Positions 1 to 64,000 of a DNA stretch of 64,000 nucleotides are shown piece by piece (position 1 is the first letter of the stretch; each line of letters opens with the position of its first letter). The notes beneath the pieces are model-generated. The model was not told where the DNA came from, made no database searches, and worked only from the letters and a program-made list of their open reading frames with translations. Source of the stretch: an uncultured Acidibacter sp. (GTDB taxonomy: Bacteria > Pseudomonadota > Gammaproteobacteria > Steroidobacterales > Steroidobacteraceae); NCBI GenBank assembly GCA_964533305.1, contig CAZHLL010000001.1:6401-70400 (forward strand), written 5' to 3'. A program made the position numbers and the translations under genes.

Positions 1-460
1 CCCACCCTACCTGTGGGGCATACACATCACCATCCGGCAACAGATACCAGCTTAAATCTTTGGTACGCGGGCGGGAAAACTCTCCGGCCAGTGAGACCGA
101 GGCCTCGCCCAGCGGTTTGCTGTTATCGGGATCCCCCCACTGGGCGACAAAGTTGTCCTGCACCCGGTTGATCGACAATCCGTCAAACCAACCACCATTG
201 ACCAAGGTCAGGATATTGTTGACATGCTCGGGAGCAAAGATAGGTGCCAGCTCGATGATGATACGACCGGCCTCGAGCTGCATGATGAGCAGATCTTCGG
301 CACGCGGCTGGCGCCAATCGGCATCCACGGTTTGTGCCATCACCTGCATGGTCGTGAGCGGCTTTGGGACCGGTGCCGGACCTTCTGCACGTGCCAAAGC
401 TGCTACCAGGAGACCAGCGACGAGACCCAACCAGGCTGTGCGAGCAGATATGAGTTTCAT
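1..460 (-). CDS. Exported cyclophilin-type peptidylprolyl isomerase (3' end lies outside the window)
   Basis: My own minus-strand translation from the ATG at 460-458 gives MKLISARTAWLGLVAGLLVAALARAEG (signal peptide) ... IIIELAPIFAPEHVNNILTLVNGGWFDGLSINRVQDNFVAQWGDP. The frame stays open to the window edge, so it is absent from the ORF track. The + strand ORFs 60-527 and 224-508 are its shadows. Confidence 0.7.
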   Translation of the reverse strand, partial: MKLISARTAWLGLVAGLLVAALARAEGPAPVPKPLTTMQVMAQTVDADWRQPRAEDLLIMQLEAGRIIIELAPIFAPEHVNNILTLVNGGWFDGLSINRVQDNFVAQWGDPDNSKPLGEASVSLAGEFSRPRTKDLSWYLLPDGDVYAPQVGW

Positions 461-523
461 AAGTTCGATTCTAGAGCCGATGTGCTGTTTTGGCTTACCT
501 CAGTCTGATCTAGAATCCGCATC

Positions 524-829
524 GTGAGCATTGATGAACGCCGAAAGAAACTCGCGGGCACCCTGCACTCATCGCTGGCATCGGGCAAACCCGCAATCAT
601 TCGTGTCAGTCGGGCCACCCAAGGCCGCGGCGGCAAGGGTGTATCCGTGATCAGCGGGTTGCCACTTGGTCTCACCCAACTTGAGCAACTCGCCAAGGAA
701 CTCAAGCAGCGCTGCGGTTCGGGCGGTCGGGTGGTGGATGGTCAGATCGAGATTCAGGGCGAACACCGTGATACTTTGGTTGCCGAGCTCGAACGACGCG
801 GCTATGCCGCAAAACGCGCGGGTGGTTAA
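524..829 (+). CDS. yciH: SUI1/YciH-family translation initiation factor
   Basis: 101 aa with a GTG start. RGGKGVSVISGL...ELKQRCGSGGRVVDGQIEIQGEHRDTLVAELERRGYAAKRAGG aligns along its length with E. coli YciH. Confidence 0.9.
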   Translation: MSIDERRKKLAGTLHSSLASGKPAIIRVSRATQGRGGKGVSVISGLPLGLTQLEQLAKELKQRCGSGGRVVDGQIEIQGEHRDTLVAELERRGYAAKRAGG

Positions 830-840
830 CGCGAGCGTGG

Positions 841-2661
841 TTAAAACGAGCGCCCCGACGCGGCAGCGAGTGCCTCAAGTTCCGCCCAACGCTCCCACGT
901 AGCGGCAATCGCGAGATCCACTTGCTGCAGGTTCTGCAGAGTCTCGCGTACGTGCTGTTCGGGTTGAGAGTAGAACGTGGGTAGCATGATCTTTGCCTCG
1001 AGTTCGGCTTTGCTGCTCTCCAGAGATTCCAATTTTTGGGGCAAGCCCTCGAACTCGCGCTGCTCCTTGTAACTCATCCGCGGAGGACGTGGTCGCTCGG
1101 TGACACCTCGATGGGTCACCGGCTTGGATGGATGCTGATTACTGGATCTCTCTTTAGCCTCCCGCGATTTCCAGGCACGCCAGTCGGACCACCCGCCGAC
1201 GAAGTCCTGAATCTTGCCTTGCCCTTCAAGCACCAAGAGACTGCTGACGACGCGGTCGAGAAACGTACGATCATGGCTGACGAGCAGCAGACTACCGCTG
1301 AAATCCGCGATTTTTTCCTCGAGTAACTCGAGCGTCTCGATATCCAGGTCATTGGTAGGCTCATCCAATACCAAGAGATTGGCCGGACGGGCAAAGATAC
1401 GCGCCAACAACAAGCGATTACGCTCACCGCCTGATAGTGCCGACGCAGGTGTCCGGAATTGCTCTGGACGAAACAGGAAATCCCGCAACCAACTGGACAC
1501 GTGCCGTCTTGCAGCACCATCACCAATGAATTCGTTGCCGTCATTGACGTTATCGAACACGCTGGAATCGAGATCCAGTTGCTCGCGCTGCTGATCATAG
1601 TAGGCGATCTGCAATGTACTCGCGCGCTGCACTGATCCTGCATCTGGCTCAAGCTCGCCCAACAACAGCTTGAGCAGCGAGCTTTTGCCGAAACCATTGG
1701 GCCCGACGATGCCGATACGATCACCGCGCTGCATACGCAGACTGAAGTCGCGAACGATATCGCGATCACCACGCTTTAGACTCACCCCCTCAAGCTCGAA
1801 TAGGAGCTTGCCGGAACGATCGGCCTCGAAGAGCTCGATCTTTGCTGGCCCCGATCTCACCCGCCGCTGACGACGCTCCTCGCGCATCTGCTCAAGGGCG
1901 CGTACTCGTCCCTCGTTACGGGTTCGGCGTGCCTCCACACCTTTTCTGATCCAAACTTCCTCGGCAGACCACTTGCGATCAAACTCAGCATTTTCTTTGG
2001 CTTCATTGGCTAACAACAGGGCTTTTCGTCGCTGATATTCATCATAGTTGCCCGGCCATTGCGTCAAACGACCGCGATCAAGCTCTGCAATACGGGTAGC
2101 GAGACGATTGACGAAATAGCGATCATGGCTGACAAAAAGCAAGGCGCCCCTGAAATCCAGCATCACGTTCTCGAGCCACTCGATCGCCTCGATATCAAGA
2201 TGGTTGGTCGGCTCATCTAGCAGTAGCACATCCGGCTCACAAGCCAGCGCGCGTGCCAACAGCACGCGTCGGCGCCAGCCCCCCGATAAAGAGTCAAAGA
2301 CCCAACTCGGATCAAGTTTCAGCTTCGAAAGTAGCGCATCTACACGATGCTGCGGAATGACCAGCGAATCATCCGCACCGGGTTCGGCATTGACCGCCGA
2401 AAAAATGACCTCACCCACCGTCTTGGCCGAAGAATCATCCAGATCTTGGACCAACATCGCAAGCCGAGCACCTGGCCTCACCCAGCGCTGGCCCTCGTCG
2501 GCGGCTGTGATCCCTGCGGCCACCCTGAGGAGCGAGGATTTTCCCTCACCATTACGACCGACAATACACACCCGCTCGCGCTCGCCCACCAGCAAGGAGG
2601 CCTTTTCGAGCAGAGGCTTGGCGCCATACGCCAAAGAAATCTCATCAAGCCTCAACAGCAC
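841..2661 (-). CDS. uup: ABC-F family ATPase Uup
   Basis: 606 aa with two ABC cassettes (GRNGEGKSS / GPNGFGKSS, LSGGWRRR / LSGGERNR). The linker AEFDRKWSAEEVWIRKGVEARRTRNEGRVRAL and the C-terminal coiled coil are collinear with E. coli Uup. Confidence 0.9.
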   Translation of the reverse strand: MLLRLDEISLAYGAKPLLEKASLLVGERERVCIVGRNGEGKSSLLRVAAGITAADEGQRWVRPGARLAMLVQDLDDSSAKTVGEVIFSAVNAEPGADDSLVIPQHRVDALLSKLKLDPSWVFDSLSGGWRRRVLLARALACEPDVLLLDEPTNHLDIEAIEWLENVMLDFRGALLFVSHDRYFVNRLATRIAELDRGRLTQWPGNYDEYQRRKALLLANEAKENAEFDRKWSAEEVWIRKGVEARRTRNEGRVRALEQMREERRQRRVRSGPAKIELFEADRSGKLLFELEGVSLKRGDRDIVRDFSLRMQRGDRIGIVGPNGFGKSSLLKLLLGELEPDAGSVQRASTLQIAYYDQQREQLDLDSSVFDNVNDGNEFIGDGAARRHVSSWLRDFLFRPEQFRTPASALSGGERNRLLLARIFARPANLLVLDEPTNDLDIETLELLEEKIADFSGSLLLVSHDRTFLDRVVSSLLVLEGQGKIQDFVGGWSDWRAWKSREAKERSSNQHPSKPVTHRGVTERPRPPRMSYKEQREFEGLPQKLESLESSKAELEAKIMLPTFYSQPEQHVRETLQNLQQVDLAIAATWERWAELEALAAASGRSF

Positions 2662-3522
2662 TCAGCTATCCTTGTCGTCGGGCATCACACCCCGTTGCCG
2701 AAACCAATCGCAACAGGACTCAAAGGCGCTGCTCGCATCCGCGGCGCGATAGGACGGACGATAGTCGGCATAAAAGCCATGTCCGGCATCGGGGTAGACG
2801 ATGATTCGTGATTCACGAGCCGCCTCCGAGACGGTCTCGGCACTCAAGGCCTGCCGCATGGACTCCACAGAGTCCAATGGAATACCGCGATCAAGCCCGC
2901 CATACAATCCGAGTACGGGCGCTCGCAACTGCGCTGCGATCTCGACGGGATGGCGTGGCTGCAAATCATTGCTTGTACCGAGTAAGCGACCATACCAAGC
3001 CACGCCGGCACGTACGGCAGGATTGTGGGCCGCATGCAACCAGGTGATGCGACCACCCCAACAAAATCCCGTGATGCCAATCGCATCGGTGCCACCCTGC
3101 TGCTGCGCCCAGGCAATTGTGGCGTCAATATCTTGCATGACTTGCGAGTCGGGTACTTTGGCGACGATGCTCTGCATCAATTCGCTCATATCCGACACGC
3201 GTGTGGGATCGCCCTGGCGGACAAAATATTCACTGGCAATCGCGAAGACCCCTCGTCGGGCAAAACGCCGGCATACGTCACGGATATGTTCATGTACACC
3301 GAATATTTCCTGGATCACGATGACGACGGGCCATCTTTTTCCAGCACGGGGTCTCGCCCAGTACGCGGGTAATTGAACGCCGGCTGCTGGAATGCTGGCC
3401 ACGCCATCGACCAGACCCTCGAGGGGCGTCGTCAAGGTGGTGGCACTGATCGGCAGGACTGCAGCCGCAAAACCCGAAGCGAGCGAACCTTTGACAAAGC
3501 GTCGGCGATCCATTTCTTTCAT
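2662..3522 (-). CDS. Dienelactone hydrolase family protein with a Tat signal
   Basis: 286 aa. The N-terminus MKEMDRRRFVKGSLASGFAAAVLPISA is a twin-arginine signal. The body has the DLH pattern (VVIVIQEIFGVHEHIRDVCRRFA, GFCWGG nucleophile elbow, YPDAGHGF). Confidence 0.85.
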   Translation of the reverse strand: MKEMDRRRFVKGSLASGFAAAVLPISATTLTTPLEGLVDGVASIPAAGVQLPAYWARPRAGKRWPVVIVIQEIFGVHEHIRDVCRRFARRGVFAIASEYFVRQGDPTRVSDMSELMQSIVAKVPDSQVMQDIDATIAWAQQQGGTDAIGITGFCWGGRITWLHAAHNPAVRAGVAWYGRLLGTSNDLQPRHPVEIAAQLRAPVLGLYGGLDRGIPLDSVESMRQALSAETVSEAARESRIIVYPDAGHGFYADYRPSYRAADASSAFESCCDWFRQRGVMPDDKDS

Positions 3523-3541
3523 GACGGCGAGACCCCTGCGA

Positions 3542-4207
3542 TCAAGGAGAACTTGTCAAAGAAATATGCACTTCATTGCGGCGCATGAACCACGGCATGA
3601 AGGGTGCATCATAGCGGGCAATGATCGCCGGCACCGTATCGGCAACCGGGAGCGCGCGAGCACGCAGTGCATCACGCAGCAAGCGCTCATGCTCGAGGAA
3701 GTTATTCTCTGTCCAACGACCGCTGTAACGCCACACCGCCACACGCCGCGGCTCGACAGCCCGAATCCTGATGCGCGAATCAAGCGGTTTAGGTACGGTC
3801 TCAAGGCTGTACTTGCGCGGCACAATGAACCCCACACGGTAGAGATTCCCCGACTTGACCTGCTCGACGGGCGCCGTCATGGCGATGCGCTCACCACTCG
3901 TATCGACCTGCTCCACAGGCGCGGTCATCGCAATACGCGTTTCGCTGACGTTGGCGCCACTGATGTAGCGAAATAGACGACCAAAGGCCACGTTGCCTGC
4001 ATTCATGAAGCCCGATTCCACCTCGGTCTCGGCAATAAGATAGGCGGAGTACTCACGCAATTCGAATGCACCATCCGATTCGAGGACTCGATACTCGGGC
4101 ACTTCGATCGCCATCGCGGTCACCCCTGCGCCGCCCAGCAGTAGGGCACATAACAGACTCGTGATTCCCAACCGTCGCCGACGGCAAGCGAAGTGCCGAT
4201 TCGTCAT
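3542..4207 (-). CDS. SOUL heme-binding family protein, exported
   Basis: SOUL-like EVPEYRVLESDGAFELREYSAYLIAETEV and a duplicated IAMTAPVEQV motif. I moved the start to M22 (MTNRHFACRRRRLGITSLLCALLLGGAGVTAMA signal) because the longer ORF (to 4270) overlaps the thiolase gene. Confidence 0.75.
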   Translation of the reverse strand: MTNRHFACRRRRLGITSLLCALLLGGAGVTAMAIEVPEYRVLESDGAFELREYSAYLIAETEVESGFMNAGNVAFGRLFRYISGANVSETRIAMTAPVEQVDTSGERIAMTAPVEQVKSGNLYRVGFIVPRKYSLETVPKPLDSRIRIRAVEPRRVAVWRYSGRWTENNFLEHERLLRDALRARALPVADTVPAIIARYDAPFMPWFMRRNEVHISLTSSP

Positions 4208-4221
4208 GACCGATCGAGCCG

Positions 4222-5418
4222 TCACGGAATCTCGAAGAGCGCAGCCGCACCCATGCCACCACCAATGCACATCGTCGTCACGACCCGCTTTGCACCGAGA
4301 CGCTTGCCAGCCAGTAAAGCATGACCCACCAATCTTTGGCCGCTCATGCCGTACGGATGCCCGACAGCGATCGCACCACCGTCCACATTCAAACGCTCAT
4401 CGGGCAAACCCAAGCGATCACGACAATAAAGCACCTGTACTGCAAACGCTTCGTTGAGCTCCCAAAGATCAATCTGTTCGACTTTAAGACCTGCACGCTG
4501 CAGCAGCTTGGGGATGGCATACACAGGGCCTATGCCCATTTCGTCCGGCTCGCAGCCCGCCACGGCAAACCCCCGGAATATCCCGAGGGGAGCGAGACCC
4601 AGACGGTCTGCTTCGGCAGCGCTCATCACCACACAGGCTCCTGCACCGTCCGAGAATTGGCTGGCATTACCCGCCGCCACCGAGCCACCTCGTGTCGCGG
4701 ATTTGATTTTGGCGATGGCCTCAACCGTGGTCCCCTCACGCAAACCTTCGTCACGCGCGACCGTGACCTCGCGTGTGTAAAGTCGACCACCCGCTGACTG
4801 ATCGACACCCGCCATTCGCACGGTAATGGGGGCGATCTCCTCCTTGAAATGACCCGCTGCATCGGCTGCACAGGCCCGTTGCTGACTGCGGGCTCCGTAC
4901 TCGTCCTGTCGCTCGCGGGAGATCGCGTAGCGCTGCGCGACGGTTTCTGCCGTCTGTAGCATGCTGTGATAAATGGCTGGCTTGTTTTCTTTGAGCCATG
5001 AATCCATGGCCATGTGCATGTTGACCTCGAGTTGTACGCAGGAGATCGACTCAAGGCCACCTGCCACATATACACTGCCCTCGCCCGCCATGATCCGTTG
5101 CGCCGCCAAGGCGATACTTTGCAGTCCCGACGAGCAGAAACGGTTGACGGTCATACCCGCCACCTCGACCGGCAGACCTGCCCGCAAAGCGACCTGTCGA
5201 GCGATATTGTTGCCGGTCGTACCCTCCGGCAAAGCGCAACCCATGATCACATCTTCAATCAAGCTGGGCTCGATGCCAGCCCGATCAACAGCCGCTTTGA
5301 CTGCGTGTGCACCAAGGGTGGCACCGTGCGTCATATTGAATGAACCCCGCCAACTTTTGGCGAGCGGCGTACGTGCCGTGGATACGATCACGGCCTGCTC
5401 GATAGCCCGGCTGCTCAT
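4222..5418 (-). CDS. Acetyl-CoA C-acyltransferase (3-ketoacyl-CoA thiolase)
   Basis: 398 aa with thiolase motifs: [11 protein letters not shown] (active-site Cys), [32 protein letters not shown]. It overlaps the upstream fadB-like gene by 4 nt. Confidence 0.92.
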
Positions 5419-7526
5419 GCTGCACCTCCGTCAAACCCCTGACCGCTTTGCGCGCAACGCTGCAGCAAGGGCGCAGGTTCCCAGAACGCACGATCTGCAC
5501 CCGGCAAGTGGGCAAATTCGCGCATGCGCCGCACTACCTCGTACAACGAACGGGACTCCGCATAGTGCATGGGCCCACCGCGCCATATCGGGAAGCCGTA
5601 ACCAGTCAAATAAACGAGATCGATGTCCGAAGCTCTTTGTGCAACGCCCTCGTGCAGAATGCGCGCACCCTCGTTTACCAAAGAAAACACTAAACGGTCG
5701 ACAATCTCCGTATCGGTGAGCACCCGAATCGTTGATCCGCTCTGTTGACGCTGCTCAACGATCAACTTTTCGACCATGTCAGAGACGTAAGCCTGCCGAT
5801 CACCCGGCCGGTAGTCGTACCAACCGGCGCCTGTTTTCTGACCAAATCGCCCAAGCTCGCACAAACGGTCGGCGATGATGGAGGTGCGCGCGAGTTTGCC
5901 CTCGGCCAATTGCCGTTTGCGGATATGCCAACCGATATCGTTCCCCGCCAAGTCGCTCATGCGAAACGGCCCCATGGCGAAACCGAACTTCTCGATGGCC
6001 GCATCGATTTGCTGCGGGCTCGCCCCCTCCTCCAGCATGGCCAGCGCCTGAGCGGAATACTGATTGATCATGCGATTGCCAATGAAGCCGTCGCAAACAC
6101 CCGACACCACCGCTGTTTTGCGTATTTTTTTGGCGAGCGCCATGGCTGTAGCTAATACTGCCAAGTTGGTTTTCCTGCCGCGCACCACTTCCAGCAGCTT
6201 CATGACATTGGCCGGACTGAAAAAGTGCAAACCGATGACATCCTCCGGCCGACGGGTCGTCGCTGCGATCGCATCCACATCGAGGGTCGAAGTATTGGTG
6301 GCAAGGATGGCGCCCTCACGCACATGCGCGTCGAGCTCAGCAAATACTTGTTTTTTGACGCCCATATCCTCAAAGACGGCTTCAATCACCAAATCGACAT
6401 CGGAAATTTGGGCATAACCGAGCACTGGCACGAGCAACGCCGCTTGCGCCTTGGCTTTATCCGCAATGAGCTTGCCTTTTTTGACTCGGCTTTCAAAGTA
6501 ATCACGGATTCGGTCGACCCCTCGATCAAGTGCCTCCTGATTGAGCTCCAGCAAGCGTGTTTCGATGCCGGCAGTGAGGAAGTTGATCGCGATTCCGGTG
6601 CCCATGGTACCGGCACCGATGATAGCGACCTTCTTGATCTCTTTGGGCTTCACATCAGCCGATAAATCTTTGACTTTCGATGCAGCACGATCCGCGAAGA
6701 AAATGTGGCGCAATGCAGCAGAAACCGGATCGATCAGCAACTGCCTGAACAAGCGATTCTCTTCGGCGAGACCCGAGTCGAAATCATGCAGTGCACCATA
6801 TTGCACGGCATCGATGATGGCCGGCGGCGCCGGATAGGCCTTGAAGGCGGTTTTAGCTGTATTGCGTGCAAACTGGCACAACGCCTCAAGATCGCGCTCT
6901 TTGACTCGGCGATCGCGCGCCCGGGGCAGCGGCTTGCCGGCTGTATGCTCGGCCGCGGACTGGCGCGCGACCTCAAAGGCGGTCTCCAGCAACTCGGTAT
7001 CCACCACTCGATCGAGCAAAGGAGTATTGGCAAACATGGTAGCGGGCAACGGCTCGCCCGAGAGCATGACGTTGAGGGCATTTTCCACCCCGATCAGGCG
7101 GGGTAATCGTTGAGTGCCACCGGCGCCGGGAAGCAAACCGAGTTTGACTTCGGGCAAGCCGAGCTTGGTCTTGCTCAGGGCGACGCGATGGTGGCAACTC
7201 ATGGCAAGCTCCAGTCCGCCACCGAGCGCAACGCCTGCGATGGCTGCAACCACGGGTTTACCCAAGTCTTCGATGGTGGAGTTCAGGGTGGAGAGACCGG
7301 GGCCACGTACCATGGCCGGCGTGCCGAATTCTTTGATGTCGGCGCCGGCGCAAAAAGTATCGTTGCTCCCGATCAGCACCACGGCATCCACGTCCGTATC
7401 CGATTTGGCGCGCTCCAGTGCAGCGACCAAGGCTACGCGCAAATCAAAACTTAAACTGTTGACTGGCGGTGAAGCAAAAGCAATCACGGCAATTCGGTCA
7501 CGAATCGAGTAGTCCAATGAAATCAT
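5415..7526 (-). CDS. Multifunctional enoyl-CoA hydratase / 3-hydroxyacyl-CoA dehydrogenase (FadB/FadN-like)
   Basis: N-terminal crotonase fold ([21 protein letters not shown]) followed by an NAD-binding HCDH domain ([14 protein letters not shown]). The track starts at GTG 7535. I prefer ATG 7526 (MISLDYS), which is preceded by AAGGTG. Confidence 0.9.
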
Positions 7527-7567
7527 GGTCTGCACCTTATGGTTTGCACCTATTGGTCTGCATCTTG
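7526..7567. repeat. Three tandem 14-bp direct repeats in the fadB-like translation-initiation region
   Basis: On the + strand: TGGTCTGCACCTTA / TGGTTTGCACCTAT / TGGTCTGCATCTTG. On the coding (minus) strand each unit reads (A/G)TGCA(G/A)ACCA preceded by a purine-rich stretch. Confidence 0.8.
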
Positions 7568-7607
7568 TTGTGGATAGCGGTCGGGATGACGAGCGGATTA
7601 CGTCGCC

Positions 7608-8192
7608 TCAGCGATTCTGCAGGCCACCCGTGAGCACGATACGCATGGCCTGCTCGACCGAAAGATCGGTCGGTTGCAGTCGGTCACGCGGCAAATAAAG
7701 GGTATAGCCGCCGATCTGGTAACTCATCGGCAGATACACGGCGACCAACGTAGGGTCCTCGGGCATGCCGGGCAAACCCGCAGACTCCTGCGTCACAAAA
7801 CCGATGACACGACCCGGACCGACATCGACCAGCACCACCCGCTGCAGCTCACCGCCGCCATCCCCGACCCGCACAAGGCTCGTCAGATCGCGAATGGCAC
7901 CGTATACAGTTTTGAGTACGGGCACACGCAACAACCACCGCTCACCAAAATCGATCAGACGACGAACGAGATAGGCATTGACCAACAGGCCGATTACGAG
8001 CAACACCAAAACGCCAGCAATTAAGCCCATGCCTGGATAGTAGTAGCGCTCGGAGACCAGCCACATAAGCGGCGTCGACAGCAGGTTTTCCGTGGTCACG
8101 CCGAGCCAATACGCAAAGTAGACCGTCAAGCTGATGGGCAGGATGGTCAACAGACCCTTCAGCAAGGTGCTGCTCAATTGTTTCATCGGCAA
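7608..8192 (-). CDS. DUF502 family membrane protein
   Basis: 194 aa. LKGLLTILPISLTVYFAYWL, two transmembrane segments, then VPVLKTVYGAIRDL, which is typical of DUF502. Confidence 0.75.
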   Translation of the reverse strand: MPMKQLSSTLLKGLLTILPISLTVYFAYWLGVTTENLLSTPLMWLVSERYYYPGMGLIAGVLVLLVIGLLVNAYLVRRLIDFGERWLLRVPVLKTVYGAIRDLTSLVRVGDGGGELQRVVLVDVGPGRVIGFVTQESAGLPGMPEDPTLVAVYLPMSYQIGGYTLYLPRDRLQPTDLSVEQAMRIVLTGGLQNR

Positions 8193-8260
8193 AGCCCCGA
8201 TCAGGGAAATGGGGCTCGAGTATACCGACGCCGACGCTAGCGGATGAGGCGAGACACCCC

Positions 8261-8662
8261 TTAGCGTGGCCGGTGGATCAGTCGACCACTGATGCGGGCT
8301 CTGGGCGTCACCCGAATCTCGGCGTAGGTCACATCGGCCACGAGCTGCGCACCGGTGTGCACTTCGAGCTCGCGACAGCTCGCGGAACCCGAGAAATGAC
8401 CTTTGACGACCAGAGAATCACAGACAACATTGCCGTCACAACGCCCGGTTGGCCCGATGATCAGTCGAGCCGTTCTGATGTCACCCGTGAAATGCCCATC
8501 GAGATCGAACTGGCCATCAAAATGAATGGCGCCCTCAGCGGAAAACCCCTGCCCAAAATAGGCAGGCCGACCCCGCGCCGGTGCCGGTGGCGCCGGAAGT
8601 GTGTCGTGATCGATGACGGGCGCCGGATCGGCGGGGGCCTCGCGGCGTTTACCGAACATCAA
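8261..8662 (-). CDS. Bactofilin (type A, copy 1)
   Basis: 133 aa: MMFGKRREAP..., then beta-helix repeats FDGQFDLDGHFTGDIRTARLIIGPTGRCDGNVVCDSLVVKGHFSGSASCRELEVHTGAQLVADVTYAEIRV. Confidence 0.85.
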   Translation of the reverse strand: MMFGKRREAPADPAPVIDHDTLPAPPAPARGRPAYFGQGFSAEGAIHFDGQFDLDGHFTGDIRTARLIIGPTGRCDGNVVCDSLVVKGHFSGSASCRELEVHTGAQLVADVTYAEIRVTPRARISGRLIHRPR

Positions 8663-8668
8663 GACGCC

Positions 8669-9076
8669 TCAAACGGATGGGGGTTGATCAACGTCATCAG
8701 CCAAATCTGCGGCGATGGACGGTATCGGCGGTTCCGGTGGAGTTGCTTCACAGACCATTTCACCTTGAACGATACCGCCGCGCTCGATATCGATCGATCG
8801 ATACACGATCTTGCCCTCCAGACGCCCCGTCGAGCGCAAGGTCACATGCTCCGCGGCTTCAAGGCGCTGCCCCATGACGCCGCGAATATCCGCCTTGGCG
8901 ACTTTGGCGCTGCCCGTGACGCAGCCTGACGCCCCAACGAAAAGTTCGCGCGCTTCGATGGTGCCATCGACCACCCCATCCACAAAAATAGCCCCGGGCA
9001 GCGAGATATCGCCCGAAATCCTGACCCCTTCGCCCACGAACAGGCAGCCTTTGGTTTCCTTGGTGTTGTCGATCAT
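8669..9076 (-). CDS. Bactofilin (type B, copy 1)
   Basis: 135 aa: KGCLFVGEGVRISGDISLPGAIFVDGVVDGTIEARELFVGASGCVTGSAKVAKADIRGVMGQRLEAAEHVTLRSTGRLEGKIVYRSIDIERGGIVQGEM, with a Pro-rich tail. Confidence 0.85.
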   Translation of the reverse strand: MIDNTKETKGCLFVGEGVRISGDISLPGAIFVDGVVDGTIEARELFVGASGCVTGSAKVAKADIRGVMGQRLEAAEHVTLRSTGRLEGKIVYRSIDIERGGIVQGEMVCEATPPEPPIPSIAADLADDVDQPPSV

Positions 9077-9103
9077 GGCCCGATCCGCCCCCGATTTGCT
9101 TTA

Positions 9104-9129
9104 CGATAATTATGAATGTCGGATTATCG
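9104..9129. promoter_or_regulatory. 7-bp inverted repeat in the divergent B1/C1 bactofilin intergenic region
   Basis: CGATAAT-N12-ATTATCG, in the most AT-rich part of the 134-bp spacer between divergent genes. Confidence 0.3.
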
Positions 9130-9210
9130 TCGCGGTGGGAGCTGCCCATCACCGGTCAACGCGGTTAGACTGATCCGCAGTGGAACGGTCAAACGAGGGG
9201 TGAAACCGCC

Positions 9211-9675
9211 ATGTTTCGACGTGACAAGAAAGGCAAAAATTGCTCGCTGGCAACGCTGATCGGTGCTGGCACCCTTGTCGATGGCAACCTCACCTATTCG
9301 GGGGGAATCCACATTGATGGCACCGTTCTCGGTGATCTCGCCCCTGAAAACCCTGACCAAACCTCACAAGTCTGGATCGGCGAAAAGGGCATCGTCAAAG
9401 GGTCCGTGCGCGGCACCGACGTGATCGTACACGGCTCCGTAGACGGCGATATCTTTGCCAACCAAAGCGTTACGATTGGCGCCAAGGCCCGAGTAGCGGG
9501 CGATGTATGTTATTCGGAGCTGAGCGTGGATGGCTGCAGCTCCGTCACGGGACGATTCATCCCCAATCGACTACTGGAAGACACCGTCGGCGAACTAGAA
9601 ACCGACCGCAATGCCAACAAGTCAGTGAAACGCTATCAGGATATGGTGCAAATGCTGCGCCGGCCCCGTGGCTGA
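9211..9675 (+). CDS. Bactofilin (type C, copy 1)
   Basis: 154 aa: MFRRDKKGKN..., TLIGAGTLVDGNLTYSGGIHIDGTVLGDL ... IGEKGIVKGSVRGTDVIVHGSVDGDIFANQSVTIGAKARVAGDVCYSELSVDGCSSVTGRF. Confidence 0.85.
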   Translation: MFRRDKKGKNCSLATLIGAGTLVDGNLTYSGGIHIDGTVLGDLAPENPDQTSQVWIGEKGIVKGSVRGTDVIVHGSVDGDIFANQSVTIGAKARVAGDVCYSELSVDGCSSVTGRFIPNRLLEDTVGELETDRNANKSVKRYQDMVQMLRRPRG

Positions 9676-9711
9676 TCTTTGATGCCTGTCAGCAGCTAGC
9701 CAACCACTACG

Positions 9712-10158
9712 TCAATCCACAGGCTGGTGGCTGAGCCTTCCACGAATGTGCGAATCGGCGGCGACGCGAATGCGATCGTAAGTGATGTCGGCCACAATCA
9801 CCGCGCCTGTGGCCACTTCCAACTCTTCGCACACGGCCTTGCCGTTAAACCGCCCTCGCACCACCAAGGTCTTGCAGCGCAAATCCGCTTCGCAATCGCC
9901 GCTCTTGCCAATGGTCAAACTTTTGACCGACATCGTTCCTTTGAAACGGCCGTCCAATTGCAGGGGCCCATCAAAGCGAATGGAGCCTTCGCATTCGAAG
10001 CCCTCCGAAATCACGCCGAGCCGATTACGTGAGGACTCCTCGTTGGGGAGCGTGGATTTACGACTCAGGTCGTTCATGACAGGGGACTCCGAAGACTGAC
10101 GCGAAGACTCGGACTGACTAGGCTCGCTGGACGCATCGTTCCTGCGTTTACCGAACAT
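9712..10158 (-). CDS. Bactofilin (type A, copy 2)
   Basis: 148 aa: MFGKRRNDAS, a Ser/Glu-rich linker, then FDGPLQLDGRFKGTMSVKSLTIGKSGDCEADLRCKTLVVRGRFNGKAVCEELEVATGAVIVADITYDRIRV. Collinear with 8261-8662. Confidence 0.85.
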   Translation of the reverse strand: MFGKRRNDASSEPSQSESSRQSSESPVMNDLSRKSTLPNEESSRNRLGVISEGFECEGSIRFDGPLQLDGRFKGTMSVKSLTIGKSGDCEADLRCKTLVVRGRFNGKAVCEELEVATGAVIVADITYDRIRVAADSHIRGRLSHQPVD

Positions 10159-10175
10159 GGATCACCGAACAGAAC

Positions 10176-10607
10176 TCAGGATACCGGGGAAGAAGACGAG
10201 TCCGCGGACCCATCAGGCTTTTCATTGACTGCCTGTGGCGACGGCGCCGTCAGTACTTCTGGTGGGCCGGCGATCGGCTCTTCCACACAGATCAATTGGC
10301 CTTCAATCACGCCACCTCGCTCGATCTCGAGCGATCGATACGTGACGCTGCCTTGCACGCGGGCGCTGGCTCGAACCGTAATGTGTTCATGGATTTCGAT
10401 GGAATCGCCGACAGCGCCCCGGATGTCAGCCTTGGACGCACTGACCGTGCCGTTGACCTCTCCGGTGAGGCCTACAAAGACCTCATTGGCCTTGATCTGA
10501 CCATTGATTACACCGTCGACAAATACCGCCCCAGGCAAGGAAACCTCGCCATTGATGGTGACCCCCTCGCCGACGAAGAGACACCCTTTAGAGTCTTTGC
10601 TTTCCAT
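10176..10607 (-). CDS. Bactofilin (type B, copy 2)
   Basis: 143 aa: KGCLFVGEGVTINGEVSLPGAVFVDGVINGQIKANEVFVGLTGEVNGTVSASKADIRGAVGDSIEIHEHITVRASARVQGSVTYRSLEIERGGVIEGQL. Collinear with 8669-9076. Confidence 0.85.
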   Translation of the reverse strand: MESKDSKGCLFVGEGVTINGEVSLPGAVFVDGVINGQIKANEVFVGLTGEVNGTVSASKADIRGAVGDSIEIHEHITVRASARVQGSVTYRSLEIERGGVIEGQLICVEEPIAGPPEVLTAPSPQAVNEKPDGSADSSSSPVS

Positions 10608-10676
10608 GATGGCCGCCCTGAAGCGTTCTGGTTTTATGTGATGCGAACGCTACCATATTGGATCAATTTTGAGGAC

Positions 10677-10699
10677 GCAACATGCAACATCATTTGCAT
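10677..10699. promoter_or_regulatory. Tandem GCAACAT repeat and ATGCAA-N6-TTGCAT inverted repeat in the B2/C2 bactofilin intergenic region
   Basis: GCAACATGCAACAT at 10677-10690. ATGCAA (10682-87) / TTGCAT (10694-99). The segment is locally AT-rich. Confidence 0.3.
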
Positions 10700-10721
10700 A
10701 CTCCGAACTGTGGCAGGTTTG

Positions 10722-11144
10722 TTGCGTCGAAGGAAAATTCGGACCGTGATCGGTGAAAACACTGTGATTCACGGCAGCCTGCGTTTTGCCCATGACGCCC
10801 ATATCGCAGGCACTGTGCTCGGGCATGTCCTGCCGAGCCAACCCCAACGCCAATGCCGACTCTCCGTCGATCGATCCGCAGTAATCCACGGTACGGTCGC
10901 CGCAAGCGACATTGAAGTACGCGGTCGGGTGCATGGCGACGTGGGTGCGCAAAAGACTTTGGTACTGGGTGCGGACGCCCAAGTGTTTGGGCAGCTGAAT
11001 TATCGGGAAATCACCATCGAAACCGAGCCGCTCGACCCGATCGAACCCGCTCCTCCTGCGACCACCAAGTCTTCCGAGGAGACCGACCCCCGCTTCGAAG
11101 GAATCCTACGGGTGTTGCGTGAGCCTTGGCGCAATCCGGGATAG
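10722..11144 (+). CDS. Bactofilin (type C, copy 2)
   Basis: (L)LRRRKIRTVIGENTVIHGSLRFAHDAHIAGTVLGHV ... VIHGTVAASDIEVRGRVHGDVGAQKTLVLGADAQVFGQLNYREITIE. The track ORF begins at 10296, but 10296-10607 is antisense to the preceding bactofilin. I chose TTG at 10722 (or 10719) by analogy with the C1 N-terminus MFRRDKK. ATG at 10641 is the alternative. Confidence 0.7.
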   Translation: MRRRKIRTVIGENTVIHGSLRFAHDAHIAGTVLGHVLPSQPQRQCRLSVDRSAVIHGTVAASDIEVRGRVHGDVGAQKTLVLGADAQVFGQLNYREITIETEPLDPIEPAPPATTKSSEETDPRFEGILRVLREPWRNPG

Positions 11145-11159
11145 CCAATCGCGGCAGCC

Positions 11160-12314
11160 TCATTTAGTAGCCAGCAGAATCTTCCAGTAGGTGTCGGAGG
11201 AGTAAAGGCGCTGCTCCCGCTCACGCCGGACGGCGTAATCGACAACCTGCACCGTACCCGCCTCGAACCCCGCCTGACAGGCGAGCTGTATGAGATTGAC
11301 CTCGGTCATGAACTGACCAAAAGTTTCGTTATTGTTCCAGCTCTCCCAGTTGTACAAAAACTGCTCTAGAACCGTCCGGCCGCGCGGCACCTCAAGATGC
11401 AGCATGATGCCGCCCGGTCGCAACAGCCGGTGACACTCTCGCAAAATGCGATTCAGGGCTGACTTGGAGGTTTCGTGCAACATGATGTGCGAAATCACCA
11501 GATCAAAACTTTCGTCGGCGAACGTGGTGCACTCCGCATTTTGTTGACTGAAGTGCACCGGTACACCCAAGTGCTCGGCTCGTGCGTGAGCGTATCGCAG
11601 CTGGGGTGCAGCGACATCGATCGCAGCTACCCGTGCGGTCGGGAACGCTCTCGCCCAGGGCAAGGTGCTGTTGCCAATCGCGCACCCCATATCCAGAATG
11701 TTCTTTGGTTGCTGGGCGGAAAATCGCTCGCGATAGAACCCGAGCAGCAAGTCGCCCAGATATTCATTCAGCGAACCCATGCTGCCATTCGAGTAGATGC
11801 GCAAACCCATGTCGTAAACCACACCAGCTGCGACATCGTCTTCAATGAATTCGCTGTGATAACCACCGGGTTGCAGATGGATATCAACTGCCGTGTGATA
11901 CCTTGGCACCAAAAGTTCAGGATTCAACTGCAAAGAACCTGAGCGCTTGGACTTGCCTCGCGTCTGGCGCGATTTTCGCGCGCTTGCCAAGCCCTTGTCG
12001 CGCAAGTTGCCCAACTGTCGTTCGACGGGATCCATGACGCAATCCCACATGAGCTCCTGACTGCAACGCTGCATGGCGCTCCAAAACTGGTAATAACCGT
12101 CCTGTTCCATCTCGGCACGCACTTCGCTGAAATGCCGCGGACTTCGGCCGTGACGGGCGCGAAAACGAGGCTCCACCCTGCGCTCGTACACACTGTAATT
12201 ACCGGGGACGACGCGACTCGCCAAATGTCCGCGCAGTTGAGTCACAAACTGCTGACGCTCACGTTCATCAAGGGTGCTCTCGGCCAGCATCGGATGCGAT
12301 TGGGAACGGTTCAT
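11160..12314 (-). CDS. Class I SAM-dependent methyltransferase with an uncharacterised ~200-aa N-terminal region
   Basis: C-terminal Rossmann motifs ILDMGCAIGNS (motif I), AIDVA, FDLVISHIMLHE, LRPGGIMLHLE. There is no DPPY/NPPY-type DNA-methyltransferase motif. I set the start at M48 (ATG 12314) to avoid running into the XRE gene. Confidence 0.75.
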   Translation of the reverse strand: MNRSQSHPMLAESTLDERERQQFVTQLRGHLASRVVPGNYSVYERRVEPRFRARHGRSPRHFSEVRAEMEQDGYYQFWSAMQRCSQELMWDCVMDPVERQLGNLRDKGLASARKSRQTRGKSKRSGSLQLNPELLVPRYHTAVDIHLQPGGYHSEFIEDDVAAGVVYDMGLRIYSNGSMGSLNEYLGDLLLGFYRERFSAQQPKNILDMGCAIGNSTLPWARAFPTARVAAIDVAAPQLRYAHARAEHLGVPVHFSQQNAECTTFADESFDLVISHIMLHETSKSALNRILRECHRLLRPGGIMLHLEVPRGRTVLEQFLYNWESWNNNETFGQFMTEVNLIQLACQAGFEAGTVQVVDYAVRREREQRLYSSDTYWKILLATK

Positions 12315-12357
12315 CAATCGAGTGTCGCGGAAGGCGGGAAGCCGGGTCAAGCGCGCA

Positions 12358-12729
12358 TCATCTTGATCGCTGCCCGCGGGCAAAAAACTCGACGTGCTGG
12401 CGCAAAGTTTCGACGATGAAAACCTGGGTAGCAGGGTCGAGTCGCCTAACTTCATTCATCAACGCAATCATCTCACCAGGCAACGACTCGGCGCCTCGCG
12501 CCAATAGCGACTCCGGGCTGACACCCAAGGCGTCTGCAATTGCGACCAGCCGCTCGATCGAGGGTTGATGATAGCCGCGCTCGATGCGCGAGACACTATC
12601 CGGGCGAGCCCGGATGCTGGCCGCCAATTGCCGTTGCGTGACTCCGGCACGACGACGATGGAAACGAATGGCTTCGCCCAACGACAGTTGTTCTGATTTC
12701 TTTGATTTGACAGATCTGGGCATTGACAC
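12358..12729 (-). CDS. XRE-family helix-turn-helix transcriptional regulator
   Basis: 123 aa: LSLGEAIRFHRRRAGVTQRQLAASIRARPDSVSRIERGYHQPSIERLVAIADALGVSPESLL, a canonical HTH_3 pattern. Confidence 0.8.
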   Translation of the reverse strand: MSMPRSVKSKKSEQLSLGEAIRFHRRRAGVTQRQLAASIRARPDSVSRIERGYHQPSIERLVAIADALGVSPESLLARGAESLPGEMIALMNEVRRLDPATQVFIVETLRQHVEFFARGQRSR

Positions 12730-12942
12730 TCGAGGACGAACCGAAGCGGTACATGACCGAAGAAAAACCGCAGGGCAAGGCCGCTGCGTGGCCGACTAAT
12801 ACGCATCGAGATTGTCATCAAATCAGGCGCCTCTCGCACTAGACGTATTACGCCGAGTTTGTCGGTTTATGACCGCAATTTTGGCAAGCAAGGATGGATT
12901 TCACTGGGCATTCAGCACCGAAGCTGGCAGGCTCGCGCTTCG

Positions 12943-13278
12943 ATGGACCCACACCTCCACCGAAAGACCCCGTTACAGGCTGCTGAGCCTGTGCAGCTCG
13001 CCCTACAAGAGATCACGCAGCGTGCTGGCGGAGTTTCCGCGTACGAAGCTAAACAACTGTGGCAGCAAATTGAGCAGCTCTTTGATCTGCAGGCATCACG
13101 ACATCTACCCTATGCAGTCATAGATACCTATGTGCTCCTGACGGGAGAGCTCACAAGACCGCTCGGACAATTGAATCATCAGCAGTGCCTGCTGATGCTC
13201 GACAAGGCGCTTACAGCACAGCCTGTAGTGCTACTCGAAACTGCTCGAGGGACCGCTTGCCCTGAATACGCCGTTTGA
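12943..13278 (+). CDS. Hypothetical small protein (weak call)
   Basis: This is the only protein-like frame in a ~470-bp gap: MDPHLHRK...AYEAKQLWQQIEQLFDLQ... It uses more A/T-ending codons than its neighbours, I recognise no motif, and its last 68 nt overlap the convergent redoxin gene. Confidence 0.25.
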   Translation: MDPHLHRKTPLQAAEPVQLALQEITQRAGGVSAYEAKQLWQQIEQLFDLQASRHLPYAVIDTYVLLTGELTRPLGQLNHQQCLLMLDKALTAQPVVLLETARGTACPEYAV

Positions 13279-13741
13279 TTTGCCCGTCGCGCCCGACCAA
13301 GTAGGTGGTGGGCACCACTTCATTCCAAGCGGGATCCAAAACCCGGGTCAGTTCATCAAGGTCCGAGCCTGATCTTGCATACGTCCGGAACGTCGGGAAG
13401 TATCGTTTGCGATAGCGCTCTACGTCCAAAGCGCCCGGCGAAGGCTCATCCACCGCTACGCCGATGAGCACCACGCCCTGAGCCGAGAACTCGGCCTGCA
13501 AGGTGAGCAGATCAGGAATCTCTCGCAGGCAAGGTACACACCAGGTTGCCCACACGTTCACGATCAGCACCTTGCCCTGATACGCATCCAACGTGGCGCG
13601 AAACTGCGCAGGGCTCGGCATCGTAGTCGCCGGACCTGCCCCGGATTTATCCTGTGCCTGTAAAGGCGTGGACAGCACACCGATCAGCATGCAAACAAAG
13701 ATTACGAGACGCAATATCGATTGTTGCCCGAGCTTGATCAT
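13211..13741 (-). CDS. TlpA/redoxin-family thiol:disulfide oxidoreductase, exported
   Basis: VNVWATWCVPCLREIPDL (CxxC thioredoxin fold) after the signal MIKLGQQSILRLVIFVCMLIGVLSTPLQA. The start at M17 gives an ATGA overlap with the upstream BNR gene. Confidence 0.85.
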   Translation of the reverse strand: MIKLGQQSILRLVIFVCMLIGVLSTPLQAQDKSGAGPATTMPSPAQFRATLDAYQGKVLIVNVWATWCVPCLREIPDLLTLQAEFSAQGVVLIGVAVDEPSPGALDVERYRKRYFPTFRTYARSGSDLDELTRVLDPAWNEVVPTTYLVGRDGQIKRRIQGKRSLEQFRVALQAVL

Positions 13742-15117
13742 CTTGGCGCCACGATTCTTTGAGTCATAATACGACCATCTTGCTGCCACGCCATTTGGTA
13801 GTCGCCGTCCACGAGGGCGACGACCACGGGCGCGCGGTCAGAGCGCGCTGCGCTATCGATGGTCGTAACTGATTTTATGGGCTTTCCTTGCATATCAAAG
13901 AATCGATAGTGAATCCGCCAAGGCCCGGAGGTCTTGGCATGCCAAACGACCACGACGGAGCGGCCATTCGTCGCAATACTGGGCGAATCCGACACATCAG
14001 CCTCCGGGTGAACCAAGCCTTGCGAGGAAAAACTCACCCCACCGTCGCTGGACAGAGACAAAATCACACCGGGCTGTGCCTCGCCGCCACTGTGCACCGC
14101 AGCAAATACTTTGTTCTCGTGTCGCGCCAAAACCGTCGGCTTCAACGGACAGCCTTCGATCTGCCATGGTGCTGCGCCGATATCGCTTCGGAGCGGCGTC
14201 AAACCTGCGCCACCCAGCCGCATGACCGTAGCGGCCCGGTAATTGTCCGAATCGACCGCGCGAGACCCAATGAGCAATTCATCGCCGCCGCCATCGATCG
14301 CCATGATCTGGCAACAAGGACACACACCGGTGGCCAGAATTTGGCGCTCACCGGTAAACGTGTTACCGCCGTCTCGCGAGCGATTCACGTACAGCGACGC
14401 GGAGGCACTCGATGCATCCATGTGGCGGGTATCAATCCAGACGACCGCAATGGAGTTGTCCGCGGAGGCGGTCAACGAACCGAAAGCAGCTGCACTGACA
14501 AACCCGCCATGGATCACGGAACTGAGGTCTTGATCTGTCAAAGCGGACAAGCGGCGAGGCGCCTCAAAAGAGCTGCCACCGTCCAATGATCGGGTGTAGT
14601 GGGTGGTGAGGGCGGTTTTGTCGAGATCAGGATGAGTCTCGTTGGCCGCGTAGCTGATGTGCCAGTGGCCATCGGGAGTGCCGACGAGGCGCGGGCGACT
14701 GACCGCCTGACCCCAGACCACGCCGGTTTCAGCATTGACCTTGACAGGAATTGAAAAGGTTTCCCCGCCGTCCAAAGAAACTGCAAAGAAAAGATCAGTG
14801 AGCGCAATATGGCGATCAAGCCCTGCCTGCGGCGAGCCGTGGGCGGCATGGCCCTGATGATGACTGGCATGGCCAGCCTGACCTGCCTGGGCTTCGCTTT
14901 GCTTAAGTGCCTCTGCAGCCGCCAAGGTAGGCGAGCGATCGACCCAAAGAATGCCTATTTCACCGCGCGCATTGACCGCGAGATCAGCCGCCAAAGCCTG
15001 GTGCTCGACCGGACTGACCCCCTTGGGCGAGAAAGCCGTTGCTGCACCGTGTGTCAAAATCGCAGCCGAAGCCAGCAAAATTGCGGCCGCCATCATGGTG
15101 CGCCGAAGCAGCGTCAT
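13738..15117 (-). CDS. Exported BNR/Asp-box repeat beta-propeller protein (sialidase-like fold)
   Basis: Four Asp-boxes: SLDGGETFS, SLDGGSSFE, SRDGGNTFT, SSDGGVSFS. Signal MTLLRRTMMAAAILLASAAILTHGA (start moved to M30, ATG 15117). His-rich insert GHASHHQGHAAHG and a CPCC motif. Confidence 0.75.
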   Translation of the reverse strand: MTLLRRTMMAAAILLASAAILTHGAATAFSPKGVSPVEHQALAADLAVNARGEIGILWVDRSPTLAAAEALKQSEAQAGQAGHASHHQGHAAHGSPQAGLDRHIALTDLFFAVSLDGGETFSIPVKVNAETGVVWGQAVSRPRLVGTPDGHWHISYAANETHPDLDKTALTTHYTRSLDGGSSFEAPRRLSALTDQDLSSVIHGGFVSAAAFGSLTASADNSIAVVWIDTRHMDASSASASLYVNRSRDGGNTFTGERQILATGVCPCCQIMAIDGGGDELLIGSRAVDSDNYRAATVMRLGGAGLTPLRSDIGAAPWQIEGCPLKPTVLARHENKVFAAVHSGGEAQPGVILSLSSDGGVSFSSQGLVHPEADVSDSPSIATNGRSVVVVWHAKTSGPWRIHYRFFDMQGKPIKSVTTIDSAARSDRAPVVVALVDGDYQMAWQQDGRIMTQRIVAPR

Positions 15118-15282
15118 ACGCCGTCTCCTTCTGTATGGGCCAAGACCTTTTTCGCCAAGGCAGTTGTTCCCCACCGTCGAGTCTAACCAAATCGGGGGCG
15201 GCACGGGCGCGGGGAGCTACGGCGCGCGCGCGTTGTCGGCGCGACTGGCCAAAGCGCAGATATAGCATTTATACTACAGCCT

Positions 15283-15522
15283 GTGAGTCGCCAGAAAGAA
15301 ACGCCGGTATTCAATCGTGTTGAGAGCTTGCGCGGACAGCGCGGCCTCAGTCGTCAGCAACTGGCGGATCTCGTCGGCGTGCACTACCAGACCATCGGTT
15401 ACCTGGAACGCGGCGAATACAGCCCGAGCCTCGGACTGGCGCTGCGGATATCCGAGGCACTGGAATCACCTATCACTGATATTTTTTCTTTGATTCCTTT
15501 TCCCGAGGAGGACTTGCGATGA
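15283..15522 (+). CDS. Small XRE/Cro-type HTH transcriptional regulator
   Basis: 79 aa with a GTG start: LRGQRGLSRQQLADLVGVHYQTIGYLERGEYSPSLGLALRISEALESPITDIF. Confidence 0.8.
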   Translation: MSRQKETPVFNRVESLRGQRGLSRQQLADLVGVHYQTIGYLERGEYSPSLGLALRISEALESPITDIFSLIPFPEEDLR

Positions 15523-16073
15523 ACTCGAAGCCGGAAAAAGCAAAACTGTTTTACTGGTTGGAAGGTGTCACCGCGGCTGAGGTTCAACGAAACCTGAATG
15601 ACTCGCGAGTGACGCGCTGGCATGCGCGGCGTACACGCCGCACACTGGTGCTACTGCAAGCCCTGATGATCACCTTGCTGGCTGTGCACACTTTGGTTAT
15701 TTCACCCGTGAAATGGCAGTCGTATATCGAGTTTGCCACGCTGACAGGCACCATCGTGCTTTATTTGATGTTACGCAAGTCAGTCAGGCTGCTCTCTGAT
15801 GCCCCCGATGATCTGTTGGACGAAAGACAAATCTCGGTGCGAGACGGGGCTCACACGAGAGCCTACCGACTGCTTGCCGCGAGCATGGTCTTTTATGTTG
15901 CGCTGTACGTGGTGCTGGATACGCAAGCCACCGGCATGACTGATCGAGTCAGCTTACTCGGTCCTTGGTTGAGTATGGGTCTCTCCTACTTAATGTACGC
16001 GGCGTCGCTACCATCCATGGTGCTCGCCTGGACGTTGCCATCGGAGATTGCCCTAGCCTCCGACTATGCCTGA
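15519..16073 (+). CDS. Hypothetical membrane protein coupled to the small HTH regulator
   Basis: 184 aa with an ATGA overlap with the regulator. About four hydrophobic helices (LVLLQALMITLLAVHTLVI, FATLTGTIVLYLML, LLAASMVFYVALYVVL, LSMGLSYLMYAASLPSMVLAW). Confidence 0.6.
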   Translation: MNSKPEKAKLFYWLEGVTAAEVQRNLNDSRVTRWHARRTRRTLVLLQALMITLLAVHTLVISPVKWQSYIEFATLTGTIVLYLMLRKSVRLLSDAPDDLLDERQISVRDGAHTRAYRLLAASMVFYVALYVVLDTQATGMTDRVSLLGPWLSMGLSYLMYAASLPSMVLAWTLPSEIALASDYA

Positions 16074-16100
16074 TTCAAGGTCAGAAGATTTCTGCGCGGC

Positions 16101-17186
16101 CTATTTCTTTGACTGTTGCTCCGGGACCAGAGCCTGCATGGCGCCCTGTTTGGCAGCAATCTCGCGCTCCGTCGCTTCCATTCGGACAAATCGCTCCGGA
16201 TTAGCGGGATGGGTCGCTCCGTAACCGGCGGTCAACGCGCCACCCGTTTCGACGGTCAATAAGCGATAGGCGTCACGAGCCTCGCTGATGGAGACACCGG
16301 CGCGTGCCAAATAATACAGACCGACATAATCGGCTTCGCGTTCGAAATCCACTGAGTAGGCACGCGCTGCAAAATCCGTGAATGCGCCTTGGGTGTTGAC
16401 GCCCGCGGAGGCAGCGAGCAAATCGAGCAACAAACCGCCCATGGCGTTGGTGCGTTTAGCCTCGATATGTCCCTGACAGTTGTGCGCCAATTCATGCGCA
16501 ACCACCATGCTGATGCTGGCGTCTGCAGGCATGGCGCGAATGAGTCCGCGCGTAAAATTGATGCTGGTACCGTCCGCCCATGCATTGACCATGGGGGAGA
16601 ACACGTCGTAGTTGAGCCCAATACGCGGCAATAGTTCGAGCTCGACGGGGATGACTAACTGAGCGCCCTGACGCAGCACAGTCAGATCCATGGTTCTTTC
16701 TGAGGCCTCAATCGACTGCGCCGCTCGGGCGAAGTTGACCAAACCCAAGCGCCCCACCGGGATCGCGGTGACACCAACACCAATGATTTGATCCCCCAGC
16801 TGCAAACCGGATTTTGCGGCAGCGGAATTGCCGGGCAAAAACGTGACCGAGACACCCTGCGTCAATCCGAGCTCTGTTTGCGCCGCATCACGGTAATCAG
16901 ATGGGACGGTGTCGAGTGTGGCGACACCGATCAATCCCAAAGAAGGACCCACTTTGTCCGCCCGACACAGCTCGGTCGAGGCTTGGTAAATGGGATACGC
17001 GAGACGATAGAGCCGTTCCGCATCGGTCTTGTAGGTGCGAACGACGAGGGCTGCCTGAATTCTTTTTTCAGCCTCGACCGCCACGTCAGTCGCGCCCGTC
17101 GGCCTCGTCGTGGTAGCCGCACATCCCGCGAGGCCGATGAGCGCAAATACGAGCGCGACCAACCGTATGTAGTTGTTCTTCTGCAT
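16101..17186 (-). CDS. M48-family zinc metalloprotease lipoprotein with a PDZ-like segment
   Basis: Lipobox LIGLAGC, HEXXH in VVAHELAHNCQGH, and a PDZ-like segment GNSAAAKSGLQLGDQIIGVG. Confidence 0.8.
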   Translation of the reverse strand: MQKNNYIRLVALVFALIGLAGCAATTTRPTGATDVAVEAEKRIQAALVVRTYKTDAERLYRLAYPIYQASTELCRADKVGPSLGLIGVATLDTVPSDYRDAAQTELGLTQGVSVTFLPGNSAAAKSGLQLGDQIIGVGVTAIPVGRLGLVNFARAAQSIEASERTMDLTVLRQGAQLVIPVELELLPRIGLNYDVFSPMVNAWADGTSINFTRGLIRAMPADASISMVVAHELAHNCQGHIEAKRTNAMGGLLLDLLAASAGVNTQGAFTDFAARAYSVDFEREADYVGLYYLARAGVSISEARDAYRLLTVETGGALTAGYGATHPANPERFVRMEATEREIAAKQGAMQALVPEQQSKK

Positions 17187-17271
17187 GACTGCCTACCACG
17201 ACACAATATCGCTTGGACTATATCCAAATGGGAGGGATCTTAGTCACCCCGTTCGATGACAAAAGCGCATC

Positions 17272-18588
17272 TCATTTAACAGCTGATTTACCCCGCCCCG
17301 ATCTCGACCGCCCCCCCGAGGAACGACCCGACCGAGGAGCAAACGATCGATCCGGCGAGCGCCCGGACGGACGACCGGACGGTCGACCCGATGAGCGATC
17401 AGGCGCATGGCTGGTCGGGCGCGAGGGGGCTTGCGGTGACGTCGTCGGAGCGAGGATCGCAAACTGGGGGACTGGCAGCACCGGTATCGTCTGCTTCATG
17501 GTGCGCTCGATATCGCGTAACAAATTGGTCTCATCGGGCGCAATCAAAGATACGGCGCGCCCTGTGGCCCCCGCCCGTGCGGTGCGGCCGATGCGATGAA
17601 CATAATCTTCAGGCACGTTCGGCAATTCGTAGTTCACGACCTGAGGCAATTCTTTGATATCGAGACCGCGCGAGGCCACCTCAGTGGCAACCAGCGCCGC
17701 AATACGCCCGGTCTTGAAATCCTCCAGAGCGCGCACGCGAGCGGCTTGGCTTTTGTTGCCATGGATCGCGGCAGCGCGAATCCCCGCATTGTCCAGCTGC
17801 TGGGCCAGGCGATTGGCACCGTGCTTGGTACGAGCAAACACCAGCGCCTGATACCACGGGCCCTCGTCCTCGGCACCCTGCTGGAAGAGATGGATCAGCA
17901 AATGCCGCTTGTCTTCTTTGGCAACCCGAAATGCCACTTGCTGCACGCGCTGCGCCGTCGTGTTGCGCGGTGCCACATCCACGGTCACAGGGTCGAGCAG
18001 TATCTTCTCGGCGAGATGCCGGATGTCCTCGCTGTACGTTGCGGAAAACATCAGCGATTGCCGTTGGCGGGGTAATAGCTTGATAATGCGTTTGATGGCG
18101 TGAATGAAGCCCATGTCGAGCATGCGATCAGCCTCATCCAGCACGAGGGTTTCGATCGCCGACAGATCGGCCACGCCTTGCTCGACGAGATCCAGCAATC
18201 GTCCCGGTGTGGCGATCACCAAGTCGCAGCCGCGACGCAAGGCCTCGATCTGTGGTTTCTCACTCACGCCACCAAAGATCACGATACTGCGAATATTTTT
18301 GTATTTGCCGTAATTCTTTGCATTGTCAGCAATCTGTGCTGTCAATTCGCGGGTGGGACTCAGCACCAAGGCGCGCGGAAGCCCACCTTTAGCTGCAGCC
18401 AAGCGTTGCAGCAATGGCAAGACGAAGGCCGCGGTTTTACCGGTACCGGTTTGGGCTCCAGCCAGCACGTCGCGGCCGGACAGGACTGCAGGAATCGCTT
18501 TGGCCTGAATCGGGGTGGGCGTGTCGTATCCCTTTTCGGTGACGGCACGCAGCAGCTCGGTCTCGAGGCCGAGATCGGAAAAATTCAT
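17272..18588 (-). CDS. rhlE: ATP-dependent DEAD-box RNA helicase RhlE
   Basis: 438 aa with Q-motif, [21 protein letters not shown] and [10 protein letters not shown]. Collinear with E. coli RhlE and carries an Arg/Ser/Gly/Pro-rich C-terminal tail. Confidence 0.92.
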
Positions 18589-18853
18589 GATATGGAGAGC
18601 CTTTTTTCAGTGAGGCTCGCAACACGGAAAGATCCGCAGCGGTCAGGGGCGAGCCGTAAGTTAGGGGGCGCTGACCGCGCAACCCTTCAGAAGCTGCGAA
18701 GTCTACACCAAGGCCGTCACCAACGTGATGGAAAGTTGAAAGTCGACATCTGGAGGAGGGTTACTCTCGATCCTGATCATTCAGGAGATCGCCAAAGCGG
18801 TCACGACCATCACGCTCTACAAAACCTCATGAGTAAAGCGCTGAACATCAGGC

Positions 18854-19105
18854 TCAATCTTTGAAAAAAGGCTCCACGACGCCCTTGCGCGTGATAGTCA
18901 AAGATTTTCCGCGCCGGTCCAGAGTCTTGCCTAGTGCCGTTTTGATCCAACCCTCGGAGACACAGTATTCCTCGACGTTGGTGTACTCGACACCATCAAG
19001 ACGAATTCCGACATTGCGCCCGAGAATGTCTTCGTCGTAGTAGCGGCTATCGGGGTCAACGCTGAGCCGGTCGGGCAAGGCGCGAGGCGGTGTGGTTTCA
19101 GTCAT
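18854..19105 (-). CDS. DUF3297 family protein
   Basis: 83 aa: PDRLSVDPDSRYYDEDILGRNVGIRLDGVEYTNVEEYCVSEGWIK, which matches my memory of the DUF3297 family. Confidence 0.65.
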   Translation of the reverse strand: MTETTPPRALPDRLSVDPDSRYYDEDILGRNVGIRLDGVEYTNVEEYCVSEGWIKTALGKTLDRRGKSLTITRKGVVEPFFKD

Positions 19106-19219
19106 GGCGGTAATGATAGCCCAGCCGTCGGGTGTGCCCGCTAATGACGTGTCAGTTCGAGCACAGGTAAATCACGCTACCCTTGCATCGAAATACACTG
19201 CGCCCATTCAGGAGGGGTC

Positions 19220-19510
19220 ATGCGCACCCGTTATACATCGGCTATCGATAGCTGGTTAGTGATCGTCGTTGGCATTGATTGTCTTGCCCGCGATGGCGCT
19301 CGGCATCGCGCTGCCGCTGTGGGTCTTGTTGGGCACCCATTACACGCTGTCACCGACGCACCTCGAGCTGCGCTGTCGATCGATCGGCTGGAAATTACTC
19401 ACGGCCGGTACGGCAACATCATGATCTCGCCGAGGGAACGCGAGCATTTCGTGGAAGAGCTCAGCCGCCTGCGGGCACAGCAGCAACGAGGCCTGGGACT
19501 TGAGCGCTGA
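19220..19510 (+). pseudogene. Probable decayed small membrane-anchored bacterial PH-domain-like gene
   Basis: The ends of the 96-aa frame look family-like (MRTRYTSAIDSWLVIVVGI... and ...LSIDRLEITHGRYGNIMISPREREHFVEEL). The family-like middle (LIVLPAMALGIALPLWVLLGTHYTLSPTHLELRCRSIGW) is encoded in the +1 frame of 19274-19395. The in-frame middle reads DCLARDGARHRAAAVGLVGH. An RBS (AGGAGGGG) is present. Confidence 0.45.
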
Positions 19511-19552
19511 TCAATGTTTGACATAAGTTATGTCTCGGAATAGCCTTGCGAT

Positions 19553-19792
19553 ATGTCACGCACCACCATCCGCTTGCCTGCCGACCTACTGACCCAAGCG
19601 CAAACGTTCGCCGGCCGTACTGGACGCAGCTTTACACAGCTGGTGGCCGATGCACTGCGGTACGAGATGCAACGCGGCGGTGCGCCCCAGCGGGTGTGCG
19701 AACCTCTACCCATTTACGGCGGTCAGGGTCTACGGCCCGGCATCGACCTCGCGGACAACAGCGCACTGCTCGACCTCATGGACGGCACGTGA
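19553..19792 (+). CDS. vapB: Type II antitoxin, ribbon-helix-helix VapB-like
   Basis: 79 aa: MSRTTIRLPADLLTQAQTFAGRTGRSFTQLVADALRYEM (RHH pattern). It sits 3 nt upstream of a PIN toxin gene. Confidence 0.75.
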   Translation: MSRTTIRLPADLLTQAQTFAGRTGRSFTQLVADALRYEMQRGGAPQRVCEPLPIYGGQGLRPGIDLADNSALLDLMDGT

Positions 19793-19795
19793 ACG

Positions 19796-20218
19796 GTGGT
19801 CCTGGTCGATGTAAACGTATTGGTAGGCGCGATGCGCAACGATGCACCGCGCCATGCCACCATGCGTACTATTCTTGAGGACTTGCGCGCTTCACCTGAG
19901 CCATTCGCGCTCTGCGACCCTGTGCTGAGCGGAGTGTTGCGCGTACTGACTCATCCACGGGTCTTTATACCGCCCACGCCGACGCCACTCGCCCTGAATT
20001 TCGTTCGCGTGCTACGGGCAAGTCCCAACGCCGTGGTATTGACACCCGGTGCGCGCCACTGGGAAATCTTTGTCGGGCTGATTGAAAGCACATCTGCCAT
20101 CGGCAACCTCGTCAGTGATGCATGGATCGGCGCGTTGGCAATCGAACACGGCTGCGAAGTTCTCAGCGACGATGCGGACTTCGCACGACTACCCGGGGTA
20201 CGCTGGCGGCGGCCTTGA
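19796..20218 (+). CDS. vapC: Type II toxin, PIN-domain VapC-family ribonuclease
   Basis: 140 aa with a GTG start. VLVDVNVLV (first acidic residue) and SDAWIGALAIEHGCEVLSDDADFARLPGV, typical of the PIN toxin family. Confidence 0.8.
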   Translation: MVLVDVNVLVGAMRNDAPRHATMRTILEDLRASPEPFALCDPVLSGVLRVLTHPRVFIPPTPTPLALNFVRVLRASPNAVVLTPGARHWEIFVGLIESTSAIGNLVSDAWIGALAIEHGCEVLSDDADFARLPGVRWRRP

Positions 20219-20228
20219 AGCGGATGAA

Positions 20229-20302
20229 TGGAGCGGGCGATGGGAATCGAACCCACGTTAGTAGCTTGGGAAGCTACAGTTCTACCATTGAACTACGCCC
20301 GC
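20229..20302 (-). tRNA. tRNA-Gly (anticodon CCC)
   Basis: The minus strand reads GCGGGCG TA GTTC AATGGTA GAAC T GTAGC TTCCCAA GCTAC TAAC GTGGG TTCGATT CCCAT CGCCCGC T CCA. This folds as a full cloverleaf with an encoded CCA. Confidence 0.9.
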
Positions 20303-20333
20303 ACCGCACCGATGAGTTTATGAGCTTGTCGAC

Positions 20334-21188
20334 TCAGTCGCAATTGAGGAAGCCGTCGGCCGCGACCACGCACTCGCCACCCACCCAGATTTCGTCGGGA
20401 TCGGCATAGCGGATACGGACCTCGCCGTCGCGACCCACAGATCGACCTTGCGCGGCGCGGTAACCCGCTAAGCCTGTCACGGAGTCGACATCGCGACGAA
20501 AGGCCGCGACTGCGCCATTGCCACTGCCACAGACCGGATCCTCCGGCACGCCCTGCGACGGCGCAAACGAGCGCACTTCAATGTCGGCTGAGTCCGACTG
20601 GGAAGCGGCAAAGAGCGTCACGCCGGTCGCTCCTAGGCTGTGCTCAAAGCGCGCGAGCAGATCCAGATTGGGCGTCAAGCCCTGCAGCTGCTGCGGCGAG
20701 CTTAGTCGTGCCACGACCCACTTGGGGCCCACGTCGATCAATTTTGGCGCTGTCTCGCTGAGTGCAACCCCAACTGCCTGCTCCAGAGCGACCACGGACT
20801 CCGGCGCCAATGCGCTCGAACGCGATGGCGGCAAGCGAAAAGTCCAACCGTCTTGATCGCGCTGGATGGGTACCCGTCCTACTCCGCACTCTTGAAAGGC
20901 CGTCGACCGATCGGTCAATCGCCCAACGGAGCGGAGCGCGTGAACGCTGCCGAGGGTGGGATGACCCGCGAACGGCAATTCGGATCGGGGCGTGAAGATC
21001 CGCAGCTGGTAGTCGGCGCCGTCGATCGAGGCGGGTAAGCAAAACGTCGTCTCGGACAAATTGGTCCACTGAGCGATACGCTGCATGGCCTTGGGATCCA
21101 AGCCCTCGGCATCGAGCACGACAGCGACCGGATTGCCGTAAAACGGCCGCCGGGTAAACACGTCCACGATCAGAAAGCGTCTGCGCAT
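20334..21188 (-). CDS. PhzF-family isomerase
   Basis: 284 aa: FLIVDVFTRRPFYGNPVAVVLDAEGLDPKAMQRIAQWTNLSETTF ... IFTPRSELPFAGHPTLGS ... EDPVCGSGNGA. Confidence 0.85.
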   Translation of the reverse strand: MRRRFLIVDVFTRRPFYGNPVAVVLDAEGLDPKAMQRIAQWTNLSETTFCLPASIDGADYQLRIFTPRSELPFAGHPTLGSVHALRSVGRLTDRSTAFQECGVGRVPIQRDQDGWTFRLPPSRSSALAPESVVALEQAVGVALSETAPKLIDVGPKWVVARLSSPQQLQGLTPNLDLLARFEHSLGATGVTLFAASQSDSADIEVRSFAPSQGVPEDPVCGSGNGAVAAFRRDVDSVTGLAGYRAAQGRSVGRDGEVRIRYADPDEIWVGGECVVAADGFLNCD

Positions 21189-21230
21189 GAGGCAAAGACT
21201 AGCACCGGCAACGAGGCATAATCACAGCAA

Positions 21231-21479
21231 ATGGATGCAGCTCAAGTTCAAAAACTGATCGATACGGTGGTGCGCAATACTTTGGCGACTCTCGTCAAGA
21301 TCGACCTCTCGAGTGCGGAGGCAGGCGCCCTGCTGACGAGTCTCGATACCACCCTGCGCATGCTCGAAAACCTGCGCGATCTCAACACCGAGTGTCGCCA
21401 CCATGTACGCGAGGCCCGCAGACTGCACGCCGAGCTTTTGCGTAAGCGCTTTACCGAGGGACAAATCACTCGTCATTAG
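21231..21479 (+). CDS. Hypothetical small helical protein
   Basis: 82 aa with GC-rich third codon positions similar to neighbouring genes. I recognise no motif. It overlaps the 3' end of the convergent gene by 14 nt. Confidence 0.35.
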   Translation: MDAAQVQKLIDTVVRNTLATLVKIDLSSAEAGALLTSLDTTLRMLENLRDLNTECRHHVREARRLHAELLRKRFTEGQITRH

Positions 21480-22431
21480 CGGCTGATTCACCCTCGCGCA
21501 GCTGAGCAAAGCGAATCACGCTGAACATCAGAATCACCGAAACAATGAAATCGCCGGCGCTCGTGTAGTAAAGCCAAACATCGGTCGAAAAATTCTCGGC
21601 AATCACATAATTGAGCCCCGCCATGACCGCGCCCAGCATGGCCATGCCCAGCGCCAGTCGCTGGGTATTGACGGGCGCAGGCATATAGCGCGAGAGACGA
21701 CGGCCAAAATAACCACCTCGATTGAAGAGCGCATCGCTCAGCATCAAGGTAGTCACAAAGAGCCCAAGATAAGTGCTCTTCATCTTGACGATCGAATCAT
21801 CATCAAACAGCAACGAAAATCCCGCTGAAATCAGCAGCATGAACACGCCGAACATAGCAAGGCCGCCGAGCAAATCAACCTTGACGAATTTTTGCGCGAC
21901 GACCACACCGAGCCCTGCAACCGCCGTGATGACCGCGGCGGTAGCCAAATGATCCGTCACCTTAGCGGTCACGAAAAAAAGCAGCCCCAGCGAAATATCG
22001 GTGTAGATTGAATATTTGTTTCGCTGCCATTTGGCCGCGGCCTCTCTGGCCTCGGCTGCACGCTCTGCAGCCGCATTGTTCATGGCGGCCACGTCATCGG
22101 AGGACGCGCCACCGACCGCGGCAGGCGAAGTGGGCCGCTTGCCCGGGTGGCTCTCATGAACCAATTGCCCGTCGAGAAGCACTCGTATCCCGACCGACCA
22201 CAGGCTGATATAGCCTGCCTCCACGTCGATGACACCCAGATTTTCAATCTCAATACGCAGGGCATGTGCGCGTTGCATGCCCTCGGGCGTCCAGTAATCC
22301 GTGGCATCCTCCGCCAACAACCGCTCACCCTCGAATAATCGACTCGTGAGTGTCTTGGGGGTGACGACGGTCTCGACCCGGAATGTACGGCCCGCCAAAG
22401 AAAAGGGCCGGCGGTAAGTCCACAATATCAT
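21466..22431 (-). CDS. Membrane protein: soluble N-terminal domain fused to a YciB/IspZ-like multi-transmembrane C-terminal region
   Basis: The C-terminal half has 5-6 hydrophobic helices (LGLLFFVTAKV, ITAVAGLGVVVAQKF, GGLAMFGVFMLLISAGFSLLF, YLGLFVTTLMLSDALF, LALGMAMLGAVMAGLNYVIA, FIVSVILMFSVIRF) that resemble the septation-protein YciB family. The start at MILW gives an ATGA overlap with the GNAT gene. Confidence 0.55.
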   Translation of the reverse strand: MILWTYRRPFSLAGRTFRVETVVTPKTLTSRLFEGERLLAEDATDYWTPEGMQRAHALRIEIENLGVIDVEAGYISLWSVGIRVLLDGQLVHESHPGKRPTSPAAVGGASSDDVAAMNNAAAERAAEAREAAAKWQRNKYSIYTDISLGLLFFVTAKVTDHLATAAVITAVAGLGVVVAQKFVKVDLLGGLAMFGVFMLLISAGFSLLFDDDSIVKMKSTYLGLFVTTLMLSDALFNRGGYFGRRLSRYMPAPVNTQRLALGMAMLGAVMAGLNYVIAENFSTDVWLYYTSAGDFIVSVILMFSVIRFAQLREGESAANDE

Positions 22432-22958
22432 GCTGCACTCCAAGCTGACCGATGGATGCAGTAGTGCAGAAACGACGCTGTCACGCCGCCGCTCTCGCGC
22501 AGCATTTCATGACTGAGCCTCGCACCAATCTTTTGCATGGCGCGCTGTGAGCGTAGATTTTGCTTACCCACATGGAACCAGACTGTTTCAACAAACCGAA
22601 AAGCGTGTTGCAGCATCAATGATTTGAGTTCCGCATTGTATTGACCACCCCAATAACGTCGTGCAAGAAACGTGTAGCCGATGACGATGTCCGCAGAGTC
22701 GGGTCGGTAATCATAAAAGCTCGAACTACCGATCACCTGTTTTGACGCCTTGTCGATGACGATCAAAGCGCCACCGGACCCCAGCAAACGCGCAAACAGT
22801 CGGTCAAACACCTCTCGCTGCCAACGTAACGGCTCGGGATGCTGAGACCAGATCAAGGGATCCGATGCGGCGGCATACAGAGCCTCTTGATCTGACGGAG
22901 CGAGAGGGCGTAGCGACAGCCCCGGTCCCGACAACTGCGGCTGAAGATCAAAACTCAC
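22428..22958 (-). CDS. GNAT family N-acetyltransferase
   Basis: 176 aa: IGYTFLARRYWGGQYNAELKSLMLQHAF ... NLRSQRAMQKIGA, a RimJ/RimL-like pattern. Confidence 0.8.
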   Translation of the reverse strand: MSFDLQPQLSGPGLSLRPLAPSDQEALYAAASDPLIWSQHPEPLRWQREVFDRLFARLLGSGGALIVIDKASKQVIGSSSFYDYRPDSADIVIGYTFLARRYWGGQYNAELKSLMLQHAFRFVETVWFHVGKQNLRSQRAMQKIGARLSHEMLRESGGVTASFLHYCIHRSAWSAA

Positions 22959-24979
22959 CGTAGCGCAGCTTCCAAACCCGGCGTGAATGACGCACCGGTC
23001 GGCACCTGAGCAGAGGATGATCGAACCGTGTCGCCGATGACTTCGGCGCGACCACCGAGGCAGGCACTCAGAAAATTTTCGGTGACGGCATTGAACGCAA
23101 TGTTGTTCTCGGGCCGCGCAAAGCCGTGACCTTCATCCGGGAAAAGCACATAGGTCACCGGAATGCCCTTGGCGGTCATGGCTGACACGATCTGATCGGA
23201 TTCCGCCTGGTTCACGCGCGGATCGTTCGCGCCCTGTCCAATCAACAGCGGACGAACGATGTCACCTGCTCGATAAAGTGGCGAACGCTCCTTGAGCAAA
23301 GCCAAGCCCTCTGGCGTGTTAGGGTTGCCCATGCGTTGATGAAACTGCTCCACGACCGCCGTCCAATAAGGTGGGATGGTCTTGAGCAGGGTCTCAAGAT
23401 TCGAAGGGCCAACAATATCCACGCCACAGGCAAAGGTAGTCGGCGTGAAGGTCAACCCCGCGAGCGTGGCGTATCCGCCGTAAGAGCCGCCCATGATGGC
23501 GACCTTGTCGGCCTCGGTGATTTTTTCTTTGACCGCCCAGTCGACGGCGTCGATGAGATCGTCGTGCATCTTGCGACCCCACTCGAGGTCGCCCGCCGAA
23601 ATGAAAGCTTTGCCAAAACCGGTGGAACCCCGGAAGTTGACCGACAGCACAGCGTAACCCCGATTGGCGAGCCACTGATGGTAGGCGTTGTAACCGTAAT
23701 CATCACGAGCCCAAGGGCCACCGTGCACCAGCAGCACCATCGGCACAGGGCTTTGGCTGCGGCCGTTACCGGCGGAGGAGCCCGGCGGAAGCGTGAGATA
23801 AGCGGTCATCGTCAGTCCATCACGCGCGCTGATCTCGAGCGGATACATGGGCTGCAGAGGTGCGCCCTCGAGCTCGGGACGCGAAACATACAATCTTTGC
23901 AGCGTCTTGTTGGCGCGATCAAATAAATGCACTTCAGGCGAGGCCACCACAGGGTCCACCGCCACTGTCCACAGACGATCATCTTCGGTACGCGAAGTGA
24001 TGCTGATGTCACCACGCAAGGACTCACCGAGCCAGGCCAGGTCCGCGCCGATACTCGAATCAATCGCCGTCCATTCCTCGCGTAGATAGTTGACGGCGTA
24101 GGCCTCGATGGCGCCGGTTGAGGGGTTAGTGAGGGCATTGCTCACATCGGCGCGATCACTCGCCCCGAGTACATTCAGCTTGCCACTCTCGACATCCTGC
24201 GCAACGAGCGCTGCGGTGTCGCGGCCCCGGCTATCGATCCAGTAGAGCGTCTTACCATCCGTCGTGAATCCAACCGGCTGCGTGGTCAAGGAGTCTTCCA
24301 GTGTGGTGGTGGCAAAAGCCTGATCGGCTACCGACACACCTTCCACTTCAAAGAAATCAAACCCGCCCTCGGCGTTCGGGCGCAGAGCCATGCGCAGATT
24401 GAGTTTGGCATCGGCCACAAAACCCGCATAACCATCACCACGCATGACCTCGGTCAACGTCCCCGTGGCAAGCTCAAGGCTGTGAATGTCATGCCAGCGT
24501 GCATCACGATTATTGAGACCGACCAGAATGCGATCTTTGATGAGCGGCGAGCTACCCACGAGCTGTACTCGGGTGTTCTCGAACGGGGTGAGGGTGCGCT
24601 CTTCGCCGCTCTCTACCGCGATACCGTACAGCAGGAAGTTTTCATCACCACCCTTGTCCTGAATGTAGAGCACCATGGAGCTGTCCGGTGCCCAAAATTG
24701 CTGCCGGATGGGACGGTCGCGGGAATCGGTGAGTGGCTTGGCCTGATCGAGGGCTGCCACCGGCGCCACCCAGATGTTCATGACGCCCTCGCGCGGGGCG
24801 AGCCATGACAACCAACGGCCATCCGGTGACAGGGACGCCCCCGCTCGACTCGGATTGCCAAACAACTTGCTGCGCTCGATAAGCGGTGCGGCGGTCTCGA
24901 CGGTCTCTGCTGCGGTCAGGGCGGATGGGGTCATGAGGATAAGCACTCCAACAAGAATGGACGCAAGACGATGAATCAC
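22955..24979 (-). CDS. S9 family serine peptidase (prolyl oligopeptidase / dipeptidyl aminopeptidase type), exported
   Basis: 674 aa. Signal MIHRLASILVGVLILMTPSALTAAE, beta-propeller N-terminal half, catalytic GGSYGGY, and DPRV ... DEGHGF. Confidence 0.88.
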   Translation of the reverse strand: MIHRLASILVGVLILMTPSALTAAETVETAAPLIERSKLFGNPSRAGASLSPDGRWLSWLAPREGVMNIWVAPVAALDQAKPLTDSRDRPIRQQFWAPDSSMVLYIQDKGGDENFLLYGIAVESGEERTLTPFENTRVQLVGSSPLIKDRILVGLNNRDARWHDIHSLELATGTLTEVMRGDGYAGFVADAKLNLRMALRPNAEGGFDFFEVEGVSVADQAFATTTLEDSLTTQPVGFTTDGKTLYWIDSRGRDTAALVAQDVESGKLNVLGASDRADVSNALTNPSTGAIEAYAVNYLREEWTAIDSSIGADLAWLGESLRGDISITSRTEDDRLWTVAVDPVVASPEVHLFDRANKTLQRLYVSRPELEGAPLQPMYPLEISARDGLTMTAYLTLPPGSSAGNGRSQSPVPMVLLVHGGPWARDDYGYNAYHQWLANRGYAVLSVNFRGSTGFGKAFISAGDLEWGRKMHDDLIDAVDWAVKEKITEADKVAIMGGSYGGYATLAGLTFTPTTFACGVDIVGPSNLETLLKTIPPYWTAVVEQFHQRMGNPNTPEGLALLKERSPLYRAGDIVRPLLIGQGANDPRVNQAESDQIVSAMTAKGIPVTYVLFPDEGHGFARPENNIAFNAVTENFLSACLGGRAEVIGDTVRSSSAQVPTGASFTPGLEAALR

Positions 24980-25084
24980 GGCGAGCCCTCAGTGCGTTTG
25001 GTGGGCGGTATCTTACTGCAAGGCCAAAACCTGCAAGGCCATAACCCGGTCAATCCGGGTCGCCACGTGGTAACGTCCGCGCGC

Positions 25085-25861
25085 ATGAAGACCAAACCTG
25101 AAATCGTCAACAACTGGCTGCCGCGCTACACCGGAACACCACTCGACAAGTTCGGTGAGCACGTGCTGCTGACCAACTTCGGCCACTACCTCGAGGCGTT
25201 TGCAGCGACGACCGGTGCAGAAATCCTGGGGAAGGATCGGCCGATGCCCAATGCCACGTCCGATGGCATCACCATGATCAATTTCGGCATGGGCAGCGCC
25301 AATGCCGCGACGGTCATGGATTTGCTGTCGGCGATTTCGCCGAAAGCTGTGCTGCTGCTCGGCAAATGTGGTGGACTCAAAAAAAAGAACCAGGTGGGTG
25401 ATCTGGTGTTGCCGATCGCCGCGATTCGCGGTGAGGGTACTTCCGATGATTATCTGCTGCCCGAAGTTCCCGCTTTGCCGGCATTCAGTCTGCAACGCGC
25501 CGTCTCGACCATGATTCGAGATCTCGGTTTTGATTACTGGACGGGCACGGTGTACACCACCAACCGCCGAGTCTGGGAACATGACGAAGAGTTCAAAGAA
25601 TACCTGCGCCAGACCCGCGCCATGGCCATCGACATGGAGACGGCGACGATTTTTGCCGCAGGATTTGTCAATCGCATCCCTTCGGGCGCTCTGCTGCTCG
25701 TCAGCGATCAACCCATGGTGCCTGAGGGTGTGAAAACGGAAGACTCCGACAAACGCGTGACCAGTGAATTTGTGGATGCCCACATTCGTATCGGCATCGA
25801 GGCACTGCGCCTGATCCGCCGACACGGCAAGAGTGTGAAGCACCTGCGCTTCGACGAATGA
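25085..25861 (+). CDS. amn: AMP nucleosidase, catalytic-domain-only form (PNP/UDP family)
   Basis: 258 aa from MKTKPEI. LGKCGGLKK, MAIDMETATIFAAGF, LLLVSDQPMVPEGVK, HIRIGIEALRLIR and KHLRFDE are collinear with the C-terminal catalytic half of E. coli Amn. Confidence 0.75.
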   Translation: MKTKPEIVNNWLPRYTGTPLDKFGEHVLLTNFGHYLEAFAATTGAEILGKDRPMPNATSDGITMINFGMGSANAATVMDLLSAISPKAVLLLGKCGGLKKKNQVGDLVLPIAAIRGEGTSDDYLLPEVPALPAFSLQRAVSTMIRDLGFDYWTGTVYTTNRRVWEHDEEFKEYLRQTRAMAIDMETATIFAAGFVNRIPSGALLLVSDQPMVPEGVKTEDSDKRVTSEFVDAHIRIGIEALRLIRRHGKSVKHLRFDE

Positions 25862-25920
25862 GCGTGAAAGCGTACCGAGACGAGTGACCGCGAGGGGTGA
25901 TCGTCGTCTCAGTCGCCGTC

Positions 25921-26658
25921 TCAGCGAAACGCCTTGCCCCAGAAAGCCTTCATGTCTTCCCAGGACTGCCGATCGGTCTTCTCGTCGTAAGCGAGCGGCA
26001 AGTTGTATTTCTTGCCCTTGTCGGTGGCTTCCGGATTGGTGAATCCGTGCTTTGCGCCGGGGTAGGAAATGAACTGGTAGTCGACCCCCAGCGATTCCAT
26101 TTCCTTGCGGAAATTAGCCTGATCCTCAGCCGGTACCATGCCATCGGCCTCACCGTGACAAATCAGCACTGCAGGCTTGAATTCGCCGGGTTGCGCTTCG
26201 ATCGCCCGAGTCAGTGCGCCATGGAAACTGGCCACGCCCTTGAGGTCGATGCCCATGCGGCCCATGTGCAGAGACAACGCTCCACCGAGGCAATAACCCA
26301 TTGCGCCGATGCGATCTGGATCGACTTCGGGATGCTGTTTCAGGGTTTCATAGGCCGCGCGCAAACGCTCGCCCAAGGCCGGAATGTCCTGAAACAATCC
26401 GCCCATCAATTGCCCGGCCTCGGCGGAGTCAGCGGCTTCGCGACCCTCGCCATACACATCGGTGGCCATGGCCACAAATCCTAACCCCGCGAGCTCACGC
26501 GCGCGGCGACGCAGGTAATCATTGAGCCCCCACCACTCGGGCAGCACGATCAAGCCCGGGCGCTTGCCCGACTTGGCCGGATCGTAGGCAAGGTAACTGG
26601 CGAGGTCGCGACCTCCGGCAGTGTAATGAACGACCTCGGTGTGCAAATTGTTGGGCAT
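25921..26658 (-). CDS. Dienelactone hydrolase family protein (cytoplasmic paralogue)
   Basis: 245 aa: GLIVLPEWWGLNDYLRRRARELA, GYCLGG, ICHGEADGMV, YPGAKHGF. Confidence 0.85.
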   Translation of the reverse strand: MPNNLHTEVVHYTAGGRDLASYLAYDPAKSGKRPGLIVLPEWWGLNDYLRRRARELAGLGFVAMATDVYGEGREAADSAEAGQLMGGLFQDIPALGERLRAAYETLKQHPEVDPDRIGAMGYCLGGALSLHMGRMGIDLKGVASFHGALTRAIEAQPGEFKPAVLICHGEADGMVPAEDQANFRKEMESLGVDYQFISYPGAKHGFTNPEATDKGKKYNLPLAYDEKTDRQSWEDMKAFWGKAFR

Positions 26659-26769
26659 GACGACAGTTCCGTTGCGATGTTTCCTCGGACGCGAACTTTC
26701 TCAAGCGACGGGCCCATAATGCAAGCCCCGTACCCAGGAGACGCCGGGAGCCGGCCATTGGCAATCGTG

Positions 26770-27525
26770 ATGAGTACTGAGTTGCATACCGAACACAACC
26801 CGGTCGGCGAGAGCGGCCCTGCGGCGGGCACGCGCCGGATTCGCAGCTTCGTCAGACGCGCGGGCCGGATCACGTTGGCCCAGGAACGTGCGCTGCAGCA
26901 CGACTGGCCCCGTTATGGTATCGATTTGCCGAGCACAATGCAGTGCGAATCAGCGCTGGATTTGCATGAAATCTTTGGTCGTGATGCGCCCAAGGTGCTG
27001 GAAATCGGCTTCGGCAACGGCGATACGCTGCTCAATGTGGCAAGCCAACAACCTGAGCGGGATTTTCTCGGTATCGAGGTGCATCGGGCAGGGGTCGGGC
27101 GACTGTTGCACGAAGCAGCGCGCTTGGACCTCGGCAATCTCAAATTGATCTGTCACGACGCCGTGGACGTGTTGGCTCATCACCTGAATGGGCCCTGTCT
27201 CGATGAAGTATGGATTCTCTTCCCTGACCCTTGGCACAAGGCACGCCATCACAAGCGCAGATTGATCCAGGATTCTTTCATCGAACTGCTCGCCTCGCGC
27301 ATGCGCGAAGGCGCCCTGCTGCACCTCGCCACCGACTGGCAGCCCTACGCAGAGCACATGCTCGAGGTGATGAGCGCAAGCGCCAGATTTCGCAATCTCG
27401 CTGCGGCGGGATCAAGCGGTTATGTAACCCGTCCCGACTGGCGACCGCTTACGCGGTTTGAACGCCGGGGGCAGCGTCTTGGGCATGGAGTTTGGGATTT
27501 AGGCTTTGCAAGAACCGCGGATTGA
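26770..27525 (+). CDS. trmB: tRNA (guanine46-N7)-methyltransferase
   Basis: RIRSFVRRAGRITLAQERAL, VLEIGFGNGDTL, DFLGIEVHRAGV, FPDPWHKARHHKRRL, GALLHLATDW. The start is set at M49 of the track ORF (ATG 26770). ATG 26719 is also possible. Confidence 0.9.
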   Translation: MSTELHTEHNPVGESGPAAGTRRIRSFVRRAGRITLAQERALQHDWPRYGIDLPSTMQCESALDLHEIFGRDAPKVLEIGFGNGDTLLNVASQQPERDFLGIEVHRAGVGRLLHEAARLDLGNLKLICHDAVDVLAHHLNGPCLDEVWILFPDPWHKARHHKRRLIQDSFIELLASRMREGALLHLATDWQPYAEHMLEVMSASARFRNLAAAGSSGYVTRPDWRPLTRFERRGQRLGHGVWDLGFARTAD

Positions 27526-27561
27526 GTGCGGGATCAGTCAGCAGAGTCAGCGGCAGCTCAA

Positions 27562-28194
27562 TCAACCGAGGGCAAAACTCGCGCGAATACCGTCCACCAC
27601 GAACTGAACCGCCAAGGCACCCAAGATCACGCCCAGCAATCGATTGGCGACATTGGTACCGGTGGCCCCCAGCAATCGCATCAGCGGCCCGGCTGCCAGC
27701 ATCATGACCAAAGAAATGATCAAGACCAGTAGCGCCGCAGCAAGCAAAGCCGCAAACAGCCACGGCTCTTCCATCACCTTGACAGGTCCGAACCACAGCA
27801 GGATGGTGGTGAGCGCACCCGGACCCGACATGAACGGAAAGGCGAGCGGAAACACGGAGATATCTGCCCGACGACGGCTTTCGACTTGCTCGTCAGTGGA
27901 GGTACGAGTTCCCGATTCGCGTGCAAACACCATCTCCAACGCCACCAAAAACAGCAGTAAACCGCCAAAGATACGGAAGCTGTCGATGCTGATCCCCATC
28001 GCCGAGAGAAACGCCGCACCACTCAGGGCGAAACCAATGGTGATCAGCGTAGCGACGATCACGGACTTGATCGCCATACGCCGGCGATACTGTGCGGTAG
28101 CCCCCTCGGTCAGACTGGCAAATACCGGCACCAGTGAAATCGGCTCGACCACCAGAAAGAAAACCACAAAGAATTTAAGGAAGGATTCGAGCAT
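27562..28194 (-). CDS. MarC-family (UPF0056) integral membrane protein
   Basis: 210 aa: FFLVVEPISLVPVFASLT ... FRIFGGLLLFLVALEMV ... VFPLAFPFMSGPGALTT. Confidence 0.8.
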   Translation of the reverse strand: MLESFLKFFVVFFLVVEPISLVPVFASLTEGATAQYRRRMAIKSVIVATLITIGFALSGAAFLSAMGISIDSFRIFGGLLLFLVALEMVFARESGTRTSTDEQVESRRRADISVFPLAFPFMSGPGALTTILLWFGPVKVMEEPWLFAALLAAALLVLIISLVMMLAAGPLMRLLGATGTNVANRLLGVILGALAVQFVVDGIRASFALG

Positions 28195-28203
28195 GAGGCA
28201 CCA

Positions 28204-28560
28204 TCAACCCGCGTTGGCGGGGCGCGCGATTTTGATGGTTTCGCCGCAAACTTGCACGGGAATTTCGCGCAACTGACGGCCAGGACAAGGCCCTGCCACA
28301 CATCGACCGTCAACAAGGTCAAACAACGCGCCATGCGAGCGGCATTGAATGAAGCGACGATCGGCGCTCAAGAAATCGTGCTCGCGCAGCTCCAGACGGT
28401 GTCCCGCATGAGGACAACGATTGACCCAAGCACGAATTTCATCGTGGGGCCCCTTCACCACGAAACCGCGCAAGGGCCAGTCACCCTCACCCGTTGTAAA
28501 ACCGAAACAACCGGTCTGCACCAGGTCTTCGCGCCGACAAACGGGGATGAACTCCTGCAC
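28204..28560 (-). CDS. Small Rieske [2Fe-2S] domain protein
   Basis: CPHAGHRLE ... CRSHGALFD form the two Rieske boxes. The track ORF (to 28662) overlaps ampG by 86 nt. GTG at 28560 is preceded by GAGG with an 8-nt spacer. Confidence 0.75.
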   Translation of the reverse strand: MQEFIPVCRREDLVQTGCFGFTTGEGDWPLRGFVVKGPHDEIRAWVNRCPHAGHRLELREHDFLSADRRFIQCRSHGALFDLVDGRCVAGPCPGRQLREIPVQVCGETIKIARPANAG

Positions 28561-28576
28561 CAGCCAAACCTCGTGC

Positions 28577-29836
28577 TCAGGAAGGGGTGCCGGGTGCCGT
28601 AGCGAGCTTGCCTTGGGCTTCGATAGCCTCGATCCGCGCCCGTTGCCACCACACCATGGCAAGCCCCGGTAACGCCGTGAAAAAGGTCAAGACATAGAAA
28701 GCCGCCCAACCGATCTCGTCCGAGAGAAACCCCGCCGGCGCGCCAAGAAGATTACGAGGCAACACGGCAATCGCCGAAAGCAACGCGTATTGAAAGGCGC
28801 TGAAACGGATATCACATAAACCCATGATAAACACCACCAAAGCGGTGTTACCCATCGCTCCCACAAAATTATCCAGAAAGACCGCCACCGCCATCACCGT
28901 CAAGTCGTGACCGACCATGGCCACCACGAAATAACCGAGGTTGGCCAGTGCTTGCAGGAAACCAAACAATAACAACGCCCGCAGCAAACCGAGCTTCACG
29001 AGCCAGAGACCCCCTGCGATGGCACCGGTGACACTGGCGAGCAACATCAAAGTTTTGGTGACTGCCCCGATCTCGGTTTTGGTAAAGCCAACATCCATCA
29101 AAAAGGGCGTGAACAACTTGAGCGCAAAGGCATCGCCTACTTTGTATAAAACGAGTGCCAACAGCAGCCATAACATTCCCTGCCCTGCCAACAATTGCCG
29201 CAAGGGATCTTTGACCGCGGCCGCGAGCGAAGTGGGTGGCGGTGCGATGAGGCGCGGCTCCTGTGCCTGCCAAGTGACGATCGTCATCGCCAGCATCACT
29301 CCCGCCATGCAAAGATAAGTGACGCGCCAACCCCAGATATCCGCCAGTATCAACGCCCCCGAAAAGGCAAACCAGCTCGCTGCTCGGTAACCGAGATTGG
29401 CGGCGGTGGCCGCCGGGCCCCGCTCCTGCACCGTGACCAAGTCGGTTCGCCAAGCATCGATCACGATGTCCTGCGAAGCCGAGAGCACGGCCACCACGAT
29501 CGCCAGAACGGCAAACGGCATGAGACCGCGCTCCGGCCCGTGCCAAGCCATCAGTGCAAGTGCACCGCAGAGCAATATTTGGCTGAGCAGGATCCAACCG
29601 CGCCGCCGCCCGAGGAATGGCAAAGTGTAGCGATCGAGCAAGGGCGCCCACAACACCTTCGCGGTATAAGCAAGACCGATCAGGGACAAGACACCGATGG
29701 TGGTGTTCGACAATCCCGTATCTTTGAACCAAGCCTGCAATGTGGCGTCGGTCAGGTTATACGGCAAGCCCGAGGCAATGCCCATGAAAAGCACCGCAGC
29801 AAGCCTTGGGTTGGCGAGCACTTCGCGCAGCGTCAT
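28577..29836 (-). CDS. ampG: AmpG-family muropeptide MFS permease
   Basis: 419 aa: FMGIASGLPYNLTDATLQAWFKDTGLSNTTIGVLSLIGLAYTAKVLWAPLLDRY, the AmpG signature N-terminus. Confidence 0.88.
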   Translation of the reverse strand: MTLREVLANPRLAAVLFMGIASGLPYNLTDATLQAWFKDTGLSNTTIGVLSLIGLAYTAKVLWAPLLDRYTLPFLGRRRGWILLSQILLCGALALMAWHGPERGLMPFAVLAIVVAVLSASQDIVIDAWRTDLVTVQERGPAATAANLGYRAASWFAFSGALILADIWGWRVTYLCMAGVMLAMTIVTWQAQEPRLIAPPPTSLAAAVKDPLRQLLAGQGMLWLLLALVLYKVGDAFALKLFTPFLMDVGFTKTEIGAVTKTLMLLASVTGAIAGGLWLVKLGLLRALLLFGFLQALANLGYFVVAMVGHDLTVMAVAVFLDNFVGAMGNTALVVFIMGLCDIRFSAFQYALLSAIAVLPRNLLGAPAGFLSDEIGWAAFYVLTFFTALPGLAMVWWQRARIEAIEAQGKLATAPGTPS

Positions 29837-29857
29837 TTATCTGGGGTCGTCCATCGT

Positions 29858-30625
29858 TTAAACCTGATAATCCATGATCAGCGGCGCGTGATCGGAAAAA
29901 CGACTGCTTTTATGGATCTGTGCGCTGCGAGCGACTCCTGCGAGACCCTTGCTGACCACCTGATAATCAATCCGCCACCCAACATTCTTTGACCAGGCCT
30001 GCCCGCGATTGGACCACCAGGTATATTGATCCGGCTCGTCATTGACCTCGCGAAACGCGTCGACAAAGCCTGCTGCGCCAAAAAGCTCATCCATCCAGGC
30101 GCGCTCTTCAGGCAAAAAACCGGAATTTTTTTGATTGGACTTCCAATTGCGCAGATCGATTTCCTTGTGTGCGATGTTCCAGTCACCACAAAGAATGTAT
30201 TCCTGACGACGACGGCGCAGCTTGCGCAGGTGCGGCATGAAGGCACCCAAAAAGCGAAACTTGGAGGCCTGCCGCTCCGGACCCGAAGAGCCCGAAGGCA
30301 GGTACAGCGACACCACAGCCACATCATCAAAGCGAGCCTCGAGATATCGGCCCTCGCGATCGAATTCATCCACGCCGAAGCCGCGGATCACCTCGCTCGG
30401 CGCCTTGCGACAGTAGAGCGCGGTGCCGGAATAGCCGGGTCGCTCGGCATCGAAAAAAAAGCGCTGATAGCCGGGCATGTCGATGTCATGCCCTGGCAGC
30501 TGACTCTCCTGAGCTTTTGTCTCCTGCAAACAGACCACATCGGCATCTTGCGCGCGCAACCACGCGAAAGCGCCCTTCGAGGCAGCCGAGCGAATACCGT
30601 TCAGGTTCAAGGTGATGACCCGCAC
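29858..30625 (-). CDS. xthA: Exodeoxyribonuclease III (copy 1)
   Basis: 255 aa with a GTG start: [13 protein letters not shown] ... DVVCLQETK ... [10 protein letters not shown] ... RIDYQVVS ... [10 protein letters not shown]. Confidence 0.9.
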
Positions 30626-30642
30626 CGCGATATGATAGCGGC
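30626..30642. promoter_or_regulatory. 17-bp spacer between divergent xth and pyrE start codons, containing TATGAT
   Basis: CGCGATATGATAGCGGC. The -10-like TATGAT lies at 30631-30636, and CGC/GCG arms flank it. Confidence 0.25.
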
Positions 30643-31284
30643 ATGCACCCTTATCAACGCAGCTTCCTCGATCTCGCCCTCGCCTGCGCCGCGCTGCGAT
30701 TTGGCCACTTCACCCTCAAATCCGGCCGCGAAAGCCCGTATTTTTTCAACGCAGGCGCGTTCAACGACGGCGCTTCACTCGCGGGGCTCGGTCGCTGTTA
30801 TGCCGCCGCCCTGCAACAGGCCAATGTGGGCTATGACATGTTGTTCGGCCCAGCCTACAAGGGAATCCCGCTGGTCGCGGCAACAGCCGCCGCATTGGCC
30901 GAGCATGAAGGTCGTAATGTGCCCTGGTGCTTCAATCGCAAGGAAGCGAAGACGCATGGCGAGGGCGGACTCATCGTGGGTAGCCCGCTCGCCGGCAACG
31001 TGGTCATCGTCGATGACGTCATCACGGCGGGAACCGCTATTCGCGAATCCATCGAAATCATCCGCGCGGCCGGCGCTCAGCCCGTTGCGGTGCTGCTCGC
31101 GGTGGATCGACAAGAGCGTGGCCAAGGTTCGCGCTCTGCCGTACAAGAAGTGGAGGCCGAGTTCGGCCTGCGCTGCATCAGTCTGCTCACCTTGTCCGCA
31201 CTCATCGAGCTGATGGCGGACGTGGACCCCTCGCAAATCTCGGCCTTGCGCGCCTATCGCGAGCGTTACGGCGTCAGCGAGTGA
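30643..31284 (+). CDS. pyrE: Orotate phosphoribosyltransferase
   Basis: 213 aa: [19 protein letters not shown] ... [11 protein letters not shown] ... [17 protein letters not shown] (PRPP-binding motif). Confidence 0.93.
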
Positions 31285-32519
31285 GCGACTCCCGTCCTCT
31301 TTCGCCTGCCGCGGTCACCGCGGAGCCGGCAGGACCCGGCTTTGGCTTGTTGTTGCTGATCGCAGCCGCCAGTGCGCTTGGCCCCATCTCGACCTTGATG
31401 ATGATCCCGGCTCTGCCGGAGATTCGCGACGAATTCGGCGCCACCAACGCCGCCTCGCAGGCCATCATCAGCGTCTTTCTGATCACGTTTGCCGCAGGCA
31501 TCCCGCTTGCTGGGCCCCTCTCGGATCGCTTCGGTCGTCGCCCGTTGGTGCTAGGCGGGCTCGGTATCTTCATCGTAGGCAGCATTCTTGCGACCTTCGC
31601 CCCAACGCTTGAAATCCTGGTGTTCGCACGCGCCATCCAAGCCATTGGCTGTGCCGCCAACACCACGGTGGCGCGAGCCATGTTGGGCGATATCTACACC
31701 GACTGGCGACTCGCGCGGGCGCTGGCCAACCTCACCCTGGTGATGATGGTAGGCACCTCGGTCTCTCCCTATCTCGGCGGCACACTGACCGAAAGCTTCA
31801 GTTGGCACGCCCCCTTCGTGTTGATGTGGGTGTTGTCGGTGATCATTCTCTTGGCCTCGCTACGAGGTCTGCCGGAAACGCGCCTCTTTCATGCGGCGGC
31901 CGCCAGCATGGCAGACGTCGGTCGAGCGTCGATCAAAGTGATGCGCAATCCCGGCTTCCTCGGCTGCGTGATCGACGCCGGCGTGATTTATGCGCTGTAT
32001 CTCGGCTTCATCTCGATCGCCCCCTACATCCTGAGCGACACGCTCGGCATGCCCGCGACGGATTTTGGCTTGTATATCCTGTTGCTCTCGACCGGTTATT
32101 TCTTTGGCAACCTCTATGTGTCGAGGCTTCGAGGTCATACCGCACTCGAGCGTGTGGCCCGCTTCGGCACCTGGTTGCAAGCGGCCTCGGCTTGCGTAGC
32201 CTTTGCATTCGTGATCCTTGGTTACACGCATCCGCTGTTCTGGTTCGGCCCCATGCTGCCGCTGGCCTTTGCCCAGGGTCTGACCCTGCCGCATGTCACT
32301 GCACTCGCGGTGCGTATGGCTCCCGGCTTCGCCGGCGTCGCCTCAGGGATGATCGGCTTCTCGCAACAAGCGATTGCCGCCCTGGCGGTGCAGGCGATGG
32401 GATTCGTGCCCACCGACACACCCGTGCCCGTGATGGCATTTTGTGCGATCTTGTCATTGATTTCACTGGCAGCCATGCTGCTGTTGACCCGCTTCATCCA
32501 GCCCAAGGAGACCGCGTGA
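31281..32519 (+). CDS. Bcr/CflA-type MFS efflux transporter
   Basis: 412 aa with a GTG start overlapping the pyrE stop. [16 protein letters not shown] (MFS motif A) and 12 predicted helices. Confidence 0.8.
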
Positions 32520-32523
32520 CATC

Positions 32524-34692
32524 ATGGTCAAATCAGCCGCCGCCCGCCGTCAACGCAGGTCACCTGCGTTATTCTTTGGCATCCTGAGCATTTTTGCGGG
32601 GTATTTCCTCATGATCGGAACCGCATCCACCGCAGCACCCACGCCACCCATTGCCGAACAACGCCCGTATACCGTACCGGCGAAATTCGGTGAGCGGCAA
32701 GACCCATGGTACTGGCTGCGCGACGACTCGCGCGAAAACGCGCAAATGATCGCGTATCTGGAAGCCGAGAACGCCTATCTGCAAGCCATCATGGCACCGC
32801 AAAATGGCCTGCAGGAAGAACTTTACAAAGAAATCATCGGTCGCTTGAAACAGGACGATGCCAGCGTTCCGTATCGCAAAAACGGCTATTGGTACTACCA
32901 GCGCTACGAAACCGGAAAACAATACCCGATCCATGCGCGCCGCAAAGGTTCACTGGATGCCGCCGAAGAGATCCTGATCGACGGTAATGAACGCGCCACC
33001 AGCCATGAGTTTTATCAATTGGCCAACATCGAAATCAGCCCTGATGGTCGCTGGGCCGCCGTTGCGGAAGACACCGTGGGCCGGCGCCAATATGAGGTGC
33101 GCATCAAGGATCTGGAGACCGGCAGCTTTCTGCCCACCGTGCTCGAAAATGTCGAGCCCGATCTTGCCTGGGCTAACGATAACCAAAGTCTGCTCTATAT
33201 CCGTAAGGATCCGCAGACCTTGCTCGGCAATCGCGTTTACCGCCATCAACGTGGAGGCGACAAGAGCCAAGACACACTGGTCTACGAACAGACCGACGAC
33301 AGTTTTTACATGGGGGTCGACAAGTCAAAGACCGACCGCTTCATTTATATCGTGTCGCAAAGCACGGTGTCCTCCGAGTATTGGTATGCGGATGCCAATG
33401 ACCCAGAGCTCAAATTTCAGGTCGTATTACCAAGAGAGCGCGATCACGAGTATCAACTGGAAGATCTCGGCGATCGATTCATCATCCGTACCAACTGGCA
33501 GGCAAAGAATTTCCGCCTGGTAGAAGCACCCATTGCCACCGCGGGTGATCGCAGCACCTGGCGCGATATCATCGCCCACCGCAACGATGCCTTCATCGAC
33601 AGCTTTGATGCCTTCAAGGACTTCATTGCGCTCTCCGAGCGCTCAGACGGACTGCAGCGCATCCGGATAAAGCCCTGGCAGGGCAAAGATTTCCTGCTCG
33701 ATGCGCAAGATGAAGCCTACACCATGGCTCTCGGTGCCAATAGCGAGCAAGACACGCCACTATTGCGATATATCTATACGTCGCCGACCACCCCCGCCAC
33801 CACCTTTGATTACGATATCCGTTCAGGTGGTCGCGTCGAACTGAAGCGCGAACCCGTGCTTGGTGATTTTGACAGCAGCGACTACCGCGCCGAGTTTCGC
33901 TTCGTCACAGCGCGCGATGGTGCTCGAGTGCCGCTGACACTGCTTTATCGCAAGACAACGCCACTCGACGGGACCGCTCCGGTCTATCAGTACGCTTATG
34001 GTGCCTATGGTGTCTCGACCAACCCGACCTTCCGCTCACCCATCCTGTCGCTGGTCGATCGCGGCTTCATTTATGCCATTGCTCACGTGCGCGGCGGACA
34101 AGAGATGGGCCGCGAGTGGTACGAGCAGGGCAAGCTGCAGAACAAAATCAACACATTCAATGATTTCATTGACGTAACCCGCTATCTGGTGAAGGAAACG
34201 ATCGCCGACCCCAAACGGGTATTCGGCATGGGCGGGAGTGCAGGCGGCCTCTTGATCGGCGCCGTAGCCAATATGGCACCCAGCGAATATCGCGGGCTCA
34301 TTGCGCATGTACCCTTTGTCGATGTAGTCACTACCATGCTGGATGAAAGTATCCCGCTCACCACCAATGAATTTGACGAATGGGGCAACCCAGGAAAGAG
34401 CACAGAGGCCTACCGATACATGCTGTCCTACTCGCCTTATGACAATGTTTCGCGGCAGGCGTATCCGGCGATGCTGGTGACGAGCGGACTCTGGGATAGT
34501 CAAGTGCAATACTTTGAGCCCACCAAGTGGGTTGCGCGCTTGCGCCATCTCAAGACAAATGACAACCCGTTGCTGCTGCGTACCAACATGGAGGCTGGAC
34601 ACGGTGGCAAATCCGGGCGATTCGAGCGCTATCGGGAAGTCGCCGAGGAGTATGCCTTCGTACTGTGGCAGGCAGGGCTCGGAGCAAAATAG
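32524..34692 (+). CDS. ptrB: Oligopeptidase B (protease II), S9A family
   Basis: 722 aa, collinear with E. coli PtrB: DPWYWLRDDSRENAQMIAYLEAEN, GGSAGGLLIG, VPFVDVVTTMLDESIPLTTNEFDEWGNP, GHGGKSGRF. Confidence 0.92.
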   Translation: MVKSAAARRQRRSPALFFGILSIFAGYFLMIGTASTAAPTPPIAEQRPYTVPAKFGERQDPWYWLRDDSRENAQMIAYLEAENAYLQAIMAPQNGLQEELYKEIIGRLKQDDASVPYRKNGYWYYQRYETGKQYPIHARRKGSLDAAEEILIDGNERATSHEFYQLANIEISPDGRWAAVAEDTVGRRQYEVRIKDLETGSFLPTVLENVEPDLAWANDNQSLLYIRKDPQTLLGNRVYRHQRGGDKSQDTLVYEQTDDSFYMGVDKSKTDRFIYIVSQSTVSSEYWYADANDPELKFQVVLPRERDHEYQLEDLGDRFIIRTNWQAKNFRLVEAPIATAGDRSTWRDIIAHRNDAFIDSFDAFKDFIALSERSDGLQRIRIKPWQGKDFLLDAQDEAYTMALGANSEQDTPLLRYIYTSPTTPATTFDYDIRSGGRVELKREPVLGDFDSSDYRAEFRFVTARDGARVPLTLLYRKTTPLDGTAPVYQYAYGAYGVSTNPTFRSPILSLVDRGFIYAIAHVRGGQEMGREWYEQGKLQNKINTFNDFIDVTRYLVKETIADPKRVFGMGGSAGGLLIGAVANMAPSEYRGLIAHVPFVDVVTTMLDESIPLTTNEFDEWGNPGKSTEAYRYMLSYSPYDNVSRQAYPAMLVTSGLWDSQVQYFEPTKWVARLRHLKTNDNPLLLRTNMEAGHGGKSGRFERYREVAEEYAFVLWQAGLGAK

Positions 34693-35348
34693 TGCCTGTG
34701 CTCGCGCTTGGACGGTTTCATGAACTCAGCATCTCCACCCGATCGCTGGCGGAATCGCTCGAGTTCTATCTTGCTCTCGGTTTCGAGCAGGGCGAGATCG
34801 AGACCGTCTGGCCTCACCCCTATGCAGTCGTTCGCCATGGCCCGCTGCTCATCGGCCTGCACGAATACCGCTTTCCCTCTCCATCGGTGACCTGCGTCCG
34901 CGAGGACCTCGGTGAGGCATTGAACGACTTTCGCGATAGCGGTGCCGTGATCGCCTTTGCCAAAACAGGACCAGATTGCTTCAATGAATTCGGCCTGCGC
35001 GATCCGGCGGGCCACATGATCACCCTGCTTGAGCGAGACACTCATAAGCTGACACGGGCTGCGGAATCGCAAGCGCCGGGGTCGCCCGGTACACCGGTCG
35101 CGTTCAGTTTGCCGTCAGCGGCTTGCGAGATCAGCAGCGGCTTCTGGCAGGCCATTGGTGCACGCGCCCTTCCCCAAACCACCGAGGGTTTTCCGGCGCT
35201 GCTGCACGATGCGGCCGGGTTACCGCTCGCCATACATGATGAAAACTGGTTTCCGACCGCGGCGCTGGTGTTTCGCCGGCCTGATCTGACAGAGCGCTGG
35301 GTGCTGCAATCCCCGGAAGGGACCGCCTTGATCGTGCTGGCCGGCTAA
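34692..35348 (+). CDS. VOC (glyoxalase/bleomycin-resistance fold) family protein
   Basis: FHELSISTRSLAESLEFYLALGFEQ ... FGLRDPAGHMITLLE. GTG at 34692 overlaps the ptrB stop. The track start at 34665 lies inside ptrB. Confidence 0.65.
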   Translation: MPVLALGRFHELSISTRSLAESLEFYLALGFEQGEIETVWPHPYAVVRHGPLLIGLHEYRFPSPSVTCVREDLGEALNDFRDSGAVIAFAKTGPDCFNEFGLRDPAGHMITLLERDTHKLTRAAESQAPGSPGTPVAFSLPSAACEISSGFWQAIGARALPQTTEGFPALLHDAAGLPLAIHDENWFPTAALVFRRPDLTERWVLQSPEGTALIVLAG

Positions 35349-35349
35349 G

Positions 35350-36228
35350 TCAGCCCGCCAATCTTTGCTGCAAGGCGCTCACCAAGCGTTTTAGCGCGGG
35401 CGGATGCTGCGCCAAAAACAATGAAGGCTCGATCAGTTCGAGCTCCATGACTCGCCATTCACCTTCGGCGTCTCGCGCCACGTCCACTCTGGCATAGAGC
35501 AGAGTCGCCCCAGCGTCATCTGCCGGTATCGCCGCCTTCAAGGCGGCCTCGCCCAAGCTGCGCTCGGCTAGCGAGATCGAGAGAGCAGCTGAGACGTGTT
35601 CGGTATCCGTCGCAAAGCGGGGTGACTTACGCACCGCGTGCGTGAACTCGCCGTCAATCCAGACCAAAGCCCGCTCCCCCTCGTCATCCACCGAAGATAG
35701 ATAAGGCTGGATCAACATATCGCGTGCAGCCACACTCTGACGCCACTGGGCCTCGGCGGCCGGATTGCCGGGTGACAGTCGATGAGTATCAAAGGAACCG
35801 GCGCCCACTGCGGGCTTGATCACCACATCGCGCCAGCCAGATACTTCCACCTTGTCGATCAAAGATTCCGTTGAACCCTGAGCGGCGAGCAGGGTGGGTA
35901 TGACCGACACACCCCTCTCGGCCAAGCTTAATAAATAGCGCTTGTGCAGGTTGTCACGGATCACGCTCCAGGGATTCCACAGTGGCGCCTGGTCACTCAC
36001 CGTCTGCAGCCAGCGCTCGAAATCTTTGAGCCTGTGAATGTAATCCCACGTGGAGCGGATCAGCACTGGCACATGATGCTGCGGATGATCCATTCGCCAC
36101 AGCGTCGGGTCGTGCCAGGCTACCATCTGCGCTTCGATACCCGCTTCGTGACAGGCTTGTAGCAGCAAAGCTTCGTCCGGATCTGGTTCCGGCAGCGGTC
36201 GGCAAGTGGCAATTCGCAGTGATGACAT
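35350..36228 (-). CDS. ATP-grasp domain protein (RimK/glutathione-synthetase-like ligase fold)
   Basis: 292 aa: VVIKPAVGAGSFDTHRL ... MLIQPYLSSVDDEGERALVWIDGEFTHAVRK ... YARVDVARDAEGEWRVMELELIEPSLF. Confidence 0.7.
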   Translation of the reverse strand: MSSLRIATCRPLPEPDPDEALLLQACHEAGIEAQMVAWHDPTLWRMDHPQHHVPVLIRSTWDYIHRLKDFERWLQTVSDQAPLWNPWSVIRDNLHKRYLLSLAERGVSVIPTLLAAQGSTESLIDKVEVSGWRDVVIKPAVGAGSFDTHRLSPGNPAAEAQWRQSVAARDMLIQPYLSSVDDEGERALVWIDGEFTHAVRKSPRFATDTEHVSAALSISLAERSLGEAALKAAIPADDAGATLLYARVDVARDAEGEWRVMELELIEPSLFLAQHPPALKRLVSALQQRLAG

Positions 36229-36231
36229 CGT

Positions 36232-37530
36232 TTACGTCGTAGTCGAACGGGAACGTAGCAAATAAAGTCCAAAACACATAACGAGAATATTGACGGTGCC
36301 GATCAAGAAAAACGGCGAACCCTTACCAGCCATATCGTAGAGCCAACCCCCAATCGAAGTGGTGAAGAGAATGCCGAGCGAAGCACAAATACCCGCCATG
36401 CCAAATACGGCACCTCGCACATCCTGCGGAGCTTCCTGCCCGAGCACAGTTTGACTGGCGATGATGGCGCATATCTGACCCATGCCGAGCAGGATGGCGA
36501 CTGGGATAATCCAATCGCTCGCAGGATCCCCAACAAATCCTCCGGCCATATAGCCGATGCCGGCGACCGCCATGGCCACTACGCCCGCTGTAATGCGGTT
36601 CATCTTGTCCAGCATCAGGCCAAAGAAAATGGCGAATACCAGAGCGGCGATATTGGCGGTCACGTACGGGCGGGTCGCCGCTGCCACCGCCGCGCCTACC
36701 GTCTCGCCATTGGCAATCGCTGTCTGCTGTAAACGAGCGCTGAAAAACGTGCCAATCACGATACGATCGGCAAACGAAACAAACTGCAGCATATAAGCAA
36801 ACCAGATCCGCGGATTGCTGCGCGCCGCGGCCACTCCGGTGCTGAGCAACACCCAAATGGGCTCTCGCTCACCGAGTCGACTTGGCGTACCTCGTTTCAA
36901 GCCCAGCCAGCACGCCAGCGCGGTCAACGCACAGAGTCCTGCGGCGAGGCCGAGCGTGATCCGCCCGGCCAGCACGGCGTCCATGCCATCTTCGGCCAAG
37001 CGCTGTGGCACACGACCCAGTACCAGTACGGCAAGCGTCGCTCCGAGCCCCTGGCAAAACCCCGTAATGCCGACGAACAGCCCGCGTGACTGCTCCTTGG
37101 GTGTATCGGCAAGGACCGTCGCCAACATGCAACCCACTGCCGCCACGCCCACCGAGAAAAACACGGCGCAGGCCAGCAACTGCGGCAGGGTCTGGGCCAA
37201 AGGATAGAGAAAAAACCCGGCCGCGAGCCAAAGAAATCCAAGCGCATACACGGGTCGACGGCCGATCTTGTCCGAGAGCGCCCCGAACGGTGCAACCAAC
37301 AGCAATGACACCAACTCACCACTGAAGCCAAGCAGACCCAAGACCCGACCCTGCTCATCCTGTGGCACTTTCAGATTGGCATTCAGTAGATAAGGCTGAA
37401 TAAAGCTGACAAATGCCAACATGCCGATGGTGATGAACGCGGCAAACAGGTAGGTCCGAGCGTTCCAGGGGCTGTACCCCGGTGCGAGCTGCACCGGCCC
37501 AAATCGGCTGCTGACCAATGGCTCCGTCAT
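36232..37530 (-). CDS. MFS transporter (paralogue of 45078-46358)
   Basis: 432 aa: FGALSDKIGRRPVY (motif A), MLATVLAD, LGMGQICAIIASQTVLGQEAPQDVRGAVFGMAGICASLGILF. Confidence 0.8.
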   Translation of the reverse strand: MTEPLVSSRFGPVQLAPGYSPWNARTYLFAAFITIGMLAFVSFIQPYLLNANLKVPQDEQGRVLGLLGFSGELVSLLLVAPFGALSDKIGRRPVYALGFLWLAAGFFLYPLAQTLPQLLACAVFFSVGVAAVGCMLATVLADTPKEQSRGLFVGITGFCQGLGATLAVLVLGRVPQRLAEDGMDAVLAGRITLGLAAGLCALTALACWLGLKRGTPSRLGEREPIWVLLSTGVAAARSNPRIWFAYMLQFVSFADRIVIGTFFSARLQQTAIANGETVGAAVAAATRPYVTANIAALVFAIFFGLMLDKMNRITAGVVAMAVAGIGYMAGGFVGDPASDWIIPVAILLGMGQICAIIASQTVLGQEAPQDVRGAVFGMAGICASLGILFTTSIGGWLYDMAGKGSPFFLIGTVNILVMCFGLYLLRSRSTTT

Positions 37531-38990
37531 GGCCTGGCGTCTGCGTGGCGTGCCTGTTGCCGTCGGGCACCCCAGGTCATGAGCATAATGACCCCTGCCG
37601 ATAACACGAATGCGGGTAACAATTCATAGACCTCGAACCAGGGCCCAAGCCCCGACAACCGAGGCCAAAGAATCACCGTGGCACCCCCCGTGACGATACC
37701 CGCCAAGGCCGCGTGACGAGTCATGTCGGGCATATACAACGAGAGAATCACGGCGGGCCCGAATGCGGCCCCAAAACCCGCCCACGCCCAGGCCACAAGA
37801 TCGAGTACGCGACTGCTTGGGTCCCAGGCAATCCACAAAGCCACGGCCGCAATGCCGAGCACCGCGAGACGCCCCGATCGCAGCAATTGCGTCGGTGTCG
37901 CAGACGGTCGCAAGACGGCGTAGAAATCCTTGGACAAGGCCGAGGAGGCGACCAACAACTGCGCAGCAGCCGTACTCATGATGGCGGCCATGACACCAGC
38001 GAGACAAATACCGGCCAGTGCAGGGGTCAAAAAAAATGTCGCCATCTCGATGAATACTTTCTCGGTATCGGCACCCGCCAGAGGCTGCGGGTACACCAAG
38101 CGACCACTCAAGCCCACCATCACCGAAGCCACGAGCACGATGATCACCCACGTCATGGCGACTTGTCGCGCCACAGTCAGGTGCTGCACCGAACGAGCGG
38201 CCATGAAGCGCGCGAGGATGTGCGGCTGACCCGCGTAGCCGAGACCCCAGGCCAGCAAAGATAAAATGCCGATCCAACCTAGCCGCTGATCGCCCTCGGC
38301 CACAAAGGGATCGAGCAAGTTGGCATCAAGTGCCTGTAACCCTTCGAAGGTTTGTCTCAAGCCGCCGCTTTCAGCCACACCGACGATGGCTACCATGACC
38401 AGCGCAAAGAACATGAGACTGCCCTGCAGCACATCCGACCAGCTCACTGCCAGAAAGCCACCAAGGAAGACGTAGCCCAGCATGACGACACTGCCCAGTA
38501 TCAGCGCATCATGGTAGGCCAAGGAAAAGACCGACTCGAACAAACGCCCGGCTGCGACAAAGCCAGAACTCGTGTAAAAAACGAAGAACACAAGAATGAA
38601 TATCGCCGAGACGGTACGCAGACTGTGCCGTGTATCGGCAAAGCGATTTTCAAAGTAATCGGGCAGAGTCAGAGACGACAGTCGCTCAGTGGCGTCACGC
38701 AGCGGAGCAGCCACCCAACGCCAATTTGCCCAAGTGCCGAGCACAAGCCCCAACAGCAACCATACCGAGTCGAAACCGGACGCATACGCAAGACCCGGCA
38801 AGCCCATGAGCAACCAGCCACTCATGTCTGTGGCTTGGGCGCTGAGTGCAGTCACCCAACTGCCAAGACTGCGGCCACCAAGGATGTAATCGCCCAAAGT
38901 GCGTGTGCGTCGAAAGGCGATCACCCCGAGCGCCAGGCAGATCGCCATATAAAGCTCCATGGTGACAATGCGCAGTTCAGAATCGGTCAT
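37527..38990 (-). CDS. Sodium:solute symporter (SSF family, PutP-like)
   Basis: 487 aa: DYILGGRSLGSWVTALSAQATDMSGWLLMGLPGLAY, the SSF signature, and about 13 helices. Confidence 0.85.
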   Translation of the reverse strand: MTDSELRIVTMELYMAICLALGVIAFRRTRTLGDYILGGRSLGSWVTALSAQATDMSGWLLMGLPGLAYASGFDSVWLLLGLVLGTWANWRWVAAPLRDATERLSSLTLPDYFENRFADTRHSLRTVSAIFILVFFVFYTSSGFVAAGRLFESVFSLAYHDALILGSVVMLGYVFLGGFLAVSWSDVLQGSLMFFALVMVAIVGVAESGGLRQTFEGLQALDANLLDPFVAEGDQRLGWIGILSLLAWGLGYAGQPHILARFMAARSVQHLTVARQVAMTWVIIVLVASVMVGLSGRLVYPQPLAGADTEKVFIEMATFFLTPALAGICLAGVMAAIMSTAAAQLLVASSALSKDFYAVLRPSATPTQLLRSGRLAVLGIAAVALWIAWDPSSRVLDLVAWAWAGFGAAFGPAVILSLYMPDMTRHAALAGIVTGGATVILWPRLSGLGPWFEVYELLPAFVLSAGVIMLMTWGARRQQARHADARP

Positions 38991-39877
38991 GCCAACCCCC
39001 TTGCAAGCCGGGAGCCAAAGAATTCATCCAGAAATTCAGCGAGTGCACGTCGACTGTCGGGCTCATCCAACGTAGGGGTGTGCCCCCGATCACGGACGGT
39101 GACCGTTCGCAGGCTTGGCCGCAACTGCTGCATGCGCTGCAAGGTAGCCAGCGAGAGCAGATCCGACAGCTCCCCCCGCAGCGCCAACATCGGCTTGGCA
39201 TCCTGCGCCAAATAAGCTTGCCAAAAATCGGGAATCTGCCCATCCGACTCGCGCATGGCCTGGCCGATCAAAGGATCCATGTCACGCTCGATGATGCCCG
39301 GCGCTCGCTCCCGACAAAGCCGACGGGCAAAGCGCAACCAATCGGCAGGTTCGAAATCGGGCATGGCCGAGCGATGTCCTGCAGCCAACTGCCCTGCGGC
39401 TTGATCCCAAGTGGAGGCGGCCGGCGCCGTACCGACGGTACTGGCGATACGCAGCAGACCGACCGGATCGAGCTCGGGGCCGATATCATTGAGGATCAAC
39501 GCGGCAACGTCTGGTGAGGACTCGCGACTGAGGCAAAGTCCGATCAGTCCGCCCAGTGACGTGCCGAGCACGATGACCCGCGGTAGCTGCAGGGCAGCTA
39601 ACAGGCAGCGGATGTCATCAAGATAGACCTCGAGCCGATAATGCCGCCAATCCGGATCGCGATCGGACTCTCCACGACCACGCAAGTCCGGTGCAAGCAC
39701 GCGGTACTCTTGCGCCAACCAGGGGGCGAGGGACTCGAAGTCGCGGCTATTGCGAGTCAAGCCCGCCAAACACAGCACGGGCGGCCTGGCTAAAGCCGCA
39801 GCGGGGGCTGCTGCCGGGTAATCCGCGCAATACAGGTTGAGACCGTCGCTCAGACGAACGAAATGCCGAACCATCAC
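38987..39877 (-). CDS. Alpha/beta hydrolase
   Basis: 296 aa: [16 protein letters not shown], nucleophile elbow GTSLGG, C-terminal [11 protein letters not shown]. Confidence 0.8.
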
Positions 39878-40287
39878 TTGGCAAACAACATGGCCGGATC
39901 GCGGAAAGACTTGAACTCGAGCGCATTGCCCGAAGGATCAAACAGGAAAAACGTGGCTTGTTCGCCAACTTCGCCCGCAAATCGAATACCGGGCGGGATG
40001 ACGAACTGAGCCCCAGCCGCCTCGAGCCGCCCCGCAAGCCTATGCCAATCCTCCCACGCCAGTACGACCCCGAAGTGAGGTACGGGAACATGTTTGCCAT
40101 CAACGACATTGTGATGCAGGGATTCTTTTAGCCTTGGATCAAGATGCACCACCAGCTGATGACCAAAGAAAGCAAAATCCACCCATTCCTCGCTGGAGCG
40201 CCCCTCCAGGCAAGCAAACAAGCCGCCGTAAAATTCGCGAGCGGCCGCGAGATCATGCACCGGTATGGCGAGATGAAAAGGGACCAT
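39874..40287 (-). CDS. VOC/glyoxalase-fold family protein
   Basis: Start at M43 ([24 protein letters not shown]), giving a 1-nt TGATG overlap with the SDR gene. HFGVVL ... [13 protein letters not shown]. Confidence 0.7.
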
Positions 40288-41111
40288 CAGCGACGACCCA
40301 GCAACTTTGGCAGTATTTTCTGGAATCTTTGCGGCATCCATCGCTTGAGACGCCACAGCCAAAGATATTTTTCGGGATATACGCAGTAATTGTTGCCGCG
40401 AGCAGCCGACCACAAGATGGCCTCCGCCACCTGCTCGGCCGTGGTATCAGCTTGTTCAACCAACTTTCGAGCTGATGCCAGTGTCTTCTCTGAGCCGCGG
40501 GCGGTCTCCATCAAGCGGGTCACGAAAAACCCGGGCATGGCAACAAGTACCTTGACACCATATGCCGAATACTCTTGCATCAAAGATTCACTGAGTGCAA
40601 CGACGGCTGCCTTCGAGGCATTGTAGATAGACATGTGCGTGCCCGTGCAAAAACTGGCGGCACTCGCGATATTGATGATCAAGCCACCCGGGCCCCGAGC
40701 CATGTGGCGGATGACTGCACGCGAAGCATTGGCCACACCGACCACGTTGATATCCATGACCCAACGCCAGTCCTGCTCGGTGCTGCCATGAAACGGACCT
40801 GCCCAGGCTACGCCGGCGCAATGTACCGATATATCGATGCCGCCCGCCATGGCGACGGCCTCATCGATCGCATGATCGAGTGCCGCCGCATCCCGCACAT
40901 CACCCTCGATCGTGGTCACCAACGCACCATCGCGACGAAAACTATCCGCCACCAGCGTGAGGCGGCTGGCATCCATATCGTGCAAAAACAGCTGCCAACC
41001 CTCGCGCGCCAGAATCTCCGCGCAAGCCAAACCGAGACCGCTGGCGGCGCCGGTAATGAACGCCCGCTTGCGCGGATAACGTTGGGATAAATTACTGGCG
41101 GCGGCCGTCAT
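40287..41111 (-). CDS. SDR family oxidoreductase
   Basis: 274 aa: [13 protein letters not shown] (TGxxxGxG), [15 protein letters not shown] (YxxxK). Confidence 0.88.
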
Positions 41112-41129
41112 GGTGGCTAGGTTACACCG

Positions 41130-42713
41130 TCAGACCCCGAGCCGAACACGCAGTTGGCGCGCCTGCGTCTGAATGGCCTCTCGCTCGTCATCTCCCAAAC
41201 GCGCAAGATTGCGTAACTGCAATTGCATGCGGGGATTACCGGCAAGCAGCTCCCGGTGGCGAAGCAAAAAATCCCAGTAGAGAGTAGTGAAGGGACAGGC
41301 GCGCTCGCCCGTGGATTGCTGCGGCCGATAACGACATTGGCCGCAATAGTTGCCCATCCGCTCGATGTAGCGACCTGTGGCGATATAGGGCTTGGAAGCC
41401 ATGATGCCGCCGTCGGCGTACTGCGACATCCCAAGCGTATTCGGCAATTCCACCCATTCGACGGCATCGACATACACGGCCAGATACCAGGCGTGAACCG
41501 CCTTTGGATCGACACCCAGCATGAGGGCGAACAGCCCGGTGACCATCAATCTTTGAATATGGTGGGCATAGCCATAACGCAAGGTCTGCTGAATCGCATC
41601 CTGCAAACACGGCATGTCCGTCTCACCGCTCCAGTAGAAGGCTGGCAGCGCCCCACTCGCCTGCAATGCATTGCGTTCAAGGTATTCGGGCATGAAGTGC
41701 CAATAGATCCCGCGCACGTACTCGCGCCAGCCCAGCACCTGTCGAATGAAACCTTCAGCAGCAGCGAGCGGCATGGCGTCCTCATGGAACGCTCGCTCGA
41801 TACGTGCGATGACGGTCTGCGGATCAATCAATTTGAGATTAAGTGCCACAGAGAGCCGCGAGTGCCACAACCACGGCTCACCCTGCCATATCGCATCCTG
41901 ATAGGCGCCAAACAGGGCCCCTCGGTGGCGGACGAAATCCTCCAGTGCCGCATCAGCCTGCGCGGGCGTCAGTGGCCAGTCGAAATCCTGCAGACTCCCA
42001 GGATGATCGGGGTAGCGCGTAGCGACCTCTTGCAGAACCTCTCGCGTCAAAGCGTCAGGCTCGAATGAAAGCGGTGACGACAGACCCAGCGCCCCCGGCC
42101 CCTCGCGGCCAAAGCTCTTGCGATTGTCAGCGTCATAATTCCATTGCCCGCCCACCGGCGAGCCGTCTGCCTCCAGTAACACTTGATGACGTCGTCGCAT
42201 CTCACGATAAAAATATTCCATGCGTAGCTGCTTTCGTCCGCGAGCATGTCGGGCAAATTCGTCTCGACTACAAAGAAAATGTCGGTCCTCGTGAATTACG
42301 AGTGGACAGGCCAGGCCCTTCTGCATTGCCAGCAAACCCTCGCGCAAGCGCCACTCGCCAGGTTCGACCACATGCACGCTTTGCGGCTTGATTGAACCGA
42401 TGTCATCCTTCAGCGCCTCGAGCAGATTTTCCTTTTGATCCTGCAAGCGGTGGTAACACACTGTCCAGCCCTCAGCTCTACGAGCTGCTGCAAACTGGCG
42501 CATGGCGCCAATGAATACGGCGATACGCGGCTTGCTGGACCAGACATGGGTCGCTTCCGCAGCTGCCTCGCACATCCAGATCACATCCTGATCGCGATCG
42601 GATTCTTTGAAGACTTCAGACGAGACATTAAGTTGATCGCCGAGCACCACGATGAGACGACGTGGCGCGGATACGGTGCGGGTCACTGACGGGGAGCGAC
42701 GAGTAGTAGTCAT
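41130..42713 (-). CDS. Cryptochrome/photolyase family protein of the Fe-S bacterial (6-4) photolyase type (PhrB/CryB-like)
   Basis: 527 aa. N-terminal LIVVLGDQLN (DPRP-type domain). GYAHHIQRLMVTG. Four Cys in the FeS-BCP arrangement: DMPCLQD ... YCGQCRY ... RACPFTTLYWDFL. Confidence 0.8.
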   Translation of the reverse strand: MTTTRRSPSVTRTVSAPRRLIVVLGDQLNVSSEVFKESDRDQDVIWMCEAAAEATHVWSSKPRIAVFIGAMRQFAAARRAEGWTVCYHRLQDQKENLLEALKDDIGSIKPQSVHVVEPGEWRLREGLLAMQKGLACPLVIHEDRHFLCSRDEFARHARGRKQLRMEYFYREMRRRHQVLLEADGSPVGGQWNYDADNRKSFGREGPGALGLSSPLSFEPDALTREVLQEVATRYPDHPGSLQDFDWPLTPAQADAALEDFVRHRGALFGAYQDAIWQGEPWLWHSRLSVALNLKLIDPQTVIARIERAFHEDAMPLAAAEGFIRQVLGWREYVRGIYWHFMPEYLERNALQASGALPAFYWSGETDMPCLQDAIQQTLRYGYAHHIQRLMVTGLFALMLGVDPKAVHAWYLAVYVDAVEWVELPNTLGMSQYADGGIMASKPYIATGRYIERMGNYCGQCRYRPQQSTGERACPFTTLYWDFLLRHRELLAGNPRMQLQLRNLARLGDDEREAIQTQARQLRVRLGV

Positions 42714-42828
42714 GGGGGCTGATCATAGACCGGTCGCCCATACCTGCGATCACTTTACCTCTTACCACCGTCGTGTCAGCGTCGACGCTCTGGTCATCAC
42801 ACCACGCGAAGCAAATGGGGGGTCCATC

Positions 42829-44538
42829 ATGAAGGCTGTATCGCGTCGTCATTTCCTATCGGGCTCTGTGGGTTTGACCGCTGCCGCGCTGGCGGCAGCC
42901 GAGCTGAAGCTCAATCAGGCGTTGGCGCAACGCCCCCCCGGTGCCGGCGGCCCTCCACCCGGGGTGGGTGGGCCTCCTGCCGGAATAGCGGCTCCGCCCA
43001 TGGCCGGCGGACCCGCCAAACCGCTCGGCCCGCCACCGAAGTGGGAGTTCGGACCCTTCGAAGATTTGCGCGACTGGATCGCCGAACTCGACCGTCGCGG
43101 CTTAGCGCTCCGCGTCCGCGATGTCGATCAAGACGCCTATGAAGGTACGGCGCTCATGTACCGGCTCATTGATCGCTTTGGCATGTACTTTGCGCCCGTG
43201 CTAATTCTGGAAAACGTCAAGATCGATGGCAAATGGCATGCAGGCCCCATCATCACCAATCATTTTGGTCACTGGGATACCGAGTGCCTGAGCTTCGGCA
43301 TCGAGCCCATCGCCGGCGATCATGTGGCGACCTATTACAAGGCCTTGGCGCGGGTACAGGAATATCTTGATCGGGGCAGCGCCGGCGCTTTCCCGACGGC
43401 GCCTTTCATTGAGGTAACACGCGATCAAGCGCCCTGCAAAGAGGTCGTACTGCGTGACGATCAGGTCAACTTACTGGACTTCGCTTTCATCCAGTCAAAT
43501 CCGGCAGACTCGACCCGTTACGTCAACACGGGATCCGTCTTCACCGACGACGCCGAGCTCGGTAAAAACTTCGGTACCTACCGCTGTGAGATCAAAGGCC
43601 CACGATTGCTGGGCATCAACCCGGAAGAAGGTCAGGGCGCCTGGAGAGCGTTCATGAAGGCGAAAGAGCGCGGTGACAAATCGGTCAAAGTATCGATTGC
43701 GCTCGGACAAGATCCAGTGACCTGGGTGGTATCGAGTTCCAAACTCAATCGCGCCGGTGCCGATGAGCTCGAAGTTGTCTCCGCCATTCGTGGCAAACCC
43801 TTGCGGGTGATCCGCTCCGAGACCAACGACCATCTGATCCCGGCGAACTCCGAAATGGTCATCGAAGGTATCGTCCCGCTGGATCAACCCATGCTACCGG
43901 AGGGGCCCTTCGGGGAAATGTACGGCTATATGGGTGCACGCAAAAGCGAAAATTTCTGGATGCAAGTTACCGCGATCACACATCGACGAAATCCGTGGGT
44001 GGTCAATCAATTCACTGGCGTGACTCGCGGCTTCACCACGGCGCCGCTCGAGCAAATCGCCATGAATTCATTGAAGCGCTTTATGCCAAATGTAACCATG
44101 CTGCATACGCCGGTGGAAGCCACGGGATTCTGTTTCGTCAGTATCAAAAAGCAGAAACCCGGCGAAGCATTGGAGATTGGTCAACGCATTGCCCAAATTG
44201 TGGGTATTGCCAAAGTGGTCGTGGTGGTGGATGACGACATTGAAGTCCTGGATCGTACTCAGGTCATGCATGCCATGGGTTCGCGCTGGCAGCCTAATCC
44301 CGCATCCCGCATTATCGATGAATCACGCGGCATGCCGCTGGACCCGTCGCTGACCAACCGCCCCATGACATCAAAGATCGTGATCGACGCGACCCGACAA
44401 TGGCCGGAGGAGGGAGGTCCTGCGGTCTATCAAGCGCTGAATCGCACCGAGCTTGAACGCCTGGCACCTGACGCTTTCGCAAGGGTGGGCGAACGCTGGA
44501 CCGACTGGGTGGGCGATTATCGACCACCCGGTGTTTGA
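42829..44538 (+). CDS. UbiD-family decarboxylase with an N-terminal twin-arginine signal and a Pro/Gly-rich linker
   Basis: Start at ATG 42829, preceded by GGGGGG. Signal MKAVSRRHFLSGSVGLTAAALAAAELKLNQALA. Linker QRPPGAGGPPPGVGGPPAGIAAPPMAGGPAKPLGPPP. UbiD core NFGTYRCEI, SIALGQDP, ELEVVSAIRGKPLRVIRSETNDHLIPANSEMVIEGIV, EGPFGEMYGYMG. Confidence 0.8.
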   Translation: MKAVSRRHFLSGSVGLTAAALAAAELKLNQALAQRPPGAGGPPPGVGGPPAGIAAPPMAGGPAKPLGPPPKWEFGPFEDLRDWIAELDRRGLALRVRDVDQDAYEGTALMYRLIDRFGMYFAPVLILENVKIDGKWHAGPIITNHFGHWDTECLSFGIEPIAGDHVATYYKALARVQEYLDRGSAGAFPTAPFIEVTRDQAPCKEVVLRDDQVNLLDFAFIQSNPADSTRYVNTGSVFTDDAELGKNFGTYRCEIKGPRLLGINPEEGQGAWRAFMKAKERGDKSVKVSIALGQDPVTWVVSSSKLNRAGADELEVVSAIRGKPLRVIRSETNDHLIPANSEMVIEGIVPLDQPMLPEGPFGEMYGYMGARKSENFWMQVTAITHRRNPWVVNQFTGVTRGFTTAPLEQIAMNSLKRFMPNVTMLHTPVEATGFCFVSIKKQKPGEALEIGQRIAQIVGIAKVVVVVDDDIEVLDRTQVMHAMGSRWQPNPASRIIDESRGMPLDPSLTNRPMTSKIVIDATRQWPEEGGPAVYQALNRTELERLAPDAFARVGERWTDWVGDYRPPGV

Positions 44539-44545
44539 AACTGGG

Positions 44546-45106
44546 ATGAGCGTAGAGATGGGTGTGGGTGTAGACACGGGTATACCCTTAGAGATTTGCA
44601 CCACACGACTACGACTACGTGCTTTTCGCGAAGACGATGCCAGCTTCGTGTTGCAATTGATGAACGAGCCCGCCTTTCATCGTTTCATTGGTGATCGCGG
44701 TATTCGGTCAATGGAAGATGCACAGCGCTATCTGCGTGACGGACCGATTGCCAGCTATGGTCAACATGGCCATGGCCTGCTGCATGTCTCGCTGGTGAAC
44801 TGTGCAACGCCTGTCGGCATGTGCGGTCTCGTGCGCCGCGATAGCCTGCCGGGCCCGGATATCGGCTTCGCCCTGCTGCAGGCGCATGAGAACCAAGGCT
44901 ACGCTACCGAAGCGGCGCTCGCCGTGCTCGATCATGCGCAGAACACGCTTCGCTTACCGGCAGTGTACGGCATTACCCAGCCCGACAATTACCGCTCGAT
45001 GCGTACCCTCGAAAAGCTGGGACTGCGGTTGCTCGAATGTCGGCAAGTCACGGACGACGGTCCGAAGCTCAATGTATTCATTCGGAAATTCGAGGTTGTT
45101 TCCTGA
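44546..45106 (+). CDS. GNAT family N-acetyltransferase
   Basis: Start at M32 of the track ORF, 8 nt after the UbiD stop. TTRLRLRAFREDDASFVLQLMNEPAF ... IGFALLQAHENQGYATEAALAVLDHA ... NYRSMRTLEKLG. Confidence 0.8.
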   Translation: MSVEMGVGVDTGIPLEICTTRLRLRAFREDDASFVLQLMNEPAFHRFIGDRGIRSMEDAQRYLRDGPIASYGQHGHGLLHVSLVNCATPVGMCGLVRRDSLPGPDIGFALLQAHENQGYATEAALAVLDHAQNTLRLPAVYGITQPDNYRSMRTLEKLGLRLLECRQVTDDGPKLNVFIRKFEVVS

Positions 45107-46358
45107 CCCAGAAGGCAAACACCAGCAGCAGTACATTGGCGCCTGCCATGATGATGAAAGGTGCACCTGGGCGCCATAGATCAAACGCAATGCCGCCAAG
45201 CTTGGAAATCAACAGAATACCCAGAGCGCCAAAGAATCCGACAAAGCCGATCACAGCACCGCGAATGGCCGTCGGCGCCTCTTGGGCAATTAGCACTTGC
45301 GAGGCCAGAATACCGCTGATCTGACCGATCCCCAGCATGGCGGCTGCAGCAAACGCCATTCCTCCAGCCGTGGGATCGGGCGTAAGTCCCATCCAGCCAT
45401 AGCCGATCACCGATAATACCGTCGCAATAATAACCAACGTCACGCGATCGATCTTGTCCGCCAGCCAACCAAAGAAAGGCGCCCAGATAAGCGCCATACC
45501 TTGCACGATACCGAAGATCGGCCCGAGCTTGGCCGCCGCCTCGGTCTGGCTCGCCCCGGCCGCTTGGGCGGCCAACTGGACCCAGAGCGCTAGAAACAAG
45601 GCCACAATCACGAGATCGGCGCGGGCCGTGAAGGCGGCGGCATAAGCCAGCGCGATGCGCGGCTTGCGGGCCGCCATAAACCCCTGTGTCAGCAAAGTTT
45701 TGAACGGCAAGCGCTCACCAACCTGATCTGGCCGACCCGGCTTCAGCAATAACATGATGACAGCGCTGATGGCGCAGACGAATGCCACTGACAGATACGC
45801 GGCCCGACCGGCTTCCGTTTCCGTCATCCCGTAACCCGCATAAATTTGCGGTAACCGCACGAGAACCACCAAAAAAATCAAGGCGCCGACTGCATTCAGG
45901 AAAAACGATATGCCGGTCAATTTGCCGCGATCGGCGTCCACGGGGTAATCCGCCAATACGGTAGCCAGCATCCCGCCCAGCGCCGCGACGGCCACTGCGA
46001 AGATAAGGCGGTAGATCAGCAATTGCCCCATGTCATCGGCGAACGGATACGCCGCGTAGGCGAGTGCTGCCACGGCAAAGCCCGTGACATAGACGACGCG
46101 CCGTCCGACGCGATCCGACCACGCACCGAAGAAGCCCACCATCAACAAGGTCACGATCTCCTGCCAAAACTGCAGGTCGCCCGAAACCACCCCTCGATTT
46201 TCGGGTGGCACACCGATATTGACCTCAAGCAAATAGGGCTGCAGAGCTGTGAGGTAGGTGAAAACACCGATACTGACAAACGCGGCCCAAAGATAGGCAA
46301 ACACATGGCGTTTTTTCACGCCTGGCATGAGTGTAATCGGACCCAATTTCTCTGACAT
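45078..46358 (-). CDS. MFS transporter (paralogue of 36232-37530)
   Basis: 426 aa: FGAWSDRVGRRVVY, MLATVLAD, LGIGQISGILASQVLIAQEAPTAIRGAVIGFVGFFGALGILL. Confidence 0.8.
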   Translation of the reverse strand: MSEKLGPITLMPGVKKRHVFAYLWAAFVSIGVFTYLTALQPYLLEVNIGVPPENRGVVSGDLQFWQEIVTLLMVGFFGAWSDRVGRRVVYVTGFAVAALAYAAYPFADDMGQLLIYRLIFAVAVAALGGMLATVLADYPVDADRGKLTGISFFLNAVGALIFLVVLVRLPQIYAGYGMTETEAGRAAYLSVAFVCAISAVIMLLLKPGRPDQVGERLPFKTLLTQGFMAARKPRIALAYAAAFTARADLVIVALFLALWVQLAAQAAGASQTEAAAKLGPIFGIVQGMALIWAPFFGWLADKIDRVTLVIIATVLSVIGYGWMGLTPDPTAGGMAFAAAAMLGIGQISGILASQVLIAQEAPTAIRGAVIGFVGFFGALGILLISKLGGIAFDLWRPGAPFIIMAGANVLLLVFAFWVRKQPRISE

Positions 46359-46412
46359 GCATTAGCCTCGGTTATTGAGAATTTCCGCTATGCGGATGCA
46401 AACAAGCTTCCG

Positions 46413-46904
46413 TCAGCCATACCACGCGGACGGATTTTTTTGATGAAGACGACGATCCAAACCGAACCACAGTCCGGTTCGCCACAGAACGAACGGCATG
46501 AAGAACAGGGTGAGTACGATCAAAGAGGCGTCGTAGTAACCCCCCACGGCAAAAGACAGCATCATGAACATGGCCCCTGCAGCCGAGAGACGAGTCAGCA
46601 GACCGAGACACAGCCCAATCGCGATCAAGGTTTCACCCCAGCAGACATACCAGGCCAAAGGCAGCCAAAACGGCAAGCCGATATGCTCCAGAAAAAGCGC
46701 GCCGACACTTTCAGGGTCAATTTCTTCAAGGCGTTCACTGAACACCCTCAAGAGCTTGTCGGAAAAGAGATAGTTCTGCTCCCATTTATTGATGGCTGCG
46801 CTCAAAAAAAACAATGCCAATAGGTAACGAAACACGAGTAAGGCGATCTTGCCGACACCGAGCCGTACAGACATGACGGGTGCCTCCGAGGCCGTGTCGG
46901 TCAT
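46413..46904 (-). CDS. DoxX-like membrane protein
   Basis: 163 aa with four helices. IALLVFRYLLALFFLSAAINKW and LLTRLSAAGAMFMMLSF resemble the DoxX family. ATGA-type overlap with the upstream gene. Confidence 0.55.
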   Translation of the reverse strand: MTDTASEAPVMSVRLGVGKIALLVFRYLLALFFLSAAINKWEQNYLFSDKLLRVFSERLEEIDPESVGALFLEHIGLPFWLPLAWYVCWGETLIAIGLCLGLLTRLSAAGAMFMMLSFAVGGYYDASLIVLTLFFMPFVLWRTGLWFGLDRRLHQKNPSAWYG

Positions 46905-47413
46905 GGTCGATCACTCAGGGGCAGCGGCCGGCCAAGCACCTCGCGTACGAACGCGTAACCGTCCCGCCGCGGCAAGGTGGCGCAGCACCCTTGCAGCTCG
47001 CCAGTGACGGTACGCCACTCCCCCTCGCGCATGTCTATGCGCGCATCCGGCAAGACGATGGTCGCTGCAGCCAAATCAATCCGCGCGGCTAACCCATCCT
47101 GCCGCAAGTCTTTGTGCTGGCCGTTCGCAAGATAAATAGTCAACGGTCGGATATCGGTGGTTTTGGGCCGGATACGCGCGATCAAGTAATCCCAGATGGT
47201 CGCAATTTGTGCCCAGAAAGTTTTGGCCCTAAGCCGATACAGTGTGTACGTCTCATTGTCTGATTGGCAACGGATGAAGTCGTCACAGGTGGTGCAATAA
47301 ATATTGATCCGGATCAAATGAGAGTCCGGCACAGCGTCTGCCGCACGGGCGCTGTGTATCGATGCCGCGAGGCATGCAATCACCAACCAGAACCTGCGCG
47401 CGTGATACCGCAA
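46901..47413 (-). CDS. Hypothetical exported protein
   Basis: 170 aa. Signal MRYHARRFWLVIACLAASIHSARA. Cys pairs (CTTCDDFIRC, GCC). I recognise no family. Confidence 0.5.
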   Translation of the reverse strand: MRYHARRFWLVIACLAASIHSARAADAVPDSHLIRINIYCTTCDDFIRCQSDNETYTLYRLRAKTFWAQIATIWDYLIARIRPKTTDIRPLTIYLANGQHKDLRQDGLAARIDLAAATIVLPDARIDMREGEWRTVTGELQGCCATLPRRDGYAFVREVLGRPLPLSDRP

Positions 47414-47566
47414 GCAAAAACCCCTTCATTGTCACGGCCTCTGATTGCGCGATGAGCAAGGCGGCAAGTCAATCTGGACACACGGCAACGTGTACCTTGC
47501 GGACAAGCAGCGGGAATTGCAGAGTGGAGTTGTTCGCGGTTAGCTAGGGCCGCCCAAGGGGGATGT

Positions 47567-48253
47567 ATGGACGTTCGCAGAAAGCAGTCAATGGTGGTTT
47601 TGCTGTGCGCCTTCTTTGGGCTGATGCAGACCCACGGCGAGACGGTGCAGGCAGAGGCGAGAGATGGTGAGGTGCCGACAGACTTCTGCGCACAGGCTCA
47701 ACAGTGGATTGTGAGTACCCAGCTCGTAGCCCGTAATGAAGTCTTTGACAACTTTGAAGCCTTCACCAAATCGAAACCCGTCGTCTCACCCCTCGTCACG
47801 ACACAATACACTTGGCCGCAGCGCCTGCCCGAAGGCGGCGCCATGCAGGTGTCATGCAAGATGAAAACGGCGGATCATCTGCACAGCGTCTTCGGGCCTG
47901 AGGCAGCAGGCCTGGACATCGGCTGTCGGGGAGTCAATGAACGCCTGCTCGAACAGGTGTTAGCCAATATGACCGAATCAGACCGTGCGCAGCTGAAAGT
48001 CACGCCGGGAGTCAGCCTGATCTTTGAGGACGATATCGTGACCGCGCAGGGCCCACTCTGGCTTGAGCCCTATCCCATGGTTCGCCGCCAAGCAGGCACG
48101 CTCATCGTACAAGCCAAAGGCATGAAAAACGATTGGAACGACCCCCGTTATGCGCAAGCGCCGCCGCAATTTCGAGGTACACGATATTGTCACCTGATCG
48201 CACCCGCTTACTTACGGGCGCTGCTGCTCGGTAAAGACGTCAGCGCATGGTGA
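47567..48253 (+). CDS. Hypothetical exported protein
   Basis: 228 aa. RBS GGGGGA. Signal [17 protein letters not shown] recognise no family. Confidence 0.5.
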
Positions 48254-49592
48254 CAAATTCTTCGGCGCTGGTCGGATGGATGGCGATGGTTTCGTCGAAA
48301 TCCCGCTTGGTGGCGCCCATCTTGATGGCGACGGCAAAGCCCTGCAGCATCTCATCGGCGCCTGCTCCGATGACATGGCAACCCACGATGCGCTCGTCTC
48401 TTCCCACGGTCACGAGCTTCATTTCGGCTCGCGGCTTTCGCCGCGTCATGGCGTGATACATGGGGACAAACCCCGATCGATAGACCTTGATTTCTTTGTC
48501 GCCATAGCGATCGATTGCCTGCTGCTCGCCAAGACCCACCGTACCGATGGGGGGATGACTGAAGACCACCGTCGGAATCAGGCTGTAGTCGAGCTTGCGG
48601 TCGGTCATCCCACCCCACAACCGATCGGCTAAGCGGCGGCCGGCGGCAATGGCCACCGGCGTCAGCGGCGCATGCCCTGTGACATCGCCAATGGCAAAGA
48701 TATTGGCCACGTTGGTCTGCTGCCAAGGATCGACAGCGATGAAGCCACGGGGATCCAGTGCCACCGAGGCGCGCTCGAGACCGATGTCGGTCACGATGGG
48801 ATCCCTGCCCGCCGCCCAGAGCACCGCATCGAACGGACCCAGCGTGCGCTCATCCTGCAGCAGCACGCGCAGGCTACCATCCACATCACGCTCAATGGCG
48901 CGAGGGACGGCGTGCTCATGCAAGGCTATCCCCTCATGACGCATCACCGTCATCAGCCCATCCGACAACATGGTATCGAAATGGCGCAATAATCGATCCT
49001 GACGAAACGCGATCGTTACCTCACTGCCGAGCGCCGCAAACACGCCCGCAAACTCGACCGCCACGTAACCACTGCCAAGGAGACACACCCGCCGCGGACG
49101 CTCGTTGAGCTCAAAAAAATCATCTGATGACAAACCGAGCTCTGCGCCCGGAATAGGTGGCTTTGAAGGACGCCCCCCCGTCGCGATCACGATGCGCTCG
49201 GCCTGCAGAGTCTCATCGCCCACGCGTACCGAATTGGCCGTGACGAGCGTGGCCCACCCCTGATAGACCGCAATATTTTTCTTTGAAAGGTTAGTTGCGT
49301 AAATCCCGTTGAGCCGTGCCACATAGGCATCTCGCGCGGCACGCAACGCCGCCCAATCGTGTCCACGCGTCTCCAGAGAAAAACCATAGTCGGCCGCATC
49401 ATCCACAGCGTGAGCGATCTGGGCGGCGTTCCACATGACTTTCTTTGGTACGCACCCGACATTGACGCAGGTGCCACCAAGTCGTGCGGCCTCGACAATC
49501 GCCACTCGGGCACCGTACTCCGCGGCCCGTTGGGCACAGGCGAGACCGCCGCTACCGGCGCCAATCACAACAAGATCAAACTGCTGAGTCAT
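48240..49592 (-). CDS. gor: Glutathione-disulfide reductase
   Basis: 450 aa, collinear with E. coli Gor: [16 protein letters not shown] redox-active disulfide, [50 protein letters not shown]. Confidence 0.93.
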
Positions 49593-49630
49593 GCGTGTAT
49601 CGTAACTCGGACTCCAGTACTCTTGGGGTC

Positions 49631-50416
49631 ATGCTCACCACGATTGCAAGCTGGAACGTCAACTCCTTACGCGTGCGGCTACCGCAGTTGCGCGATTGGC
49701 TCACGGGGACTTCGATCGATACGCCGGATATCATTGCGCTGCAGGAAACGAAACTGACTGACGAGGACTTTCCGCAAGAGGAGATCGAAGCCCTTGGGTA
49801 TCAGGTGGCCTACGCAGGTCAACGAACCTATAACGGCGTCGCCGTCTTGTCTCGTGAACCGATCGAGGTCATCGCCACGGATATCCCGGGCTTTGATGAC
49901 CCTCAACGGCGGGTGTTGGCAGTCCAAACACGAGGCTTGCTCGTCGTGGATCTGTACGTGCCCAATGGCCAATCGGTCGACTCGGACAAATACCGTTACA
50001 AGCTTGATTGGTTGCGCGCGCTCCATGCTTGGCTCGGAAATCTGAGCCCGAGTAGCACGCCTATGATCGTGCTCGGTGACTTCAACATCGCACCCGAAGA
50101 TCGCGACGTGCATGATCCTGCTGCCTGGGAAGGGAAGGTACTGGTCAGCGCCGCGGAGCGAGCCGCGCTGCAGGCGGTGCTGGATCTGGGCTTGGTCGAT
50201 GTGTACCGCCGCTTTGATCAACCCGAGCGCAGCTTCAGTTGGTGGGATTATCGGGCAGCCGGTTTTCGCCGCAATCTCGGCCTGCGTATCGATCTGATCC
50301 TTGCTGGCCAATCATTGGCGCAGCACTGCGTGAAAAGCTGGATCGACAAGGAACCGCGACGAGCCGAGCGACCCTCGGACCACACTCCCGTGCTCGCGCA
50401 GTTCGAGCACGGCTAG
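49631..50416 (+). CDS. Exodeoxyribonuclease III (copy 2)
   Basis: 261 aa from MLTTIASWNVNSLRVRLPQL. IIALQETK, VLGDFNIAPEDRD, WWDYR, RIDLIL, SDHTPVL. Confidence 0.88.
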   Translation: MLTTIASWNVNSLRVRLPQLRDWLTGTSIDTPDIIALQETKLTDEDFPQEEIEALGYQVAYAGQRTYNGVAVLSREPIEVIATDIPGFDDPQRRVLAVQTRGLLVVDLYVPNGQSVDSDKYRYKLDWLRALHAWLGNLSPSSTPMIVLGDFNIAPEDRDVHDPAAWEGKVLVSAAERAALQAVLDLGLVDVYRRFDQPERSFSWWDYRAAGFRRNLGLRIDLILAGQSLAQHCVKSWIDKEPRRAERPSDHTPVLAQFEHG

Positions 50417-51135
50417 CGCGTCAACACCACATCCACCGGCGGCGCATCGACCGCAACCACGAAGCGCGCATACCACTCATCGAGGTGGGTGCACAGCAGC
50501 TCGTGACCTTCGATGCGAAGACTGGCATCTGCGGCAGTCTCTCGCAGCAGATCGAGCAAACCATCGCGATCCAGAGCGCGTTCGCACTCCATCGCAAGCG
50601 GCGCATAACTCAAATGCCAAGGCTCGGGACACACTCCGCCGCGATCTGTGCGATACGGCTGATAAAAACCAAAGCGATGCATGTGTTGCTGCAGCCAGTC
50701 ATGCAATCTTGCCTGATGCCCCCCTGCGGCGTATTCGGCCGGCACGAGCTGCAAGCCCGCCTCGCCCACGGCCACGGCCACGCGATCATAGACATCGCAA
50801 TCGGTACCCCAATGATGGCGGCTGGCACCGGGGATGGCCGACCAGCGCATGATGGCTTCGAGACGTGCACGTGGCTCGAGTTGGTGGCCATCAATGATTT
50901 CGCCCGCGGCATTGCGCACTGGCCTCTCAAGACGAAACTTGGCGTTCCAGATGGCACGTTGGCGCGCAAAGTCACGCCAGGAACTGGCCGCAGCCAGATC
51001 GATACCCACTTCGGCCGCTGCGGCACAGAGGGCCAAAAAAGCATCGGCGGCCTCAGGCTGTAGACGATGATCCGTGCCCGCAAGCTGGGTCACGTGTGCC
51101 GAAGAACGGCCGGTCAAGGCCAAAAAATCGATCAT
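50413..51135 (-). CDS. M15-family D-alanyl-D-alanine carboxypeptidase-like metallopeptidase
   Basis: 240 aa: SSWRDFARQRAIW, SRHHWGTDCDVYD, EPWHLSY (VanY/M15B-type zinc ligand pattern). Confidence 0.75.
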   Translation of the reverse strand: MIDFLALTGRSSAHVTQLAGTDHRLQPEAADAFLALCAAAAEVGIDLAAASSWRDFARQRAIWNAKFRLERPVRNAAGEIIDGHQLEPRARLEAIMRWSAIPGASRHHWGTDCDVYDRVAVAVGEAGLQLVPAEYAAGGHQARLHDWLQQHMHRFGFYQPYRTDRGGVCPEPWHLSYAPLAMECERALDRDGLLDLLRETAADASLRIEGHELLCTHLDEWYARFVVAVDAPPVDVVLTR

Positions 51136-51142
51136 GCCCAGC

Positions 51143-51796
51143 TCACCGACCGCTTATCGAATCGCCTGAGTGCGCTTGCTGCGAACAGGCGTCAATGGCT
51201 TGTAAAAAAACGTCGAGGGGCTGCGCTCCGGAAAACGCCATCCGACGATCAAAAATAAAAGTGGGTACACCACTGATCCGCCAGCTTTGCGCCTGATGCT
51301 CAAGACGCTCCACCTCATGGGCGAGCTTCATGTCGCTGAGCGCAGCTTGTGCATGCTCGGCGAGCATACCGGCCTCCTGCGCAAGCGAAAGCAGCACAGT
51401 CGCATCACCGATATCTTTGCCTTCGGTGAAGTAAGCGTAAAACAAACGCTCAACCAGCGTTTGCTGCAGCAGCGGCTCCGCTGCCTGCAGCAGCATGTGA
51501 GCACGGCGGGTGTTGGGTGAGCGATGGATCTCATCAAAATTGAATTGCAGCCCCAGCTCACTGCCAAGACCCACGAGCTGACGCTGCGCCTCGTCAAATC
51601 GCGAAAGATCACCAAAACGCTCGCGCATGTATTCGCGCCGATCGCGCCCCTCGATTGGCATGGAAGGATTCAGCTCAAATGGCAGCCAGCTGACCTTGAT
51701 AGCCAAGGTCGCACGTGCCTTGAGCGCGGCGGCCAGACGCGCCTTTCCCACATAGCACCAGGGACAGACCAGATCGGAATACACCTCGATATGCAC
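51143..51796 (-). CDS. DsbA/FrnE-like thiol oxidoreductase (2-hydroxychromene-2-carboxylate isomerase family)
   Basis: HIEVYSDLVCPWCYVGKARL ... GVPTFIF. The track ORF extends to 52153, but that extension is antisense to yheS. GTG at 51796 (or 51811) is the likely start. Confidence 0.8.
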   Translation of the reverse strand: MHIEVYSDLVCPWCYVGKARLAAALKARATLAIKVSWLPFELNPSMPIEGRDRREYMRERFGDLSRFDEAQRQLVGLGSELGLQFNFDEIHRSPNTRRAHMLLQAAEPLLQQTLVERLFYAYFTEGKDIGDATVLLSLAQEAGMLAEHAQAALSDMKLAHEVERLEHQAQSWRISGVPTFIFDRRMAFSGAQPLDVFLQAIDACSQQAHSGDSISGR

Positions 51797-51830
51797 GCCG
51801 CAAGGATACACAAGCCCGTAGAATTCGCGG

Positions 51831-53720
51831 GTGATCCATCTGCGTGAAGTGTCGCTGCGTCGCGGACCCAAACTACTGCTTGCGGAGGCAAGCCTCAGCA
51901 TTCTGCGAGGTGAGAAAATCGGCTTAGTGGGACGCAACGGCAGCGGCAAGTCCTCGTTGATGGCACTGCTGCGTGGTGAACTCACCGCCGACACGGGTGA
52001 AGTCGAAGTGCCGGGCCACTTGTGTCTCGCAAGCGTGGCGCAATCACTGCCCGATACAGACAGACCCATGATCGAGCACGTGATTGATGGCGATGTCGCC
52101 TTGCGCGCGTTGGAAGCAGCGATCGCCAAAGCACGTGCCAACGGCGACGGCATGGCCGAGGCTGAGGCCTTGGCGGAGGCGGATTCCGCTGGCCTTTACA
52201 GCGCAAGGAGCCGCGCAGCAGGTCTGCTCGATGGCCTCGGGGTCAACAGCGCGGATATCGATCGCCCTCTCAGCGAATTTTCAGGTGGACTACGCATGCG
52301 CGCGAATCTCGCGCAAGCGTTGATGTGCAAGTCCGATGTACTGCTGCTCGATGAGCCCACCAATCACCTCGATCTGGATGCCGTGCTTTGGCTCGAAGAT
52401 TGGCTACGTCGCTACGAGGGCAGCCTGGTGATTGTCTCGCACGATCGTGATTTTCTGGATGCCATCGTGGGTCGGGTCATCCATCTGGAACTCGGTGCGG
52501 TGAGCTCATTCACCGGAAACTACAGCGACTTTGAATCCCAGCGTGCCCAACGCGCCCTGCATGTCGAAGCCCGCAACCGCAAGCTGCAGCGCGAGCTTGC
52601 GCATGTGCAAAACTTTGTCGATCGCTTTCGCGCTCAGGCCACCAAGGCAAGACAAGTTCAGAGCCGCATCAAGTGGCTGGAACGTCTCCCCACCTTGGTC
52701 ACGCAACAAAGCGAGCGTGCCTATGAATGGCAATTCGTACCGCCAACCAAGCTGCCCACCCCCCTACTCACCCTTGAGAAAGTCGCGGCTGGCTACAGCG
52801 AGCGACGAATTTTGCGCGATGTGACGCTGTCGATACGCCCCGGACACCGTCTTGGACTGCTGGGACGGAATGGGGCGGGCAAATCCACGCTCATGCGTAC
52901 GCTCGCCGGCGAACTTGGCATTCTGTCGGGTACACGTTTAGCGGCGCCGGATTTACGTGCCGGTTTCTTTGCCCAGCTTGAAGTCGAGCAACTCGACGCG
53001 AATGCATCCGCCATGCTGGAGTTGAGCCGGCGCGGGGGATCCAAGGTCGCTAATTGGACAGAACAAGCCAAGCGAACCCACCTTGGCGGCTTTGGTTTTC
53101 GAGACGATCGGGTCTTCGAACCCATCGGCCAGTTTTCAGGGGGTGAACGCGCTCGGCTTACGCTGGCTATTCTCGTTGCCCAAGCCCCCAATCTACTGTT
53201 GTTGGATGAACCCACCAATCATCTCGATCACGAAATGCGCGATGCCTTGTTGCTCGCACTGCAAGAGTTCGCGGGGGCCGTGATTCTCGTCTCACATGAC
53301 CGTAGCCTGCTGACCGCTGTCTGCGATGAATTTTGGTGGGTCAGGAGCCAAGGCGAACTCGTCCGTTTTGAAGGCGATCTCGAAGATTACCGCCGCGCCC
53401 TGCAGGCCGATGCAGCGAGCGTCGCCGCACCGGCGCAAGCCAAACCCTCGACGAAGATCCGCAGCAAAAAACCAAATCTCACGCCAATAAAGTCTGAAAT
53501 AAGGAAAATTGAATCACAAATAGAACAATCAGAGGCGAAAAAACGGGAACTCGAAACGCAATTGGCGGACCCGATGCGCTACGCCAGCGATGATCCGCAG
53601 CAGATGGCTGTGATCGGCCAGCAGCACGCCGAACTCGCCCGAGCACTGGCGCAGCTGGAGGAGCGATGGCTCGAGTTGAGCGCGATCGTCGAGGAACACG
53701 ACGCGCGAGACCGGCCTTAG
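51831..53720 (+). CDS. yheS: ABC-F family ATPase YheS
   Basis: 629 aa with a GTG start, collinear with E. coli YheS: FSGGLRMRANLAQAL, LLLDEPTNHLDLDAVLWLE, VQNFVDRFRAQATKARQVQSRIKWLER, second cassette GRNGAGKSTL. Confidence 0.9.
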   Translation: MIHLREVSLRRGPKLLLAEASLSILRGEKIGLVGRNGSGKSSLMALLRGELTADTGEVEVPGHLCLASVAQSLPDTDRPMIEHVIDGDVALRALEAAIAKARANGDGMAEAEALAEADSAGLYSARSRAAGLLDGLGVNSADIDRPLSEFSGGLRMRANLAQALMCKSDVLLLDEPTNHLDLDAVLWLEDWLRRYEGSLVIVSHDRDFLDAIVGRVIHLELGAVSSFTGNYSDFESQRAQRALHVEARNRKLQRELAHVQNFVDRFRAQATKARQVQSRIKWLERLPTLVTQQSERAYEWQFVPPTKLPTPLLTLEKVAAGYSERRILRDVTLSIRPGHRLGLLGRNGAGKSTLMRTLAGELGILSGTRLAAPDLRAGFFAQLEVEQLDANASAMLELSRRGGSKVANWTEQAKRTHLGGFGFRDDRVFEPIGQFSGGERARLTLAILVAQAPNLLLLDEPTNHLDHEMRDALLLALQEFAGAVILVSHDRSLLTAVCDEFWWVRSQGELVRFEGDLEDYRRALQADAASVAAPAQAKPSTKIRSKKPNLTPIKSEIRKIESQIEQSEAKKRELETQLADPMRYASDDPQQMAVIGQQHAELARALAQLEERWLELSAIVEEHDARDRP

Positions 53721-53752
53721 AGAGAACGTGACCTTGGCCAGACAGGGAGCCC

Positions 53753-53785
53753 CAAAAGAAAATGGGCGGATCTTGCGATCCGCCC
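53753..53785 (-). terminator. Rho-independent terminator for the Mla-type operon (possibly bidirectional)
   Basis: Stem GGGCGGATC (53764-72), loop TTGC, stem GATCCGCCC (53777-85). On the minus strand the stem is followed by ATTTTCTTTTGGG. Confidence 0.65.
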
Positions 53786-53884
53786 AAACGGGGGTCACTC
53801 GTCAGAAGGGACGGTTGACGTGGTCAGGATAGCGAAATCGCGCCGGGTGTCAAGCTTTTGTACATCAAAAACACTGAACTGAAC

Positions 53885-54562
53885 CTATACAGCCTCAGGT
53901 TGGGAGGCCACGGCTCGCGGTAGTGCGGGGTCAGAGAGCGCTTGGCTGAGCTGGGTCAGCACCTCGCTGCCCGCCTGCTCGAAGGCCGCAATAATGGCGC
54001 TCATGCGGTTTTGCGCCACCGGCACCACTGAGCCCACCGTGAAGCTCGTCAACACGTCGCGCCGAGCGCGATCCAACAGCGTGATGTCGAGCTGTACGTG
54101 TACCCTCGGTTGCCGAGGATCCATCGAGTAGTCGGCATCGAACCGTCGAACCACCACCTGCAGCAAGGCCTCAGCGCGCGCCGAGGAGAGTGGCTCGAGC
54201 ACCTCGCCGATCCCCGCGGCCTTCAAACCGTCCACCAGCATGCCTTCGACCACCCGAGGCAGTACATCGGGCCAACGGCTTGCTGCGTACACATCCAGAG
54301 TTCGGTCTGGACCCGAGCGCAGGATGGCATCGGTTGCATATCCGGGGCGCACTCGAACCGGCAACACCTGCAGTCGAAACGGGCTCTCCACCTGTACCGC
54401 GCTGACGATGGGCCGCAGCACATAAACCTCGGCGCGAGGAGCGCTGCTTTGCAAACTAGGCGTACATGCTGCGAGAAACATGCAGACGACCAAAGAAATC
54501 GGACGCCAGAATGAGGAACTCCAACGCGATGGCAACAGGAATGATGGCGGCACGTATTTCAT
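53885..54562 (-). CDS. ABC-transport auxiliary lipoprotein (PqiC/DUF330-like)
   Basis: 225 aa with lipobox FLAAC. It is the last gene of the MlaE/F/D-type operon and overlaps the MCE gene by 4 nt. Confidence 0.65.
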   Translation of the reverse strand: MKYVPPSFLLPSRWSSSFWRPISLVVCMFLAACTPSLQSSAPRAEVYVLRPIVSAVQVESPFRLQVLPVRVRPGYATDAILRSGPDRTLDVYAASRWPDVLPRVVEGMLVDGLKAAGIGEVLEPLSSARAEALLQVVVRRFDADYSMDPRQPRVHVQLDITLLDRARRDVLTSFTVGSVVPVAQNRMSAIIAAFEQAGSEVLTQLSQALSDPALPRAVASQPEAV

Positions 54563-55494
54563 CTTGGAACCTCGATACCTTTGGGCTCGGGCTGAAAGAG
54601 CAACTGTGACGGGTTCTCGCGCAAGCTGCGGGCGAGCGCCTCAATCTCGGTCGCTGCTGCGCGACTCTCCCGCGTGAGCTGTTCGATTTCAGGCAGCCCG
54701 TGCCGGGTGAACTCGGTCAAACCTGCCGCATTTTCGGCTACCAGTGTGTCCAGCCTGGCGGTGGCACTCGCCATATTGCTCGCCACCTCATCGACGCGTT
54801 GCACGACCTCTCGGATCAAAGGAGCTGATTCCTGCGTGGTCACGCGCAAACTTGCTGCCACTTGTCGCAGATCACCGGCAATGAGTCGTAAATCTTTGGC
54901 GAGCGCATCTACCTCTTGCATGGTGTCGGGCAGTGTGCGGCTTGCTAAATCGAGATTGGCGATCACACCGGACAGCGCTTCGATATTGTCATCGGACAGC
55001 AAACGGCTCGCACGCTGAGCCACCTCGGAAGCCCTGCCCATCACCTCGGGTACGCCACTCAAGATCACATCAAAGCCCGAGCGTACCGAGCGGATGACGG
55101 GATAGCGATCTCCCGGGACTACGGCCGATAAGCGTTTGGTCCCGGCATCGCCGAGCAAATCGATGTACAACAAGCCAGTCACACCCAGTAGCGACAGTTC
55201 AGCCACGGTTTTGTCGGATATCGGCGCTTCTTGGTCGATATCAACCAGCACCTGTACCCGTGCCGCATTGCGCGGATCAATGCGCATACTGACCACTCGC
55301 CCGATGTCGACACCCAGATATCTGACGGTGCTCCCCACGGTCAAGCCGCTGACGGAGCCTTCAAAGTAAACTTCGTAACGATCGAAGTCGCGGGAATCAC
55401 GCGCATCCGAGTACCAAAAAACGACTGCGGTCGCCAAGGCGATGACCAGCAATACGAAAGCCCCCACGGCGGCATAGTTGGCTTCACGTTCCAT
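54559..55494 (-). CDS. MlaD/MCE-domain protein
   Basis: N-terminal anchor ANYAAVGAFVLLVIALATAVVFW, then the MCE domain YEVYFEGSVSGLTVGSTVRYLGVDIGRVVSMRID. The start is set at M11 (ATG 55494). Confidence 0.85.
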   Translation of the reverse strand: MEREANYAAVGAFVLLVIALATAVVFWYSDARDSRDFDRYEVYFEGSVSGLTVGSTVRYLGVDIGRVVSMRIDPRNAARVQVLVDIDQEAPISDKTVAELSLLGVTGLLYIDLLGDAGTKRLSAVVPGDRYPVIRSVRSGFDVILSGVPEVMGRASEVAQRASRLLSDDNIEALSGVIANLDLASRTLPDTMQEVDALAKDLRLIAGDLRQVAASLRVTTQESAPLIREVVQRVDEVASNMASATARLDTLVAENAAGLTEFTRHGLPEIEQLTRESRAAATEIEALARSLRENPSQLLFQPEPKGIEVPR

Positions 55495-56284
55495 GCAATA
55501 CTCCAAAGCGGCGAGCGCGGTCACCGTGAAAATAAGCCTGTATCCAAGGATGCGGGTGATCGACGATGTTCTTCAACTCATCCGCGACCAATTTGCGATC
55601 GACAATCACCCCGACCCGATTACAGGTCCGAAAAATACTGTCGAGATCATGGGTGATCATGACGACAGTCAGGGCAAGCTCGCGCTGCAGCCCGACCAAT
55701 AATTCGTCAAAGGCGGCGGCGCTGATGGGGTCGAGGCCCGATGTCGGCTCATCGAGCATCAGCAGCGGCGGATCCAGTGCCAGCGCACGCGCCAAGGCCG
55801 CACGCTTGATCATGCCGCCGGAAAGCTGAGCGGGGTACTTCCAGGCGGCCTCCGCGGGCAAGCCCACCAATTTGAGCTTGAGCATCGCCAATTCATCGAG
55901 CGCCCGCGGCGGTAATGTCAAATGCTCAAGCATCGGCAACTGGATGTTTTGCAGAACCGTCAGCGCACTGAACAGCGCCCCCGCCTGAAAAGTGACTCCG
56001 TAGAGCTGCTTGGCAAGGCGCAACTCACGGCTTCCGAGTGCATTGAGATCGACGCCGAAGATCCGCACTTCCCCCGCTTGCGGCCGTCGCAAGCCGAGTA
56101 TCGTGTTGAGCAGAACACTTTTGCCGGAGCCCGAGCCACCGACAATGCCAAAGATTTCACCGCGATGCACGAGCATGTCCAGATTTTCATGAACGGTCTG
56201 CGCGCCAAAGCGATTGACCACCCCCAATGCGGCCACAGCGGGTGCAGACGGATCTATCCCCAGCGTTTCGATTCCGATCGGCAT
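55484..56284 (-). CDS. MlaF-like ABC transporter ATP-binding protein
   Basis: 266 aa: GGSGSGKS (Walker A), LSGGMIKRAALARAL, LLMLDEPTSGLD. Confidence 0.88.
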   Translation of the reverse strand: MPIGIETLGIDPSAPAVAALGVVNRFGAQTVHENLDMLVHRGEIFGIVGGSGSGKSVLLNTILGLRRPQAGEVRIFGVDLNALGSRELRLAKQLYGVTFQAGALFSALTVLQNIQLPMLEHLTLPPRALDELAMLKLKLVGLPAEAAWKYPAQLSGGMIKRAALARALALDPPLLMLDEPTSGLDPISAAAFDELLVGLQRELALTVVMITHDLDSIFRTCNRVGVIVDRKLVADELKNIVDHPHPWIQAYFHGDRARRFGVLHGT

Positions 56285-57393
56285 CAGATTCCGATCTCCA
56301 TGAACAGCACGGCGAACAAGGCATCCGCCAGAATCACCAGAAAAATCGCCTGCACCACAGCCACGGTGGTCAATCGACCAAGCTCGCGGGAAGAACCCCG
56401 TACCTGCAAACCACGATAGGTGCCTGCCATGGCGATCAACAAGGCAAAGACCGGAGCCTTGATAATACCCACCCAGAATGTCCAGACGCCGATCGACTCT
56501 TCAGCGCGCTGGAAGTATTGCACCAACGGCATGTCGAGCAGCATATGGCAAAGCAAGGCTCCGCCCAGTACCCCCACGACATCGGCAATCACGGTCAATA
56601 AAGGCAGCGCAATCACAAGGCCAATCACTCGCGGCAAAATCAAGACCTCGATGGGTTGCACGCCGGTGGCATCGAGTGCGTCGATTTCCTGATTGAGCTT
56701 CATGGCGCCGATCTCTGCAGCGAATGCACTGCCGGAGCGTCCGGCGACAATGATCGCCGTCAGTAATACCCCCAATTCGCGCAACACACCCACCGTCACG
56801 AGATCAACTACAAAGATATCAGCACCGAATTGACGCAGCTGCTGGGCACCCATATAGGCGATGATGACACTGATCAAAAATGCGATCAGTGCCACGATCG
56901 GAATGGCCGTGATACCCGTGTCATAGACATGGCGCGCGATGGAGGTCGGCCGCCAGTGCCGCGGCGTAAACAATCCGGCCAGAAAGCGCAGCGTAATTTC
57001 GCCCATGAAGGCAAGACCCGCGCGCACCGCTTTGCCGCGATCAAGCACGTTACGACCGAGAGCGGTCACGGGGCGAAAGTTTTTCTCAGGCCTGACGAAA
57101 TCCGGACCCGCCGCATCAAGCGTATCAACAACGAGCTTCAGCGTCGGTGGAATGCCGCGGGGATAGTCGACCTCCAGCGAGCTTGACTGCCATCGCTCAA
57201 TGAAATCATGCAGTAACCAGGCACCGCTCAATTCGAGCCGAAAATCGTCATCGGGCTCGATTGAAATGCGAGTGCAGACGCCGACGCTCAGCGTTGCCAG
57301 CTCCTGCTCGATCTGCCACAACTGCGCAGCCACCCACTCGCCTGTGAGGGCGAGATGCAAGGTGTCATCGCGCGAAGTAGCGCGATGGAACAT
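56284..57393 (-). CDS. MlaE-family ABC permease with a STAS-like N-terminal extension
   Basis: 369 aa. The C-terminal ~250 aa has the MlaE pattern (GAQQLRQFGADIFVVDLV, GRSGSAFAAEIGAMKLNQEIDAL). The ~110-aa N-terminal extension reads TLHLALTGEW.... Confidence 0.85.
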   Translation of the reverse strand: MFHRATSRDDTLHLALTGEWVAAQLWQIEQELATLSVGVCTRISIEPDDDFRLELSGAWLLHDFIERWQSSSLEVDYPRGIPPTLKLVVDTLDAAGPDFVRPEKNFRPVTALGRNVLDRGKAVRAGLAFMGEITLRFLAGLFTPRHWRPTSIARHVYDTGITAIPIVALIAFLISVIIAYMGAQQLRQFGADIFVVDLVTVGVLRELGVLLTAIIVAGRSGSAFAAEIGAMKLNQEIDALDATGVQPIEVLILPRVIGLVIALPLLTVIADVVGVLGGALLCHMLLDMPLVQYFQRAEESIGVWTFWVGIIKAPVFALLIAMAGTYRGLQVRGSSRELGRLTTVAVVQAIFLVILADALFAVLFMEIGI

Positions 57394-57635
57394 CAGGTCA
57401 GGGCTTTGTGCGAACCGTCACACAGAGGCGCCTTGGTCGTGTGTTTGCAGGCGCAGAACCATTGCTTGCCGGTGCTCTCGGCCTCGTATTTCATCGGCGC
57501 AAAATCGGTGCCCTTGTGCGAACCATCGCAGAAAGGCTGCTTGGCCGAGCGGCCACACGTGCACCACCAATAGGTTTTACCGGCTTCCACTTCGACGGCG
57601 ATCGGCGCGCGCGCCGCAATGACGGGTTCTGACAT
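57393..57635 (-). CDS. CDGSH-type iron-sulfur protein with two CDGSH motifs
   Basis: 80 aa from MSEPVIAA (ATG 57635). CTCGRSAKQPFCDGSH and CACKHTTKAPLCDGSH. Its stop overlaps the mlaE-like start by 1 nt (TGATG). Confidence 0.8.
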   Translation of the reverse strand: MSEPVIAARAPIAVEVEAGKTYWWCTCGRSAKQPFCDGSHKGTDFAPMKYEAESTGKQWFCACKHTTKAPLCDGSHKALT

Positions 57636-57653
57636 GACAAACCTCTCCGAAGG

Positions 57654-57679
57654 TAGACTGTGAATATGCTGCCAGTCTA
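57654..57679. promoter_or_regulatory. 7-bp inverted repeat in the divergent CDGSH/purT intergenic region
   Basis: TAGACTG-N12-CAGTCTA, about 20 bp upstream of the CDGSH start. Confidence 0.25.
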
Positions 57680-57801
57680 ACTCGGAGTTGGCCATGACCG
57701 CCATTGACCCCGTGCTTATCCAAAATACGCTGATCGCCGACAACAAAGATACGGCCATCAAAGATCAACACGCCGACCGTAACGGACGAGCGGTGGACAA
57801 C

Positions 57802-58998
57802 ATGGCAGGCCCACGGATCGGCACACCGCTCAGTGTCGATGGCACGAGGTTGATGCTCTTGGGCGCTGGCGAATTGGGCAAGGAAGTCGCCATCGAGGCG
57901 CAGCGACTCGGGCTTGAGGTGATTGCGGTCGATCGGTATGCCAACGCACCCGCCATGCAAGTGGCGCATCGCGCCCACGTGATCAACATGCTCGACCGCA
58001 GCGCTTTGCGGTCGCTGATCGAGCAAGAGCGACCTCATTGGATCGTGCCCGAGATCGAGGCGATTGCGACGGAAGAGTTACTGGCGCTTGAGACCGAGGG
58101 CTTTCGCGTGATCCCGACAGCGCGCGCCGCGCGCCTGACCATGGATCGGGAGGGTATCCGACGCCTCGCCGCCGAAACCTTGGGGCTTCCAAGCTCACGC
58201 TACGGCTTCGCCGAAAATCTCGCAGATTGCGAACGCATTGCAGCGCAGCTCGGGTTTCCATGCGTCATGAAGCCCGTGATGTCGAGCTCGGGCAAGGGGC
58301 AAAGCGTTCTGCGCAAAGCGGATGATGTTGCGACCGCCTGGAATTATGCTCAGGCTGGGGGACGCGCTGGCGCCGGCAAGGTGATCCTCGAAGAATTCAT
58401 TGGCTTTGACTATGAAATCACCCTGCTGACAGTAAGGCATCGCGACGGCACCACCTTTTGCCAGCCCATCGGTCATTGGCAGGTGGATGGTGATTATCGT
58501 GAGTCATGGCAACCTCAGCCCATGAGTTCGGCGGCGTTGCTTGAATCACAACGAATTGCCGGCGCGATTACCGAGGCTCTGGGCGGCTGGGGATTATTCG
58601 GTGTGGAGCTTTTCATCAAGGGCGATCAAGTGTGGTTCAGTGAAGTGTCACCACGACCGCATGACACCGGCCTTGTCACGCTTATTTCACAGGATCTATC
58701 GGAATTTGCCTTGCACCTGCGCGCCATCCTGGGGTTACCGATCCCGGTTATCCGGCAGTGGGGACCTTCCGCCTCCAGTGCGGTCCTGATCTCGGGCGAC
58801 TCTGCTAACGTGAGCTTTGGCGGTGTCGCTGAGGCGTTACAGGAGGCCGATACCCAAGTTCGGCTCTTCGGCAAACCGGAAGTGCGGGGTCAACGACGTA
58901 TGGGCGTGACGCTGGCTCGTGGCGCCGATCCCGCCGAAGCGCGCGACAAGGCGCGCCGGGCCAGCGAGACGATCGTCTCCCTGACCACATTGCGCTAG
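57802..58998 (+). CDS. purT: Formate-dependent phosphoribosylglycinamide formyltransferase
   Basis: 398 aa from [29 protein letters not shown] (compare E. coli PurT ...ATRVMLLGSGELGKEV). ATP-grasp core [24 protein letters not shown]. Confidence 0.92.
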
Positions 58999-59033
58999 AT
59001 CGATCACCTGAGGCGATCGATATCACCGCTTGA

Positions 59034-59942
59034 TCAGGCGTCGTCGCGCCAGCGACGCAGGCGCACCACTGCGGCCAACAGCAGAGCAGCGGCCAGCACG
59101 CCCAACCAGAGCGAGGGGCTCGCCAACAAGGGCGTCGCACTCAGCGCACTGTAGGCCTCGGCGATCGACTGCAAACTCGGCCCATCTTCATCGGATCGCA
59201 TGAAACCGCCCGCCATGAACTGGAAGAAGCCACTTAGGCGATAGCCGATGAACGTGAGCACGCGTGTGCTGTCGAACGCGACGCTTTCCAGAATAACCAG
59301 CAACAGTGGCGGCAACACAGCCCACAAGAATGGACTGCGCTTGGCAAACACCGAAATCAGCAACAGCCATGCTGCCACTGGCGCATACCACAAAGCAGCG
59401 ATCAACAGGTTCTGCAGCAAAGTCGCCTGGACCAGAACCCACGCGGACCCATGCCATACCCCGAGTGGCGCGAGCGGTGTGCCGGCGACAATCACTTTGA
59501 CGATCAAAAAAATGAGCAGCCCGCTGACCAGTGATAGGGCCCACACCCAGATCGGCATCAAGAACGCCGCCACCATGAATTTGGCACCGACGGTGGCCGC
59601 ATCCGACACGGGCAAAGACTTCCAGAAGAGGATGCTGCGATCCTTACGTTCACTGTACAGCGCATCAAGCAAATAAAAGAAAATCACGAGCAGAGCGACC
59701 AACAACTGGGGAACCATCAAGGAACTCGTCCAGACAGCAAAAAGCTGAATCTGTGCAGCTGGGTTTTCGGCGAGATCCGCAAAGAAAATTGATTCGTCGT
59801 CATCGAAATTGATATCGACACCGCCCACCCGCGAGCCAAAAAAGGTAACGACCACGAGCAGTGCCGCGGTCAGGAGCGGGGCCCAAACCAAACCGCGGTG
59901 CTCCCACAGCTCCCGACGAATCAAAGTCAGAAACGCATTCAT
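59034..59942 (-). CDS. ABC-2-type transporter permease
   Basis: 302 aa with about six hydrophobic helices. It overlaps the upstream ABC ATPase gene by 4 nt. Confidence 0.7.
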   Translation of the reverse strand: MNAFLTLIRRELWEHRGLVWAPLLTAALLVVVTFFGSRVGGVDINFDDDESIFFADLAENPAAQIQLFAVWTSSLMVPQLLVALLVIFFYLLDALYSERKDRSILFWKSLPVSDAATVGAKFMVAAFLMPIWVWALSLVSGLLIFLIVKVIVAGTPLAPLGVWHGSAWVLVQATLLQNLLIAALWYAPVAAWLLLISVFAKRSPFLWAVLPPLLLVILESVAFDSTRVLTFIGYRLSGFFQFMAGGFMRSDEDGPSLQSIAEAYSALSATPLLASPSLWLGVLAAALLLAAVVRLRRWRDDA

Positions 59943-60802
59943 GACGGCTCCCCCAGCAAAGCGACAAATAAATCCGAGATGGAAGGAGTACGGATCTCGC
60001 CAAGTGCGGCCATGGGAGCCGGATCGGCGGTTTCATAGATGAAGAGGCTACGACCGAACACCTCACGCTCGTGCAAGGGCCGCAATGCGCGCGCTGCCGC
60101 GACCTGCATAGGCGACGCCATCAGTTGCACATATCGGGTTGCGATGTCCGTCACGGGGCAGTCGAGAACGACCCGGCCATGGCGAAGCAGGATGATGTGG
60201 TTGAGCAGATTCTCGACCTCCTCAACCTGATGGGTGGTGACCAGAATGGTCCGCTGATGATCAAAATAATCGTTCAGCAATCGTTCATAAAACTGGCGGC
60301 GGTAGAGCAAGTCCAAGCCCAAGGTGGGCTCATCGAGCACCAGCAAGCGCGCGTCAATCGCCAGGATCAGCGCAAGGTGGAGCTGAGTGATCATGCCCTT
60401 CGAGAGCTGCTCCACGCGTTGCGTCATTTTGATGTCGGTGCTGGTCAGGACTTCTTCGGCGCGCGCGCGATCAAAGCGAGGGTGGACGCCTGCCACATAA
60501 TCCAGCGCCTGTTTTACGCGCAGCCACTTTGGCAACACCGCGACGTCGGCAATGAAACACACCTCACGCATCAAGGCATCACGCTCGCGTGCGGGGTCTC
60601 GACCAAGCACCCGCAGATGCCCATCAAAGGAGGTCAAGCCGAGGATGGCTTTGAGCGCCGTCGTTTTGCCGGCGCCATTAGCCCCCATGAGCCCGACAAT
60701 CTGGCCGGCACCGATGGTGAAGCTTGCCTGATCAAGCGCGAGTGCACCCCGACCATAACGCTTGCTGAGGCCACGTGCCTCGATGATGACCTCATGAGTC
60801 AT
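59939..60802 (-). CDS. ABC transporter ATP-binding protein
   Basis: 287 aa: GANGAGKTT, LSKGMITQLHLALIL, LLVLDEPTLGLD. Confidence 0.88.
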   Translation of the reverse strand: MTHEVIIEARGLSKRYGRGALALDQASFTIGAGQIVGLMGANGAGKTTALKAILGLTSFDGHLRVLGRDPARERDALMREVCFIADVAVLPKWLRVKQALDYVAGVHPRFDRARAEEVLTSTDIKMTQRVEQLSKGMITQLHLALILAIDARLLVLDEPTLGLDLLYRRQFYERLLNDYFDHQRTILVTTHQVEEVENLLNHIILLRHGRVVLDCPVTDIATRYVQLMASPMQVAAARALRPLHEREVFGRSLFIYETADPAPMAALGEIRTPSISDLFVALLGEPS

Positions 60803-61185
60803 GTCGATGAATCGTCTTTGGCAGGTGTACGGGCGGGGCTTGCGGTGAGCAAGCTGTCGACATCCAACTCGAGTCGCTCAATGACCGCTTTGATCCGTGG
60901 CCACTCCTGCGACAGGAAGCGCTCTCGTTCGGCCTTCAGCAACTGCGCCCGGGCACCGATATTGACGAACATGCCTCGGCCGCGCTTCTTTTCGACCAGC
61001 TGCTCATCGGCGAGCTCCTGGTATCCCTTCAGGACAGTCAAGGGATTGATGCGAAACTCCGCCGCCACATTGCGCACGGAGGGCAGGGGATCGCCCTCTT
61101 TCAGGACGCCCTCGAGAATCATGGCAACCACCCGGTCTCGGAGCTGGCGATAAATCGGGGCCCCTTCTGCCCACTGTGGATCCAT
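60799..61185 (-). CDS. GntR-family transcriptional regulator, YtrA subfamily
   Basis: 128 aa: PIYRQLRDRVVAMILEGVLKEGDPLPSVRNVAAEFRINPLTVLKGYQELADEQLVEKKRGRGMFV. The short C-terminus and the downstream ABC genes are typical of YtrA. Confidence 0.85.
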   Translation of the reverse strand: MDPQWAEGAPIYRQLRDRVVAMILEGVLKEGDPLPSVRNVAAEFRINPLTVLKGYQELADEQLVEKKRGRGMFVNIGARAQLLKAERERFLSQEWPRIKAVIERLELDVDSLLTASPARTPAKDDSST

Positions 61186-61240
61186 ATGCTGTTCTCCCTA
61201 GGTCGACAAATCATGGGGCAAAGCTCCGAAAAAAGCTATT

Positions 61241-61270
61241 GGTGTTATATATAACTACAACACTATAACT
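61241..61270. promoter_or_regulatory. AT-rich palindromic candidate YtrA operator / promoter
   Basis: Perfect 12-bp palindrome GTTATATATAAC (61244-55), nested in GTGTT-N12-AACAC (61242-63), plus repeated TATAAC. It lies about 60 bp upstream of the GntR start and is the most AT-rich stretch I saw in the window. Confidence 0.4.
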
Positions 61271-61373
61271 CGGTCAAGCGGGATACCACCTGAGCAGCCC
61301 GCTTGCCGTAAAATCCGACGGCAGACTCGGCGCCGCCTGCGCCGTAAACCCGCAAGACTTTTGGAGAATCCGG

Positions 61374-62354
61374 ATGAAGCAAGCTCTTAACGTCGCCATC
61401 ACAGGTGGTGCCGGTCAGATCGGTTATGCCCTGGCGTTTCGCGTGGCCTCCGGCGCCATGCTCGGCGCCGATCAACCCGTCAATCTGCATCTGCTCGAAG
61501 TGACACCCGCGCTGCCCGCACTGCAGGGGGTGGTCATGGAGCTCAATGATTGCGCCTTTCCGACGCTGAACAAGGTTGTGGCCACCGATGACCCGCAAGT
61601 GGCGTTCAAAGATTGTCACGCGGCGCTGTTGGTCGGTGCGCGCCCACGCGGGCCGGGCATGGAGCGCAAGGATTTGTTGCTGGCGAACGCGCAAATCTTT
61701 TCGGCCCAGGGCAAGGCGCTCGACGCCGTCGCCTCGCGGGATGTACGAGTACTCGTCGTGGGTAACCCTGCCAACACCAACTCTCTGATCGCGATGAAGA
61801 ACGCGCCAGGCCTGAGTCCGAAGAGCTTCACCGCGATGACTCGTCTCGATCACAATCGGGCGTTGTCACAATTGGCCGAAAAAACCGGCTGTCACGTGAA
61901 TGACATTCGCAAGATGACCATCTGGGGCAACCACTCTGCCACCCAGTATCCGGATATCAACCATTGTTTGGTAAAAGGCAAAGCGGCCACCTCGCTGGTC
62001 GATGCCAACTGGACGGAAAAGGACTTCATTCCGACCGTACAGCAGCGTGGCGCGGCGATCATCAAGGCTCGGGGTGCCTCCTCCGCCGCGTCCGCCGCAT
62101 CAGCTGCCATCGATCATATTCGCGACTGGTTCCATGGCTCGGCGGACGGAGATTGGGTCTCCATGGGTATCCCTTCCGATGGCAGCTACGGCATTCCCGA
62201 AGGCGTCATCTATTCCTACCCGGTGGTATGCCGGGGTGGTGCCTATGAAATCGTACAAGGGCTATCGATCGACGCCTTCAGCCGTGAGCGCATGGATGCG
62301 ACCCACCGGGAATTGCTCGAGGAGCGCGACGGAGTCAAAGACCTGCTCGGCTGA
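61374..62354 (+). CDS. mdh: Malate dehydrogenase
   Basis: 326 aa: [14 protein letters not shown] ... [18 protein letters not shown] ... VVGNPANTN ... IWGNHS. Confidence 0.93.
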
Positions 62355-62430
62355 TCGACATCGAGCTGGCCAGACGGCTTGAGGTTGCCAAGCGGCTTGT
62401 GTTGGGCCGTAAAACCCGTAGGCTTTGGCC

Positions 62431-64000
62431 ATGATCACTGTCATCGCTCTGCTCGTTCTGGTAGCCGCCCTGCTGTGGACTGCGTCCCTGCAGGGCGGTG
62501 CCCTCGCGCTACTCTTCGTTGGCGCAGTCACTTTCCTTGCCTACAAACGGTTGAGTCTGCTGGCGTTCACCGCCACATTTCTCATCCTGCTGCTGGCCTA
62601 TACCTTTGCCACGCAACCACCCGGCCTATGGACTGGTTTTCTTTGGTTGCTATTCGCCGCGCTGGCCCTGCTCAATCTGAGGCCCCTGCGCAAGGCCTTC
62701 ATCACCCGTCCGTTCATGAAAATCTACCGGCGGATGCTACCTTCGATGTCGAGTACCGAACGCGAGGCACTCGAAGCAGGCACCGTTTGGTGGGATGGTG
62801 AGCTCTTCACCGGTAAACCCGATTGGTCGAAGCTACTGAGCGCGAAAACGCCGGTGCTGACAGCCGAAGAGCAGGCATTCCTCGATGGGCCCTGCGAAGA
62901 GCTGTGCCGCATGATCGACGACTTCGACATCACCCATCGTCGCGGCGACCTGCCGCCGGAGATCTGGGACTTTTTGAAGAGTCGCGGCTTCTTCTCGATG
63001 ATCATCCAGAAAAAGTACGGCGGTCTCGAGTTTTCTGCGTATGCACACTCCTGCGTACTCGCCAAGTTGTCTAGCCGCAGCGCAACCGTGTCGTCCACTG
63101 TCGCCGTACCGAATTCTTTGGGTCCCGCCGAACTGCTGCAGCACTACGGTACGGAAGAGCAGAAAGCACACTACCTGCCCCGACTCGCCAAAGGTGATGA
63201 GATACCCTGCTTTGCCCTGACCGGGCCACGCGCGGGCTCGGATGCGGCTTCACTGCCGGATACCGGCATCGTTTGCAAGGGAGAGTGGCAAGGCCGGGAA
63301 ATCATTGGCCTCAAACTCAATTTCTCAAAGCGCTATATCACGCTGGCGCCCGTGGCCACGGTCATCGGTCTTGCTTTTCGCCTATTCGATCCCGAGCAAC
63401 TGCTCGGCGAACAAACGGATCTCGGTATCACCTGCGCGCTGATTCCACGCAATACACCGGGTGTCAGTATTGGCCGGAGACACTTTCCGCTCAATGTGCC
63501 GTTTCAAAATGGGCCCATTCAAGGCAAGGACGTATTCGTACCACTCGAATTCATCATCGGTGGACCTGCCATGGCAGGGCAGGGCTGGCGCATGCTGGTT
63601 GAACAACTCTCCGTGGGTCGTTGCATTTCGCTGCCCTCGAGCAGCACCGGCGGCGGCAAAGCAGCGGTGTTTGCCACCGGCGCTTACGCTCGCATACGCA
63701 GACAATTCAACATGCCAGTCGGTCGTTTCGAGGGTATCGAAAGCGTGATCGCACGTATGGTGGGACTCACCTACACCATGGATGCCGCTCGTTCGGTCAC
63801 CGCGGGCGCCATTGACGGGGGCGAAAAACCTTCTGTCCCCTCTGCGATGCTCAAATATCACACCACCGAGATGGGTCGCCAAATCGCCAACGATGCGATG
63901 GATGTGCACGGCGGCAAAGGGATCTGCCTTGGACCGAAGAATTATCTTGCCCGCGGCTATCAGGTGGTACCGGTTGCCATCACCGTGGAAGGCGCCAATA
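62431..64000 (+). CDS. fadE: Acyl-CoA dehydrogenase FadE (3' end lies outside the window)
   Basis: My own translation from ATG 62431 is open to the window edge. [16 protein letters not shown] ... [26 protein letters not shown] ... [14 protein letters not shown] ... [47 protein letters not shown] ... [14 protein letters not shown] ... [21 protein letters not shown] ... VAITVEGAN. Near-collinear with E. coli FadE. It is not in the ORF track because there is no stop in the window. Confidence 0.92.

Follow-up and report, generated by a model that had tools for sequence, protein, structure and literature searches.

Does a UbiD-type enzyme encoded in an uncultured member of the Steroidobacteraceae work outside the cytoplasm? 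To our knowledge, every characterised UbiD-family enzyme is cytoplasmic, namely, UbiD, Fdc1, AroY, VdcCD, HmfF, HudA, PhdA, the phthaloyl-CoA decarboxylases, and the 2025 xanthine-carboxylate decarboxylase. The initial annotation of the 64-kb stretch of DNA analyzed here (64,000 nucleotides, hereafter the window) proposed an exported enzyme already loaded with prenylated FMN (prFMN). The gene, as read from the sequence, is an open reading frame at 42829-44538 on the forward strand that encodes 569 amino acids in three parts.

42829..42927, forward strand: predicted twin-arginine (Tat) signal peptide, residues 1-33 (translation, family conservation)
42928..43038, forward strand: Pro/Gly/Ala low-complexity spacer, residues 34-70 (composition, predicted disorder)
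43039..44538, forward strand: UbiD core, residues 71-569, and stop codon (Pfam, NCBIfam, PDB sequence matches, Foldseek)

The UbiD core and its subfamily

The core is full length, as the initial annotation had stated: Pfam UbiD (PF01977; E value = 4e-48, 163.7 bits versus a cut-off of 23.3) and UbiD_C (PF20696; E value = 1e-23, 83.9 bits versus 24.2) both score above their cut-offs, and every motif quoted there was found. The domains are UbiD_N (residues 84-160, a weak Pfam match in the window protein), the UbiD prFMN-binding domain (196-397), and the UbiD_C oligomerisation domain (406-521); UbiD and UbiD_C are present in 41/41 family members. Sequence matches of the core in the PDB are ShVdcC, HmfF, EcUbiD, and Fdc1. 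The core of the AlphaFold model has pLDDT values mostly of 70 to 95, and the best 50 Foldseek matches in the PDB are all UbiD-family structures (TMt 0.70 to 0.82), with TM scores of 0.75 to 0.82 to VdcC, HmfF, UbiD, and Fdc1. The predicted structure is the three-domain UbiD fold.

The best match among known systems is VdcC/BsdC, the C subunit of vanillate/4-hydroxybenzoate decarboxylase (a phenolic acid decarboxylase; PDB 7ae4 and 7ae5; phmmer 1e-40, Foldseek E value 5e-37, TM 0.75, 26% identity), with which the window protein shares the three-domain architecture, the N-x4-R and E-x4-E motifs, and the conserved Glu metal ligand. In contrast to the window protein, with its Tat signal and a Gly at the corresponding position, VdcC is cytoplasmic and signal-less and has kept its His metal ligand. 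VdcC also needs the Zn-ribbon subunit VdcD and the clustered VdcB (UbiX), neither of which is found near the window gene. UbiD sensu stricto, the 4-hydroxy-3-polyprenylbenzoate decarboxylase of ubiquinone biosynthesis (PDB 5m1c), has the same fold (TM ~0.78) and catalytic motif, but it is only ~25% identical and is a cytoplasmic, membrane-peripheral enzyme. The prFMN-binding domain aligns throughout with those of HmfF (2,5-furandicarboxylate decarboxylase; PDB 6h6v, TM 0.79 to 0.82) and Fdc1 (ferulic/cinnamic acid decarboxylase; PDB 4za4), whereas both of these are cytosolic and, at 19 to 27% identity, too distant for the substrate pocket to be deduced from them.

The window protein scores 222 bits against the general NCBIfam model TIGR00148, under its cut-off of 244.85, and falls well below the equivalog cut-offs of NF008175 (UbiD sensu stricto; 105 versus 788 bits), NF041204 (VdcC; 199 versus 650 bits), and TIGR03701 (menaquinone SCO4490-type decarboxylase; 152 versus 496 bits). 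The name given by JGI, 4-hydroxy-3-polyprenylbenzoate decarboxylase, over-annotates it, and database names for its signal-bearing relatives are generic or wrong.

An exhaustive search placed the protein in a distinct UbiD subfamily set off by a sharp score gap, its own members scoring >350 bits and all other UbiDs <170 bits. The Tat-bearing proteins of this subfamily are monophyletic (99/100 bootstrap; 100/100 for the whole subfamily), signal-less sisters branch below them, and a Tat-like N terminus was seen in none of ~100 outgroup representatives; the Tat signal in this clade has a single origin. About 180 species-level genomes of Gammaproteobacteria, nearly all from uncultured organisms, share the arrangement. 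Because it is conserved in so many genomes, UbiD chemistry probably also takes place outside the cytoplasm.

Active-site residues and the metal ligands

Fdc1 served as the reference for the active site. Its Mn2+ ligands are N168, H191, and E233 (and K391), to which Q190 is added; N168, H191, E233, and Q190 were compared here. In Fdc1, H191 is an Mn2+ ligand and Q190 a cofactor contact (PMC4947166), the catalytic motif is defined as R-Xn-E-X4-E/D (PMC5818171), and the R-E-E network serves both prFMN maturation and catalysis (PMC5818171). Alignment with Fdc1 located the following residues, among which the equivalents of N168, R173, Q190, E233, E277, and E282 are all present.

43567..43584, forward strand: NFGTYR, residues 247-252; N247 corresponds to Fdc1 N168 (Mn2+ ligand) and R252 to R173 (catalytic Arg)
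43633..43638, forward strand: Q269-G270; Q269 corresponds to Fdc1 Q190 and is kept, and G270 stands in place of H191
43765..43767, forward strand: E313, corresponding to Fdc1 E233 (Mn2+/K+ ligand)
43900..43917, forward strand: EGPFGE, residues 358-363; E358 and E363 correspond to Fdc1 E277 and E282 (catalytic Glu pair)

NFGTYR and EGPFGEMYGY are invariant in 120/120 close homologues. The catalytic R-E-E network is likewise invariant in 26/26 Tat-bearing sequences that were sampled (the window protein and 25 loci, 54 to 100% identity). The equivalents of N168, Q190, and E233 and of the Ser-rich phosphate loop are invariant as well. The initial annotation had asked whether the catalytic and cofactor residues survive: the R-Xn-E-X4-E motif, Q190, and two of the Mn2+ ligands do, but the H191 equivalent is a Gly, which it had missed. 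At this position, His or Asp never occurs in the 26 sampled Tat-bearing sequences, in three tandem paralogues at one locus (L087), or in two further exported proteins (P0124 and P0125), and the column varies among G, T, S, R, Q, M, and F. His or Asp occupies it in 5/5 signal-less sisters and in 82/101 outgroup representatives. Conversely, a His (His148) has become invariant specifically in the exported clade. The comparison of clade-specific invariant residues yielded no Cys that could form a conserved periplasmic disulfide.

Since the H191 equivalent is lost in the exported members, binding of Mn2+ and prFMN may be altered or lost. One reading is accordingly that the protein is exported by Tat but is no longer a canonical Mn2+/prFMN enzyme, the loss of His at the node where export was gained marking a changed cofactor site. 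Such a site might hold Mg2+ or Ca2+, which all-oxygen ligands favor, a differently bound flavin, or some other prosthetic group, and the chemistry may differ from UbiD decarboxylation. The freedom of the H191 position to vary after export arose, the gain of His148, and the lack of a linked ubiX all fit this reading. Against it, the equivalents of Q190, N168, and E233, the Ser-rich phosphate loop, and the R-E-E residues are invariant, and ~19% of outgroup UbiD representatives, E. coli UbiD included, also lack His or Asp at the aligned column; in E. coli UbiD a His sits two positions earlier, so this loop aligns only loosely. We consider it unlikely that the enzyme has left canonical prFMN chemistry.

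The predicted signal peptide, the spacer, and the start codon

The encoded N terminus is MKAVSRRHFLSGSVGLTAAALAAAELKLNQALA, followed after the predicted cleavage site by QRPP..., and it contains each of the elements named by the initial annotation, that is, an S-R-R-x-F-L motif, a hydrophobic core, and an A-x-A site. In the n-region, MKAVSRRHFL, the twin arginines are R6 and R7, and S5-R6-R7-H8-F9-L10 matches the S/T-R-R-x-F-L-K consensus. The h-region, SGSVGLTAAALAAA, is a short stretch of ~15 residues with many Gly, Ser, and Thr; over LSGSVGLTAAALAAA, the mean Kyte-Doolittle hydrophobicity is 1.24, with zero charged residues. The c-region, ELKLNQALA, carries a basic residue (K27) and ends in a signal-peptidase-I site of the form A-x-A before Q (ALA/Q). 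S-R-R-x-F-L, a weakly hydrophobic h-region, a basic c-region residue, and AxA are shared with cofactor-containing Tat substrates (Moco, FeS, Cu, and FAD enzymes), as is the logic of inserting a cytoplasm-made cofactor before export. Tat export and the cleavage site are what we infer from these features.

The Pfam TAT_signal model (PF10518) scores 16.2 bits for the window protein, under its gathering score of 22.7, and 31/41 family members match it at E values of 0.1 or less (best, 1.5e-4); no NCBIfam Tat-signal model is among the matches listed at E values of 0.01 or less for the window protein. The sub-threshold score weakens the Tat claim only slightly, because models of short signals often miss true ones.

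Conservation of the signal is extensive. About 115 homologues of 68 to 88% identity all have SRR[DHN]F[LI], an h-region, and AxA before Q, and an RR N terminus is found at 75/80 genome loci down to 54% identity; the remaining five loci are broken or truncated where a contig stops. At distant loci, the RR pair is kept though the flanks have diverged to LDRRQLL..AAAG. Only ten residues are both invariant in and specific to the clade, and R6 and R7 are among them (24/24 sequences). Of the codon differences that fall within the signal region, 59% are synonymous, and the three codon positions contribute 22/17/28 variable sites, a pattern that indicates purifying selection on the signal codons.

The spacer that follows consists of 37 residues (14 Pro, 10 Gly, and 6 Ala), with pLDDT values of <50 at residues 35-61. 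The ~40-residue Pro/Gly linker described by the initial annotation is thus real in this protein, but its composition is lineage specific: among homologues, the spacer ranges from 9 to 64 residues and is Ala/Ser/Thr-rich or basic in other lineages, so that what the clade keeps is a low-complexity spacer and not a conserved Pro/Gly module. The spacer is not a repeat-encoded module either, as there is no DNA tandem repeat in it.

Some members of the clade (P0121, P0124, P0125, P0132, L067, and L079) have a lipobox Cys in place of the AxA site. At one locus, three tandem Tat-lipoprotein paralogues stand beside a Sec-signal oxidoreductase-like protein and MipA, and in the group of 69 to 75% identity, a Sec-signal NmrA/DUF6265 protein and a lipoprotein-like VOC protein adjoin the gene. 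As independent signs of an extracytoplasmic location, the lipobox variants, the tandem paralogues, and the Sec-signal neighbors strengthen the case for export. Together with the monophyly of the Tat-bearing clade, they support the export proposed by the initial annotation, with both export and prFMN loading deduced from sequence. The window protein is probably a periplasmic or membrane-tethered prFMN-type (de)carboxylase.

Tethering could also be achieved without a lipid, if the SPI-type signal were inserted by Tat and left uncleaved as an N-terminal anchor, as in the Rieske protein. The spacer would then keep the enzyme on the periplasmic side of the inner membrane, matching the lipid-anchored sister proteins, and the enzyme may act there on a membrane-soluble acid. 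The signal is invariably followed by a flexible spacer, as would be expected for a tether, and such a spacer would serve no evident purpose on a freely soluble mature protein; SPI-type and lipobox forms interconvert within the clade, which suggests equivalent topologies; and the polyprenyl substrate of canonical UbiD is bound to the membrane. However, a short Gly/Ser/Thr h-region is what cleavable Tat signals typically have, unlike transmembrane helices, and the close family keeps the A-x-A before Q that follows a c-region with a Lys. An uncleaved anchor is therefore distinctly improbable in our judgment, and cleavage remains the preferred reading.

One Tat-lipoprotein, P0124, has lost the equivalents of N168, R173, E233, and E277, four of the six mapped residues. 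This protein, the clade-wide loss of one metal ligand, and the lack of a conserved pathway context could point to an exported non-catalytic UbiD-fold protein, either a pseudoenzyme or a ligand-binding protein. P0124 is, however, a single sequence on a 2.4-kb contig, and the invariance of the catalytic residues in 120/120 close homologues and 26/26 Tat-bearing sequences is the pattern expected of an active enzyme, which makes a non-catalytic role very unlikely.

The start at ATG 42829 given by the initial annotation holds, and a G-rich, Shine-Dalgarno-like run (GGGGGG) lies 5' of it. Pipelines differ in their start calls: JGI calls a 628-amino-acid in-frame ORF from ATG 42652 (P0001), and RefSeq WP_101759675.1 is 25 residues shorter than P0125 and loses the RR motif of that protein. 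The 628-residue form is unsupported because homologues begin 4 to 23 residues ahead of the RR motif and the sequence farther upstream is unrelated; its additional part is not conserved. A start downstream of the RR motif is contradicted by the conservation of RR and by the codon-level selection on the signal. A cytoplasmic protein that in truth begins downstream (e.g., at M57), its RR stretch being a product of misannotation or a leader that is untranslated or regulatory, is hardly credible, since despite the disagreement among pipelines and the sub-threshold TAT_signal score, the N terminus is conserved as protein with a synonymous excess in dozens of species, many homologues have no in-frame Met between signal and core, and the G-rich run precedes ATG 42829. 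Judged by these comparisons, the RR signal is neither a chance occurrence nor a start-codon artefact.

Gene neighborhoods, cofactor supply, and the proposed export

The following features flank the gene.

38987-39877, reverse strand: alpha/beta-hydrolase gene of the DPRP-led operon
39874-40413, reverse strand: VOC/glyoxalase-fold gene of the same operon
40287-41111, reverse strand: SDR gene of the same operon
41130..42713, reverse strand: divergent DPRP gene (Pfam PF04244, photolyase-related)
42714..42828, no strand: 115-bp divergent intergenic region between the DPRP operon (reverse) and the UbiD gene (forward)
42752-42779, reverse strand: promoter-like element CTGACA-N16-TAAAGT (conserved intergenic motif)
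44546..45106, forward strand: GNAT (Acetyltransf_3) gene without a signal peptide (Pfam)

The 115-bp spacer that the initial annotation placed between the gene and a photolyase-led operon is present at 42714-42828. Within it, CTTTAC-N15-TG[TG]CA[GC] recurs at fixed spacing in 22/25 distinct homologous intergenic regions; this motif is best read as a putative sigma70-like promoter of the DPRP operon and not as an element of the UbiD gene, and sigma54 and ECF readings did not fit by eye. Adjacency to DPRP is kept in ~30 loci with at least 78% UbiD identity and in L001-L004; at 72 to 75% identity only SDR-VOC is still adjacent, and at 54 to 69% there is no adjacent SDR-VOC. Because DPRP adjacency is limited to close relatives, we treat it as inherited synteny and reject a functional coupling to the photolyase-like operon; the shared regulation once suggested rests on a gene order kept only within Steroidobacteraceae-level relatives. 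Downstream, the GNAT gene starts 7 nt after the stop codon and is probably co-transcribed. As a partner it is not conserved clade-wide: it occupies this place in ~26/84 loci, all with at least 81% UbiD identity, and elsewhere Pirin, NmrA/DUF6265, SIMPL, or other genes are found.

Across loci, no universal conserved neighbor points to a substrate, and contexts vary by subgroup: DPRP-SDR-VOC-ABH and GNAT; VOC and Sec-signal NmrA/DUF6265; an upstream dienelactone hydrolase with SIMPL, FAA-hydrolase, aldehyde dehydrogenase, and MatE; or three tandem paralogues with F420_oxidored-like and FAD_binding_4/ALO genes. These neighborhoods share only a loose flavor of aromatic or xenobiotic catabolism.

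The lack of a ubiX-like gene in the 64-kb window, stated by the initial annotation, was borne out by tblastn with E. coli UbiX and extends to 10 kb around the gene at 84 loci; its absence from the window is in itself uninformative. Nor was a linked tatABC or VdcD-like partner found in the window or within 10 kb at the 84 loci, and no dedicated chaperone (REMP) gene is evident near the UbiD gene. With no ubiX linked, the supply of prFMN would depend on a putative gene elsewhere in the genome. Other considerations also count against an exported prFMN enzyme. Characterised UbiD enzymes acting on aromatic acids are often hexamers (PMC8379154), and a hexamer-type core would be a large Tat cargo; and prFMN is bound noncovalently, so that it is irreplaceable once the enzyme is outside the cell.

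With these points weighed, we favor, at moderate confidence, an exported prFMN (de)carboxylase of the UbiD superfamily that would be folded and loaded in the cytoplasm, carried out by Tat, and fitted with a remodelled metal site. The Tat route suits a protein that folds and binds its cofactor before export. In this scheme, the enzyme would fold in the cytoplasm and receive prFMN made by a housekeeping UbiX, and the twin-arginine signal would then target the folded enzyme to the Tat translocase. Signal peptidase I probably cuts after ALA33 to leave a mature enzyme with a flexible N-terminal tail of ~37 residues, and in sister lineages a lipobox Cys in place of AxA would anchor the enzyme to lipid by way of a comparable spacer. 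The probable role of the spacer is to hold the signal or anchor at a distance from the core, which is folded and probably oligomeric. In the exported enzyme, the Arg-Glu-Glu network would (de)carboxylate a putative aromatic, heteroaromatic, or alpha,beta-unsaturated acid, at a cofactor metal site apparently remodelled by loss of the His ligand. The presumed prFMN content, substrate class, and physiological role all derive from sequence.

Literature searches combining Tat, periplasmic, signal peptide, or Steroidobacteraceae with UbiD or prFMN returned no previously characterised Tat-UbiD, and no prenylated-FMN Tat substrate was found in the literature searched. We tentatively suggest, short of an even chance, that this is the first extracytoplasmic branch of prFMN enzymes: one ancestral UbiD would have gained a Tat signal, lost its Mn2+-binding His at the same node, and spread to at least ~180 gammaproteobacterial species in soluble and lipid-anchored, sometimes tandem, forms. 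Under this interpretation, prFMN would be a new class of Tat-carried cofactor, the metal site would have been re-engineered for the periplasm, and aromatic or unsaturated acids would be (de)carboxylated before uptake. A link to light is possible in the Steroidobacteraceae, because light inactivates prFMN irreversibly (PMC5818171) and the gene stands back to back with a photolyase-type operon.

For annotation, genes of the exported clade now named 4-hydroxy-3-polyprenylbenzoate decarboxylase or given wrong starts need correction, and reconstructions of the ubiquinone pathway that count them as UbiD are mistaken. Exported variants, possibly more oxygen tolerant and metal independent, could interest biocatalysis and CO2 fixation. 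If the clade is exported, it would serve as a natural experiment on how the metal site of UbiD works, because the His ligand was lost exactly where export arises. In that case, prFMN would also join the cofactors carried across the membrane by Tat, and Gammaproteobacteria that abound in freshwater and soil would be able to carry out reversible (de)carboxylation of aromatic or unsaturated acids in their periplasm, with a bearing on the turnover of lignin, humic, and phenolic acids and on detoxification before uptake.

Anatomy, start, and fold of the window protein

The open reading frame at 42829-44538 (+ strand) encodes 569 aa, and the three parts that the initial annotation had read from ATG 42829 are all present as described, with a GGGGGG run 7 to 12 nt 5' of the start codon.

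Parts of the window protein (all on the + strand)
Residues 1-33: twin-arginine signal, MKAVSRRHFLSGSVGLTAAALAAAELKLNQALA
Residues 34-70: spacer, with 14 Pro, 10 Gly, and 6 Ala
Residues 71-569: UbiD core, matched by Pfam

Pfam recovered UbiD (4e-48), UbiD_C (1e-23), and, weakly, UbiD_N, and domains, fold, and catalytic motif all place the protein in the UbiD superfamily. It fits none of the named NCBIfam equivalog families (222 versus 244.85 bits for TIGR00148, 199 versus 650 for VdcC, and 105 versus 788 for UbiD proper). Public names in the family are "UbiD family decarboxylase" or, from JGI, "4-hydroxy-3-polyprenylbenzoate decarboxylase"; the latter is misleading, as the equivalog score for UbiD proper gives it no support. 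Judged from its sequence, the protein satisfies the definition of a Tat substrate but not the Pfam score threshold (TAT_signal, 16.2 bits, under the 22.7-bit gathering score).

An AlphaFold2 model built from 41 homologues (mean pLDDT, 74.6) has a helix at residues 18-33, the h-region; pLDDT is <50 at residues 1-25 and 35-61, and the core is modeled confidently from about residue 70 onward. The top Foldseek matches in the PDB were exclusively UbiD-family structures (19-27% identity), in agreement with the PDB sequence search, and the model resembles HmfF (6h6x; TM 0.82), Escherichia coli UbiD (5m1c; TM 0.78), and ShVdcC (7ae4/7ae5; E 5e-37, TM 0.75).

Start calls disagree within the family. The JGI call for the window gene (P0001, 628 aa) uses an in-frame ATG at 42652 and is too long; the residues added by 42652-42828 are conserved in no homologue, and we rejected it. 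RefSeq WP_101759675.1 (P0307) is 25 residues shorter than P0125, the other call for this protein, and thereby loses the RR motif; its host, Oceanicoccus sp. KOV_DT_Chl, is the sole cultured organism that we encountered with the family.

Conservation and origin of the Tat signal

A word-indexed protein search gave 1,096 proteins below 1e-10. Among the best 120 of these 1,096 (68-100% identical), every untruncated protein has SRR[DHN]F[LI], then an h-region of Ala, Ser, Gly, and Leu and a c-region resembling ADLK[LI]A[EA]A|Q, followed by a spacer of variable length that runs up to W[EQ][FV]GPF[ED]DLR, the start of the UbiD_N domain. PF10518 was detected at E<=0.1 in 31 of 41 family members. In a scan of GTDB representatives (one genome per species), 178 genomes held a relative, and an RR N terminus was found in 75/75 complete loci among the best 80, the remaining five being broken or cut by contig ends. 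These complete loci (54-88% identity) are all from Gammaproteobacteria, mostly Steroidobacteraceae/Acidibacter and MAGs labeled "Chromatiales." In distant loci the sequence around RR is altered to LDRRQLL(S/T)AAAG..., and two loci (L067 and L079) have a lipobox (VTGC) in place of AxA. Because 59% of pairwise codon differences across the 28 codons of the signal region are synonymous and the three codon positions have 22/17/28 variable sites, this region is translated and constrained.

With the mature core as query, HMMER run exhaustively against 1.84 billion representatives (50% identity) gave 137 hits below 1e-30, in which a sharp score gap separates a small subfamily (full-length representatives 35-51% identical to the query, the closest at >350 bits) from generic UbiDs (~30% identity, <170 bits). 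Within the subfamily, the N terminus combines Tat with a lipobox Cys in P0121, P0124, P0125, and P0132 and with an AxA-type site in P0135, P0142, P0147, and P0168; P0123, P0127, P0130, and P0131 are signal-less. None of ~100 outgroup (generic UbiD) representatives has a Tat-like N terminus. By neighbor joining over 451 well-occupied columns, all Tat-bearing proteins form one clade (99/100 bootstraps), below which the signal-less sisters branch, the whole subfamily being recovered in 100/100 bootstraps. Export therefore arose once, and the signal peptidase I (SPI)-type and lipoprotein forms interconvert inside the clade. Ten positions are invariant in the clade and absent from sisters and outgroup: R6, R7, L92, D115, D133, H148 (within NHFGHWDTEC), T151, P160, G186, and G401, of which D115, D133, H148, P160, and G401 lie at about nt 43270-44033. 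It is a well-defined clade of moderate size, found almost solely in uncultured genomes. No Tat-signal, periplasmic, or secreted UbiD/prFMN enzyme came up in full-text literature searches, and the premise that no such homologue had been characterized largely stands.

Genomic neighborhood

The window order is DPRP (photolyase related)-SDR-VOC-alpha/beta-hydrolase (-), then Tat-UbiD-GNAT (+), then MFS-DoxX, and it is found again in L001-L004 and roughly 30 loci with UbiD at least 78% identical. We confirmed the DPRP gene and the 115-bp divergent spacer; the GNAT gene does follow, 7 nt past the stop codon. As the initial annotation held, no ubiX-like gene was detected when the 64-kb window was searched by tblastn with E. 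coli UbiX.

Features near the window gene and in related loci
37527-42713, -: operon led by DPRP (PF04244), with SDR, small VOC/glyoxalase-fold, alpha/beta-hydrolase, and sodium:solute symporter genes
42752-42779, -: conserved element, CTGACA-N16-TAAAGT (plus strand, CTTTAC-N15-TG[TG]CA[GC])
46901-47413, -: hypothetical protein, 170 aa, Sec-type signal, no Pfam match
47567-48253, +: hypothetical protein, 228 aa, Sec-type signal, no Pfam match
L040:11492-12685, L041:11482-12774, and 8 more loci: NmrA-like/DUF6265 gene, Sec signal, NAD(P)-binding NmrA-like domain

Of 25 distinct DPRP-UbiD spacers (the window and homologous spacers, L001-L046), 22 have the conserved element with its internal spacing unchanged; it is probably a sigma70-like promoter of the DPRP operon and is no proof of the shared regulation with the UbiD gene that had been proposed. 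A second conserved block, GATCATAGACCGGTCGC, adjoins the DPRP start (about 42720-42737). The operon may serve in the response to light or to photo-oxidative stress; in L001 it has an inserted FAD_binding_7 photolyase and a luciferase-like monooxygenase. The prFMN of Fdc1 is irreversibly photo-isomerized (PMC5818171), which makes a photolyase neighborhood intriguing, and any link between them is speculative.

Only SDR-VOC is still adjacent at 72-75% UbiD identity, and loci at 54-69% are without this arrangement. In the ~55% identity group, UbiD is immediately preceded by a codirectional dienelactone-hydrolase gene (about 20 loci), with SIMPL, FAA-hydrolase, aldehyde dehydrogenase, and MatE genes on the 3' side. 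Homologues of the 228-aa protein lie about 4-8 kb from the UbiD gene in about 16 loci. No clade-wide conserved partner gene was found across the loci compared, and the recurring VOC, hydrolase, and dehydrogenase neighbors only loosely suggest aromatic or xenobiotic acid metabolism.

Some neighborhoods offer independent signs that point to an extracytoplasmic location. L087:8001-13565 (ENA contig ctg125328, 3.66 Mb) encodes three tandem Tat-lipoprotein UbiD paralogues (556, 558, and 555 aa; SRRxF...LAALAAxGC) with intact catalytic motifs. Next on the 3' side are genes for an F420_oxidored-like protein with a Sec signal, an oxidase of the FAD_binding_4/ALO type, and MipA, an outer-membrane protein, and the cluster has the appearance of an extracytoplasmic one. 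Directly 3' of Tat-UbiD, 10 loci of the 69-75% identity group encode a Sec-signal NmrA-like/DUF6265 protein, and the VOC protein 5' of Tat-UbiD in L040 bears a lipoprotein-like signal. A nucleotide-binding fold apparently sent to the periplasm, as in the NmrA-like protein, is itself unusual. Separately, the gene for the signal-less sister P0123 (L088:4502-6440; 503 aa, Mn-ligand His kept) begins 26 nt past a Sec-signal c-type cytochrome gene (Cytochrome_CBB3, 133 aa) with other exported proteins around, an odd placement for a cytoplasmic enzyme.

Active-site residues and the proposed periplasmic enzyme

The UbiD family motif is R-Xn-E-X4-(E/D) (PMC5818171), and residue roles in Fdc1 have been described (PMC4947166).

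Aspergillus niger Fdc1 residues and their equivalents in the aligned window protein
N168, Mn2+ ligand: N247
R173, catalytic Arg: R252
Q190, cofactor contact: Q269
H191, Mn2+ ligand: G270 (lost)
E233, Mn2+/K+ ligand: E313
E277, catalytic Glu: E358
E282, catalytic Glu: E363

The proposal of a prFMN-type enzyme fits the catalytic network and the Q190, N168, and E233 equivalents, which are all kept. NFGTYR and EGPFGEMYGY are invariant in 120/120 close homologues, as are the five catalytic/ligand residues and the Q190 equivalent in 26/26 sampled Tat-bearing sequences (25 loci and the window protein). UbiD-type catalytic activity is likely.

The Mn2+ site is conserved only in part, N247 and E313 being retained but the H191 equivalent replaced by G270, inside the family-invariant motif G[IV]NPEEGQGAW. 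Exported members have G, T, S, R, Q, M, or F at this position, which is His or Asp in 5/5 signal-less sisters and 82/101 outgroup representatives. Because the Tat clade is monophyletic, the loss counts as one evolutionary event, not a repeated correlation; the position has since been free to vary, and so the fourth ligand seems dispensable in exported enzymes. Alignment in this loop is loose (the His of E. coli UbiD sits two positions earlier), and we therefore treat the difference as real and its consequence as uncertain. The newly fixed His148 might compensate. That the exported enzyme uses a changed cofactor or metal is suggested by this loss, and the retained cofactor contact and other ligands make it unlikely.

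We favor an exported prFMN enzyme. UbiX is expected in ubiquinone-making Gammaproteobacteria, and the apoprotein would fold in the cytoplasm and bind prFMN from this housekeeping enzyme before TatABC exported the folded holo-enzyme. Signal peptidase I would cut after A33, and in sister lineages the Cys would instead be lipidated by Lgt and LspA; with the c-region conserved among close homologues, permanent tethering through an uncleaved signal is quite improbable. The core is probably oligomeric, and the flexible spacer would keep the signal or anchor accessible from it; the exported enzyme would (de)carboxylate an acid in the periplasm.

An exported pseudoenzyme may exist in P0124, a JGI Tat-lipoprotein that has D, T, K, and T at the positions equivalent to N168, R173, E233, and E277 and is a single sequence on a short 2.4-kb contig; for the window protein, with its intact network, that reading is very unlikely. 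A cytoplasmic protein with a mis-called start is scarcely credible, RR in all complete loci and the constrained codons marking the Tat signal as a genuine protein feature, as first proposed.

From these sequence comparisons we consider the window protein very probably exported and hold the whole proposal, an exported prFMN (de)carboxylase, with moderate confidence. The chemistry is of a familiar kind; what is unexpected is the compartment, together with the remodeled metal site. Comparative support is strong, and the implication would be novel for work on prFMN and on Tat alike.
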